DNA of 63,664 nt, the filler included, from Reticulomyxa filosa (lineage: Eukaryota > Protista > Foraminifera), in NCBI GenBank assembly GCA_000512085.1. It is 23 parts of 23 records of this genome, joined end to end, with 100 filler letters (N's around TTAATTAATTAA, not from the genome) between each part and the next. Parts side by side here need not be neighbours in the genome. Positions count along the whole stretch, not along the records: positions 32,762 to 45,467 come from ASPP01026197.1; 22 more parts are not named here. One strand, written 5' to 3'. The translations under genes were made by a program, and so were the position numbers. Under the pieces are notes generated by a model that worked only from the letters and a program-made list of their open reading frames with translations, was not told the origin of the DNA and searched no databases. Of the stretch, positions 1 through 63,664 are shown piece after piece; position 1 is the first letter of the stretch; every line of letters starts with the position of its first letter.

Positions 1-40
<40 letters not shown>
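1..40. repeat. (AAT)n microsatellite inside an intron
   Basis: Perfect AAT run followed by a branch-point-like GCTAAC and an AG at 49-50 directly before the caspase-like exon. Confidence 0.9.
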
Positions 41-42
<2 letters not shown>

Positions 43-50
43 GCTAACAG

Positions 51-1036
51 CATATGTGATAGTGGAGAACAGGGAAAAAACAATAAAAATAAAAAAGAGT
101 GAATTAACATTTGAAGCACTCCTTCGCCAAAGTTACATTTGCCTGGAATTGCAGGACTTTCAAAAAATGAAAAATGAGAATTTAAGACTTGAGATGGTGG
201 ATATGAAAGACGATATTATTGAGTCGGATGAGACTGTGAAAAGGGAATTTAAAAATGATAAGCCTACATTTAAAGTGACGTTGAGACCCATAGAAATTGG
301 AAAAACGAAGATAATATCAAATGCATTAGTGGTGATGATTGGCATAAGCAAATATATTGACAATAAGAAATGGCCCAATCTTAAAAACGTCAAGGACATT
401 GACATGATCAATTTTAAGCAATTATTTAAACAAGAATTGAATTACAAATTTGTATGTAATGAAGAATCGACAATGAACAAAGAAGACGTTCATGAATTTT
501 TGGCAGATGTAATTGCGAAACAAAAACTTCATAAGAACAAGAGGAAGTATGATGCATTGATAATAATATTATCGGGACATGGCAATGAAGGGGATGTATT
601 GGTAACAAGTGAGGGAGACTCAATCCCTATTGATGAAATTCGAACCTCTTTTGACTGTAATCGAATGAAGTCTTTGAAAGATTGTCCCAAGATATTTATC
701 ATTGATGTTTGTCGTGGCAACTATTCTCCTCAAAGTGAAAACAGTGTTCTGACGAGAGGAGAGAATGGACCACAACAAAATAACACACACAATGGCAGTG
801 AATTTTTGATGATATGGTCAACTACAAAGGGATATCAAGTCAGTGATTTGGCATTGCTCAGTACAAGTATGAGACATACAATTGGTTCCAAGTACAAAAG
901 CAATTATTCATTAAATCAAATGTTGAAAGAAGTTCGTGCAGATATACAAAAAAAGAACGGTGGTAGTTGGTATTGTGTACAAAGTGAAGACACTACTACT
1001 TATGACATCCGCTTTCAGCCTAGAAAACTTGTGTAA
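51..1036 (+). CDS. Caspase-like cysteine protease (peptidase C14, clan CD); last exon, 5' part outside the window; preceded by a small ~75-aa domain (PB1/ubiquitin-like?)
   Basis: ALVVMIGISKY first strand, catalytic His in IIILSGHG, catalytic Cys in PKIFIIDVCRG (compare caspase PKLFFIQACRG), and a p10-like SEFLMIWSTTKGY. The acceptor at 49-50 gives (A)YVIVENREK in frame. Confidence 0.85.
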
Positions 1037-2209
1037 GGTCTTTTTTTTCTTAAAAAAAAACAAGGGATCGAAATGTTTCTATTTGATTTTTTGCTTATGT
1101 GTTTGTTTGTAATGTCAAAGGTTGGGCGTCTTAATGCTCAATCGATTATTTGATTTTTCATTAGCATTGAAGTTTTTAATACTTTTTTTTTTTTTTTTTT
1201 TAATTGTGTATCTCTCGGTTTGGTTGGCAATGTATAAATGTTAATCCAGTTTCTTCTTTGTTGCTTTTTAGCCTGCATCCCTTTCGACTCTACTTTTTTT
1301 TTTTAACAGCTTAAAACTTTTATCCGAAATTTAATACTCTTTTTCGGAGCTACTCTGTTTCAATAGAAATTTTTTGTAAAAATTCCAGGTAAATAAAATA
1401 TCGATTTTTTGCAACAATTTTTGGTGCATGCTTTGAGACCGGAGTGACGATTTATTTGTGGGTTCTCAACCACGGTATATAGTTGAATACAAAAAAGTTG
1501 ACAGATTGAAGCTGATTTCACTGCTTGGACTTCTTATGTAACAACAGCTGACAAAATGTAGAGGGCACATGATAACTCGAACAAACAATTAAAAATTAAT
1601 GCAATTCGGTCAATGCCTTAGCTTATTTTTTTATTGCGAATACATTGATAACCCTTTTGTTAAAATCATGTAAGTATTGTTATTCTCAGATTTAGACTTT
1701 ATCGCAGAAAGAACATGACCCAATTAAGTTACCACCAAATGTAATATTTACTCCTGTAAATTTTGCTAAATGAATGGACATAAATTATCTCAGAATTTGA
1801 AGTAATATGGTTGTGGACAGTTTCAAAGAGTTGTTTGAAGCTAAATCGCAATAGACCAAAACAACATAAGGTAATGCCAACAACTGTTGTTCATTGTGAA
1901 AATGGAATTGATAGCTTTTTGTTATTTGGCCTAACGACAGGGACACGTGGCTAACGAAGAAAACGTTATGACATAAAACAAAACTTTTTTGTTTGTACTC
2001 TTGCTGAGCGCTGTTAAACAACACTGTTCATATAGATAAATTTCGTTATTTAATTCAAAAAAAGAAAAGGACACTCAAAACTAATTGCAATTTTCATTTG
2101 TTTTGTCCGATCATGTAAGAAGTTTGTTTTGCTGCGAATAATATTTTCAAAAATAAACATTATTGAGAACAAATACTTGTATTTTACAAACAAATAGCAA
2201 TAAAAAAAA

Positions 2210-4798
2210 TCAAAATTTTCCACCACGTTGTTTCACAAGAAATTTTTGTTGAGGTGTTAAACCTTTTGTATCTTTCCAAAAACTGTTTTCCATTGACAAA
2301 CCACTTTGGACACCTACTTTCCAAATATAGTCTACTGAATTCCTTTCAGTTACGTCAATAATTTTACCATTATCACTACCCCATAATCGAATTGTTTTAT
2401 CCTCTGAAGATGAAACTAATTTCGAACCATCAGGTGATATGTCAATGCTGCTAATAATTCCATTATGTCCTTTCAATATTTGAATCTGCTTTCCTGAAGA
2501 TACATCCCATATTTGAATAATCTTGTCGTCCGAACACGAAAAAAGTTTCGAACTATCTGGGGATAATAGTATCTTGGATACTCGATCTGAATGTCCGTAT
2601 AATGTTTTGATCTCTTTCCCAGTCAATATGTCCCAAAATATAATTGTATTATCACATGAGCAAGATACGATTTTAGTACCATCTGGAAAAAATTGTACGT
2701 CTACTACACTGTTTTGATGTTCTTCTAACAATAAAATTTGATCTCCAGATGATGCGTTCCATATTCGAATCGTGTTATCATTTGAACATGACACGATTTT
2801 GGTACCATCTGGGGAAAAGTATGCACGATTCACATTTTCTGTATGCCCTTCTAATAATAAAAGTTGGTCTCCAGATGATACATTCCATACTCGAATTGTT
2901 TTATCATCTGAACATGATACAATCTTAGATCCATCCGGTGAAACATTTACTCTATTTATATCATTGGTATGTCCTTTCAATAATTTGACCTTTTTTCCTG
3001 ATGATAAATCCCATATTCGAATTGTTTTATCTTTTGAGCATGATACAAGCTTGGAATCACCTGATAAAAATTGCACATTGTATATCACACTAGAATGTCC
3101 TTTTAATAATCGGATTTGTTTTCCTGATAGAATATCCCATATTCGAATCGTTTTATCATTTGAATATGATATGATTTTGGAACCGTCTAATGAAAATAAC
3201 ACTCCACGCACAAAATTTGAATGACCTTTAAACACTTGAATTTGTCTTCCTGATTGCACATCCCATAATCGAATAGTTCTATCTACAGAACATGACGCAA
3301 TCTTAGAACTATCAGGAGAAAATTTTAAGTTCATGATGACGTCTAACTCTCCTTCTGTTAACTGGATTTTTTTTTCTAAAGCTATATCCCATGTACGAAT
3401 ACAATCAAATGAGCATGACAAAATTTTGTGTTCATTTGAAAAAAATTCCACACCAATTATTGTATTTGAATGCCCTTCTAATTCTTGAATTTGTTTTCCA
3501 GATGATACATCCCATAGTCGGATTGTACAATCCTCCGAACCTGATACAATTTTAGAACCGTCAGATGAAAATCGTGCTGTTTCTACACAGTCGATATGCC
3601 CTTCTAACTCTTGAAGTTGTTTTCCAGACAACAGATCCCATAATCCAAGAGTAGTATCATCTGAATATGACAATATTTTTGAACCATCTGGTGAAAATTG
3701 AATTCCATTTACACTATTAGTATGTTCTTCTAATATTTGAATTTGTTGACCCGATACTACATCCCATATTCGAATAGTTGAATCTTTTGAATATGATATA
3801 ACATTTAATCCATTGGGTGTAAATTGTACCCCAACTACATCATCTGAATGCCCCTCTAATAATTGAAGCTGTGTTCCAGATGATACATCCCATATCCGTA
3901 CGCTTTTATCTTTTGAGCATGACACAATTTTGGAATAATCTGGTGAAAATTGCACTGTATTTACAGAATCTGAATGTCCTTCTAATAACTTGACTTGTTC
4001 TCCGGATGACATATCCCATATCCTAATAGTTTTGTCATTTGAACTTGACACGATCTTAGAACAATCTAATGAAAATTGCGCAGCAGTTACATCTGATGAA
4101 TGTCCTTTTAAAATTTGAATTTGTCGACCTGATAATACATCCCATATTCTAATAGTTGTATCCTTTGAGAATGACACAATTTTAGACCCATCATGTGAAA
4201 ACTGTACTCCGCCTATCGTATCTGAATGTCCTTCCAATACACAAAGTTGGTCACTTGACTCTGTGTCCCATATTCGAATAGTTTCATCGCCTGAATAGGA
4301 TACTACTTTAGTTCTATCTGGTGAAAATTGAATTCCTAATACTCCATCTACATGTCCTTCTAAATTTGCATATTCTCCAAAGTAAATATCGTTCATTGAT
4401 GCATTTGTGAAATGGACTTTGGTTAAACAAGTCCGATAAAAACGCACATGATCTAAATTTGCATTACTAAAATTGGTTCCTTCGAGGAAAGCATGATCCA
4501 AAATTGCATGAGGGATTTTTACATTGCTCCAATTTTGATAATCCATGTCGATATTAGCCGAATTGAGTATTGTAACTGCATTTGCTGCTGCAATACTAAC
4601 ATTTTCATTCTTTTTTGATGATTCAATAATTCGAAATAATCTTGATTTTAAATTTACAAATATTGAATTATTGTCATGAATTCTTTCGGCAATAAACTGG
4701 ATAATCCCCAATTCTTCATTTAATAATTTACGATTAAAAGATAATTTTTGAACCTGTGTTTCAAATTGTTGTTGAAATTGTTGATTATTTATATCAAC
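2210..4798 (-). CDS. C-terminal part of a NACHT-type NLR-like protein: pentapeptide repeats plus 16 WD40 repeats; 5' end lost in the assembly spacer
   Basis: The frame is open to the gap (VDINNQQFQQQFETQVQKLSFNRKLLNEELGIIQFIAER), nearly identical to the post-NACHT region of the 37315 ORF. Contains AAANAVTIL, pentapeptides (AILDH AFLEG TNFSN ANLDH), 16 ~42-aa GH...WD repeats and a C-terminal KGLTPQQKFLVKQRGG cap. Confidence 0.9.
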   Translation of the reverse strand, partial: VDINNQQFQQQFETQVQKLSFNRKLLNEELGIIQFIAERIHDNNSIFVNLKSRLFRIIESSKKNENVSIAAANAVTILNSANIDMDYQNWSNVKIPHAILDHAFLEGTNFSNANLDHVRFYRTCLTKVHFTNASMNDIYFGEYANLEGHVDGVLGIQFSPDRTKVVSYSGDETIRIWDTESSDQLCVLEGHSDTIGGVQFSHDGSKIVSFSKDTTIRIWDVLSGRQIQILKGHSSDVTAAQFSLDCSKIVSSSNDKTIRIWDMSSGEQVKLLEGHSDSVNTVQFSPDYSKIVSCSKDKSVRIWDVSSGTQLQLLEGHSDDVVGVQFTPNGLNVISYSKDSTIRIWDVVSGQQIQILEEHTNSVNGIQFSPDGSKILSYSDDTTLGLWDLLSGKQLQELEGHIDCVETARFSSDGSKIVSGSEDCTIRLWDVSSGKQIQELEGHSNTIIGVEFFSNEHKILSCSFDCIRTWDIALEKKIQLTEGELDVIMNLKFSPDSSKIASCSVDRTIRLWDVQSGRQIQVFKGHSNFVRGVLFSLDGSKIISYSNDKTIRIWDILSGKQIRLLKGHSSVIYNVQFLSGDSKLVSCSKDKTIRIWDLSSGKKVKLLKGHTNDINRVNVSPDGSKIVSCSDDKTIRVWNVSSGDQLLLLEGHTENVNRAYFSPDGTKIVSCSNDNTIRIWNASSGDQILLLEEHQNSVVDVQFFPDGTKIVSCSCDNTIIFWDILTGKEIKTLYGHSDRVSKILLSPDSSKLFSCSDDKIIQIWDVSSGKQIQILKGHNGIISSIDISPDGSKLVSSSEDKTIRLWGSDNGKIIDVTERNSVDYIWKVGVQSGLSMENSFWKDTKGLTPQQKFLVKQRGGKF

Positions 4799-4898
4799 NN
4801 NNNNNNNNNNNNNNNNNNNNNNNNNNNNNNNNNNNNNNNNNNTTAATTAATTAANNNNNNNNNNNNNNNNNNNNNNNNNNNNNNNNNNNNNNNNNNNN
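4799..4898. other. Artificial contig spacer N44-TTAATTAATTAA-N44 (first of 22)
   Basis: The identical 100-nt spacer recurs at about 7690, 9349, 10522, 11676, 13085, 15663, 17135, 18387, 19746, 20948, 22497, 25019, 29294, 32662, 45468, 49308, 51000, 55016, 57750, 60179 and 61566. The palindromic core gives stops in all six frames. Confidence 0.98.
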
Positions 4899-5727
4899 AT
4901 GTTATATTTAAACCTTTTTTTTTTTTTTTTGTCGTTGTTTTGTTTTTCTCACACACACACACACACACACACAACACTGAAAAGAAATGATTGCTCACCT
5001 TTTGATGAAACATTTGACAACGACGATCCATTTTTCTCTTGTTCGCTGCTTACAACTGCCAGCACTTTTGTGTTTTGTCATCACAACAAACCTCTTCTCA
5101 ACAATAGGTGCTTACACCATTTCCAACTCAAACACAGTAACTGCCGACGAGAGCCCACCACACTTCCTTCATTCTTTTCCAATCTTTGAACAAAATCAAC
5201 AGTCGACACTTTCGTAGAAAAATGTTCACCAAGTTTTGATATCAACACAATGGCCCCCAAAAAAAAAACTTGACGCACTGACTTAAAACGTCTCGTGCTG
5301 CAAGAAATTAATCAAACCAATCTTGCTTTACGTTTTCGTTATTAAACTTTTTAGAAATATTTCAAGAGAACCACTTGTTTCATTCAAATTAGAAAATGCT
5401 GTCTGTACATTTTTTTTGTGGTTGTATTATTTTGGTAACATCTTTTGCAATTGTTGTACTGCAATCAAAAATTCTTGTCCGTGTGTTCAAATTAGAATTA
5501 AAAATTGAAAAATGCCGAAAGATTGCATTGATGACGTGTTTGGACCGTCATTACAGATAAGGAACTGAACGATATTTGCCGTAAACAACTCAAACTACCT
5601 TTTTTGAAAAAAGGAAAGAAAAGTACATGTATTTTTTCGAGTAGCCCTTCCCTTCGGGATTTTCTTTGCTTAAATACACTGTTGTTCAGTGTTTTGGTAT
5701 ACTGTTTGAAAAAAAAAAATCTGCTGT

Positions 5728-6267
5728 CTATAGACCCATTTCATAATTGAGTAAGTTTGGCAGTGCCTTGTGATCGGGTGAAGGATAATGCTTGAGATTT
5801 TTAAAATTTGCATGTTGTAAAGTTTCCAACAAATTTTTGCAGTAACAGTAATGCAAAAATCTTTTCTCTGACAAAGGCTTACAAATGTCGATTTGATGAT
5901 TGTCCATCAATGTTTCATTGATGACGACAAGTAGTTTTTTTTTTAATCGCAATGATTCCAAAATACTCCCTGCTCCTGCGTGACTTATAACCAACTCTGC
6001 TTCCTGCATAAATTGTTGCAATTTCTCTGCGGTAGTGTACTCCATACACACGCATTCGATATCGAATGCATTTTTTTTGCAGAGATTGCTAGGGTAGTGC
6101 TTGCCTTTGCCTTTTTGAATAATTAAACGAGTAATTCCAAAATTCTTGGAAAGAAGAGACAACAACTCCTCGTGACTGGAATCAAGTGTTTCAATTAGAT
6201 CATTGAATTCGGTTGTTCCGACAGTAATCAAGCATGATCGTGCGCTTTCTGTTGAAAGATTTGACAT
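5728..6267 (-). CDS. ALG13: UDP-N-acetylglucosamine transferase subunit ALG13 (Glyco_tran_28_C)
   Basis: CLITVGTTEF, LIIQKGKG, LVISHAGAGSILESL and LLVVINETLMDNHQ are the canonical ALG13 motifs; 179 aa, single exon. Confidence 0.93.
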   Translation of the reverse strand: MSNLSTESARSCLITVGTTEFNDLIETLDSSHEELLSLLSKNFGITRLIIQKGKGKHYPSNLCKKNAFDIECVCMEYTTAEKLQQFMQEAELVISHAGAGSILESLRLKKKLLVVINETLMDNHQIDICKPLSEKRFLHYCYCKNLLETLQHANFKNLKHYPSPDHKALPNLLNYEMGL

Positions 6268-6677
6268 GATATGGAAGAAATGTTTTACAAATGGGAACTT
6301 TATTTGCCCTTCTCACAAGTGAACTACAAAAAAGGCGTTTACAATATAATTTGTTTGGCTTTTCTTGGTTAATGAAATTGACACAATAAATAACTCGTTT
6401 CAAAATTATTTTGTAAGACGAGAGTATAAAGCATCGTTAGAAATAAGCGTTTTTAACAAAAAATTGTACCTTTAAATTGTGCACATTGGAGCGATACTGA
6501 TCTTGGGACTTATTTGCAATTTTTCTTTGTTTACATGAGATATGGTACATTTTGTAAAGGCAGACATTACATTTGATCAATCACTAAACGAAAAAGTGTT
6601 GGTAATAAAAAAAATATAACGGTAGAGATCTAAAGACAGTTTTTAGATTAACTCTATATTTTCCTGTTTGATCCATA

Positions 6678-7653
6678 ATGTCCAATCAAAGGAGTATTGA
6701 CGGAAATGAACAAGTGTTTTCTTCACCATTATGTTGTTGTCCTTATGATGCCGACACCGAAGTTGAACTATTGGAAAAGAAAAGAAATCAGTTTTTTATC
6801 GGGCAGAAATTGCGACTGACCTTTCACTGGACGACGAAGAAGATAATCGGGACGATAAAAGACAACTACCCAGACAAAAAAGAAGTGCACGTGTGGCGTG
6901 ACGACACTGGAGAGCCAGGAATAGTAGATATCGAAAATAAACAAGCATGGGAGATGTTTTTCAATGGCGAGCATTTGTGGAGTTTGGTGGATGAGTTGCA
7001 ACTTGAAAAGGTAAGATCTAAAAGACAAGACGAAGCCATTGCAATTTCACGCGAGGAGTTGTTATCATGGCGACCAATTCCCGTTGCAACAGAAATTGGT
7101 GAATTCGTTCAGGTCCGTTTTGACAAAAGTCCCGTCCATTATTACATTGGACGAATTACGGACTTTGATCCGGTGTCCCGACTTACGAGAGTCATATATG
7201 GGAACCCCGGAATTCATGGGTCCGAATGGTGTTGGTAAGTTAGAGGGTAAGTAGTTAGTTATCCGTGGATAAGTTTTTTTTTTTTTTTTTAGTTTGTTGT
7301 TGTTGTTGATATTTCCCCTTTCGCATGAATGTGCACAAACTGAAAACAGGGGAACATCGGACAAAATCAAAAAATTAACAATTAAACAGCGACAAGCGAT
7401 GGAGGAAGCAATCCAAAAACAAATGTTGGCTGTCCCATTGGGTGTACATCAACCTCCTCCATTTGACCCTTATGTGTATCGACTCCCGTCAGAGTTTGTC
7501 AATCCAGAACACCAACCGGCGTCCAAGCGCAAAGAGCATCACATAAACAAGAGTCAGCCGAGAAGCAATTATCGATATTTTACCAGACATCAACTGGTTT
7601 CTTACTCTCCATTCCAAGAGAGAGTTCTCACCACATATGAAACTTGTTTTTCC

Positions 7654-7689
<36 letters not shown>
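6678..7689 (+). CDS. Hypothetical multi-exon protein with possible Tudor/SH3-like barrels; 3' truncated
   Basis: 186-aa exon (IGEFVQVRFDKSPVHYYIGRITDFDP...TRVIYG) ending at a TG|GTAAG donor, then a second exon from ~7350. The domain call is by eye. Confidence 0.45.
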
Positions 7690-7861
7690 NNNNNNNNNNN
7701 NNNNNNNNNNNNNNNNNNNNNNNNNNNNNNNNNTTAATTAATTAANNNNNNNNNNNNNNNNNNNNNNNNNNNNNNNNNNNNNNNNNNNNTTTTTTTTTTT
7801 TTTTTGAAAAAATTGTGACAAAAATGCAAGAGAGTAAAGATGAATCAGAAAGAGTATCGAT

Positions 7862-8507
7862 TCAAACCGTGCCATAAATATCTTCCCACATTTCAGGGAA
7901 CTCGTCCATATACCTATCGCCCCCCAAGTCGGCGTATCTTTTGATATCTTCCAACAGATTTCCAGTCCATTGTTCGTTATGATGATAAGTGTGTTTATCG
8001 GGTGCATTGACGTAGCCTCTAAGCCTAGTAATGTACGAGGTGAACGTGCTGGTGTCCGTGCCAAAGAAGATGCGTCCAGCAGCGCAAATGACCATTTCAA
8101 CGACCCCTTCCAACCGACGTGGGACTTGCACATGTGCCAGGGGTTTTCCCTCTCCAAACAAGTCTTGATACTTCCAAATTTTGAACTCTTTTTCAAAGGC
8201 CGCAAAGAAGTGAGGATTGGTTTCGTCGGTGCTGATATAAATGGCCTCTGTTTTTTTGATGAGCGGGCGAATGTGTTGCAGCGAGATGGAGGCTTCAAGG
8301 AACGACTCTCTATATTGCAGTTCGTTCCTGCGAATGTGCACAGCCGCATATTGGAACAGCCCCAAGAACTCGATGGCATACGAGGCATATTCAAACACCT
8401 CTTTGCGAAGATGCACATGGTCGCGCAAGACACGGCGTAGGGCTAAGTCGTCTTTTCGTTGGCTGAACCAAACGAAGGTACTCACTTGTCCTAAATAGCG
8501 ATAGTTA

Positions 8508-8543
<36 letters not shown>

Positions 8544-9330
8544 CCAAATTTTAAAAGTTGTAGTTTCCAACCCTTTTTTTTTTTAAAAAAAAAAACAACT
8601 GTTCAGTGCCGGGGTCCCCTTTTTCACAACTAGGAAAGTGCACCCAAGTCATATCCTGTTGTTCCTTCGAATATTGGACTCTCTTACGCCCGGCCATGAA
8701 TCTATCAGTCGGAAGACGTTTGGCTTGTTCGACGGCGGAGATGGAAGGCCAGAACAGGACATTGCCCAGAGGGCCCCAGGGCATGTTAGTGGCATGTTCA
8801 TCGGCGTACCGATTGCACCAGCGCTTGTACTCTTTCGCATGTTCGCGCAAGCCGTTGTTGGAGTCTTGCGTCCAGCTTTCGGGCATGCCAACCTGGCGGC
8901 CATACTGTTGAGCGAACTCGAATGCCGTGATGGTCTTCACTTCCAAATTCAAGTCGTCAAAGTCGAAAAAGTTGGAATACTCGCTGCGTCCACTGTGGTC
9001 GTTTGTCTTCATGCGAGACATGCCCCCCCAATCGATCAAGTACCAACCCTCTTCAGGGGGCGTCACCAGCACTCGATTGGTCAGTCTCGCCACCATTACC
9101 ATGTACTCGAACACCATGCGAATGTTGTTGAACCCGCCACAGTCTGTCCAAAACGTCATGTACTTTTCCGAACGTCCGTCGCTTCCTGTTCCCAGCGGTT
9201 CCGGACCTGTTCCGCTATTGCGTTGTTGTTGTTGTTGTTGTTCTTGTGCTTCGATACACCCGCCTGCCAATATTGCAAGCGCTTTAATATGAAGTCGCGA
9301 TTGTGCGCTTCTTCCATTGTGATATGTGAT
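7862..9330 (-). CDS. GDP-fucose protein O-fucosyltransferase family (O-FucT / POFUT-like), at least 2 exons
   Basis: YMTFWTDCGGFNNIRMVFE, ARLTNRVLVTPP, AVHIRRNE, IYISTDE and VEMVICAAGRIFFGTDTSTFTSYI match O-FucT motifs; poly-A/T intron at ~8510-8599. Confidence 0.85.
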
Positions 9331-9939
9331 CTTTTTTTTTTTTTTTTTNNNNNNNNNNNNNNNNNNNNNNNNNNNNNNNNNNNNNNNNNNNNTTAATTAA
9401 TTAANNNNNNNNNNNNNNNNNNNNNNNNNNNNNNNNNNNNNNNNNNNNTTTTCTTTAATTCTTTCACACCAATGCAATTTGTTTCAGACATTGCAACGTT
9501 CATTTCAAACAAATTTTTTCTTTACCTCAAGTAATTGCATCGATCTTATGTTTGGTAATGATACAATTCTTATTCTCAGATAATTTGAGCAAAAGATAAT
9601 GTTGTTGTTTTGAAAAAAAACAAAATCAATTATTTTAATTTTGTTTATAGATTTTTTAAGGGCACAGGATCGAGAGTAGTTGTTACTTTATTTTCTTATC
9701 CATGTTCATTACAGTTAAGAAAAAGGACCTTTTTTTTTTGCGACGTCAAAGTTTATCGAATTGTGCCTTATCTATTGTTTTTCCTCCAACGAGAAAAAAA
9801 AATACAAAATTATCTGATACTTTGTGTACGTAACAAATTAATAATTTTTTTTTTTTTTGGGTGAGACACGTGTCATCCACAAATGCATATCTGTCTGGAT
9901 TTGAAGATGAAGCAGAATAAATAAAAAAATTTATTACTT

Positions 9940-10521
9940 TGCAACGATGATCAACATTGCATTTATTATCGGTGGAAAGTGTGAGACCTAGACGCATGAA
10001 TAAAACCGCTTTGAGTTCTTTATTTTCGAAGTACGTACGCGCAAAACGATTCGGCTTGGCATGGAGGAATGCTGAAGATTGATTAATTGACAAATCCGTA
10101 AGCATTGAATTGGTACGTTCATCTGCTGACTCTCGGAGTGAATGAAGAGATTGGACTGATATAAAATTTGCAAGTGATAGCTGAGATGTAATATTTGTCC
10201 AATTTAATATTTGTTGTGTTACAGGAACTCTTGTATTGTAATCGTATAATGTGGAATCAATTTCATCTTGTGATATCCATTCTAAAGGGAGGCTGTGTTG
10301 ATAAACCTTTGATAACATGTCAAATGCCGTTGCTGCGGATGCAATAAATGCGCGCTTGAATAATTGTTAATTTTGCGCAGGTTTAATCCAACCAACCGAA
10401 TTGGTAATTGACATTGTCTCCATTGAATATCAGAAAGAGGTCTGCCTAGAAGCCGATCAATGCATAGTCTGATGGAATGGTCAAACTGTTTGGCCCATTT
10501 GCAAGTTGATGTAAAGTTAAC
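9940..10521 (-). mobile_element. Degenerate non-LTR retrotransposon fragment, CRE/RLE-type region downstream of the RT
   Basis: Minus-strand translation FDHSIRLCIDRLLGRPLSDIQWRQCQLPIRLVGLNLR, frameshift to AFIASAA, then SSAFLHAKPN...LFMRLGLTL...KC. This resembles the LPIRxGGLG / WL.ALP / LRLG signature of CRE-like elements. Confidence 0.7.
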
Positions 10522-10621
10522 NNNNNNNNNNNNNNNNNNNNNNNNNNNNNNNNNNNNNNNNNNNNTTAATTAATTAANNNNNNNNNNNNNNNNNNNNNNN
10601 NNNNNNNNNNNNNNNNNNNNN

Positions 10622-11244
10622 ACAAACATTGGATCAGAGATCGAAGCTATAGATCACATTGTGATTATTCTCACTGATTGCAAGTTTGTGATTAATTCAA
10701 TATTCAACAAATGGGATTCTATAAATTGCCAATTATTGATTGTCAGCAGATTTTGAGATCATGTAATGAAGATAATGCTACGATTAAAGGTCAGGATCTT
10801 GTTGCAAATAATGCTCGCAAGAAAGCTCAGCAATTTGATTCAACAGCATAAATCAGCGGCATTCCTGAATAATCATGGATCAAATCCCTTCTTTACAAAG
10901 ATATACAATGCCACGATATTTCCTAACCTGATTCATTGACATTTAGTGAACGCAAGATTATTTGTCGGTTGATTACTGGCAAAGTTGGATTAAATGATTA
11001 TTTGTACAACATCCAAAGATCAGATTCTCCTGAATGTATTTGGTGTGAAGAAGATACTGTTGAGCATTTCTTGATGGAATGTTTGCGCAGTTGGTGGACA
11101 AATGTCCAAGGATTGCTCCCAGATATCAATGTATTGTCCCTGTCAATGAAACAATTCATTATTGGTGATCGATCGTGGAAACCAGATGTCAGGATTAAAG
11201 TTGTGAAAGCCAAGTTTGTAGTTGATACCAAGAGAAGGATTTGA
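10622..11244 (+). mobile_element. Degenerate LINE 3' end (RNase H remnant plus C-terminal CCHC zinc knuckle; I/R1/Tad-like)
   Basis: IICRLITGKVGLNDYLYNIQRSDSPECIWCEEDTVEHFLMEC is the typical LINE ORF2 C-terminus. Upstream HIVIILTDCKFVINSI resembles RNase H and is interrupted by frameshifts and stops. Confidence 0.75.
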
Positions 11245-12579
11245 ATAATTGTCAAGTTTCTTCAAGTAAATCTCAATTTAAAATTGAAATAAATTTATTG
11301 TTTTTCTTTTGATTATTTTTTGCATTGACCTTTTTGGTCGTTGTAAGATTTTGTGTTTCTTTTTTGAGTACTGTGTTCTATTTCTTAAAACGATGTGCTC
11401 TTTTAACTAGAAAGACCTGAGTCTGTGCAGGTAGTGGAAAAAAAAACTTCTGTGGGGACTCTTCGAGTGATGTCAGATGCAACTTACAAGACAAAATCAC
11501 CACAAACAAAACTGCAACAACTCAAAACAAAACCTTTGACCGGTCCTTCTTTTAGCTGAGATAGTTGTAATATTGAAATTCCAAAAAAAACGAAAAAGGA
11601 AAGTGAAAAAACATCGCAACCAAGCACCTCACTCACAAGGAATACAGTACTAAAATTACAATGTCTTACAAAGTANNNNNNNNNNNNNNNNNNNNNNNNN
11701 NNNNNNNNNNNNNNNNNNNTTAATTAATTAANNNNNNNNNNNNNNNNNNNNNNNNNNNNNNNNNNNNNNNNNNNNCCAAAACGTATAATACCTGCCACTT
11801 CCAAATTTGTCATACTTGAGCTTTTGACGAGATTGCAATTCATACATTGTATTTGCAAATGAATACAGCAGTATTCAATAAACAAATATAAAAAATAAAA
11901 ACACAAATAAAGAACTAGAGTCTTACCTTCTTTCATTTGAGATACAAATAACCAATGAGTATTTTCTAAAGACGCGAAATGAATGAGCAGATTAGTGTGA
12001 TCATCGTGTGACAAGTCGTCATAATGCCACGCGTGAACTGCAGCCGAAGATGTCGATCTCGAAAAATGCTTATCTTTGCACCCATCAAATCTTGCAGATA
12101 TTGAAGAATTTCTGGATCGTGTAAAGCTCAATGTTTGTCATCGCCCTTGCACAGTTTAGCCATATTAAACATCGTCACTTTATTGTCTCCGTCAGTCGGA
12201 TTATGGTCTACTAATTTCGACAGCGTTGCTTTTCGAGTATTAGACATCGCTTTTAATGTTAGCTTTGTTTTTTTTCACTCCATTCACACTACCACTTGCA
12301 ATTACATACACTTTTTTTTTTGATCGCAATCTTGCTTTTGCTTTTGCTGAATCGCTTTTTAATGTCAAAGTTAGATAGTTTATATAACGCAGTATCTGGA
12401 ATTTGAACCAAGTTCTATAAAAAGAGATTGCGAAAGTATAGCATTGCTTCCAAATTGCACATACTGCCTGGAGAAATAAAATTTTACTTATATTTCTAGT
12501 CATTATTAGATAAAATGTTTTTTGAATACAATACACAATACAAATAAAGTATATAAATAAAATATTTCGAACTGCTTTC

Positions 12580-13084
12580 AATGCTTGTAAGATTTACATA
12601 CTTTTATTATTGTACTGATTGCAATGCTTTCATACTTGTCGCTTGCGATAACTTCATGCTTTTCCCGATTGAGATTCTTCATCACGTACTTGCACGATCG
12701 CGATATTTTCATTATCATATCGATTAAAATATTTTCATTCATGTATCGATTGTAATGCTTTCATTCTTGTCTCGATTATAATGCTTTCATATTGCACTAT
12801 CGCGATTATTATTGTTTGTTCCTATTATAATATTTTTATGTTTGTCTTCATACATGCAATCTTGTAGTATTTTCATTATTGTTACGATTGCAATACTTTC
12901 ATACTTGCACGCTATCGATCATTGTCTCGACTGCAATGCTTTCATTCTTGTCTCGATTATAATACTTTCATACTTGTGCGTTTGCAATGCTTTCTGTTTA
13001 GTACATATTTTAATATTTTTATGTTTGTCTTCATACATGAAATCTTGTAGTGCTTTTATTACTGTCACGATTTCAATGCTTTCA
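12580..13084. repeat. Degenerate minisatellite-like repeat built on (G)CAATGCTTTCAT(A/T)CTTG
   Basis: The core recurs about 8 times, plus a ~40-bp direct repeat (AATATTTTTATGTTTGTCTTCATACATG.AATCTTGTAGT) at ~12828 and ~13013. Confidence 0.7.
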
Positions 13085-13225
13085 NNNNNNNNNNNNNNNN
13101 NNNNNNNNNNNNNNNNNNNNNNNNNNNNTTAATTAATTAANNNNNNNNNNNNNNNNNNNNNNNNNNNNNNNNNNNNNNNNNNNNTTTTTTTTTTTTTTTT
13201 AACTAAAAAAAAAAGATTAAATACA

Positions 13226-14118
13226 CAATTGTTACTAAACCCAACACAGCCAAAACGATCATTCTTTTCCAAGTTTCGAATGACAAACGTGATTGTTTCC
13301 TTCACTAATTGAATTCGATCTCCTGACATGGACCCAGACTCATCCACAACACTTTTTTTTTGTTTGTTTGTTTGGTAAAGTTTAGCTCAAGCTTTTTGGA
13401 TTGATGGAGTATGTACGATTTGAAAAGATTTCTCCCTCCCTCTTGCATTTTAAAAAATTTTTTTATACATAAAAAAAATCAAACAACTTCCTTACCAGAC
13501 CAAATCGATTGGCGCACGGGAATCAGCTCGAAAATAGGGCGCTTTGATTGATGACATAAACAAAAGTTGTTTGTAGCTTTCTGAAAAAGATAATTGATCA
13601 AATTCGCATGTTGTTTTGATGGTTAGTTTCACGTCTTCTCCTTTTGTTTCTTCCTTCTTTTCTTCTTCTTTTTCATCTTTGGTTTCATTTTCCACTCCTT
13701 TGTTTGTCTCAACGTTTCTGTTCGTTTCGGTTTCCTGGCTTGATTCATTGCCTTGATTGGTTGTGATATTTATATTTTGGTAAGATATACTGGCTTGCTC
13801 GGGTATCGTCTCTTGAGCGGGCACGACACCTTGACTTTGGATAAGTGCATCCACTATAACTTCGTTGGATGAGAGGGCCTCTCCGCCTGGCTCTCCGGCG
13901 TCTTGTACCTCCACTGGCGCTACGTTTTGTGCTGGTACTCCTTGAAGACTTTCAATTCTTTGTTCTGGTACTTCTTGATAGCTTTCAATTCTTTGTTCTG
14001 ATGCTCCTTGGACATCTTCGGGCGCTTGACTGCTCTGGGACACAACTTGAGTCTCTTGAGCTGTTGATATACTTTGGATATCTCCGGACGTTGATATGCC
14101 TTGGATTTCGTCGGACAT
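13226..14118 (-). CDS. von Willebrand factor A domain protein with an acidic low-complexity N-terminus; 3' truncated
   Basis: The splice 13496 to 13351 gives RAPIDLVCVVDESGSMSGDRIQLVKET...NDRFGCVGFS, containing the MIDAS DxSxS motif. Confidence 0.85.
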
Positions 14119-15762
14119 CTTCAGTTATATGATCAGAAGCAAAACCAATACAAAAGATTTTCTCTTTCTTTCTTTTGCAAAGAAAACGTACTCAAAAATA
14201 CAAAACTTATAAACTTATCAATTGCAGTATTCGGTCACTGTTATTTTGGATAAAATGGCCAATCTGAAATTTATTCACTTATACATTTGAAACAAAATAA
14301 TAAATGTGTTGATTTAAGAGCGCCCGAAATGAGCATAGTTCCATATTTTTTAGCATATTTTTTCACACAAAGGGGCGCAAAGTTGTGTTTCTTGTTTCAA
14401 ATACCGTATGTAATTTAAAATCATATGATCAGCCAATTGGATTTTATAAAATTTTTTAAGTTTGCACGCTTTCATCAAAAAGAAGCATTTTCGTAAAGAA
14501 ATTGGAAAACGAGTTTCTAAAGTTGAAAAAGGCTTGCTTTTTTTTTGGACAAAAAAACACTAATCTTAAAAAAAAAGCAGTTCGCTTTATTTTTGTTGAA
14601 CAAATAAACCGTTGACTGCCTTTAGTAAGGTGTATGAACAGTGAGACGACTAAGTATAATACGAAAGGAACTTAGTTCCAAAAAGCAACTTCAGTAAAAG
14701 GAAATTAAATTAACAAAAATAATTCCAACACAAGAAAGGAAAACAAGTAAAGAAAACATAAAAGTGATTTGTGTTGTGAATATAGTTTTAACCCACCGGG
14801 GATCCAACCGTTCCATTAGTGTTTGAGATTGTATAATATGGACTTGCCCTACAAAAGAGAACTAAAAACGTCAAGTGCAGCACCAAATCGAGGTAAAAGT
14901 GGTTAGCTTGTTGTAAAACTAATCGTTGTTGCTAAATTACTGCAATACCAAATATAACGTGTGTTTCCTTTGATTTTATTTATGTTATCAAGATTCGTCA
15001 CCAGTCCAAAAACATAACAAAAAGTATTTTGCACATTTACTGGATTGATTACAGAAAAAATTTGATGAACAAAACAATACAAAATTAAAATGTATGTACG
15101 AACAATTCTGGAAAGAATAACACAACACAAAATATGTTTCAAATTATATAACCAATTGCAATGATGCAGTATTTGCTCCAATATTTTGTGCAAATTTGCT
15201 TCATCTTCATTTGTTGTTTGTTATTGTTTTTTTTTATCTAAAGTGATAATTAGAGCCACAAGCAGCAAGTTGATGACAAGTGACTGAACTCAAATTAATT
15301 TGAATTGCATAGATATAAAGAAAAGACAAAAAGTATTTTTGATAAATTAGAAATTAAAAATTAAGACAAAACAGTTACTTCACATTTTCTTCTAAATGCG
15401 TTAGAATCAATGGAGCGTGCGATGAAATAATTTAATACAATCATTTCATGTAAATCTTAATTGACTTGAAATTGAAGCTATTTTGTATTTGAAAATAATA
15501 TAATTAAATTGAAATATTTTCCACCAAGCTAACACGAAAATCAAGTCAGTTTGCATCATGAAGTGTTTCAATATACTTCTGATTTGTGGCATTTATAGTC
15601 AAGAACTAACACAAATATAATTTTTCTTTTTTTTTTTTTATTTCTTTTTTATTCCTTTTTTANNNNNNNNNNNNNNNNNNNNNNNNNNNNNNNNNNNNNN
15701 NNNNNNTTAATTAATTAANNNNNNNNNNNNNNNNNNNNNNNNNNNNNNNNNNNNNNNNNNNN

Positions 15763-15802
<40 letters not shown>

Positions 15803-16614
15803 GAAAAAGATTTGTTTGAGAGCATTTCTCAATCAATGCTGTCTGCAGTCGATAGAGATTGCTTGGCTGGTTGGGGTGGTCTTGTTTATGTCATGTTGAG
15901 TTGTTGTTTTTTTTACATTCCTTTTTTTTTTATATTTTTGGAAGGTGAAGATTCATAATTTAGTTGTTGTGTTTGGTCGTGTATGATTGTGTGCTGGTGA
16001 AATGGAACCGAATGTTTTAGTGACTCCAAGAAGGTTACCATATCCGAATTGAAAGGAAGAATGGATTAAAAGTGATTGGACAATTTTGCTGCAGAATTTT
16101 AAATTTTGCCTGCTTAAAAAAAAAACAGGAAGAATATGCTTTCAAAGCGTTCTCTTACACTTTATCAACTGTCTTCATTCACCATGTGGTAAATCATTCT
16201 TCTATCAAACAATTTGCTTTTTTCACTGATTTTGCTTTGCTTTTCAACAGCTTTCACACAAACAAAATGAAAAGTTATTGATTTTCAAAGGCATCAAAAA
16301 GGAAGCAATGAAACTTTTAGTTTCACATCGCTATGTTTCTTTTTTCGCTTTTGATAATAAAAATTAACAATTAGTGATTATCTCAAAAAAAAATTTGACC
16401 ACGATCACACAACATTTAGTATGATTCTTTCACGAGTAATTAATTTCAATATTCTTTTTGTTCAGAATGCAAAAAATTATGCGTTGATTATCTCTTTAAT
16501 CATTAAAAACTTTATTAAAATGGATGAATGAGAAAGAAATAGAAGAAGTAGAATAGTAAGATGATTGATTTGATTGATGAAAAAACAACATTCGGATCTA
16601 ATTTTTTTTTTGAA

Positions 16615-16880
16615 AGGTGGACATGAATTGTCCATCATCAAACGCTAAATAATCAATATTCCACACAACTTCAGTATGACCAGTGAATGTATTAATTAGT
16701 TCGGAAGATGAACGAAACGTGTTAAAAATGAATAAAATGGACTATTGTGTTTATATTATGAACATAATAGAAAAAAAAAAACTTTAACTAACATAATCTA
16801 CAATTAGTTTATCGAAATCTTTAATCCAAACAAAGCTAATATTTAATACTCGAGTAATTGCTTGGATCTGTTCTTATTTA
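16615..16880 (-). pseudogene. Truncated remnant of the lineage-specific helical-motif plus WD40 gene family
   Basis: Minus strand reads EQIQAITRVLNISFVWIKDFDKLIVDY, an intron, then IFNTFRSSSELINTFTGHTEVVWNIDYLAFDDGQFMS before breaking down. The same motif occurs at 35236-35343 and ~43660-43762. Confidence 0.6.
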
Positions 16881-17336
16881 ACCTATTTCAAGCAAAGTCA
16901 AAATGAAGAAAAACATAAAGAGAACTTAACTTCGACTGAGCTGCTTAAGTCCATTATAACTTTTTTTATTTTCAGATTATTCAATAGTTTTTTTTTTTTA
17001 AAAAAAAACACTGTTAAAACTTTTTTTTTAAAAAAAACCCTGTTAAAACTTTTTTTGCTGATAATAATTTGTTGTTCTGTGTCATTTGATGGATAGCACT
17101 TCAAAATAGAAAGAAATATATTTGTAAAAATCAGNNNNNNNNNNNNNNNNNNNNNNNNNNNNNNNNNNNNNNNNNNNNTTAATTAATTAANNNNNNNNNN
17201 NNNNNNNNNNNNNNNNNNNNNNNNNNNNNNNNNNAAAAAATCTTCGACTCCAATTATAAATTGCTTTGTTTTTTGTTTTTTGTTTGTTTTTTTTTGGTCC
17301 TTTTTTTTTTCCCTCCCCCCTCCTCCCCCCCCCAAA

Positions 17337-17761
17337 GGAAATTATTGTCAACATGAACTCACAAGAAAATAAACTTGCGTTACATACGGCAGCGCAACGC
17401 AAGAACAACACATTTTTAATCGAAAACTTCAAACAGTTGCATAAAAAAATGGACACCTTTCGGCAGGTGCTTACACAGCAACCCGATCGATGGGGAAACA
17501 CGGTGTTGCACTACTTGGTGATATCCGAGTGCGTGGAGGCGGCTCAGTTCTTGTACGATTTAATGAGTCACCAAAACTTTGAGACGCGCAAGAAATACGC
17601 AAAACTGATCCAACGAAAAGATCTATATACCAAGTGTCAACATTTTGAATATGCGTATCAAGTCGTTGAAATGCAATTATGTGTGTATGCGTTTCCTAGT
17701 GCAAGGCGAGCTATGTACATGCAAAGGCACCAAGCCGAGTGTCGAGTCAAAGAAATGATTG

Positions 17762-17794
<33 letters not shown>

Positions 17795-18200
17795 AAGCAA
17801 AACTAATTGTGTAAATGTGTTTCTACATTTTTATTTTTTTTTTTTTGTTGGTTGATTTCTCCCATGTATTTGTTTTATTTATTTACTTTATTTATTTATT
17901 TGTTTTTGGTTTTGTTTTTGTTAGGTTTTGAAAAAGATCAATAAACAATGCCAAGAAAATGAAGAAGCAAAATTAGTAGAGCCACTACAAAACGAAGAGG
18001 GCTTCGAAGAAATTGACCGACCACCTCCGCCTGAACCACAACCACCACATTCGATCCCTCCTGACCTTCCGCCATCGCCGCGGTTAAAGCTCACACTTCC
18101 TGTTTATATTGGAGTTACTTTTGCACTCGTCGCTTTGATTGCTGCTTCTCTCAAGCACAGATATTCAACCCAGGCTTTGAAGCAGGAAAAGCAATTGTAA
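17337..18200 (+). CDS. Ankyrin-repeat protein with a Pro-rich linker and C-terminal membrane anchor; 5' truncated
   Basis: ENKLALHTAAQR and DRWGNTVLHYLV ankyrin motifs; a (GT)n-containing intron at ~17764-17925; last exon with PPPPEPQPP and VYIGVTFALVALIAA. Confidence 0.7.
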
Positions 18201-18347
18201 TTTTTTTTATTTATTAACCTTTATTTTTTTTTCTCTGATCTCTCTCCTTATCCTGCTTGATTACAATACAATTTTTTTTTTTTCTTTACCCAAAAGAAGA
18301 AAAAAAAAAAAAACTCCATTATTATTGCTTATTGCCTTTTTTTAGGG

Positions 18348-18386
<39 letters not shown>

Positions 18387-19909
18387 NNNNNNNNNNNNNN
18401 NNNNNNNNNNNNNNNNNNNNNNNNNNNNNNTTAATTAATTAANNNNNNNNNNNNNNNNNNNNNNNNNNNNNNNNNNNNNNNNNNNNATCTCCACGCTGGT
18501 CAATTTGGATGCAAGTAAGGACATATTGTCGGCAATGATTCGGTCGATAAGCACCACAATTTTGGAGGTCATTTCATTTTCATCATACATATTTCAATAT
18601 CACCGTTTCATTTTTCATATGTCTAAATTGTTGCGGATTATCATAGTGATATGATGGATTGGCTGTCAGCTGTTTCAAATACTCTTGACATTTCTTCAGC
18701 GCTTGGATCAACAATGCAATGAGATTGGCGACATTATTATTATTTTTTTTGATGTAGTCAAATGATTGATTAGCGATCTAAACTATTATTTGTTATACAA
18801 AAAAATAAATCATAAATTTATATTTACAAAATAATTTCCTATTTCTTCATTAAATGTCAGCAAAGCAAAGATTTGTATTTATGTAAAAAAAAAAAAACTT
18901 TTTAATAATTTAATGAATAATTTTAAATATTTTTGTTAATGTGATATGTATCAACATATTTATTAAAATAAAAAAATTGAATGTTTTATACTTTATTATG
19001 TCAAAATTTAATATCAATATTTGGGCTCAATTTTTGAATATTATTTGATATGATAAATATGTTCATGAAATGTCAAATGAAAACTTATCAACTCTGTTGT
19101 TATGATCAAATTGCATTCTTTCATCATGTAATTATAGAATTTTCGTTTCTTCAAATGCTTTAGACTAAGTTGAATATTAAATAACCTAACATATTTTATC
19201 AAAGTCATAAATTTATTCTTTTAATAATATTTTTACATTGTCGATGTTCCACCAAATTAATTTGAGTGAAATTTTTATATATAATCCATTTCAAATTACA
19301 TTTATTGATCAAAAAAAAATCTATTTACTTTGCTGTCTGTCTTTCAAATTTAGGATATCTTTTCCTTTTCTTACCCATGCAATTGAATACAATTTTCATT
19401 TGTTTTGCTTTCAAACATTGAATGCAACGTTTCATTTTTTTTAAACAACAAAGTAAGATAAAACAAATCTTTCAATGATCGTATTCAATCAAATCAAACA
19501 TGTTAATATGCTTATTTTTAAATCAAATTTTTCAAGCAAAAACACTTTCATTTCTTATTCAACAAAAAAAGTAAATTATCCCCAAATACGAATGGGACCT
19601 TTGCCTAAACCATAACACAAAGTAAAATCATATTTAACATTCTTTGTCTTATCTTTCTTTTTCAATTCAATAAATTTAAGACAAGTTATTTCATCTTCTT
19701 TATTATCTTCTTTGATCATATACAATTCATTCTTATTTGATCGAANNNNNNNNNNNNNNNNNNNNNNNNNNNNNNNNNNNNNNNNNNNNTTAATTAATTA
19801 ANNNNNNNNNNNNNNNNNNNNNNNNNNNNNNNNNNNNNNNNNNNNAAAAAAAAAAAAAAAGCCTATTTTATGTATATATAAAAAAAAAAAAAATATACTC
19901 AAAAAAAAA

Positions 19910-20850
19910 AAAAACTTTGGCATCGTTGTCATGATCTCCTTGTGTGACACCATTAGATGTTTCCGACACAATGATGATTTCCTCAAGTTCGTCGGGATTA
20001 TTTTGTGGGTAAGGCTTTTTGTCGTTTGGTTTGACTTGTTGGTCGCGTGTCAGATGATGAGAAGAGCCCTTGCTGTAGTGATTGGTGGCAGAGACGACGA
20101 TATCTTGGGACACATTGCTCGAGGTTCTTTCTTCGGTTGCAATGGATGGTCGACTCTCCTTGAAAGTGTCCTTGCTGTCATTGCCGTTGATATTGTCAAT
20201 GGCGTCTTTTTTTTCGTCGGCGTCTTCATTGGCATTGCCATTCTTATTTCTGTTTCTATTTCGAGTCTTATTCTTGGCATTGTTATTGTCATCATCGTTA
20301 TCATTATCGTTACCATTAGTATTACCATCTCTATCACTGCCATCGTCATCGTTTTCATCTTCCTCCTCTTCATCATCATCATCATCATCATTTTCATCTT
20401 CATCTTCATCCTCATCCTCATCACCGTCATCATCATCATCATCATCTCCGTCATCATCATTGTCATCATCATCAAAATCATTTGGCTCATTATTATTATT
20501 ATTATTATTATTATTGCTATTGGTAACATTATTATATGTTTCGAGGTCTTTATCTCTCCCTCGTGTACTTGTATTGACTTCGACTTCAATTTGTTGGTAT
20601 TGCCGTCGATCTCGACGAGAGTCTCCATTTTTACCCAGCTCCTCGATCGTCTCTGTCATCACCCTGCGTCGCAACTCCTTCTCTTGAATCAATCGCTGTC
20701 TTCGCTCTTGTTCCAACTGACTCAAGTCGGACACATACGAGTGTCGCTTCTTCGCCAAGCTACTCGACGACGACTTGTTCTTATTCACACTGCTCCCGTT
20801 CAGCCCGGTCAGCGTCGCGTCCACTGAAAATCGTTGATTTCTGCTATTTT
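19910..20850 (-). CDS. Internal exon of a low-complexity Asp/Glu/Asn-rich protein
   Basis: Long open frame with poly-N and poly-D/E tracts and a charged coil (LEQERRQRLIQEKELRRR), flanked by poly-A/T introns. Confidence 0.5.
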
Positions 20851-22596
20851 TATTTTTTATTTTTTTTTTTTCCGTTTGCACGTGTGGAGTTAATACACAC
20901 AGACATATGCATATGCAAAAACACAAAAAAAAAAAAAAAAAAAAAACNNNNNNNNNNNNNNNNNNNNNNNNNNNNNNNNNNNNNNNNNNNNTTAATTAAT
21001 TAANNNNNNNNNNNNNNNNNNNNNNNNNNNNNNNNNNNNNNNNNNNNAAGCAGGAGTTAAAAGTCATTTCTCTCAATTTTAATCTTTATTATAAGAACGT
21101 GTTAAAATTGCACTGTCTTATATTGTATTGCATTTATATTATGTCATCGTATTTTGAGATTAAATTTTTAGAATATGTTAAAAAGTGTCCAAATCTACGT
21201 ACTCTTGATACGACAATCAAATATTGCAAAAAAGCAAGTCAATAATGTCAATATTGTAGTAAACATCAATTCAAATAGTTTTTTCATTTATTTTCTTTAA
21301 GATACTCTTGTCAATAGAGATCAAATTGACTTGATGACAACTTGACAAGACTTCTTGACAGTCATGAACTATTTAAGAAAACTGCAGCCAGGACAGCAAC
21401 ATTTACAAGAGAATAAATAAAATTGAGAAGAAATTTTCACCTTTCGGTGAAAATTTCCATATTGCAGTAAGACTGCGGCCCTTTGGGTTTTTCTTCGAAA
21501 AAAGGAAGAGGAAAAGTTCCAACTTCCTTTAGACGAAGAGAAATGTTAAAGATTGGTAAGATATTAATTTCTTACCTTTATGATTTTATATTTTAAATAT
21601 TTTATTAATGTGAACAAAATTTGTTTGCACTTATTTATTTCATTTATTTTATTTTTGTAAATATACTGTACTTTTTTAACACTTTTTAACTAAAAATAAA
21701 AGTTATTTATTTGTTTGTTTTGTTCAGATTTCAAGTAATTTTTGATTATGTCTGAAAGCTTGTGTGAAAGTTGCAAGTAAAAAATTATGTTAAGTGCGAT
21801 CTGTTTTTGAATATGTAATTTTAATATTATTTCTATCTTGCAAAAAAAAAAATTAAATTCTTCATTATCTTTTAGCTAGATCTGCTTTCACTAAGAATTT
21901 ATACAAAACAGTCTGATTGAATATATTTAACAAAAAAATTACAAATAACAAATAATTAAAGATAAACAATTATTTCATTTTAATCAAAAATAAAATAAAA
22001 AGTACTTTCAAATAAAGTAAAAAAAATAATATACAAACGAACATTGTATTAAATTAAACATTATCACCACACAAAGATATTTCAATTTCAATAAAATAAA
22101 TATATAAAAACATTACCATGATAGTATAGTCTTTTTTGTCGATAGAAGTGTTTGTTGTCTCAGGATGAAGAGAAGAAGCGTCGACCAAGGGAAAGTTTTC
22201 TCCATCCAATTGTTGTGCCAGCAATTCATCAATATTCAGTTGATTGACAAAGTCGACGACATCTTCAACTTTCTGCGGTTCCTTTGGACCAGCGTCGATA
22301 TCTTCTCTTTCAAGCTGTTTGTTATTTTTATTTCACATTGAGTATTCTGTTGTATCCCAACTCCCTTCGTTTTACAAACCAAGTGGTCCACGTCGGCGTT
22401 GCTGGTGCCCTTCACGTCGAAGTCATGTATACTGCTGAACCCCTCCCAAAAGTCGTAAAATGTTTGCACAAACAAGTAGCTCGATGCGCTGTGTCCNNNN
22501 NNNNNNNNNNNNNNNNNNNNNNNNNNNNNNNNNNNNNNNNTTAATTAATTAANNNNNNNNNNNNNNNNNNNNNNNNNNNNNNNNNNNNNNNNNNNN

Positions 22597-23550
22597 CAAT
22601 GACAATGAAAAGAAACAAGATACTAACGATAGCGATAATTTGAAAAATGCGCTCGCCATTTCATTGGGAACGTTGCCAAAACTAAATATTAGCGATTTGA
22701 AAAGTGGCAAGCAACAATATGACGAATTGAAACAGTTGGAGAAATATGGCAACACATTACTGTTAATTGGGGACCGTAAAGCATGCCAAGATGAGGTTGG
22801 CAATGCTTTATTGTTGTATTTGAAAGGACTGGACCTTTATGAACATATTGTTATCAAAACACAAACGTGGTTAAAAAATGTATTATGTATATTTAAAAGA
22901 ATATCATCCATCCGCTCAAAAGGCTCAATTCAAATGTAAAAAGCGCTATGAATATGTTGAACATGATCCATCAGTGGCCAATCACTCCATCTCTCCTAAT
23001 TGCGTGGAAAAAGAGTCGGAAGAATTCAAAAATTGCTCCAAACTGTTTCTCCAATGTCTATATTTATTTTCCAAAATATCCCCAAAAAATTGATTTTTTA
23101 AACTTCTCTTCTCTTTTTTTTTTTTTTTTAAAAAAAAAAAGTATTATCAGAAAGCGTGGATAAACATAACTCATATTATCAACGCGGAAAAGCGATACAA
23201 CGACTCTATGAACAGAACTTACTTACATTTCAAATGTCTCCACACAATGTAAATGAAATACTTTATAAAGAAGCCATTGAAATGAGCCGAAAAGCTGTAA
23301 GCGATTGGATGTTGGGAGAAATAAGCACTGTGCAGACAAGGCTGGAGCAAGCTCTCGTTTTATTTCAATATTTGCTATCACTTCCGAACATATTGTCAAC
23401 AGATAAGATTACTTTACATCAATGTTAAGAAGTCTTTTTTCATTTTTATTATTATTATACAATAAACACTGATTTTGTGTATATGTGTATTTGCTGAAAT
23501 CAGTCTCTTTGGAGATTAACAAGCACTTGCTTGCATTGCAAACAATGTAA
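22597..23550 (+). CDS. Probable ATG1/ULK-family kinase C-terminal tandem MIT region; kinase domain not in this contig
   Basis: NALLLYLKGLDLY and EILYKEAIEMSRKAVSDWMLGE...LEQALVLFQYL, with a final spliced exon (F)SLEINKHLLALQTM, resemble the Atg1/ULK MIT1 and MIT2 helices. Confidence 0.55.
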
Positions 23551-25118
23551 TATCTCTTTGAAGCGATCAAAAAATTGTTCAATCATTGTTGCTGTTTCAC
23601 TTGACCATTTCTTTTTATGAGTCTATGCTACTTACTCTATTTTTCGATTTCGTTTTTTGGTGAGTTCCCAAAAATGAATCTAATCACTAGGGGCATGTGT
23701 TTCCAGTTCTTTAAAAAAGTGCGTTTTTCGTTGTTTGGTCTCAAAAATAAAGGTTGGGGCTTTTGTCGTTGTACAAGCGAGGACAGAAAATAGACACATT
23801 TTAAATGTTATTACAAATTTAGAAACACAAAATAAACTGATCAAACAAGTTTTACTTTCCTTTAAAAAAAGGGGAGCCGAGGATTGCTTTGTTGCACATT
23901 TACGCTAATTTTTTTTTTTGTAATAGGCTTTAGAAAATATACATGAACTTTAATCTTTTTGTTTGTTTTTTTCGTATTTTTCTGTCTATAAGCCGAACAA
24001 AGCAAATTTCACAGCCAAGCGGTCCTGATCCCATAAGCCAATTGAAAGTTAAGTAGTATTCTTTGCACGTAATAAATAAAGTAAAAGCAGTGCTGTGCAA
24101 GTCGAAGTGACGTCTACATTTTTTTACACAAATATTTGGGAAAAAAAAGAGATGCAAAGACGGAAAATAAACAATGTATTTTCTCGTGAATGTCGAGAAT
24201 GCATGTTTTCATTTGAAAAGAGCTCTTTAAAAAAATGCTTATACCAATCTATAATACAAAGAATGAAAAAGAAAAAAAAATGAAATCTAGTTTCCTTATT
24301 GATTATTTTGCGTGTATGTTTAAAATGATCAAAGTTGTTTCTTATAAAATCATGAAAATGATTATCTAAAGACATTAAGCTTCTAGTCTTTGCCAGCAAA
24401 AGATGAATAAAGCTTTTAATGTTTTTTTTCCTTTGAGTTAAATAAAAGTATTGTCAGCAAATATTTTTTCAAAAATTTACAACTAAAAAATTGACAATAA
24501 TGAAAACAAAAATGTTCACAAAACTATAAAGGAGAAACTAAATTTTATAGTGGAAAAAACTCCAACAATTATTAAATAAAATTTCCATCAAATTATATAT
24601 ATCTGAAGCAAAAAGAGAGTAAGAGGATTACCTATGGTCATAGGTAAACACAAAGGAAGACGAAAAGTATAAAAGTAATAGACTGGTTTTTAGTGCATGA
24701 GAAGAAAAAAAGCACGAATCGAAACATTGAACGAATATAAAAAGAAATGTAATGACCTAGTTCCACATTTGATAGCAAGACAATTGTGGAAAATGATTGA
24801 CTTTGATATACTAAAAACGTTTGTAACAGAATATAATGAGTTGTCGATTCAAAAGGAGTTGTTGTATATTATTAACAACGCAACAGTATTGTAAGTGTTT
24901 ACAAAGATGAAATGCATCAACATTTTTCATCAATATAATTATATGATTCAAATAAAATATTCTAAAAAAAAAATTAAAAAGAATTTTTTTAAAGTTAATA
25001 AAAAGATTATGTGAATTTNNNNNNNNNNNNNNNNNNNNNNNNNNNNNNNNNNNNNNNNNNNNTTAATTAATTAANNNNNNNNNNNNNNNNNNNNNNNNNN
25101 NNNNNNNNNNNNNNNNNN

Positions 25119-25449
25119 TTTTGGTCCTACTGCTAATAGATCCAGAACAACAAATGGCTCTAAACTTACGTACTGTAGTCGACTCCAAAACAATTGCATG
25201 GAAACACACAAATGACGGCAAAATAGTTGTCACGTGGGCATCTCCAAAGCAATTTTGTGGCAAAATTAGCTATGACTTGTTTAACAAAGATCTGTTCTTA
25301 GGGAGAGCGCAACATCTTCCTTGCACTTTGGATATTGAAACCCTTCTCGGCAATGGTCGTCTGTCACTATCCGTCCAAGCTGTCGTTGAAATGTTTAATA
25401 TTACATGCAAAAAAAACGGATGTTAATGTGGGTATGTACTTTCGTTGTT

Positions 25450-25482
<33 letters not shown>

Positions 25483-26371
25483 GTATATACATATATATGT
25501 GTGTGCAAAAACTAACATTTGGACTGACGGAGAGAGGAATAATATGAATTGGTTAATAAATGTTTGAAAAGCATCAATCGAAAGTATGGAACGCAAATAC
25601 TCGACTGAAAGGCCTGAAAAACCTGAAAAAATTGAAATGCTATTGCAATATCGCAATAGAGCACTCCAAAAAATAGACGCTACTTCTGATATGGAGTACA
25701 ACACATTTTTAGCAATTGTTGCCGAGCTGTGTGAAATCGATAATGAACAGTCTTGTGTCAAATATGAGCAATTAATGTTACTCAAAATAACCTGCACGAC
25801 CAAAATATTTCAAGGACAAAATTTTTTTTACATTTCGGATGAAACACTTTGGAAAAAATTTTGGGAAAAGTATGGCTCACTCTATGCCAGTGAATTTGAA
25901 AAAACATGCTTTGTCAGTTATGTGATCATATCTTGATTTTTATTTGCATTCTTTTTCTCTCCTTCCTTTTCAATTTCGCCTTCACGCATGTTTGTGATGT
26001 TGTTTTTTTTTTTTTTTTTGAATGGATTAGTTAAAAAACCACAGATTGTTCGGGTAGGTTGTGACCCGAGTGGAAAAGTTGAAATTTTCTTTACGAAATC
26101 AAATCCGGCGGAAGTATGTGAATTTGAAGGAATTCTGTTCATTGGCTCCGAGGGGACAGAGAGCTTTTTTTTCCAAGACGCCAACTCTCCTTGCTGTATT
26201 TCATTGCATGATATTGACAGTGTCAACTCTGTACAATCCGGGACTGTAGTCCTTTGTCAGTTTCGAATTCGAGGCACTGACATTCCAAGTCCAGAGTTTG
26301 GCGAATTTGGTGAGATCATTGAGTATTCTGTTAATAAATATCGTGGCAACCAAGCTAGTAGCCATTGGTGA
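25119..26371 (+). CDS. Hypothetical multi-exon protein fragment
   Basis: Three successive + strand ORFs (25121, 25586, 25988) separated by poly-T intron-like tracts; no recognisable domain. Confidence 0.4.
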
Positions 26372-26611
26372 GTATTTGCTCACACACATTTTCAGGAAAT
26401 ACATTTTTATTTTCTAATTTAAAAATCTTGGCAAAGCGAAGTGAGCAAGAAAAATTTGTTTTCCTTCTTTTTTTTTTTTAAAGTATCGTAATGAAAAAAA
26501 TAAAAGGTTATATCTGAATTTGATGACAGACAATCTTGATTTCAAACACCTTTCATGGACAAAAATAGTTTAGTGTTGTTTTGTTAACAAAAGATAATTA
26601 CTTATGAACGT

Positions 26612-29293
26612 TCATGACCAAGACCACCTATTTGAAAAAATATCAAAAGCAATTTGTGTACCCTGGAAAAGGGGTGACATGTCTTGTATTTCTACATTTT
26701 CTTCCAGCATGGCCTGTTTCTCGGGAGCATATTGTTTTTGTGCACGTTTGGCAACATGCTTTAATCGAAGGAAACACAAGCCAGCAATTACACATGAGAT
26801 CATAACAAGTAGCAGTAAGTATTGCATATCGGTGTCTTGTTGGCTCGCACTGGCTCCAAATAAAGTGTTGGGCAGGACTTCATACACAAACAACAGTTCG
26901 ATAATAGAGCCAATTACACCAGCGAAGAAGGCGAGGGATTTGACAATGGAAACGCCATAAGGGAATGCAGGTGTGGACACTTGCTGAAATTCCAAAGGGT
27001 TAAAGTTTTTCCACGACCACAGAACCGTGGAGGCGAACAAGGCAAGACACACCAATAGTTGCGACAAGACAGTACCCACAGGTTTGCCTTGGCTAATAAA
27101 TTGTGCCGATACCAACATGAACGACTTGGACAAAGTGATAAAAGACAAATAGGGCTTGATAAACTCAACGGTCGAAGTGAGCGAAAAGTAGTCCTTGCAA
27201 GAGCCACTAAGGGGAGTGCTGAACTCAACAAACATTGGAGCCACCATGATGCAAAAAGGAATGTAATAGGCTAGTGCGATCAATGCTATTGAGCCAATCT
27301 TCAAATGTTCCCCTTCCCAGCACGTTACTTTGGAGTCCACTCGCCACTTTCCATCGCCAGTGCAACAGAGGATCATCACCAGTTTGTCGCATATTACCAA
27401 AAATAGTGTGTCACACAACAGTCTCATAATCTGACATTACATACAATACAAATGTAAATAATGCATCTCAATGTCAGTTATGAATTGGGGGAAAAAAAAA
27501 AAAGACAAACCATGGACACTTTGTTATTGGAAGACTTGAATTGGCCATGGCCATAAATAATGGTCCCAACAAACGAATAGAAGTAATGATTTCTAGCCTT
27601 TTCGTCGTCACGGTCAATGTATTTATAAATGCCATATGTTTTCACTTCCCAAAGAAACAATAGCATAAATATGAGCAGCATGACACCAGCACTTCCAGCG
27701 CCAATAGCTGCATACATGTACAATGGATTTGTATTCACCCAGTCCATCGATATGTAGCCAACTTGCACCATGTTTCGTTTCCACCCTATCAAAAAAAAAA
27801 AAAAAATATATATATATACATATATATGTAATGTAATTGATATTTAACCAGTCAAATTTTGATAAGGCTTGGAAGTATCGCTGGTTGTAGCATCAGTAGT
27901 AGTAGTAGCAGTGGTGGATATCGTGTAGGAAGCAAAGACGGCCAGCTGATACACTTCATAGCACAAGAACACGACAGCGATAACGGTGCCCAGGTTCCAC
28001 ATAAAGAGTTTGGACGAAGGAGCGGATTGGGAGGACTCGGTTTGTATCCTTTGATTGTACGACTTGAGAGAACGATAGGTTCCAAAAGCCTGCAGCACCA
28101 GGATGGAAAAGAGATAGCAGCCAATGACGGGGATGACGGTGTGTGTTTGAGAGTGATGATTGGGGAGCAATTTGGTGGTGATAAGCAAAGGGATGACAAC
28201 CAAGTATGAAAACATGAACCCACTCCGAACGAGTTGGGACAGCAAGCGCTGAAAGCGTTGGCAGCATGTTTCCGACTCGAGCACGGCCTGGCGATGAGCA
28301 ACTTGTTTTGTGTCCGTTTCGACTTTGTTCATACGTACAATCAATAGAAAATAGCATGACGGTAGAGTTACGCACAAGCTCATGGCCAATACCAATGGAT
28401 ACAAAAATAATCTTTTTTTTTTTTTTTTTTTTTTTTTTGGAAAAAAAAAAAAAAGATTATTAAGTTTATTAATATGATTATATTACAAAAAATATATACA
28501 AACACATATGTGTATACGTACATACACTTATCTCACCTGGCAAGCATTTTGCATAGAAGAGCGCAAATAATATGACACCAGGAACTTGTACCATCATCCC
28601 TATATTCGGTAGAAGACAGCAAACGACCGAGTAAATAAAAAGCATTTTCCAAATCTGCAAAAATGTTGTCGATTAATGGCGTGGCAGTTTTCCCTTTCCA
28701 AGTCCAGCCTATCGTCCATCTACTTCTTATTCTTGACCTCTTTGCACTTTTGTTAAAGTGTATGGCCTCTCTGTTCAAAATTTCGCTACGTGTGTCCAGG
28801 TCTTCCAAGCGGTCTCCTCGGTCTATGGCCAGTTCAATGCCACGTTTTACATCTGCTTTCGTGCGAAGTATTTCATCTTGAATATTTTGAAATCGGTCAT
28901 CCACCAGAACCGGGGCTGATGTCGCCGATGCCGGTGCTGGTGCCGGTGTCGTCGATGTTGTCGATGTTGTCGATGTTGTCGATGTCACCAAGGGCGGACC
29001 AGCAGACCACGCATTTGGCTCATACATTGTTTCACTAGAAAGCAATCCACGCTGTGTGTAAGGAAATGTAGAGCGCTTTTCAACAGTAGATGGCTGTGGA
29101 AAAAGTGTTGTCGTGGTCGCCTTTGAGACTTGCGCTTCTGTGTCCTTTGTACCGTACGATAATACCTGTTCGTTTTCTTCGAAATGTGCTGCAAACAGAG
29201 TATCGTCAACATCTGCCATCATGACCTGCTCTCTTTTTGATGTTTTCGTCTTCTTGTCCTTCTTCATCTCTTTCTCCTTCCCCTTCTTCTTCT
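26612..29293 (-). CDS. R-SNARE (synaptobrevin-like) motif fused to a polytopic membrane domain; at least 4 exons, 5' end at the gap
   Basis: IQDEILRTKADVKRGIELAIDRGDRLEDLDTRSEILNREAIHFNKSAKR is an R-SNARE coil. Introns 28412-28536, 27786-27848 and 27431-27510 all splice in frame to exons with many hydrophobic segments. Confidence 0.7.
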
Positions 29294-29514
29294 NNNNNNN
29301 NNNNNNNNNNNNNNNNNNNNNNNNNNNNNNNNNNNNNTTAATTAATTAANNNNNNNNNNNNNNNNNNNNNNNNNNNNNNNNNNNNNNNNNNNNTAAAAAA
29401 AGAGGGGGGGGAGAACTAAGCAAATACAAAACGAAATTTCGGACTCTCTTCATCCTTCCCCTCCTCTCCCCTCCTCTCCCCCCCCTTTTTTTTTTTTAGG
29501 ATAGCTTTTCCTTC

Positions 29515-29991
29515 TCATACATATGATGCATATGTATATGGTAAATACCTGTTTTGCTGAACGGTTAGAAACATTGTAGCTGGTATCTCCTTGTCTTCGC
29601 TGCTGTCTTTAACCTCCATCTTTGGAGATGATTGTGGTGGAAATGAGTTTGGATCCAATGAGATAATTGCTTGGATTGATGGCGACTGTTGTGTTGGGAT
29701 GTCCTCCTTTGGCTCGTCTTGCTGTCTTCCGCTCTCCACGTTATTTATATCCGGGTCGTCTGAATCTGGTCCACTAGGAGCACTATTATTGTTCATTAGC
29801 TGTGGAGTCCGTAAAGTATTGCCTCCTGAGCTGTGAACAGCCACTGATGGGTCAATTTGTCTCTCTTGTCGCGCACTTGAGACTGAACCCGATGTACGCG
29901 ACCTTGCTGTTATGAGACGGTGGGATCTGTTTCGTAAACGTCCACTACTTCCAACATGCCCACCAAATTTATCGACTATATTTTGATGCAT
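29515..29991 (-). CDS. Hypothetical Ser/Pro-rich exon
   Basis: 158-aa ORF with higher GC than its flanks and intron-like borders. Confidence 0.35.
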   Translation of the reverse strand: MHQNIVDKFGGHVGSSGRLRNRSHRLITARSRTSGSVSSARQERQIDPSVAVHSSGGNTLRTPQLMNNNSAPSGPDSDDPDINNVESGRQQDEPKEDIPTQQSPSIQAIISLDPNSFPPQSSPKMEVKDSSEDKEIPATMFLTVQQNRYLPYTYASYV

Positions 29992-30486
29992 CTGTTATAA
30001 TTTTTTTTTTTGTGCTTGTCCGTTAGTTTGGTTGTCTGTCATTTCCGTCATCAAAATGATCTAAAACACACATTACTTACTCGTTGATTTTTGTCGGTCA
30101 TATTTGGCTTCTTTATTGAGTCTGCACCAATGCAAACACAACAATTCAAATCGACCCTTCAATTGAAAGGGTTTCCGTTAGGTTTTCACATGCCGTACTT
30201 TAGGGCGATTTCAGCAACGGATAAAGTACCAACTTTTGAAAAATTTATAAATCTTGATTTATTCAGTTTTTCATCATATTAAAGATAAATATTCGAGATT
30301 TTAAAACTGAAGCTTTTTTGTACACATCACGTGTATTTTTTTTTTGGAGTGAATCATAGCCCGAAACCAACAAACATTTATAAATGCGATTGATCTTAAG
30401 AAAAATAAATAAAAAAAGAAAAATTAAATAAGATTCATTTTCAAAAATATGTCATTATTCGTCAGGAATCGAGTCACGAAATTGTG

Positions 30487-31651
30487 TTATTTTTTCTTGC
30501 CAGTACTCTGTTCAAATATTTGAAAGAGTGGTTTTTTTTTGTAATAAGAACAAAAAAATATAACAAATGAAATACCAATTCTTCGTCTGTTCAACGCTTC
30601 AGCATCGGGAATATCAGCAATCATTATACTGATAATACCGGCAAGGTCATTGGACAAAGATCTGCCCAAAAGACTCTGAAGAATGGCATTTCGAATAGGA
30701 CCATCTTTTTTGACCCATTCGCACTTGAGATACAAATCTCGAAATTGTTGCGTGACGATCATGTCAAGTGCTTTTCGATGTAGATAATGTTAAAAAAGGA
30801 ATTATCTTGCAAAACGTGTAATTTGTCCATTGCGTCATCGGAATTCAAGGCATCTATTCTTCAAACGTCGGAAATTTGATTGGGTGATTACTGTTATCAT
30901 AATGAGCAGAGACAAGCTTCGCTACTGTCTCTGTGCAGTTTTGCACACACTCAAACGCAGTATCTCCTGAGCGATCGCTCAGCACGCATGATGTTGCTGT
31001 GTCAATGTCACTCAAGGGATACTCCAATGTCAAATCGGCTAAAAAGTCATAGGAACAGTGCTGTTTCAACAATGAGGAATAGTCTCTCTCGACGTGATGG
31101 GACAAGGTTCGTCCTGGGAGCTTTGCATCTGCTACATTAATAGATACATTTACAACCCACTTATCATTCCAATCTTGCTCTTCAATTCTTTTTATTACCT
31201 CTTTCTCAATTTTGTCCACATCGCTCATTTCTTTCATTGGTTTTGCTTTGTCAGCATTTTCAGTGTTCTCGTTTCCCGCATCTCCAACATTTGCCCCGTT
31301 TTTCTCCTTCTTGTTGTCATCCCAACGGGTATACCTAAACTGACTGATATAATTATCCAAATCTTTGTCCGTGCTCACGCCTTTTAATGTCTGAATTAAA
31401 GTGTACTCGTTGTACTCACCCGTCGATTGCCATATTCGCAAATACAATTTCTTAGCCGCGTTGTCTTCTTCCTTTTCTTTACAAACATCTACCACCATCA
31501 AATACCGAATTGAACTCATCTCACCCATACAATTTTTACGATTTTTGAAAGCAATTGTCTTAAATGTATACTTGTTCTCCTTTTTGGAGGGATCAGTCTC
31601 GCCTATACCAAAACCTGCCAAAGTTACGTACCGAGGTATGCATGTATCCAT
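30487..31651 (-). CDS. Hypothetical protein (possibly frameshifted or spliced near 30850)
   Basis: A 265-aa globular-looking ORF followed by a second co-oriented ORF (30487-30762); no motif recognised. Confidence 0.45.
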
Positions 31652-32761
31652 CCATATTTTTTTTTTTTTTTGTTATCTGTCTTTGCGTAGTCAATCTCAA
31701 CTTTTTTGATTTCTCTTTTGGCAATCATCTGTGTGGATGCTTTTTTTTAATGCGCATGGCTGGCAACACGTGTCAAACAATTTTCCCTTTGAGGTTGTTC
31801 CTGGAGCTACGCACATTCCACACCCCATCTGTTTCACAAACCGCAAAGTTACTTAGTCTTCATTATTCGTCATACAAAGCCAACAAAGACCTTGCACTGT
31901 TTCAAAGTTGAATCCGCTCTAAATTTTTTTGCTTGTGACATTCTTTACAACAAATGATATTCCAATAGAGACCAAATCCAAAAAAACAAGGGCCAAAACC
32001 GGCTGGTGTCTTTTTGGAGTAGTGATAATAGTGACAATGAAATAGATAAATCAAACAATTACAATCAATGGTTCTCTTTACAGATAATCATAACCATCCG
32101 ATTCACATTGGAAAAAATATGAAATGTTGTTCACGCACCACATCAGAACAATGGAAGGGAAAAAAAGCATATGGAAATGACAAGAAAAAAGAAAGATTAA
32201 TCAAAAGTGACGGATGAAGGTCAATGTTGTTGTATGTTGTTTGTGTCCATATTTTCATTTGTTGTAATATACCTTCATTAAAACATTGCGAACATGTACT
32301 CTTTCATGGTGAAATGTTTGCTTTAGATTTGAATGGAAGAGTATAAGTGAAAAAAAAAACTAAAGCGAAGATGCAAAAATGTAGATCAATAGTAGCAATA
32401 TGTAAAGCGCCAATGGATTGTATGAAGGGAAACGTTATGACAACGTATCAGTTAAAAAATTATGTTATATCGCGAGAAACAACGCGTGTGTCAATTACAA
32501 TGTGGATGAATATACAATATATTGCAAAAAAACCGCCATACCTAAATGGCACTATATGAAGAGAATTGATTTTTTCCATGAAAAATAAATATTTAAACTT
32601 AATTTTTTTAAAAAAAATATCTACGTGACTTGAAGATTTCTAAAATGAAAACAAAAAGATTNNNNNNNNNNNNNNNNNNNNNNNNNNNNNNNNNNNNNNN
32701 NNNNNTTAATTAATTAANNNNNNNNNNNNNNNNNNNNNNNNNNNNNNNNNNNNNNNNNNNN

Positions 32762-32792
<31 letters not shown>

Positions 32793-33194
32793 GGTAGTGG
32801 CAGTAGTAACAGTAGAAGAAGAAGACAACGGAGACGATGGAGATGAAGGAGAAGAAATAACAGTTGCAGCAGTAGAAGAAAGTAGGGCAGTGACAGGGCC
32901 TTTTCCTTTTTTTGAGGTCGCCTGGATTAGATTCGATGCTTCTCTGGGGTTGATATTACAATGCTTGAAAAGATATGTCGCATCACCTCGATTTTCGATG
33001 GGGGCTGCGAAATTATGGCCGGTTTCCAATACCTGCGAACCACACCCCCAAGGCCTTACTCCGACATGGCGGAGTTGGGTCCCTTTCGTTTGGAAGGAAT
33101 CGTATCTGTTGCTTGTGCTTTCGACACGGGGCGTGTGGGGCCGGGCAGGTATTTCCTTTTGGAACGCAGCAAATATCTGCTGTTTCTCGACCAA
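32762..33194 (-). CDS. Hypothetical protein fragment running into a poly-Asn tract and the gap
   Basis: GC-richer ORF ending in S/T/N low complexity. Confidence 0.35.
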
Positions 33195-34045
33195 AGATAG
33201 GAGAATCTATTTTTATGGGTAGAATTGCTTGGAGAAATAGGAAAAAATTTGACACGATTTTTTAATTATCTGAGGAAACCACGAGAAGTACGCTCAAACT
33301 AAAAAAAAAAAGGTCAGTTTTTTGGCTGCCTACGTGGTAGTCAGAGTATCGTGTTGGAATTTAATTACTACTAGGTGATCGGGATGTTGTTTGATGTCAA
33401 ATACTTTTTCAAACATTAAATTAAATAGGTACATGTGAAAGTCAAATTGTTTATTTTTAACAACATCTTACACGAGCTTGTATCTGTTTACACGAAGCAA
33501 GGCAATGAAAGTTGTTGGTATCATGCCTCGATTTGAAGGGATATTATTTTGGCAAAAAAAGGTTTAAATTGATCCACATTAAGACGAGTAGTTTCCAAAA
33601 CAGGACAAAAAAACGACCACTAATAATGTATCTGTTCCAAAAAGAACAAATTGAACCTTCAAATAAGAAAGGATCGTGAAAGATATTGCAAGCAATAGAT
33701 TTTGCCGTCAATTGTTTAGCGATTCGGACATGAATTGAAGCCCATTTAAAAAACTTGGAAATTTAATTTTTAAAAGTTAATATCAAAAAATTAAGTCTTG
33801 GTATCATTCTCAATCTTTGTTTAATGAAAATACCACGCTGGAAACTTAAACCAGGAATTAAATCACTTGATTGTCACAAAACGAATCTAGTGATGTCACA
33901 CAAAAGTGTTAATAGACTAATTGAAAAAAGTATTTTGCAAAGCTAATCAAATTTTTGACCGTTTTTTTTCCAACGAATACCAGGGACTTGTGCTGGTAGT
34001 TTCAACGCTAAAAAAATTCTTAAACAAATTCACTGAGATAAGTAA

Positions 34046-36292
34046 ATGGAAAGCATTGAGCAGAAAGCAAACTTGGACATTCCAAATCCTTTTCAAACTT
34101 TGACTTGTTTGCCAATTTCACCGCGACAAACTCAATGCGTGGCTTACAAAGACGAATTTCTTATTTGTGGGGGCTGTGAGACTAATGAATGTTATTCTTA
34201 TCATACGATTAAAAATCAGTACAAATACATTTGTTCTTATCCAAGTAATGTTAATATATTTGGGCATTGTGTAGTGAAGTATGTAAACAACAATAAAGAT
34301 ACAAATAAAAGTGATATCACTTTGCTATCCTTTGGTGGACAAGATGGAAACAAAATAAAACATACATTAATAATGAACTATGTGAGTGTTTGGAATGATG
34401 AAAATGAAAATATAAAAAAACATTGCAATGAATGGACCCCCTTTATCGATAATAATAATGATAACAAAATTATAATTGGAAGCCATGAAGATGATTATCA
34501 AGGAGCACGTGCAATAATTGGTGGCAGTGATAATCATTTATTATTTATAACATATCCTCCAAAAAATATTAGTATAGCCAATTTAAATACTTTAAAGTAT
34601 ATTATGCACGAAGATTTACCAATTGATTCAGAAACAAGAAATCATTGTTTCATATCAAAGGAAAACAAAAATAAAAATAAAAATAAAAATGAAATGTTGT
34701 TATTTTGTAAAAATACAGGATTGTCAATTAAATATGATGAAGATAATAATACACTTGAATTTCATAAAATACGAGTTTGTGCATCTCTTAAAATGTCTGA
34801 ATCTTATGGATATATATACATAAATGATTTTATATTATTTTTTGGCGGTGATGATCTTAGCATTTCAGATAAAATTCACAAATATTGTATTACAGAAAAT
34901 AAATGGATTCAATATGAACAAACGTTACCAGTTTTATTGGAAAATTGTACGGCCGTATTAGCCGAAAATGCTACATTTATACACATTCTTGGAGTGATCA
35001 ATGGAAGCGAAGAATCAATACATATGAAAATAAATGTCAAAGAATGGATGAAAGAAGGAGGACGACAGCAACAATGGATGATGGAAGATAAAGAAATAGT
35101 AGACCTTGAAGAAATCAATATTGAATTGGAAGAAATGAAACCACATTTAGATATTAGAAAATTGAAAGTTGAGAAAATATTAATTATTTTTTTATTTTTG
35201 TTTGTGTGACATAAAACATTAAAAAAAAAAAAAAGAAAAAGAAAGATGTTGAAACAATAATTGAACACTGGAATCGCTTAGCATTGACTAACAAAGCCGG
35301 ATGGGTTAATGATTTTAACATAATTATTTTACGCTATATTCTGGTATGTTTGTTTTCTTTTTGTATGTTTTACATTTGGTGATAACTCACAACACACATA
35401 ACAGCTAAAATATGTTAAACCATTAAAAGTATTCCAAGGATATTCCGGGAATGTGCGTAGTATAAAATTTTCCCCAGATTGTTCAAAAATTATTTCAGCT
35501 TTGGATGATAAAACAATAAGAATATGGGACATAGAATCAGGGAACGAAATTGAGGAACTACAAGGTCATTCACAATTTGTCAACGATGCAGAATTTTCAC
35601 CAGATGGGACAACAATTGTATCATGTTCACATGATAAAACTATTCGATTATGGGACGCAAAATCATTTGCAGAAATAAAACAATTTACGGGACATACTAG
35701 TGCCGTAAAGAATGTAACGTTTTCATCAGATGGAAAAACCATAATGTCTTATTCATATGATAAAACAATAAGGATATGGGATGTACATTCTGGTCAAGAA
35801 ATTCAAAGATTGAGAGGCCGTGAAGATCATGTAAATGACTTAAAATTTTCATTGGATAACCAACAAGCTATGTCAATATCACCCGGCGGGACCATTGAAA
35901 TTTGGGACATACAATCAGGGAAAAAAATACTTGAATGGAAAGAAGATTGTGATTATGCAATTTTGTCTAAATTTTCTTTTGATGGATGTCGTATCGTTGC
36001 GTATTCAACTTATGGAATGTTTCGAATATTAGATGTAGCAACAGGAACCGAAATAAAACTATTGGAAGGATATTTTGATAGAATACATGACGTACAATTT
36101 TCTTCAGATGGACAAACTGTGGTCTCATGTTCAGTTGACGCACTTCGATTGTGCGACATTCAATCAGGAATTGAAATACAAACGTTGAAAGAGCCTTTCA
36201 GTGGAATGATAATGATTAACATTTCATCAGACGGAAAAATGATTGTAGCAGCTTCTTATGATCAAAAAATTAGATTGTGGGGACTACTATAA
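34046..36292 (+). CDS. Kelch-like propeller, helical motif and 7 WD40 repeats (exons 34046-35167, 35236-35343, 35405-36292)
   Basis: Kelch-like GG motifs (LICGG, LSFGG, IIGGS, LFFGG). Two phase-0 GT-AG introns join KLK|KKKDVETIIEHWNRL...GWVNDFNIIILRYIL|LKYVKPLKVFQG to the WD40 ORF in frame. Confidence 0.85.
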
Positions 36293-37089
36293 ACAGATAG
36301 TGCACATTCAAAAGACAATATTTATTGATTTATCTATTGAATGTTTCAAAGATTAGAAAAATTTGGGACTGCCCTTTAGTTCATCTAATTAATTGAATGA
36401 CAAATGTTTTTTTGCTCCTTCACAAATCATTTTTGTCAAGCAATAGAAAAATTATTCTTCAAAATCAATAAAAAAACTGATAACATCCGAATTGCAAGCA
36501 TTACGGAAAAAAAAGTGAGTCTCCCTTCTAACTATTGTTCTGTCGTTGACATCCAACAGTACAAGTTAAGAGATCTTTATTGCTCATCACTTGTCTTAAT
36601 TACATCGTCATCAACGATTGATTTAGGATTAAGTGTGAGATATTTTGCGTTTTTTCGTTAACTTAAAAAAGTAGTATATAATAAATAATGTGACACACTA
36701 CAAAGAGAGCATCAGTGCATTCGAAGGTATGATTATTAGATGGGAAAATACTGAACAAGGTTAAGCCAATTAAAAAGAACTCAAATAAAAAAAGGGGGAC
36801 GCACATATGCGTTGCATAAAAGAACGTGTATTAAAAAATAGTGAGCATTTGGAAAAAACGTAATCCAGTGCAGTCGATATTAGCGACTTAACATTGTCCA
36901 TAGAAACGCAAGATGCAATAGTTATCAAATTTTTTGGGGGGAAAAAAAGAATGTTCATTATTTTTGTTACTGTTGTGCATATGACTGTCTTGCAATGCAC
37001 AGACCAAAGAAGGGATCTCTATCTTTGCATACAAGGATGAAAAAAAAGTGAGTTCCCTGGACAACAAAAAGGAGAAGCTTTTAGGGGGA

Positions 37090-40000
37090 ATGCAACCAGT
37101 TGTGGAACAAGGAAGATACGAAATGGAGATGAAAATGCTTAAACGAGTAGGTGGCAACTTAGTCAAAGAAGAAGAGTGGGGGAAACATCTCGAAGAAAGT
37201 AATGGGGATGTGTCCATAGTAATTGAAAAAATGGTCTCCACATTAATGCTCCAAAAAGTTATTTTAATTGTCGATATATATAAAAAAAAAAAAAGATTAA
37301 ATACAAATACTTAATTGGCAAATAAAAAAAAAAAAAAGACAAAAAATGAACAAGAAATGGAAACGAGTAAAGAAATGGAACCAAAGTTAGATCAATTAAA
37401 AAAAGATGATGAAAAAGTAGAGATTGGGGAAACTAAGCCTGGAATTAATTTGCAAGGTTATTGCATAAATCAAGATTGTTTGGCAGCAAAGGCAAAACTT
37501 CCGGTATGGGTAAATATTGGATTTGGTGATACTTCATTTTATTCTGACAAAACACGCTATTGCTGTCCAGATTGTAGACAGCCCACTGTTACTTCGGTTG
37601 TGAAAGTGCTGTTTTTCAATTCAGAACATTCCATCACTTCAAGTGATAATTCAATTCCTGTGAAAGATAATTATTATCAATGCTTTTATGTAATTCAACC
37701 GAAATTATTTTATGAATTGAAATCAAACAAAATTAGACAACACACAATAAATTTGGACGATTTAATTACTCGAAGTGAAGATGCAATGACGAGTAATGAG
37801 ATACTCAATTTGGTAGCGGAATTGCAGAAATATTTAATAACGGTTGTAAAACCATCCAAAGTGAAAGATAAAACAAGATTATTAGAAAAAATTCAATATG
37901 ATTATAATGGAGACTATAATCAAGTATTTGATGTTGGGAGATTTACTATTTTGTGTGACAATCCTACCAAACTGCAAACAGCAGTGGCTGTGGTAAAGAA
38001 AGCAGAAAAATTCAATTTAATTGTATCTGAAGATAAAGATTTTTTTGAAAGACAATCAAAGACACATCACAGATTTCATAATATTAAATTATATGTCCCA
38101 AAACATGATGTATATGTAGAGATGCAAGCAACATTAAAACATTTTACAACATTAGAAGGATACACTGTTATTGAGAATCCAAAATTAAGTCATTTATTTT
38201 ATGAACACATTAGGGCATGGAAACCAAATAACCCAAACGAGGAAGATTTGAAACAAGCAAGCGATGAAACATTAACCAAGATTAATGATATCATTTGCGA
38301 GTGGATCGATGGCAAGGCAATACAAAAAATAGCAAACCGTTACAAATCCTCTTCTGAAATTGGAATACTAAAGCCATCACAACTATCCAAAAAAAGTCAT
38401 GAAGAAATCAATAAAGATGCAATGTTGAAAATGTCACAATTTGTATATGAACAACTTTGTAAATTTACTCCAGAGAAAACAAAAGGGAAAGCAATTTATG
38501 TGATTTTATATGAATATTATAAAAAATATGTTGTTGGAAATAAAAATCCAGCAAGTTGTGCTGATTTTGCTTTGATATTACAAGAGGCAAGAATACAAGA
38601 AATGGAAGGAGATGTAACTATTTCACAAGCTCTTGACATGTATGTATCATTACAGGCAAATAGTTATCCGTATGTGGATGATACTGACAATGAAAAAGAT
38701 GATTCATACGATTGTCATCGACATGTTATTGAATTTTTGGGAAAAGAAGGTGGTGAAGAAAAGTATCATGAACAACAAAAAAGAAAAGTAATGGTAATTC
38801 AAGGAAAATCAGGATCAGGAAAAAGTTTGTTTTGTCGATATTTGGAAGAGACATTGTGGAATAATTATAATTCTAATTTAAAACAATCTATTCCTGTTTA
38901 TATTTCATTTGCAAAAATATATAACAAAAATAATGAAAAAGATATTATTTTACAAACATTACAAGGAAAACGCATCAATAAAGAAATTATGGATGTAATT
39001 CGTGAAAAAGCGTCATTTGTATTTATTATGGATGGATTTGATGAAATATTTGATAAATATAATAAAACTGATGATAATAATAAGTATTTTTATGATCATT
39101 TCAATTTGAATCAATGGAATGCAAAAGTAATTGTTACTTGTAGAAGTAAAGTCTTAAATGAAGAAGATATTACGTCTGCTTTAATTGGTATCAATAAAAA
39201 CAATACATCAATGATGTATTTATGGCCGTTTACAAAACAACAAATGCACAGTTACATTGAAAAATTTGTAACCATGACATTTAAAAAAAATAATAATAAT
39301 AGTAATTGGACAGCAAAAAAATATGAAGAAACATTGAATAATTATCCAAATTTACAAAAAATGGTAGAAGAGCCATTTCTTCTTCAGCTTATCTTGACTG
39401 TATTGCCGTTATTAGTAAAACAATATGGCATAGGAAGCAGAATCTCAAAAGCGCAAATATATGATGTATTTAATGATCAATGGATTGATATTCACATACA
39501 ACAATTAATTTCCAAATTAACAGAATTACGAATTCAAATGAACAGCAATAAAACTAAATCAACATTCGAACAATATTGTCTTGATTTAGGATTTGATAGT
39601 TTTATTCATGGAAATCAAGTCGCAATTGAATCAGATTCTCAATACGAAAATAATGAAGATGAAATTTGGTGTAAAGTAGATCCAGAAACGGAAAGCGATT
39701 TTATGAATGAAAAAAAGGAAGCAATAGCAATAAATGAAATTATTAATACTTCCATTGAAAAAACACAAGATGTTTGGAAAAAGTATTTCAATGATGACAA
39801 TCTTGCCAAATATGTATTAAGAAGGGTTGGTGATAACAAATATCAATTTTTGCACAAATCATGTCAAGAATATTATGCCGCACAAAAAATTATATTTGAT
39901 GTCATTCCATGGCAACCTAATGTTATTGATGATATTAATGTCAATAATCACTTGTTTCAACAACAATTTGAAACATGTATCCCAAAATTGTCTATTAATT

Positions 40001-42407
40001 ACAAATTATTAAATGAAGAGTTAGGAATTATTCAATTTATTGCGGAAAGAGTTCATGACACAAATCCAATATATGTAAATTTAAAATCAAGGTTATTTCG
40101 AATTATTGAATCATCTAAGAGTAATGAGAATACTTGTATTGCAGCAGCAAATGCCATAACTATACTTAATACTGCACGTGTTAGTATGAGCTATCAAAAT
40201 TGGGATAACATTAAAATACCATATGCTGTCTTAAATCGATCTTTCCTTGAAGGAACAAGTTTTAAAGGGGCCATTTTAGATCACGTGCATCTTGTACAAG
40301 CATGTCTTAATTACACCAATTTTACAAATGTATCAATAAATCAAGTTCATTTTGGTGAGTATGCATACTTTGAAGGAGATTCAGATTGTATTAATTTTGT
40401 GCAATTTTCACCTGATGGATCCACAATTGTATCAGGCTCAAGTGATAAAATAATTCAACTGTGGAATGTCTCATCGAGAAAACAAACTCGATTATTAAAA
40501 GGACATTCAGATAGTGTTTCTTGTGTACAATTCTCACCTGATGGATCCAAGATTATATCAAGTTCATTAGATAAGACAATTCGACTATGGGATGCTTCAT
40601 CTGGGAAACAAATTCGAGTGTTAGAAGGACATTCAGATGCAATAAATTTCATACATTATTCATTTGATGGATCTAAAATTGTATCAGGCTCTCAAGATAA
40701 AACCATCCGATTATGGGATGCATCATCCGGAAAACAGCTTCAAATACTGGAAGGGCATTTGGATCATATTTATTCTGTTCAATTTTCTTCTGATGGATCG
40801 ACAATTGTGTCTGGTTCAAATGATAAGACTATTCGGCTATGGAGTACATCTTCTGGTAAACAAATCCAATTATTGGAAGGACATTCGCATGGTGTTCTTT
40901 CTGTACATTTTTCACCTGATGGATCTAAACTTGTATCAGGTGCATTTGATAAAACCATTCGAATATGGGAGGTTTCATCTGGAAAGCAACTTTTATCTTT
41001 CGAAATTCACACAAATCGTATTTCTTCTGTACAATTTTCCCTGATGGATCCAAAATTGTATCAGGCTCAGACGATATGATTATTCGTTTATGGGATATTT
41101 CATCTCGTAAAGAACTTCATTTGTGGAAAGGCCATACAAATACAATTGCTGCTGTACAATTTTCACCAGATGGGTCAAAAGTTGTGTCAAGTGCATTCGA
41201 AAAAACGATCCGATTATGGGATGTATCGCCCCAAAAACAAATTCAAACATTGGATGGACATTCCGGTCATGTTTATTCTGTTCAATTTTCATTTGATGGG
41301 TCTAAAGTTATATCAAGTTCAGATGATAAAACAATTCAATTAAGAGATGCGTCATCTGGAAAAAGAATTCAAACATTGGAAGGACATTCCAATGTTGTTA
41401 TGTCTGCCCAATTTTCACCTGATGGTTTCAGAGTTGTGTCAGGTTCATCGGATAACACCATTCGATTATGGGACGCATTATCTGGAAAACAACTTCAATT
41501 ATTAGGGGGACATTCGGATGCAGTTAATTCTGTTCATTTTTCATCTGATGGATTAAAAATTGTTTCAGGTTCTCAAGATAAAACTATCCGATTATGGGAT
41601 GCAGCATCTGGGAAACAACTTCAAATATTGAAAGGACATTCAAGTAGTATTTATTCTGTTCAATTTTCTCCTGATGAATTCACAATTGTATCTGGTTCTG
41701 ATGATAATACTATCCGATTGTGGGATGTATCAACTGGAAAACAGCTTCAGATATTTAAAGGACACTTAGGCAGTATTTGCTCTGTCCAATTTTCTCCTGA
41801 TGGATCAAAAATTGTATCAGGTGGACATGATAAGACAATTCGATTATGGAACGTATCATCTAGAAAAAAACCTCGATCATTGAAAGGGCATTCATCTACG
41901 GTTTCTTGTGTGCAATTTTCGCCTGACGGATCAAAAATTGTGTCCGGTTCGTGGGATATGACCATTAGATTATGGGACGCATCTTCTGGAAAACAGCTTC
42001 AAGTATTGAAAGGACATTCATGTACTGTCAGCTTTGTCCGATTTTCACCAGACGGATCCAGAATTGTGTCATGTTCAACTGATAAAACCATTCGATTATG
42101 GGGTATGTCACCTGGAGGAAGGTGTGCTGATAATGTTATTCCTGAGCAAATACCATCTAATGATTCCAAAATTGTATCAAATTCAGGTAATAAAAGTTCT
42201 CGATTATGGAATTTGTTTTCACGACACAATGTAGAACAGTCAAATTCTTCAAAGAATGTCAATGCTAATGAAAAACATTGGAAGTGTCTTTGGCAGGGTG
42301 GTGTTCAAAGTCGCGGTTTGTCATTAGAAGGAAGTACCTGGAAGGGTGCGAAAGGCTTAACTTCGGTGCAGATGTTACTTGTAGGACAACGTGGTGGTAT
42401 CTTTTGA
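37090..42407 (+). CDS. NLR-like STAND protein: UBA/CUE-like segment, Cys4 module, RelA/SpoT-like nucleotidyltransferase, NACHT NTPase, pentapeptide repeats, ~14 WD40; one apparent 1-nt frameshift at ~41039
   Basis: Phase-0 intron 37258-37338. Walker A GKSGSGKS (~38803), Walker B FVFIMDGFDEI, sensor VIVTCRS and EPFLL. Synthetase-like motifs KVKDKTRLLEK, DVGRFTI and VEMQAT. The WD40 array continues in a shifted frame (ORF 40965-42407). Confidence 0.85.
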
Positions 42408-42697
42408 TGATCATTTTATTTATTCTTTTTTTGTTAAAAAGCAAGAGTTGGACTTTTTTTATCTCTGAGCAGTTTTGTTATTTTATTAAGCATCATTTAG
42501 ATTTTTAGCATATTGAATATGAATGTTTCAAAAAAATATCAATCTCATCTTTAAACTATCTAAGAAACGAACGCAATATCAACAAAGTATACAAATCAGC
42601 GCAAATGTTTCGAACGAATAGATAGTTAACATAAAAAATTTTTATATGCAAATATTTACATGAGAACCTCAGTTAAAAAAAAAAGAAATGATTGTAG

Positions 42698-43970
42698 CTA
42701 GTTCCATATTTGAATAGCATGATCATTAGAACATGTGACAATTGTATTGCCATCAGGAGAAACATCCATTCCAATGATAGAACTGGAATAACCTTCTAAT
42801 GTTTGCATTTCTGTTCCTGATATTATATCATATGAACGAATTCTCTCATCGTTAGAGGAAGTAATAATAGTTTGACAATCAGGAAGGAATTTAATATCAA
42901 AAATAGAATGTGAAATAGTTTGTAATGAATGTAATTGTTTTCCTGTTTCAATGTCCCATAATCGTATTGTATTGTCATAAGAGCAGGATAAGATACATTT
43001 ATTATCTGGGGAAAAAATAGCACGCATAATAGCATCAGAATGTCCAGTAAATTGTTTTAAAATATTACCAGATTGAATGTCCCATAAGATAATAGTATTA
43101 TCATTAGATGAAGATAAAATGTTTTGACCATTAGATGAAAATTGTACACTTCTCACAATATCAGAATGTCCTTTTAATTGTTGAAATTGTTTACCAGAAT
43201 TAATATTAAATATTCTAATTGTTTTATCATTAGAACATGTGACAATAAGAATACCATCTGGAGAAAAATCTATATCCCATACAGGATCTAAATCTCCATC
43301 TTCTATTTTTATTAATTTTTTTTCTGTTTTTATATCCCATAATCTAATTGTTTTATCCAATGAAGAAGATACTATCATATCACAATACGGTGAAAATTTT
43401 GCTAGTAATACATAATCTAAATGTCCTCTAAATGTTTTTATTTGTTTTCCTGACATTACATCCCATAATCTTACTGTTTTATCATTTGAAGATGAAACAA
43501 TTTTATTGCCATCTGGTGAAAATTTTACACTTCTAATTGAACTTGTGTGTCCTCGTAAAACTTTTATTAATTTGAAATATTTTGTCTAGATATTTATATA
43601 TATTTATATACATACATATATTATATATTATGTATGCATATATAATTGTTTCATATACTTAACATATTTTGTCACAATTCTATCAAAATCATTAATCCAT
43701 CCTACTTTGATATCCAAAATTCGCAACCAATTTTTAATTATCAATTTTATCAATTGTTTAGACTAGTTTTTTAATAAAAATATCTTAACGAATAATTAAT
43801 ATCTTTTTTTTCCAAAGACAAGGACTTACCAACTGTGGTGTTGTAATCTCTTCTTCGTTACTAGTAATAGAGGTAATAGGAAGAACACCAACAGGAGGGG
43901 CAGCAACAGGAGCTGGAGCGGCAGCAGAAGCGGTAGTAATAAGAGCAGAAGCAGTATTAGGGGTAGTCAT
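42698..43970 (-). CDS. 7xWD40 protein with an N-terminal Ala/Pro-rich exon and the helical HW/GWIxDF motif; 3 exons
   Basis: Exon 1 MTTPNTAS...TTPQL|GTAAG; exon 2 SKQLIKLIIKNWLRILDIKVGWINDFDRIVTKY; exon 3 TKYFKLIKVLRGHTSS followed by seven WD repeats. Confidence 0.85.
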
Positions 43971-44417
43971 TTCTTCCACTGCTCTTTTTTTGCGACAAGC
44001 AAAAGAAGATCAATCACAAACTTCTAAAGGATAAATTTCTTGAGCTTTCTAGGTCTCCACGACGGAAAAAAGCTACAACTTCAGTTTTTCACTCTTTTAT
44101 CTATTTTATTTTTATTTCGACTTTATGTAAGATTTCAAGTGAAACAAGCAAAGTTATAACTTGTCCACAATTTCGTTTCAGATGTATTTTTAACGACCAG
44201 AAAAAATTGTATCACCAAAATTTCATACACTTATACTTACAAATATAATGTACAAAAGCTTTAAAAAAAAAAAGTAGTATTGAAGAGAATTACGAAAAGC
44301 AAATTTTTTTGAACGAGTTAAAGTAAACTCTGCCATCTACAAAAAAAAAAAAGCGAAGAAAAAGAGGATGAAAGCATGCAATAAAAACAAAAGCAAAAAA
44401 AAAAAAAAAGAAAAACA

Positions 44418-45391
44418 CTATTCCCCAACAAGAAAATAAGCGATGACCGATGAGACATTAGTTTGCGAGCAGTCAAGGACTTGATCAAGGACATCAACAA
44501 ACTGAGCAAGGATAAGCTTTCCGCTTGGACTTTTAAGCCAATGATGTCGTGCATTAAAAATGAGTTTACAAATAAATTCATAGAGAAAGATTAAATCGTT
44601 ATCCCAATGCAAATTGAACTGAGTATGCCTAGCGACATATTGAGAACAGAGTGATTGAAAAGCTTTAGTAACGGCAAACTTACAAGTGGAGTCCTCTTTC
44701 AAAATTGGCAAAAGTTCATCAAAGAACGTGAAATGAAAGTCAAGAAATGCCCCACATTCTGAGACACACCAATAAATAAAGTTAAGATCAAGTTGGTCCA
44801 CTGACATTAGCGTGTCTTTTTCTGTTGCATTCGAACCGATTTGCTGCTGCTGTGCAAATATTTGGAGTTTGTTCATATGCATTGTTGCTTGTACGTTAAA
44901 TTTGTTTTCGTCTCTGCTCCTGTCATTCGATAAATGGGCAACATTCCAAACTTTTCTCTCCAAAATCGAATCGATTCTTTCTGCTGCGAGTTCTTCGATC
45001 TCATCCATTGCAAAGCCTTGGCGTCGATATTTCAAGACAAGCGACAACACCGGAATTCTGTAAGCGGGGGATAACATACGTACACGGTCGGAAAAGGATT
45101 GGAAAGGGTCTTCCGCAAACAAGTTGTCGCTGCAAGACATATTTAAACCTGTTTTCTCAATTAGATACTCCATTATTGTGAGCTTGTCTTTCAATGTTTC
45201 GTCACTTCTGCAATGCCACAATTTGTCAAAACATTTTCCCAAACTTTTTGACCAAAAGTTCCGTGGAAATTTTTCAGCGTTTCTTTCAACAATGCCAAGT
45301 TTCTTGTTTCACAACTTGACAACAACTTGTTTTCTGCGTCGACAAAGATTTCTTTCTCTTTTTTGCCACGATTTTTACTCTTTCTTGGCAT
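44418..45391 (-). CDS. Hypothetical helical protein; apparent frameshift near 45245
   Basis: The MPRKSKNRGK ORF overlaps and continues into the 274-aa ORF in another frame close to short homopolymers. Confidence 0.45.
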
Positions 45392-45567
45392 ATGTCTGTT
45401 GTCAGGCAGTTAAGCAAAATATTGATAATATATTTATCAAAAAAAAAAAAAAAAAAGGAATTTCAGGNNNNNNNNNNNNNNNNNNNNNNNNNNNNNNNNN
45501 NNNNNNNNNNNTTAATTAATTAANNNNNNNNNNNNNNNNNNNNNNNNNNNNNNNNNNNNNNNNNNNN

Positions 45568-45603
<36 letters not shown>

Positions 45604-46441
45604 CCCCGCGACTTCAATTCTTGAAACATACACGGAAATAATAATAAATAAAGGCTTGCGATGCGACATTGTTCGGACTAACAGAAGCACACCAATGGGC
45701 AATGAGAATATTGATGTCACAAACCAGCTTCTCACAACTGTCCGACTTAAAGACACGTGTCAAAAAAACGACAGATTGTGTTAAGGTATTTTCTTCTTGT
45801 GCTTGTAAATTGAAATGTGTGCATATCCCCGCTATATGCTTTACTTTCAAACTCGTTTGATCACAACGATCGAATATACACATATATATATATATATATA
45901 ACTCACGCCGACAAAAATGGCTCAATCGGAAAAGTCGGAGCTGACAAGACGAGACAAAAATGCACGCAAAGAGGGAACGTCTTCTATTATGGATGCTGTG
46001 CAACAAGAAAGCGAAAACGGCCTTTCAAACGCTGGAGAAGTTCGAAAAGGTAACAACAAAAAAACTGAATAACAATTAGATTGCAGCCATAAGTCAGACT
46101 ATTTGTGGATTATTCCATTATCTTTCAAATTTTTCGGGGACACAAAAAAAAAAACAAAGAAAATGTGTTTTTTTCTTTTTTTTTTTGTGATATGGCGGGT
46201 CAGAAAACAAAAATCCAGTTTCAATTTTAAAATTGTTCATCCAAAAAACCCAATAAAAAAAATTACACATTTTCATTCATAATTTTGGAAAAAGCTATAG
46301 CTAAATATCTTACTTTTTTTCAAAATTAAATCAATTGTGCTAATGAAGGCAAAACTCGGTATAAATATACTTTTTGTCAAGACAACTGAACGTGTTCCCT
46401 CTTTTATTTGGACTGGGGTGTGAACATTTTTTTTTTCGGTC

Positions 46442-47751
46442 ATGTGCAAATTTTGTAGTGATGGGGAGTGGAAAGATTATTGCAATAGATTATTATATGG
46501 AAATTTCGATGATGCTGAAGATAGCTATCCATTGCGGGTAAACACACAAGTGAAGACTCTAAAAAAGCATGGTCGTCAGCAATCACTATATGCAGTGTTC
46601 AATACAGTGAGATACTTGATAATTGTGGCGTGTCTGTTTATCCTATCGCTCTCCAAACACAATCCAAATGGGTCAATGTGCTGTAACAGCGATTGTAACA
46701 ACTGCTCCACAACACACAAAACTTGTCAAAAAGACAGTTCAGCTCATCAAAAAACATAAACAATACTATGTATAAGAAAATGTTATCATATATGCTATAG
46801 TACGCGTTTAACATATACGTGCACAAAAAAAAAAAAAAAAAAAAAGAGCAAAGTTGTGATCAAGTTTTGATGTGGCAAACAAATAACCATTTGGGCTTTG
46901 ATGTAGGTGGATTAATTACTATAGTGGTATGTCAAAGGATTCTTTTATTTTATGTATAATAATAGAGAGTGGCTCCAAACTATTTTGTATTTATATACAC
47001 ATATGTATGTATATATGTGTGTATATATATATGTATATATATATAAAGTTATTTTTAATTGCAATGTTTGCAATTACACGTCGTCAATATGTCCCAATGG
47101 AATTGTTGACATCGAATGTGTTGTTGGCATTTGTGTGTTTATATTGGACATTTAAAGTCTTCCAATGTCAGATCTCGAAATCAGAGGCCCAATGTTCAAT
47201 CAACAATATTCAAATCGACGATAATATCATGACCTTTTTAAGCATCTCCGCGATGATCATGGTCACTGCCGTTTACATTTTTGGAATTGGGGTGTGTTGG
47301 TTGGATCGTTGTACACGCCAACAAGAGCAAAGTCTGAAAAGAAGAGTCAGTACCACCATTTCACAATTGCATCTATTTTGTGGTTTACTAGTTTAGCTAT
47401 CTTTTTTTTTTTTGGAGCCATACCTATACGTATACACATATATATATATATACATATATGTATGTATATATAAAGGTCCTGCCAGTATTCCTCGTTTTTA
47501 CTTTAATAATGACAGGGATTTGTTTCGAATTGGCCTCAAAATTAGAGAGTGCTGATTCCACTGCTAAAGTACTTATCCTCGTCTTTTCTTCCGTTTCCTC
47601 ATTGTTTGATTTGTGGTTGACTTGCATTTGCTGTGGAAAAGACTCTTTTTGTCTGGTAGAAACATTCAAAGCTTTTCGCTTGCTTCAATTGCTTTGTTGC
47701 AAACAGAGAAGAAAAAATACTCATAATGCTCATATTGCCCATAATTTGTGA
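46442..47751 (+). CDS. Hypothetical multi-pass membrane protein, multi-exon
   Basis: Successive hydrophobic exons separated by (TA)n and poly-A/T introns. Confidence 0.5.
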
Positions 47752-48690
47752 AGAAGAAAAAAAACAACTCTTCATTTCCATCTATTTGTTTCTCTCTCTC
47801 TCTCTCTCTCTTCTTTTTTTGTTTTCGCTTTGTCGTCCAATGAAAACTAAGAGAAAGCGTTCACAATGCACCATCTAAATATAACACTTTCAAAAATCAT
47901 TATTTGAATAAATTATTGTCTGAGTGTTAATCACTTTTCAAAATATTTATTGCAACATGTACCTTAAAATTATATGTATATACCTTTTTTGATGTGCTTG
48001 TCGTTAGTAGTTATTTTTCGAATTTTAAACGGATAAAAAGTTTATTATTGATGAGCTAGGTAGTTCGATTTTCATTTAATTATTTGCTTTTGCTCCTTTC
48101 GACTCCGCAAAAACTCCTCTCTCTTTGGTAAAGATTTATCATTTGCTTTGCTGTGTTTGTTTTGTTGCAATATGTTCACTCGATTCATTTTTCTGCCTTT
48201 CATGTTATCCTATTAATCTCATTATATGTATTTCTGTTTTAGATTGCCCATTAAAGATAAATTCGACAATATCAGTCAAAAATAAAACACGAACTTATTG
48301 TAACAATCTTGATAATGTCCTTCAGAGACAAAAATAAAAGAAACGATCGTATTTTGTTTAATTTTGTATATCATGTTCAGTTTGTGATTTCTAGTTTTAC
48401 ATTATTCTACTTTTGTTTTCGTCATTTGTTGGTTTCATGTTTGACTTAAAAAAATTAAACACTCGATTCCTTAACTTAATTCAAGTAAAAAATTTCTGAA
48501 ATTTGGATTGTTAATAATAACCTATTGATACTCAAAACAGGTATTTCTGTTCAACGTGACGTTGGCGATTGTTTGAAAAGAGGGTGCTTTATTGGAATTA
48601 TTTCAATTTATTATTTTTTTAGTTTGTGGAAATATATCGTTGTATTGTTGTGCAATGTGTTGAGCTAGTGCACTCAAGCATTCAATAAAA

Positions 48691-49285
48691 ATGAGCAAGC
48701 ATCAAGACGATTTTGATCATAGCGAGGAGTCTGAAGTGTCGAGTAGTGGTTTGCAGTCGAACACAAAGGCATTGCTTCAATGTCCATTTTTCCGGGACGG
48801 ATGTCATTTTGCATCGACGGAGGAAGTGCTAATTGAATGGCATATGGAAGAGTGGTCAATAATCCATTTTCAATTGCAATTGAAATCTTTGGACCGTTTG
48901 TGTCAGTCTGTCGTTTCGAACATTCAAACAAACTCGCAAATCACCGGACTTTTGCGATCGACTCATTTGACGACCGTGTGTACATATATATATATATACT
49001 TTTTTTTTTTTCTTAAAAAAAAAAAAAAATCCTTTGATATAACTACATCCCTCACACATATAATATACACGCATACAAAAATGCACTACAAATAGAAACT
49101 AATCCAACAAACTAAAACAATACGTGAAATAATTGCCCTGACAAAGTCAACGCACGACGTGAGGGTGGTTATGTACGAGCAAGCAGCGGACAAAGCCATC
49201 GACCGTACACGGAAGACAAGCCATAATAAATACAATCTACGACAGCAAAGGTTATTGCGCAGCGACCAACAAAAGTGCACCAATT
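48691..49285 (+). CDS. Protein with a TRAF-type zinc-finger-like motif followed by coiled coil; 3' truncated
   Basis: QCPFFRDGCHF...EWHMEEWSIIHFQL matches the CPF..xGC...H...H pattern of TRAF zinc fingers. Confidence 0.5.
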
Positions 49286-50160
49286 TTTTTTTTTTTTTTT
49301 TTTTTTTNNNNNNNNNNNNNNNNNNNNNNNNNNNNNNNNNNNNNNNNNNNNTTAATTAATTAANNNNNNNNNNNNNNNNNNNNNNNNNNNNNNNNNNNNN
49401 NNNNNNNTCAATTATTTATATCAAATGTAAATAATAAACAATGCTTTTACACCAATTACTGGTTAATGCCAATTTTCGTTTTTTTCAAGTGTTGTGATTT
49501 GATGTTAAGTGATGTGTTAATACTTTATTTCTCCCTCTCTATCTTCTCTGTTGATATAAGATAATATCTCACATTTGATCAATACAAAACAAAATAGACA
49601 AGTGAATAAATATTATTTCTTTTCCAATACAAGATGGTTGCTGATATAAACAGAATGAGGCGCAAATATGGATGCAGACGATGGTGCAGAAAGAGAGCCA
49701 GACAGTGGAGATGCAAAATGTGTTCGACTGTTTTTCTGTGACTGAAATAATGTTATTATTTCGTATATTTAATTTGCGACCGTTTCCTGCGCCTTCAAGA
49801 CTTGCAAGAAAAACACTTCATATATATGTAGTAGTGTGTCTTAGTCTGAATACCTTATGTTTTGTTTTCTTGTGTTGTCTGTCTTTTGTTGGGTTGGTGA
49901 CAGTTTGTTTTTTCCTTTTCAAACGTTGCTCCAGCTTTTTAAAAAGAAATTCTTTGTTCTTCTACCAGCACAGTTATCGGAGAATTTTTGACAAAGTCTT
50001 TTTTGTTTTAAAATAAAGATATCAAAAAATGCATATAACTTAATTGTTTAAAATAGACAAAACACATCACACAATGTGAAATGCTCATGCAATTAAATTT
50101 TTTAAAAAAAAAAGAGAACAAAGGGGGAAAAAAGATATCAAAAAAAAAGGATAATATAGC

Positions 50161-50886
50161 ATGGACGAGATAAAAGATAATGTGCCGAAGCAATATCGTC
50201 GAATGTCCTATGATTCGGGCAAAATCACAATGTCACGCCAAGGAACGCGACGCCGAGGGGAGGGTGCCATCATTAACAGACGAGGAGAGGAACGAGTTGG
50301 TGAAGACATCGGCAGACTTGAAGCGTTTGGAGTTGCGACTGGAGGAGGCATTGGACCAAAGGAACCAAGCGACGGAAGTGATAAAGAACCTAGCCAAGGA
50401 GAACGAGAAGATGAAAATGGAGAAACGAGGAATTGAAGTCGATAGTGCAAATGAAGGAGCACGACTTGAAGCTTCTGACCAAAGACAATGCTTTATTGAA
50501 CGAGTTGTACGAAGAGGAGAAGATTAAATATGAAGCAGAGTTACTTACATTGGAGAAATTGAAACAAGAGATGGTCGAAAAGGAGGTCGAGTTTGAGCTG
50601 CACACACACGTGAACAAGAGATATTTGGTCGAGCTTCGAAAAAGTCCGGAAGAAATGGTAGAGAATGAAGAGGACAAACGGTTATAAAAAGTTGCATGAA
50701 GAAAGATAACGTAGAAAAGAGTTGAAAGAGCAATTGGATAAATGTATTAAATAAGTCGGAAAAACGAAAGAAGAATTGAACTCGCAGCAGTTGGATGACG
50801 CCACAGCGATCACGCAGTCAGTGCACAATGAAATAGTGAGCGCACTTGGAGCAAGAGAAGCAAGAACCTCGTCAAGCAAGCATTAA
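50161..50886 (+). CDS. Coiled-coil protein, frame-broken
   Basis: Heptad-rich segments distributed over overlapping ORFs 50180 and 50433. Confidence 0.4.
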
Positions 50887-51099
50887 CGAAATAGCAATGT
50901 TGCAAAAGAGTGCCACCACGCCACATGGCACCCAGCACTTATGAATCGTTTTTCGACAGAACATGTTCGCCTGATCCACCTCAAAATCTTCTTTCTCCTN
51001 NNNNNNNNNNNNNNNNNNNNNNNNNNNNNNNNNNNNNNNNNNNTTAATTAATTAANNNNNNNNNNNNNNNNNNNNNNNNNNNNNNNNNNNNNNNNNNNN

Positions 51100-51718
51100 T
51101 ATATATATTGCTCATAACTTCGTCGACTGCTTCTTCCTTGATCCCTTTCGGCAAAGGCTGCATTCAAGTTGGCTTGCAAGGCTGCCAATTCCGAACTTAG
51201 CTTTGTCAAATGCCGTAACAAGGAGTCATGACTGCGGACGGGGGACGACGTATACCGTTCTTTGAGTTGCTCCAAGCTATTTTGCAGCAATTCGCTGTTT
51301 GTTTGCGCTCTCTTGATATATCCGGCAACCATTTTGTTCAATTCCAGCTCGGTGGTGTACTCTTGTCGTAACTTTTGATTGGTCAAATTCAGAGTCAGTT
51401 TTTGGTTTTCCACCGATTCCAATTTTTTTTGCAACATATCTATCGTTTCGTTCAATTTGCGTTTACTCACTTGCCAAATTGACAGCATGTCTTCTGTTTG
51501 CTTGTCGGTCTCTTTGGTCGGATCAGATACAGTTAGATCGATTGTCGGATATGATTGTGCGGGTTTATTCAACTTGTTGTTCAGTTCTGCTTCGCTCAAT
51601 TTAGCCTTCAGTGTCGCGACTTCTTCGCGTAGTAATTTATTGCTTCGTTGGAGTACCTTTTTTTGTAATTGATTGTTCGTTATTCATTTTTGATATACAC
51701 AGAATACAAATATATGTA

Positions 51719-51755
<37 letters not shown>

Positions 51756-53026
51756 TAGATAGATATGTACACAATATTATTGTTATATAATAATATATAA
51801 CAATATAACAATATATCAAATATACTTATGCATGTTTGTAATACCTCATATTTTGCTACTTTTTGTGCATGAGCAAGAGAAGAATGCGATGATTTTTTAT
51901 CTTCTTCTGTGGTGTCTATCGAAGAACCTTTGGTTGATCCATAACCAAGGGATTGCAAGGACTGTCCTTGACTGTGCTTTTTAATGTGCTCTTTCAAACT
52001 TGTGTTTTTCTCTCGCATCTTTTGCAGCTCTCTCTCCAATTCCCCAATACTGTGCTTATTCAGCTCCAAAGTTTTTAGTAACTCCCCACTCGTTTCTTCA
52101 TCACTTTGTATTTGCTTGTCTTTGGTTTCAACTTCCATCTCCAAAGTCGCAATTTTTTTTAACAGTTCTTCTTTTTCTTCCTTCCATTCTTTTTTATTTA
52201 TTTATTTGTTTGTTTATTTATTTTCATTCGCAATGTTTTGTTATTTGAAAATTGAATATTGTATTCTCATTTAAAATATAACAGTGAAGTTACAACAGTA
52301 AAAGTCAATGAGGAAAAAAATCACACTCTGATGGAAAGCACGTAAACAAATATATCAATACAAATCAAACAAAATCAAAGCAAACCTGTGGCTGCGACGG
52401 AGCTAACTACTCGCGGAGTGGGCTCCGAGAGAATTCCTGAAGGACTTTGAAAAGTCTCTTCGGGCTTCTTTCTCATGTCGTCATCGCAACTGTTCGTATT
52501 GGCATCGGTGAGTCTCGTCTCGGGGGTTTGCAATTCTTTTTGCGATGTGATCATATCCCGTTTCTCTTCCTCCACCTCATTGTCCTCATTTTGTGTCGTC
52601 TTGGTGTTTCCATTTGTGTTATCATTTGTATTTGTATTGACACTATTATTGGGATTGGGGTTTGTGTTTGTATTTGTATTTGTATTTGTATTTATATTTA
52701 TATTTGCGTGTTCGTTGCTATTGTCATTGTCTGTGCCTGTATCTATTTCCATTTCCATGTCTATCTCATCCTTTGCCAAACATGATTCTTCCCCTTCTTT
52801 TCCGTGTTGTTGTTCCTGTTCTTGTTCTTGTTCCTGTGATTGCAATTGTCGGTACTGCCCTTGCTGCTGTTCTTGTGTCTGTCCTTGGGTTTGTTCTTCG
52901 TTTTGTTCGATCGGTGATTTTATTTCAGTCGCAATATTTTCGTTATTGACATTACTGCTATTACTGTTATTGTTATTGTCATTATCGTTATCATTACCAT
53001 TATTATTATCATTATTATTATTGTTA

Positions 53027-53060
<34 letters not shown>

Positions 53061-54069
53061 CATTATTATTATCATTACTGTTATTATTAATATCGTCTTC
53101 CGATGCATTTTCTTCTTCTGCTGCTGCTCCTGCTTCATGCTCTTCTTCGTCGTCTTCGTCTTCTTCATCATCGTCATCATCGTCATCATCATCATCATCT
53201 TCTTCATCATTATCATTATCATTTTCTCGTTCTTGTGCTTCGATGTGACTATTTTCATCCTCTTCATTTCCAAGACCCGGTGGCTTGTGTATGTATGTAT
53301 GTGTGTGTGTGTGTGTGTGTTGTTTTTTTTTTAATATAGTGTTATGTAATGTCATCTTTTTTTTCCGTTTGTTTGCAATTGTGACTGAAATGATCATTAA
53401 TTGCTCACAATCGATATTCTAAACTAGTTCGTCGTCCAAATTTGGATAGCGATAGCGCACCCAATAAGAACTTCGTCCGACTTCTTTCGACATAATTTGA
53501 GACTGTCCGTTACTGTTTTCCACTCGCCATTGCAATTTCAGCCACTCCTCCTGATTATGATGATCTCCACCGTCCGGGGTATGTGCACGAATTCCTACTA
53601 TCTCCGCTTCAAACCATCGCTTGTGTGTGTTACTCCAACATTCTACATTCGTACCCACGTCCCAATTACCTCGGATTGGTGCCTGCAATTTTTTTTGTTT
53701 GTTTGTTTTTTTTTTTTTTTTTTGGTTTATTTGCTATTTATTGTTTCCATTGTTCCCTCACTCATCCATCTTCTAGTAAACTTAATTGTTTTTATTTGGC
53801 TTTTCAAAAAAAAAAAAAAAAAAAGACGTGTCCCCTTTAACTCCAGGAATTGAACGAAGGTATTCAGAAGCAGGATCCAACAGCTTTGTTTTCATTTGAT
53901 GTCCGACCCAATATCGTACATCCAAACAAGGACCCTCTTCGTCCACACTCATGCAAAAGACTTCTCCAGGCCGCCACTGCTCCAGTCCCACACTATATAC
54001 TTTCACTGGCTCACCACGACGCCATTTTCCACAACGTCCATTTGATTTTGGATACATCAGATCCTCCAT
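51100..54069 (-). CDS. Large multi-exon protein: two Tudor/Agenet-like barrels, an acidic/Asn low-complexity region and coiled coil; 3' truncated
   Basis: WRRGEPVKVYSVGLEQWRPGEV...LDVRY and WDVGTNVECWSNTHKRWFEAEIV...WLKLQW are homologous units; downstream co-oriented exons have intron-like spacers. Confidence 0.55.
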
Positions 54070-56210
54070 AGAAAGATTTTATACGCGTTTTCCACTATCA
54101 AAAATGTCTAATTTGATACGTTCAATCTAAAAAATTTTATTCGTTTTTTTTGTTTGTTCCTTTGTTTCCAGGTTTTAGAAAACTCATTTTTGTGACAACC
54201 ATATCTGTCTCCAAAAAAATTTTTTGGGAATAGTCAGACAATCACTTTTAAGATTTTGTCAGTTTGTTTTTTAACAAATTAGGTTCTTTTTTCACTTTTT
54301 ATCTACATTTTTAAAAACAGGTGTTTGTAATTTGAAAATATTTATGAAAAAAAAATTGATTAAAACTTATGTTTAAAAGGAAGTTATCACTTGCACACTC
54401 CTAAAAAAGGCGACCGCAGATAAACAGATCACCATGTTTTTTCCCCCAATAAAAACAAAATGGTTGAAGTTGGGAAGAGATAGTAGAAAATGAAAAAAGG
54501 AGCAAATACCCTGGAAAGAGCTGCCATTTATTGTCCACAAGAAATATTTTCTTCAAACGAACAAAAAAAAAAAAAGCAAAACAAAGTAATAATAAAAAAA
54601 AATTGCACACATCCGTGATCTTTCACTGGAAGAAAAATGATAAATACCAAGAACTGTTCAGGAACAAAGGTCCAGACAAAAAACTCGTCAAGACGAATCC
54701 ACAAAGCGCTAAGTTATTTGTTGATATTGATATAGTTTTATCGAGAATTTAAGTTTGGGAGAAAACAAACGAAGGGATAAAGTCTTAACCTGATAGCTTT
54801 CCAACATATCCGCAAAATAGGCACTCTCTTGCTCAAATCGATTTCTGAAAATTTCGCCATACTTATTAAATATCCAAACAGCGCCAGCCTTCACGTAAGG
54901 CAGGACAGCTTGTGTTTTCAAAGGTTTTTCTTTGCGGTTTAGAAACTGTTTACATTGAGAGTATATTAACATTACTAGTGATATCATACATTTGTGTATT
55001 TTTTTTTTTTTTTTTNNNNNNNNNNNNNNNNNNNNNNNNNNNNNNNNNNNNNNNNNNNNTTAATTAATTAANNNNNNNNNNNNNNNNNNNNNNNNNNNNN
55101 NNNNNNNNNNNNNNNTGGCATTTTATGTGCTAACTTTCTTTTTTGTCTTACTGTATTTGTTAATGTTGTGATATTAACATCAATAATATAAAATCTAATT
55201 GAAAATTATTTGTGCTTACAATAATCTTCGAATTAGTGATTTGTGTTAGTTGGTGTTATTATTTATTGTACAATTTATTATATATCTTGTCTCTATGTAG
55301 TGAATAAGTTTTGTGATAATAACACTTCATGTTGACTATGTTGTGTTCGTATTGTATGTATTGTTAGAAATACACAATGAACTAATGCAATGTCAAATAC
55401 GTGCAGTTACAGTGGCATCGTGCTATTACATCATATAGCACATTATTGTTGTATATTCTTTTTTTTGAATATTTTTTTTGTGTTATACGTTTATTTTATT
55501 CAAAAAAAACATATAAAATATAAATTACATAAGTCAGTGAACAATGGATAATATCATTCATTTGGTTGCGCAAGCGAAATGAACAATTAAGTATTTTTGT
55601 GTTTATATATTTTTTATTTACTTGTGTAACATCAAGCTAATGTGTATGAAATATTTGAATAGAAATTACTGTAATGTTGTGACAAAGAATAAATTGAACG
55701 TGTAATTATGTACTACCTTTTGTCCTTGTTATTGTCAATGATTTTATTTGTCGTTAATTTGTAGCATTGATTCTGTGGACAAAACAAATTGTCTGCTTAA
55801 TGATTTAATGAAACGAAGGCAACAGATGAAATTCCTTGGAAACTATCGTTTGTGAAGGAAGGACAAGAAAACAACGAGAAAAAAAGCTTGTTTTTTAAGA
55901 TTAAAAAGTTATACATTTGCTAATTTTTTAAGTTCATTTATGAAATAAACTTCTCAAAGTTCAATATGTTTTGCATATGCAATTATTTGTCACTATTAAA
56001 AGCTATGTAGATGTTTGTTCATTATTTAAAATAATCATTGTTTGTAAACTTCTATTTTATTGATAGTCTGTGAGAAAAAAAAAGTGCTGGTCTGATTTTG
56101 CAAGAGTAAAAATATTGTGAAAAATAACTAATTAAAAGTGTCATCAAGTTACATTGAAAACTTTTCAGCAAGATAGCATAGTACAACGGAAATTATTTAA
56201 CACCAATATG

Positions 56211-57724
56211 CTAGTCCTCTTCTTTTTCTAGTGATTCTTTCCAGTTCGAGCCATAATAGCCAAAGTAATAGAAGTCCATATCAGTCAGAGGAGGATCTGT
56301 TATTGTTTCGGTCAAGGTTCCACAGTTACTCAATGCATAGCAAGTGGGATCACAAGTACTTTGATTCCAATTTTGTGGAGTGCAAGTGCAGTTAGGGTAC
56401 TGTGGATATTTAGTCTTGGAGTTTGGATCACAACATGACATGTATTCTTTTTGGTTGCGTCCCAACAAAATCTCGTTTGTCACTGGTATATATCGATTCA
56501 TTTCTTGCGTGTACTGGTTTTCAAAATAAGTATGTAAATTAGGATAGCGAGCATCGTTGGGCCAAATTGGATGTCGTTCACTTGGATCCCATTGCACATT
56601 AAACAATAAAGGTGGATCATGAAATGTCGGACAAGTTTCATTATAATCTTTGGTAACCCAGTGCATTTTGTAAGCACCACAGCGAATTGCATACAAACCA
56701 GGACACCTTGAATAAGATCCTGCACATGCTTTACCGTCACAAGAAGTGCCATTACCAGGCGTTCCGCCATAAATATACAAGCATTGGTGTTTCGACTGAC
56801 CATGATCAAACAAAATCGGACTCATGTCCTCTCCATCAATAATTCGATCAGTAGGAATTGGGGCACCTGCAATTGTCAAGATAGTTGTGAAAATGTCATA
56901 TGTCGCCGTCAATTCAAACGATCGACTTCCCGGAGTTATTCGATCGGGCCAACGTGCCAATGCAGGCATACGAATCCCACCTGGCGGTTCAAAAGTGTTG
57001 ATGCAAATGTGAGCTTGCAATCCAAAAAACGAACAATGAGCAGAAAAGGACATGCCTAACCTTCCCAAGTCGTCGTTTTTCCCGATCGGAACAATCCTGC
57101 ACTTCCTCCAGCCAAATTTTGATTTAACCAGGGACCTTGCATTCAAAAAAAAAAAAAAAAAAAATTTGTATATATTTGCTGTACATGCATATCCAAGCAA
57201 GATTAAAAAAAAAAAAGGGGGGAGAGTTACCATTGTCACTGGTGAAAAATGTCAAGGTGTTGTCATCAACACCATTTTCTTTCAAACTCTGCATAATGAT
57301 ACCAATGGCATTGTCCATCTCTTCTATGGCATCGCCAAATCTTTTTTTTTTTAATTGTTTTTTTTCAGTAACAGGGCGCACAAAAAAAAAAAAACTCTCT
57401 CTTGCAAATGTTTTAAACACAACCTACATTAAAATTTCACATATTTTGTACGTAAAGAGAAAAATAATTGTTACATTACCTTCCTCGAATAGAAGTATTG
57501 CAAAATTGCTCGGACACAAAGTCAGGCGTGTGGACATGGCTGAAGGGAACGTATAACAAAAAGGGTTCGTTTCGAGCACTGCAATTTGCTATAAATTGCG
57601 ACGCTTTTTGTGCATATCTCTTGGTGATAGTTGTCAAATCAGCAGGCTGCTCAATGATCGTTGCATTGTCAAAAAGTGGCAATACTGGCTCACTATACTC
57701 GTTTGCTCCAAGCCAAGGGGTGCC
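56211..57724 (-). CDS. Arylsulfatase (S1 sulfatase, ARSA/GALNS-like), C-terminal portion
   Basis: PFLLYVPFSHVHTP, FGDAIEEMDNAIG, NTLTFFTSDNG, GGIRMPALARWP, IDGEDMSPIL, HDPPLLFNV..DPSE. Confidence 0.9.
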
Positions 57725-60700
57725 TTTTTTTTTTTTTTTTTTTTTTTTTNNNNNNNNNNNNNNNNNNNNNNNNNNNNNNNNNNNNNNNNNNNNTTAATTA
57801 ATTAANNNNNNNNNNNNNNNNNNNNNNNNNNNNNNNNNNNNNNNNNNNNTTTTTTAAATGAATTTTTGATGAGTATGGTAATGTGTATAATGCTTATTAC
57901 AAAACAAAGGCTGATGAATGGTTACACTTACTAATGAATAATACATTCTAAGGTCTTTAGGCAAAGCACTTAGTTTGTTAAAAGTTTAGTCAATTGATAA
58001 TATACGTCGTAATGCACATAAACGCAGTTGCTAGAAGGCAAGGAAAAAAATGACATCACACATAAGTGCAACTTGCTGTTGTAGCATTATTTGCTCTCTG
58101 ACGAATAGTATTGTAATCACTCCAGTTACAGTACTTGTAATAGTAATTATTTTAGTTTTGAATGTCTCCACGACTCAATAAACTATTTTGAAGACTAAAT
58201 TTTGTTTTTATGTAGCTGTCAAACGGTGTACTAAATTCTTTAATCATTTCACATTGTCCCATTAGATTTGAAAAAAGGTTGCCAATGCAATAATTTTGAT
58301 TATTTATATATTTTTATAAACAGCTTCACTGCAAAGTATTAAAGCAATTGAATCAACAATTGTATATCAACATAATGGAACGCGTTTTTCTATAGGCCAC
58401 AAGTTTAAATGTTTTTAAAAATTGTTTAGCAAAAATTTTTCTTTTTCGATTTTTTATTAAAGATTATTAATTAAATACATTATCAAATATAGAATATGTC
58501 ATGACGAATTGCATAAGTAAATGGAAACTATGCAAACTGATTTTACTTTTTATTTTGATCGCCTTTATAATTTTGTTTTAGAAATAGTTTCAAATATTTC
58601 AATTTTTCAAAAAAATTATGCTTGATTTAAAAAAGACTGAGAATTCCTTAAATCAAAAACTGATTGCCTTATTAATGTTATGGAATTCTACATCATTTAG
58701 AAAACTTTTTGTAAGAGTTATGAAAATGTACAATAAATGTGAAATGCTTGCTTTGTTGTACAAATTTATGTTTATTTTCTAATTGAAATTATTATCATTA
58801 TTCAATGTTGAAATAGACCAAACAACGGCAGTGTGAACCTTTTTAGGTGCGGCAATTTCAAAAAATAGCAAACAATCTAGTTGAACTACACTGTTCTAAA
58901 CACAAACATATGAGTCAGCAGTTACTGCATTTTTTCCTTGTCAATCGATTTTAAAAAAGCAAAGTTATGTGAACGCACAAATATTTGAACCAAGGTTTGT
59001 CTAGTTTTTGTGAAATGGTTTTTGAAAAAACATTTCTTTTACCAAATTGCACAACAATAATTAACAATAAAACGGAAAATACACTTGGTTTTCTTTTTTT
59101 AAAAAAGTAATTTCTATTTCAAAAGTTTTGTTTAGTACAAACAAAGTATATCTCAAAAAGGGAAAGAACGCATTACATTAACAAATGTTTTTTTCTTTAA
59201 ATTAATTGGTTCATACATAAACGCACAAGACTTACATTTTTTTATTAGTCTCATGCACACAATATCAATTTTCAGCCCTTTCGCATGGGAATAAAATAAA
59301 AACAGTAATAAATTTTTCCAAAATTTGTTTGGTATTATTCAGGCAAAATTTTCTAACAATATCAAATTATAATTACTCTTTCTATCAAGGAAAGTCTTTT
59401 TTAAATTAAAGTGGAAAAAAGAAAAGTTAGCTTTTCCTTGAAATTTCACGAATTTATTGCTTGTATGATCACAACTTATTTCACATTGACGTTTTATATA
59501 CCACAATTACAAGTCCTCTTTCAACGACTCCATTTTAGCGTTTTCTTTTCTGTTTTGAATGACACTCTTTTATAACTTGTCCTTAGTATATTATTTTTTT
59601 TTCTAACATTTTGTGATCGTTTTCAGCTTTCTCGAGGCTAACGCATTTTCGTCACTCTTTTCGTAAATGCATACCTTTAAGAATTGCTACTGTAAAATAT
59701 CCAAATAATTGCCTGTCAAACGCTTCATCTTTTTTTCCAACTTGAGCAAATTTTTTTTAGTCAGTTTCAGTTCATGTTCGCTGTCTTTCACATTAATCAA
59801 ACGCCATGAATACATCTTTCATATTCCCCGTTAATAAAACATTATCGCAAAACTCATCGTAACTTTCCGTCTTTCGATTATATTTACCATCATATACACA
59901 AAAATGCGAATTCAACTCATTGAGACTTTCATTCACTTTATTGAATAAAAAACAGCATCTGCACACTTATGCAACTCAACAGTATCAAAATTTATTGCTG
60001 AAATTATAACCATACAACTTATAGTTGCTTGCAAAATTCAAAGCAGAAATACTAGATCCGTTTAAACTAAATCTTGGATCTTGAGCTATTTTTTGATATT
60101 TTATATATTAACTCGTATTATGATAAAGTTTACACGATACAGTTGATATTTCAAAAGATACACCAAAAACACACTTTTNNNNNNNNNNNNNNNNNNNNNN
60201 NNNNNNNNNNNNNNNNNNNNNNTTAATTAATTAANNNNNNNNNNNNNNNNNNNNNNNNNNNNNNNNNNNNNNNNNNNNAATTTCCGTTCCAACAATTTTT
60301 TGACAAGTTATTTATCAAACTCTCTGTTTTCCCTGTTGTTGTACTTCGAACTCAAGTGTCCATTTACTTTGAACGCAGTTATGAAAAAATTACATTGTCC
60401 GTAACAGGCCTGTGTAAGTTAGCCTCTTGGAGTATTACTATTATAAATTCTGTAGATTATTCATTTTTTTATTATTAAAAAAAGATTCGTTATATCAATA
60501 AGGAATAGTGCGAAAAAAAAGGGTTTTTGCAAATGGAGTAAAAAAATTGTATGTATGTACATGTATTTTTTCGTTTCATAGTTTGTGGTCTTTGTGATAG
60601 CAAGAGTAAAAATTTGGAATGATCAATTGCAAAATTTTTTAAAATTTCGTCACGTTTTTTTTTTTTCTTATCATTATCCTTCTCTTACCCAACACTTCAA

Positions 60701-60769
60701 AAAAAAACAAAACAACAGTAAATGGTCAAATACGTTGGTTTTAAGATTGTCTAATCTTTGCTTCCGTTT

Positions 60770-61565
60770 TCATTTTTTGGACTTTGTAGAATCTTTGTCC
60801 TTTTCTTTGCTTCTGGTGACAATGTCTTCGGTTTTTCGAACAACATTTTCCCCGACATATTTGTTTGCATTGTCTCGTTCCCTGTCGGACATGGAGTATG
60901 TGCTTGCGCTGTTTTCTCTCTCTCTGTTTCTATTTTTGTTTCTAGCTCTGTCTCTGTCTCTGTCTCTATCTCTCTCTCGTTCTTTGTCTTTGTGATGTTT
61001 GCTTTGCCTGGATTTGGAGTCATGAGGACGAGGTCTTTGTTTTCTTTTATATCTCCGATGCGTTTTCGATTTGGATCTTGATTTGCTTCTCGCTTTGCGA
61101 TTTTTGTCACGATGTTTGTCCCGAGTTCTGTCTTTGTCCCTATCTCGATCTCGATCCCTGTCTCTGTCTCTATCTCTGCTTCTACTCCTGCTTTCGCTAC
61201 TGTGACTTAGATGATGTCCCTCCTCTCTGTTGTGGTCTTTATTTCGATTTCTGACAATGAAATTGATCCACTTGTCAGCATCAGGTTGCATTAATTGATT
61301 ATTCAGCAATCCTTGGATTTTTGCACGCTCCATTTCTCTCTCTCGTTGCTGTTCTCTCTCTCTCTCTCGCTCCTCAGCTTCGATCAGCAATATATTGCCA
61401 GGGATTATACCATGTCCCCCTGGGCCAGTTGCTGCTCCTATTCCCATTCCTCCCATCACTCCTGGACCTGGGCCTGGTCCTGTCCCTGCACTGGCTCCAG
61501 TTCCAGATGTGCCTCCAATTCCTAATCCAAATCCTGGTCCAAGACCTGCTCCTGCTCCTGCTCCT
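60770..61565 (-). CDS. C-terminus of a Gly/Pro-rich, RS/RD-dipeptide-rich protein (splicing-factor-like composition)
   Basis: GAGAG/PGPG tract, then SRSRSRDRDRDRD repeats to a stop at 60770. Confidence 0.55.
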
Positions 61566-61665
61566 NNNNNNNNNNNNNNNNNNNNNNNNNNNNNNNNNNN
61601 NNNNNNNNNTTAATTAATTAANNNNNNNNNNNNNNNNNNNNNNNNNNNNNNNNNNNNNNNNNNNN

Positions 61666-61706
<41 letters not shown>

Positions 61707-61717
61707 CTACAAAACAG

Positions 61718-62031
61718 GTCCAGTGGCCCGATTTCTATTCCTATCTTGCCACTTGGCAGAAAACAAAGAAAAAGGACCCGACTCGAAACAAACGACTGAT
61801 GACAAAATCAAAGAACGTGTGTTCCAATTACAATTCCAAACTGACATGACCGATGCCAAACGCTCCGTCAAAGAGTCATTTGGAAAAGTTCTGGTTGACC
61901 ATCACAAAGGCTGGGACGCCAACAACCGCGAACAGTGCGTTGATTTGCTAGACTTAATGTTACAATATGACCCTGCTCAGCGCATTACCCCTGGGGATGC
62001 ACTGAAACACCCCTTTTTTGAAAGAAATTAG
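61718..62031 (+). CDS. Protein kinase C-terminal exon (CMGC-like, subdomain XI)
   Basis: CVDLLDLMLQYDPAQRITPGDALKHPFF, preceded by an (AAT)n intron and a CAG acceptor. Confidence 0.8.
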
Positions 62032-62877
62032 GTGAGGCAAAGCCACCTGATGATATCTTATTTAAAAAAGTCATCAACTACAAAAAAGATGAACAAAACA
62101 GATTTCCTGAACGAACATTCGCAGGTCAGAAACGGAGAGAACCTGCCAGGAAATAACTTTGAGAGTGTAGATGGGCTTGTAGAAAGGAGCATGGTGAACA
62201 AATTTTTTTTTTTTTTTTTGAACTGCAACGGAAAGATAAATTTATTTGATTGTCCAGTTGGACATCCCTTTTGCATTGTTGAACTTTGTCATGTGGGGAG
62301 GGAAAGGGGAAACGCTGACAAAAAATCATAAAAAAAAAACACTCATCTTTTATTGAGGAAGATCGTTGTGTTTGGATTGCTCAATTAAAAAAAACTTTCT
62401 AATTCTATCGTTGTTCAATATTTCATTGTCTTCTCCTGTCCTGCGTTTTTGTTCACTCAATTAATAATAAATCATAATTTGATCCAGCAAATTCTGTTAT
62501 TGTCCCATAAAAAGAGACAGCTTTCACAATTGTTGGGGATTACCTATACTTTTGGTCATCTAGTCGAAACTCGATTATTGGCAATGCCCTAATTTAAATC
62601 AAAAAGTTGAAAAAAGTGTAAATACTTAATTTCTCATCAAAAGCTTCCGTTGAGATAACTCTCACAAGACTTCAATTAAAGTGTCATGTGGTGAGTGCCA
62701 AAGAAAGTACAGAATATCAAATTCTTCACACTTGATGCCCAACCCAAAAAAAAGCTGAGATATCGAACAAATAAAATTTTTTCTTGGAAATGAAGGTTAG
62801 TTTTTTTTTATTTCATGACAGGCCTTTTTTGACACAGTCAAAAGTATACCAAACATGTAAAAAAAACACCACAATCT

Positions 62878-63572
62878 TTAGCTTTCTGCAGTTTTGCTCT
62901 CATTTTGAGAATCATTTTGAGGACCATTTTGGGAATCATTTTGAGGACCATTTTGGGTATCATTTTGAGGATCATTTTGAGAAGTGTTTGGGGCATCTTG
63001 TGCATCAAACATAAAATCCTGATTCATGTCAGGCACTCCTGTTTCATCCACCTGAAAGTGTTGCGCTTCCGATTTAAGAACATCTTCAGTTACCGCTTCT
63101 TTGGCCTCCTCTTTAATTTCTTCTTTTTCAATTTTGGCCTGTTTTTCCGAGGGATGGATGTCAGTCATATTCAGGGAAGTTGCAAGTCTTGAAACAGCAT
63201 TGATCAAATACAGTCCCAAATCTCCCGATTTTTTGACATTTTCCAATCCCTGTGCATCTGCTTTTTCAAACACTGCCAACAAGTTGTTGGCCAATGTCCA
63301 CTCGGGGGTTTTTCCATGGACCGCATATTTCTCCTATTTTTTTTTTTTTTTTGGCAATTGAATCAATGTGTGGTCTCCCTTGCACACATACACATAGAAA
63401 GTGACAACAACATAACTGAAGTTTCATTAAATACGCGTTGAGCTTCTTTTACATTTTTCAAATAAAGGTGAATGATCATAATTGAGCAAATATTACGATG
63501 GATACGTTTGATGAATTGAGTGATATCGTAATCATATTGTTTTATTTGTCGCTCCAAGAACTTTATAGCACC
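62878..63572 (-). CDS. Probable gamma-SNAP (NSF attachment protein) C-terminal exons
   Basis: SIMIIHLYLKNVKEAQRVF, TPEWTLANNLLAVFEKADAQGL and YLINAVSRLATSL resemble the gamma-SNAP C-terminal helices, followed by an acidic tail. Confidence 0.5.
62897..62982 (-). repeat. Coding 12-bp tandem repeat (QNDP/QNDT/QNGP/QNDS)
   Basis: CATTTTG(A/G)G(A/G)... repeated about 7 times; translates as QNDPQNDTQNGPQNDSQNGPQNDSQNES. Confidence 0.85.
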
Positions 63573-63664
63573 CTATATATAAATCCCACACCGGGGGAAA
63601 AAAAAAACAACAATAACACATTTTACGTATACAATCTTTTTTTTTTTTTTTTTTTTTTTTTTTT

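What the first reader, a model, noticed from the sequence alone, without database searches (positions are those of the whole stretch)
37790..38220. RelA/SpoT-like (alarmone synthetase / toxSAS-like) effector domain fused to a protist NACHT-WD40 NLR
Seen: upstream of the NACHT P-loop the ORF reads KVKDKTRLLEKIQYDYNGDYNQVFDVGRFTILCD...EDKDFFERQSKTHHRFHNIKLYVPKHDVYVEMQAT. Established: this follows the order of RelA/SpoT synthetase motifs (R/KxK..S/R...K; DxxG/R; GYxxxH loop; ExQ). Such domains make (p)ppGpp or (p)ppApp, or pyrophosphorylate tRNA in bacterial toxSAS/CapRel defence, and RelA_SpoT is a known N-terminal effector class in fungal NLRs. Inference: a ligand-gated receptor in which WD40 sensing drives NACHT oligomerisation and switches on nucleotide-signal or toxin activity. 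I know of no characterised example in foraminifera/Rhizaria. The GY loop is divergent (THHRFHN), so substrate or activity may differ.
Basis: partly seen in the sequence, partly recalled or inferred. Interest (0 to 1): 0.9.

Follow-up and report, generated by a model that had tools for sequence, protein, structure and literature searches.

The report
Protist NLRs armed with alarmone-toxin domain
The foraminiferan Reticulomyxa filosa has dozens of NLR-type receptor genes whose front end is a strongly conserved RelA/SpoT synthetase domain most like the bacterial toxin Tas1/Apk1, so these receptors likely drain ATP into alarmones when triggered; a similar layout is known in fungi, probably arose separately, and appears untested in any eukaryote.

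Summary
Residues 131-318 of the ORF at 37357 form a RelA/SpoT synthetase domain. The AlphaFold model (pLDDT 92) matches RSH enzymes, with Tas1/Apk1 first in Foldseek (E 1e-7). Apk1's D327, R330, N370, E382 and Q384 align to D192, R195, N242, E255 and Q257. The gene is from R. filosa and has at least 67 relatives there. 57 of 67 carry the domain plus NACHT, and 48 of 54 full-coverage rows keep all 13 motif residues. The domain is the most conserved part (median 85% identity; NACHT 65%, WD40 53%). The nearest outside relatives are bacterial and phage toxins (MuF, eCIS, VgrG fusions). RelA_SpoT-NACHT-WD40 is already described in fungi, so the layout is a known kind. The Apk1-like origin, the expansion, the Cys4 domain and a membrane-receptor version are new. 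118 R. filosa rows sit in a published Tas1 search list, unmentioned in that paper's text. Activity, substrate and immune role are untested, and this copy has a frameshift in its WD40 region.

The parts
37003..37257 (+). Upstream exon in the NCBI gene model; encodes a short helical motif (…EMKxLxRLxG…LEExNGNVxxVIExL) shared by many paralogues; resemblance to UBA/CUE domains is recalled, not shown
   Evidence: P0003 aa 6-90 map here, intron GT…AG 37258-37338; the motif is visible in paralogue N-termini. No Pfam or NCBIfam hit.
37357..41079 (+). Main open frame (P0001, 1240 aa from the ATG) on a 12.7-kb contig, 32762-45467
   Evidence: identical to R. filosa P0003 over the first 967 aa
37435..37740 (+). 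Cys4 beta-sandwich domain (C36, C41, C70, C73), predicted zinc-binding; function unknown; travels with the synthetase
   Evidence: The four Cys are invariant in 56 of 56 aligned rows; present in 56 of 58 synthetase-bearing paralogues. AF2 pLDDT 93. No fold match above background.
37747..38310 (+). RelA/SpoT-type synthetase domain, Apk1/Tas1-like (aa 131-318)
37864..37941 (+). Donor-site motif K170-x3-R174-x3-K178, then DYNGD, catalytic D192 and R195
   Evidence: K170 59/59, R174 56/57, K178 57/57, D192 59/59, R195 59/59. Aligns to Tas1 KSRERAMQKINNDYKGD…DLAR.
38065..38127 (+). G-loop H237-H238-R239-F-H-N242 and E255-x-Q257
   Evidence: H238 is His in 54 and Tyr in 7 of 61 rows; R239 61/61, E255 62/63, Q257 63/63. 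Bacterial relatives read G/H-Y-R-D-x-x.
38191..38214 (+). H279-x2-Y282-x3-R286 motif shared with Tas1 (GHKYYEDWR)
38311..38751 (+). Helical domain between synthetase and NACHT
   Evidence: AF2 helices; median 60% identity among paralogues
38788..39267 (+). NACHT NTPase with Walker A GKSGSGKS (38803-38826) and Walker B VFIMDGFDE (39019-39045)
   Evidence: PF05729 E 3.4e-10; motifs kept in nearly all paralogues
40225..40356 (+). Short pentapeptide-repeat stretch; the NCBI model skips about 90 nt of it in frame
   Evidence: PF00805/PF13599 E about 1e-3
40360..42122 (+). 14 WD40 repeats of 42 aa (enough for two 7-bladed propellers); variability concentrated at a few positions of each repeat
   Evidence: mean pairwise identity 56%; positions 9, 10, 12 and 28 of my register carry 7-9 different residues (the 14 units include the frameshifted repeat 6)
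41032..41047 (+). 1-nt deletion relative to the other repeats; shifts the frame in repeat 6 (the WD40 frame continues in ORF 40953-42407). Real lesion or assembly error, unresolved
   Evidence: repeat DNA in register; the NCBI model bridges it with a 47-nt intron; no listed contig piece resolves it

Best explanation
This gene is one of at least 57 R. filosa NACHT proteins that carry an Apk1/Tas1-like RelA/SpoT synthetase domain with an intact, strongly conserved active site, and they likely act as NLR-type immune receptors whose effector would pyrophosphorylate free purine nucleotides. Shown: the layout (Cys4 domain, synthetase, helical domain, NACHT, pentapeptide, 14 WD40), the fold, the conserved motif residues, the family size and the kinship to bacterial toxin synthetases. 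Inferred from other STAND/NLR proteins: a non-self ligand binds the variable WD40 propellers, NACHT exchanges ADP for ATP and oligomerises, and the synthetase is released or clustered. Inferred from Apk1, Apk2 and the EAS enzymes: it moves pyrophosphate from ATP to the 3'-OH of ADP/ATP, possibly also GDP/GTP, making (p)ppApp and draining ATP. The result would be to shut down or sacrifice the infected part of the giant multinucleate cell, or to poison an intracellular bacterium.
For: Fold. Active site: the Apk1 residues named in PMC12691689 (R330, N370, E382, Q384) and the DLAR Asp (D327; numbering, catalytic role recalled) align to R195, N242, E255, Q257 and D192. Constraint: 48 of 54 rows keep all 13 motif residues, each site at least 95% conserved, against 15 of 107 polar columns outside the domain. 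The synthetase core is more conserved than NACHT in 36 of 38 three-domain paralogues. Kinship: a search of 1.84 billion representatives gave 59 hits; the genuine distant ones I checked are MuF, eCIS-core and similar toxin fusions, and their relatives include a VgrG fusion. These are the carriers listed for Apk1-like enzymes. Independent support: a Tas1-seeded jackhmmer list (PMC10083569 Dataset S1) has 118 R. filosa rows, and all 24 NACHT-named rows are R. filosa. NLR traits: intact Walker motifs, lineage expansion, variable repeat positions. Substitution of the G-loop Tyr left FaRel toxic and able to make ppApp (Y175A), so His there need not abolish catalysis.
Against: No activity, expression or phenotype data. 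Clade does not fix the product: VpEAS and AaEAS make only (p)ppGpp, and SaEAS makes both. The Tyr-to-His change is fixed in most of the family and in environmental relatives, so the acceptor may differ. A Reticulomyxa-only profile finds Tas1 only at E 0.41; the E 5e-10 match used an alignment that included bacterial rows. By VIA-align Z, RelP, Rel and RelQ (13.9-12.5) score as high as or higher than Tas1 (12.3), so fold alone does not single out Tas1. This copy has a frameshift in WD40 repeat 6. P0064 places the same domain behind a transmembrane ectodomain, which fits signalling as well as killing.
Confidence: 0.5

Rival explanations
1. Second-messenger signalling: the enzyme is active but low-turnover, making ppApp or ppGpp as a signal for downstream defence or developmental effectors, as TIR or cyclase domains do, not to deplete ATP.
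For: P0064 (R. filosa) has a signal sequence, a repeat ectodomain, a transmembrane helix, a coiled coil, the Cys4 domain and the synthetase, which is the layout of a receptor enzyme. Replacing the G-loop Tyr lowers activity in FaRel and FaRel2. More than 50 fully toxic copies with no known antidote would be risky.
Against: The nearest relatives are toxins. No alarmone receptor is known in Rhizaria (my knowledge; not searched).
Confidence: 0.25
2. CapRel/FaRel2-like translation block: the domain pyrophosphorylates tRNA 3'-CCA or another RNA end.
For: CapRel matches at Z 12.2 over 196 residues. The acceptor-stacking residue is changed, and an extra conserved Cys4 domain could bind RNA.
Against: The motifs follow Tas1 (K-x3-R-x3-K, DYxGD) and not FaRel2 (R64, K66, S70, K74, R77). 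Identity to CapRel is 8%, against 20% to Tas1.
Confidence: 0.12
3. Pseudo-enzyme or integrated decoy: the domain only binds nucleotides or alarmones, or baits bacterial effectors, and the NLR signals by another route.
For: The G-loop Tyr is lost and the Pfam score is below the cut-off. The first of two copies in P0002 is partly degenerate.
Against: Every aligned catalytic residue is near-invariant and the domain is the most conserved part; decoys usually lose catalytic residues.
Confidence: 0.08
4. Whatever the family does, this copy is a damaged allele that ends after five WD40 repeats.
For: A 1-nt deletion in repeat 6; the annotation's 47-nt intron would remove a third of a blade. Many paralogue entries are partial or truncated.
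Against: The frame after the break stays open for eight more intact repeats and a C-terminal motif shared with another WD40 gene in the window; the break sits next to a T/C run, where assembly errors are plausible.
Confidence: 0.4

Closest known systems
Fungal RelA_SpoT-NACHT-WD40 NLRs (Dyrka et al. 2014, PMC4986451; also PMC12258605, PMC10197012)
   Same: Same order of synthetase, NACHT and WD40 in a eukaryote; function also untested in the passages read.
   Different: A minor class in fungi (under 1% of N-terminal annotations; 17 of 3324 in Sordariales) against at least 57 copies in one genome here. No NACHT-bearing non-Reticulomyxa protein among the distant hits I checked. No rows for four fungal genera in the held part of the Tas1 search list that has 118 R. 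filosa rows. This points to a separate origin, but I did not compare fungal sequences directly.
Tas1/Apk1 (PDB 6OX6), Apk2 (MuF-fused) and exported alarmone synthetases SaEAS, VpEAS, AaEAS (PMC10083569, PMC12691689)
   Same: Fold, K-x3-R-x3-K, DYxGD, D-x2-R, R after the G-loop aromatic, N, ExQ, H-x2-Y-x3-R.
   Different: G-loop Tyr mostly His; cytoplasmic and fused to NACHT-WD40 instead of PAAR, MuF, eCIS or a signal peptide; extra Cys4 domain; no adjacent immunity or hydrolase gene on the 12.7-kb contig (the other ORFs there are a Kelch gene, two WD40 genes and one ORF without a Pfam hit); 17-20% identity.
toxSAS toxin-antitoxin systems CapRel, FaRel2, FaRel (PMC11782079, PMC7229694)
   Same: Same fold; CapRel is also a sensor-gated toxic synthetase in one chain.
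   Different: No antitoxin gene or pZFD match; the donor motif lacks the FaRel2 Arg and Ser; gating would come from NACHT-WD40.
Bacterial NACHT proteins (Kibby et al., 10.1101/2022.07.19.500537) and Podospora HET-E/NWD receptors
   Same: Effector-NACHT-repeat logic; alarmone synthetases are named among bacterial effector classes; variable WD40 positions.
   Different: Rhizarian host; repeats only 56% alike, far from the near-identical HET-E type.

Membership tests
RSH synthetase domain (PF04607) | Nucleotidyltransferase-like synthetase fold | tested here: met
   Foldseek E 1e-7; VIA-align Z 12-14
RSH synthetase domain (PF04607) | Pfam score above the 27-bit cut-off | tested here: not met
   22.2 bits, E 1.8e-4. 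Bacterial Apk-like hits mostly miss it too; P0002 passes with two copies.
RSH synthetase domain (PF04607) | Catalytic Asp and ExQ Glu, donor-site Lys/Arg | tested here: met
   D192, E255, Q257, K170, K178, R195
RSH synthetase domain (PF04607) | G-loop Tyr stacking the acceptor base | tested here: not met
   His here; Tyr in 7 of 61 family rows
Apk1/Tas1-like synthetases | Clade motifs K-x3-R-x3-K, DYxGD, Y/H-R, H-x2-Y-x3-R | tested here: met
   long RSH rows read GRPKHLYGIxxK instead
Apk1/Tas1-like synthetases | Nested within the clade in a tree | tested here: inconclusive
   Groups with P0115 (97/86; 87/77) on long branches; a sister position is not rejected (p-AU 0.19). Tas1, RelP/RelQ, CapRel and fungal sequences were not in the tree.
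Apk1/Tas1-like synthetases | (p)ppApp synthesis | not testable with these tools
   Needs an assay; the clade also holds ppGpp-only enzymes
Apk1/Tas1-like synthetases | Export domain and adjacent immunity gene | tested here: not met
   NACHT-WD40 fusion; neighbours are Kelch and WD40 genes
NLR-like STAND (NACHT-WD40) | N-terminal effector, NACHT with Walker A and B, C-terminal repeats | tested here: met
NLR-like STAND (NACHT-WD40) | Ligand-triggered oligomerisation and immune output | not testable with these tools
   No functional data
NLR-like STAND (NACHT-WD40) | Diversifying selection on repeat surface positions | tested here: inconclusive
   Variability clusters at a few positions; no dN/dS computed
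Fungal RelA_SpoT NLR class | Synthetase orthologous to the fungal NLR domain | not tested
   No fungal sequence was on hand; indirect signs of a separate origin
tRNA-targeting toxSAS (CapRel, FaRel2) | RxK-x3-S-x3-K-x2-R donor motif and paired pZFD antitoxin | tested here: not met
   Motif differs; no antitoxin gene on the contig

The most novel reading that the evidence does not exclude
A eukaryotic immune system built on a domesticated bacterial interspecies toxin: Reticulomyxa and related uncultured organisms took up an Apk1-type pyrophosphokinase, changed its acceptor site from Tyr to His, coupled it to a new Cys4 domain, and wired it to more than 50 variable NACHT-WD40 sensors and to at least one transmembrane receptor. 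Recognition of non-self would then produce (p)ppApp or a new 3'-pyrophosphorylated nucleotide, a cell-death or messenger chemistry not described in the cytoplasm of any eukaryote in the papers I searched.
Probability: 0.4. Interest if true: 0.9.

Novelty: new variant of a known kind. Interest (0 to 1): 0.72.

Why it matters
Alarmone synthesis in eukaryotes is established only for plastids, and the fungal RelA_SpoT NLRs are a small, untested class. Here one protist holds dozens of copies under strong constraint, which gives a compact domain of about 190 aa with clear catalytic residues to assay. A positive result would add ATP-draining or alarmone signalling to the list of eukaryotic NLR outputs, show a probable second, independent recruitment of RSH enzymes to NLRs, and could supply a natural substrate for eukaryotic alarmone hydrolases such as Mesh1.

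Tried and rejected
No whole genome is held, so copy counts come from protein databases. No RNA holder listed. The two DNA runs laid hold only short, low-depth pieces and do not settle the frameshift. The metagenome scan gave 1 locus from 49 stretches; it is the antisense strand of a phage gene and was rejected. No phage hit in tblastn. The plasmid hit at E 0.2 is not an RSH. P0106 and P0116 among the 59 representative hits are false positives. The Cys4 domain has no Foldseek hit at E 0.001 or better and best Z 6.1, within background; this does not show a new fold. NCBIfam and PADLOC gave nothing meaningful for the N-terminal part. In 401 genomes of one bacterial phylum, 77 had a match to the mixed profile; nearly all were long Rel proteins, and none of the loci examined was a synthetase-NACHT-WD40 gene. 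The two AU tests are the same split and count once. Complex prediction and the ESM Atlas were not available, so oligomerisation was not examined. Literature searches: 'Reticulomyxa + NACHT' 0 papers; 'Reticulomyxa + RelA' 5 irrelevant (67); 'Reticulomyxa filosa + genome + WD40' 7 irrelevant (75); 'foraminifer + NACHT + immun' 2 irrelevant (119); 'alarmone synthetase + protist + eukaryot' 2, not read (110); 'alarmone + NACHT' 16 listed, 3 read in passages (121). Supplements of PMC7229694 and PMC12691689 have no Reticulomyxa entry.

Full report
Observation. The quoted residues lie in the frame 37315-41079 (ATG 37357, 1240 aa, P0001). The window is a string of short contigs joined by N runs, and the gene sits on a 12.7-kb piece, 32762-45467. 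It matches Reticulomyxa filosa entry P0003 exactly over 967 residues. The order of parts is: upstream exon, Cys4 domain (aa 27-128), synthetase (131-318), helical domain, NACHT (478-637, PF05729 E 3.4e-10), pentapeptide stretch, 14 WD40 repeats. One base is missing in repeat 6 relative to the other repeats. The NCBI model bridges it with a 47-nt intron. I could not tell a lesion from an assembly error.

Domain identity. Pfam RelA_SpoT matches at E 1.8e-4, below its cut-off. Tas1 is the top PDB sequence hit for the single protein (E 0.16). It scores E 0.41 with a Reticulomyxa-only profile and 5e-10 with a profile that includes distant bacterial hits. The AlphaFold model of aa 24-442 has pLDDT 92 and pTM 0.84. 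All 24 entries that Foldseek showed are RSH enzymes, with Tas1 first (E 1e-7). VIA-align gives Z 13.9 (B. subtilis RelP), 13.3 (RelQ), 12.3 (Tas1, 172 residues, rmsd 3.6, 20% identity) and 12.2 (CapRel, 8%); other nucleotidyltransferases reach at most 8.7. The fold is therefore secure, but fold alone does not single out Tas1.

Active site. With an offset of 21 between chain and full-length numbering, Tas1 D327, R330, Y366, N370, E382 and Q384 align to D192, R195, H238, N242, E255 and Q257 (R330, N370, E382 and the following Gln are named as ATP-binding in PMC12691689). The donor motif is K-x3-R-x3-K followed by DYxGD, as in Tas1 and the bacterial hits; long RSH rows read RPKHLYGIxxK. FaRel Y175A stayed toxic and made ppApp (PMC7229694), so loss of this Tyr need not abolish activity.

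Family. The search with aa 120-430 returned 68 proteins from 1508 candidates, all named R. filosa; one is this gene. Of the other 67, 58 cover the synthetase core, 57 of these also have NACHT, and 38 also have WD40. Median identity to P0001 is 85% for the core, 65% for NACHT and 53% for WD40; the helical domain, which was inside the same query, is at 60%. Of 68 aligned rows, 54 cover all 13 motif sites and 48 keep all 13; only 15 of 107 polar columns outside the domain are as conserved. The homologues were chosen with a query that included this domain, which may inflate its figure somewhat. Two other layouts occur: a tandem Cys4-synthetase duplication (P0002) and a transmembrane receptor-like protein ending in the same unit (P0064). 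Unnamed environmental proteins (P0082, P0087, P0074; 47-64% identity) keep the His loop, and P0082 and P0074 also have the Cys4 domain. Their hosts and C-terminal domains are unknown.

Origin. A search of 1.84 billion representatives gave 59 hits. Among the weakest, I examined 12 unrelated to the His group: two are false positives and the rest are Apk-like synthetases, some fused to MuF, eCIS-core, DUF4781 or TPR domains; none has NACHT. Their relatives include a VgrG fusion. These are the carriers reported for Apk1 homologues (PMC12691689 section 9). In trees the His group is one clade (100/99) and joins P0115 among the Apk-like rows, but on long branches, and a sister position is not rejected (p-AU 0.19; 28 rows were dropped for the second tree). 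No canonical small synthetase of known function or fungal sequence was in the trees. Independently, Dataset S1 of PMC10083569, a three-round jackhmmer from Tas1, holds 118 R. filosa rows in the part stored (the file was cut). All 24 NACHT-named rows are R. filosa; four fungal genera and Dictyostelium have none; Symbiodinium has three. The paper's main text never names Reticulomyxa.

Mechanism. Most likely (0.5) these are NLR-type receptors whose effector pyrophosphorylates free purine nucleotides and drains ATP after WD40 sensing and NACHT activation. The layout, fold, residues and kinship are shown; sensing, gating, catalysis and product are inferred. The product is open because the clade includes ppApp, ppGpp and mixed enzymes. 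Rivals are low-level second-messenger signalling (0.25, helped by P0064), tRNA pyrophosphorylation (0.12) and a pseudo-enzyme (0.08). Separately, this copy may be damaged (0.4).

Relation to what is known. RelA_SpoT-NACHT-WD40 genes were reported in fungi, including Gaeumannomyces, as a class under 1% of annotations (PMC4986451), and 17 cases were counted in Sordariales (PMC12258605). A 2023 review calls them minor and poorly documented (PMC10197012). Bacterial NACHT proteins with alarmone synthetase effectors are listed in 10.1101/2022.07.19.500537. Scattered eukaryotic synthetases were noted in PMC3153485. I read passages of these papers, sections 5, 9 and 11 (part 1) of PMC12691689, passages of PMC11782079, PMC7229694, PMC10083569, PMC9815663 and its preprint, and searched supplements of three papers. 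I did not see the supplements of the Kibby preprint, which may list R. filosa NACHT proteins, or the R. filosa genome paper. My ten searches found no description of this family.

Verdict. A real feature and a new variant of a known kind: known layout, but a new lineage, a probable separate origin from toxin-type synthetases, a large constrained expansion, a changed acceptor site and an unassigned Cys4 partner domain. Interest 0.72.

Noticed in passing
P0064 (R. filosa RFI entry ETO26992.1), aa ~590-970: The same Cys4 plus synthetase unit sits at the cytoplasmic end of a protein with a signal sequence, a repeat ectodomain, one transmembrane helix and a coiled coil: a receptor-enzyme layout without NACHT.
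   Followed up: partly
P0002 (RFI_08856): Two tandem Cys4-synthetase units before NACHT; the first has lost DYxGD and part of the G-loop but keeps D, R, E and Q.
   Followed up: partly
L042:2343-8084 (+): A 1913-aa bacterial protein joining a caspase domain, a STAND ATPase, TPRs and a RelA/SpoT synthetase with TGS, AH/RIS and ACT domains: another STAND-RSH fusion, from a long RSH.
   Followed up: partly
PMC10083569 Dataset S1: Three Symbiodinium microadriaticum proteins, two named ankyrin-repeat proteins, score E 1e-20 to 1e-22 against the Tas1 profile, so Apk-like domains may have reached other protists.
   Followed up: no
window 37003-37257 (+): Upstream exon with a helical motif conserved in many paralogues; looks UBA/CUE-like by recall; no Pfam hit.
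   Followed up: partly
window 2210-4798 (-): C-terminal part of a second gene of the same type (post-NACHT, pentapeptide, 16 WD40 matches; 72% identical over 101 aa), cut off by a contig end; a caspase-domain ORF lies at 41-1036 on the same contig.
   Followed up: partly
window 34046-35209 (+), 35402-36292 (+), 42698-43585 (-): A Kelch-repeat gene and two stand-alone WD40 genes flank the NLR on its contig.
   Followed up: no
P0135, P0109, P0111: Bacterial or phage proteins with two or more tandem Apk-like synthetase domains.
   Followed up: no
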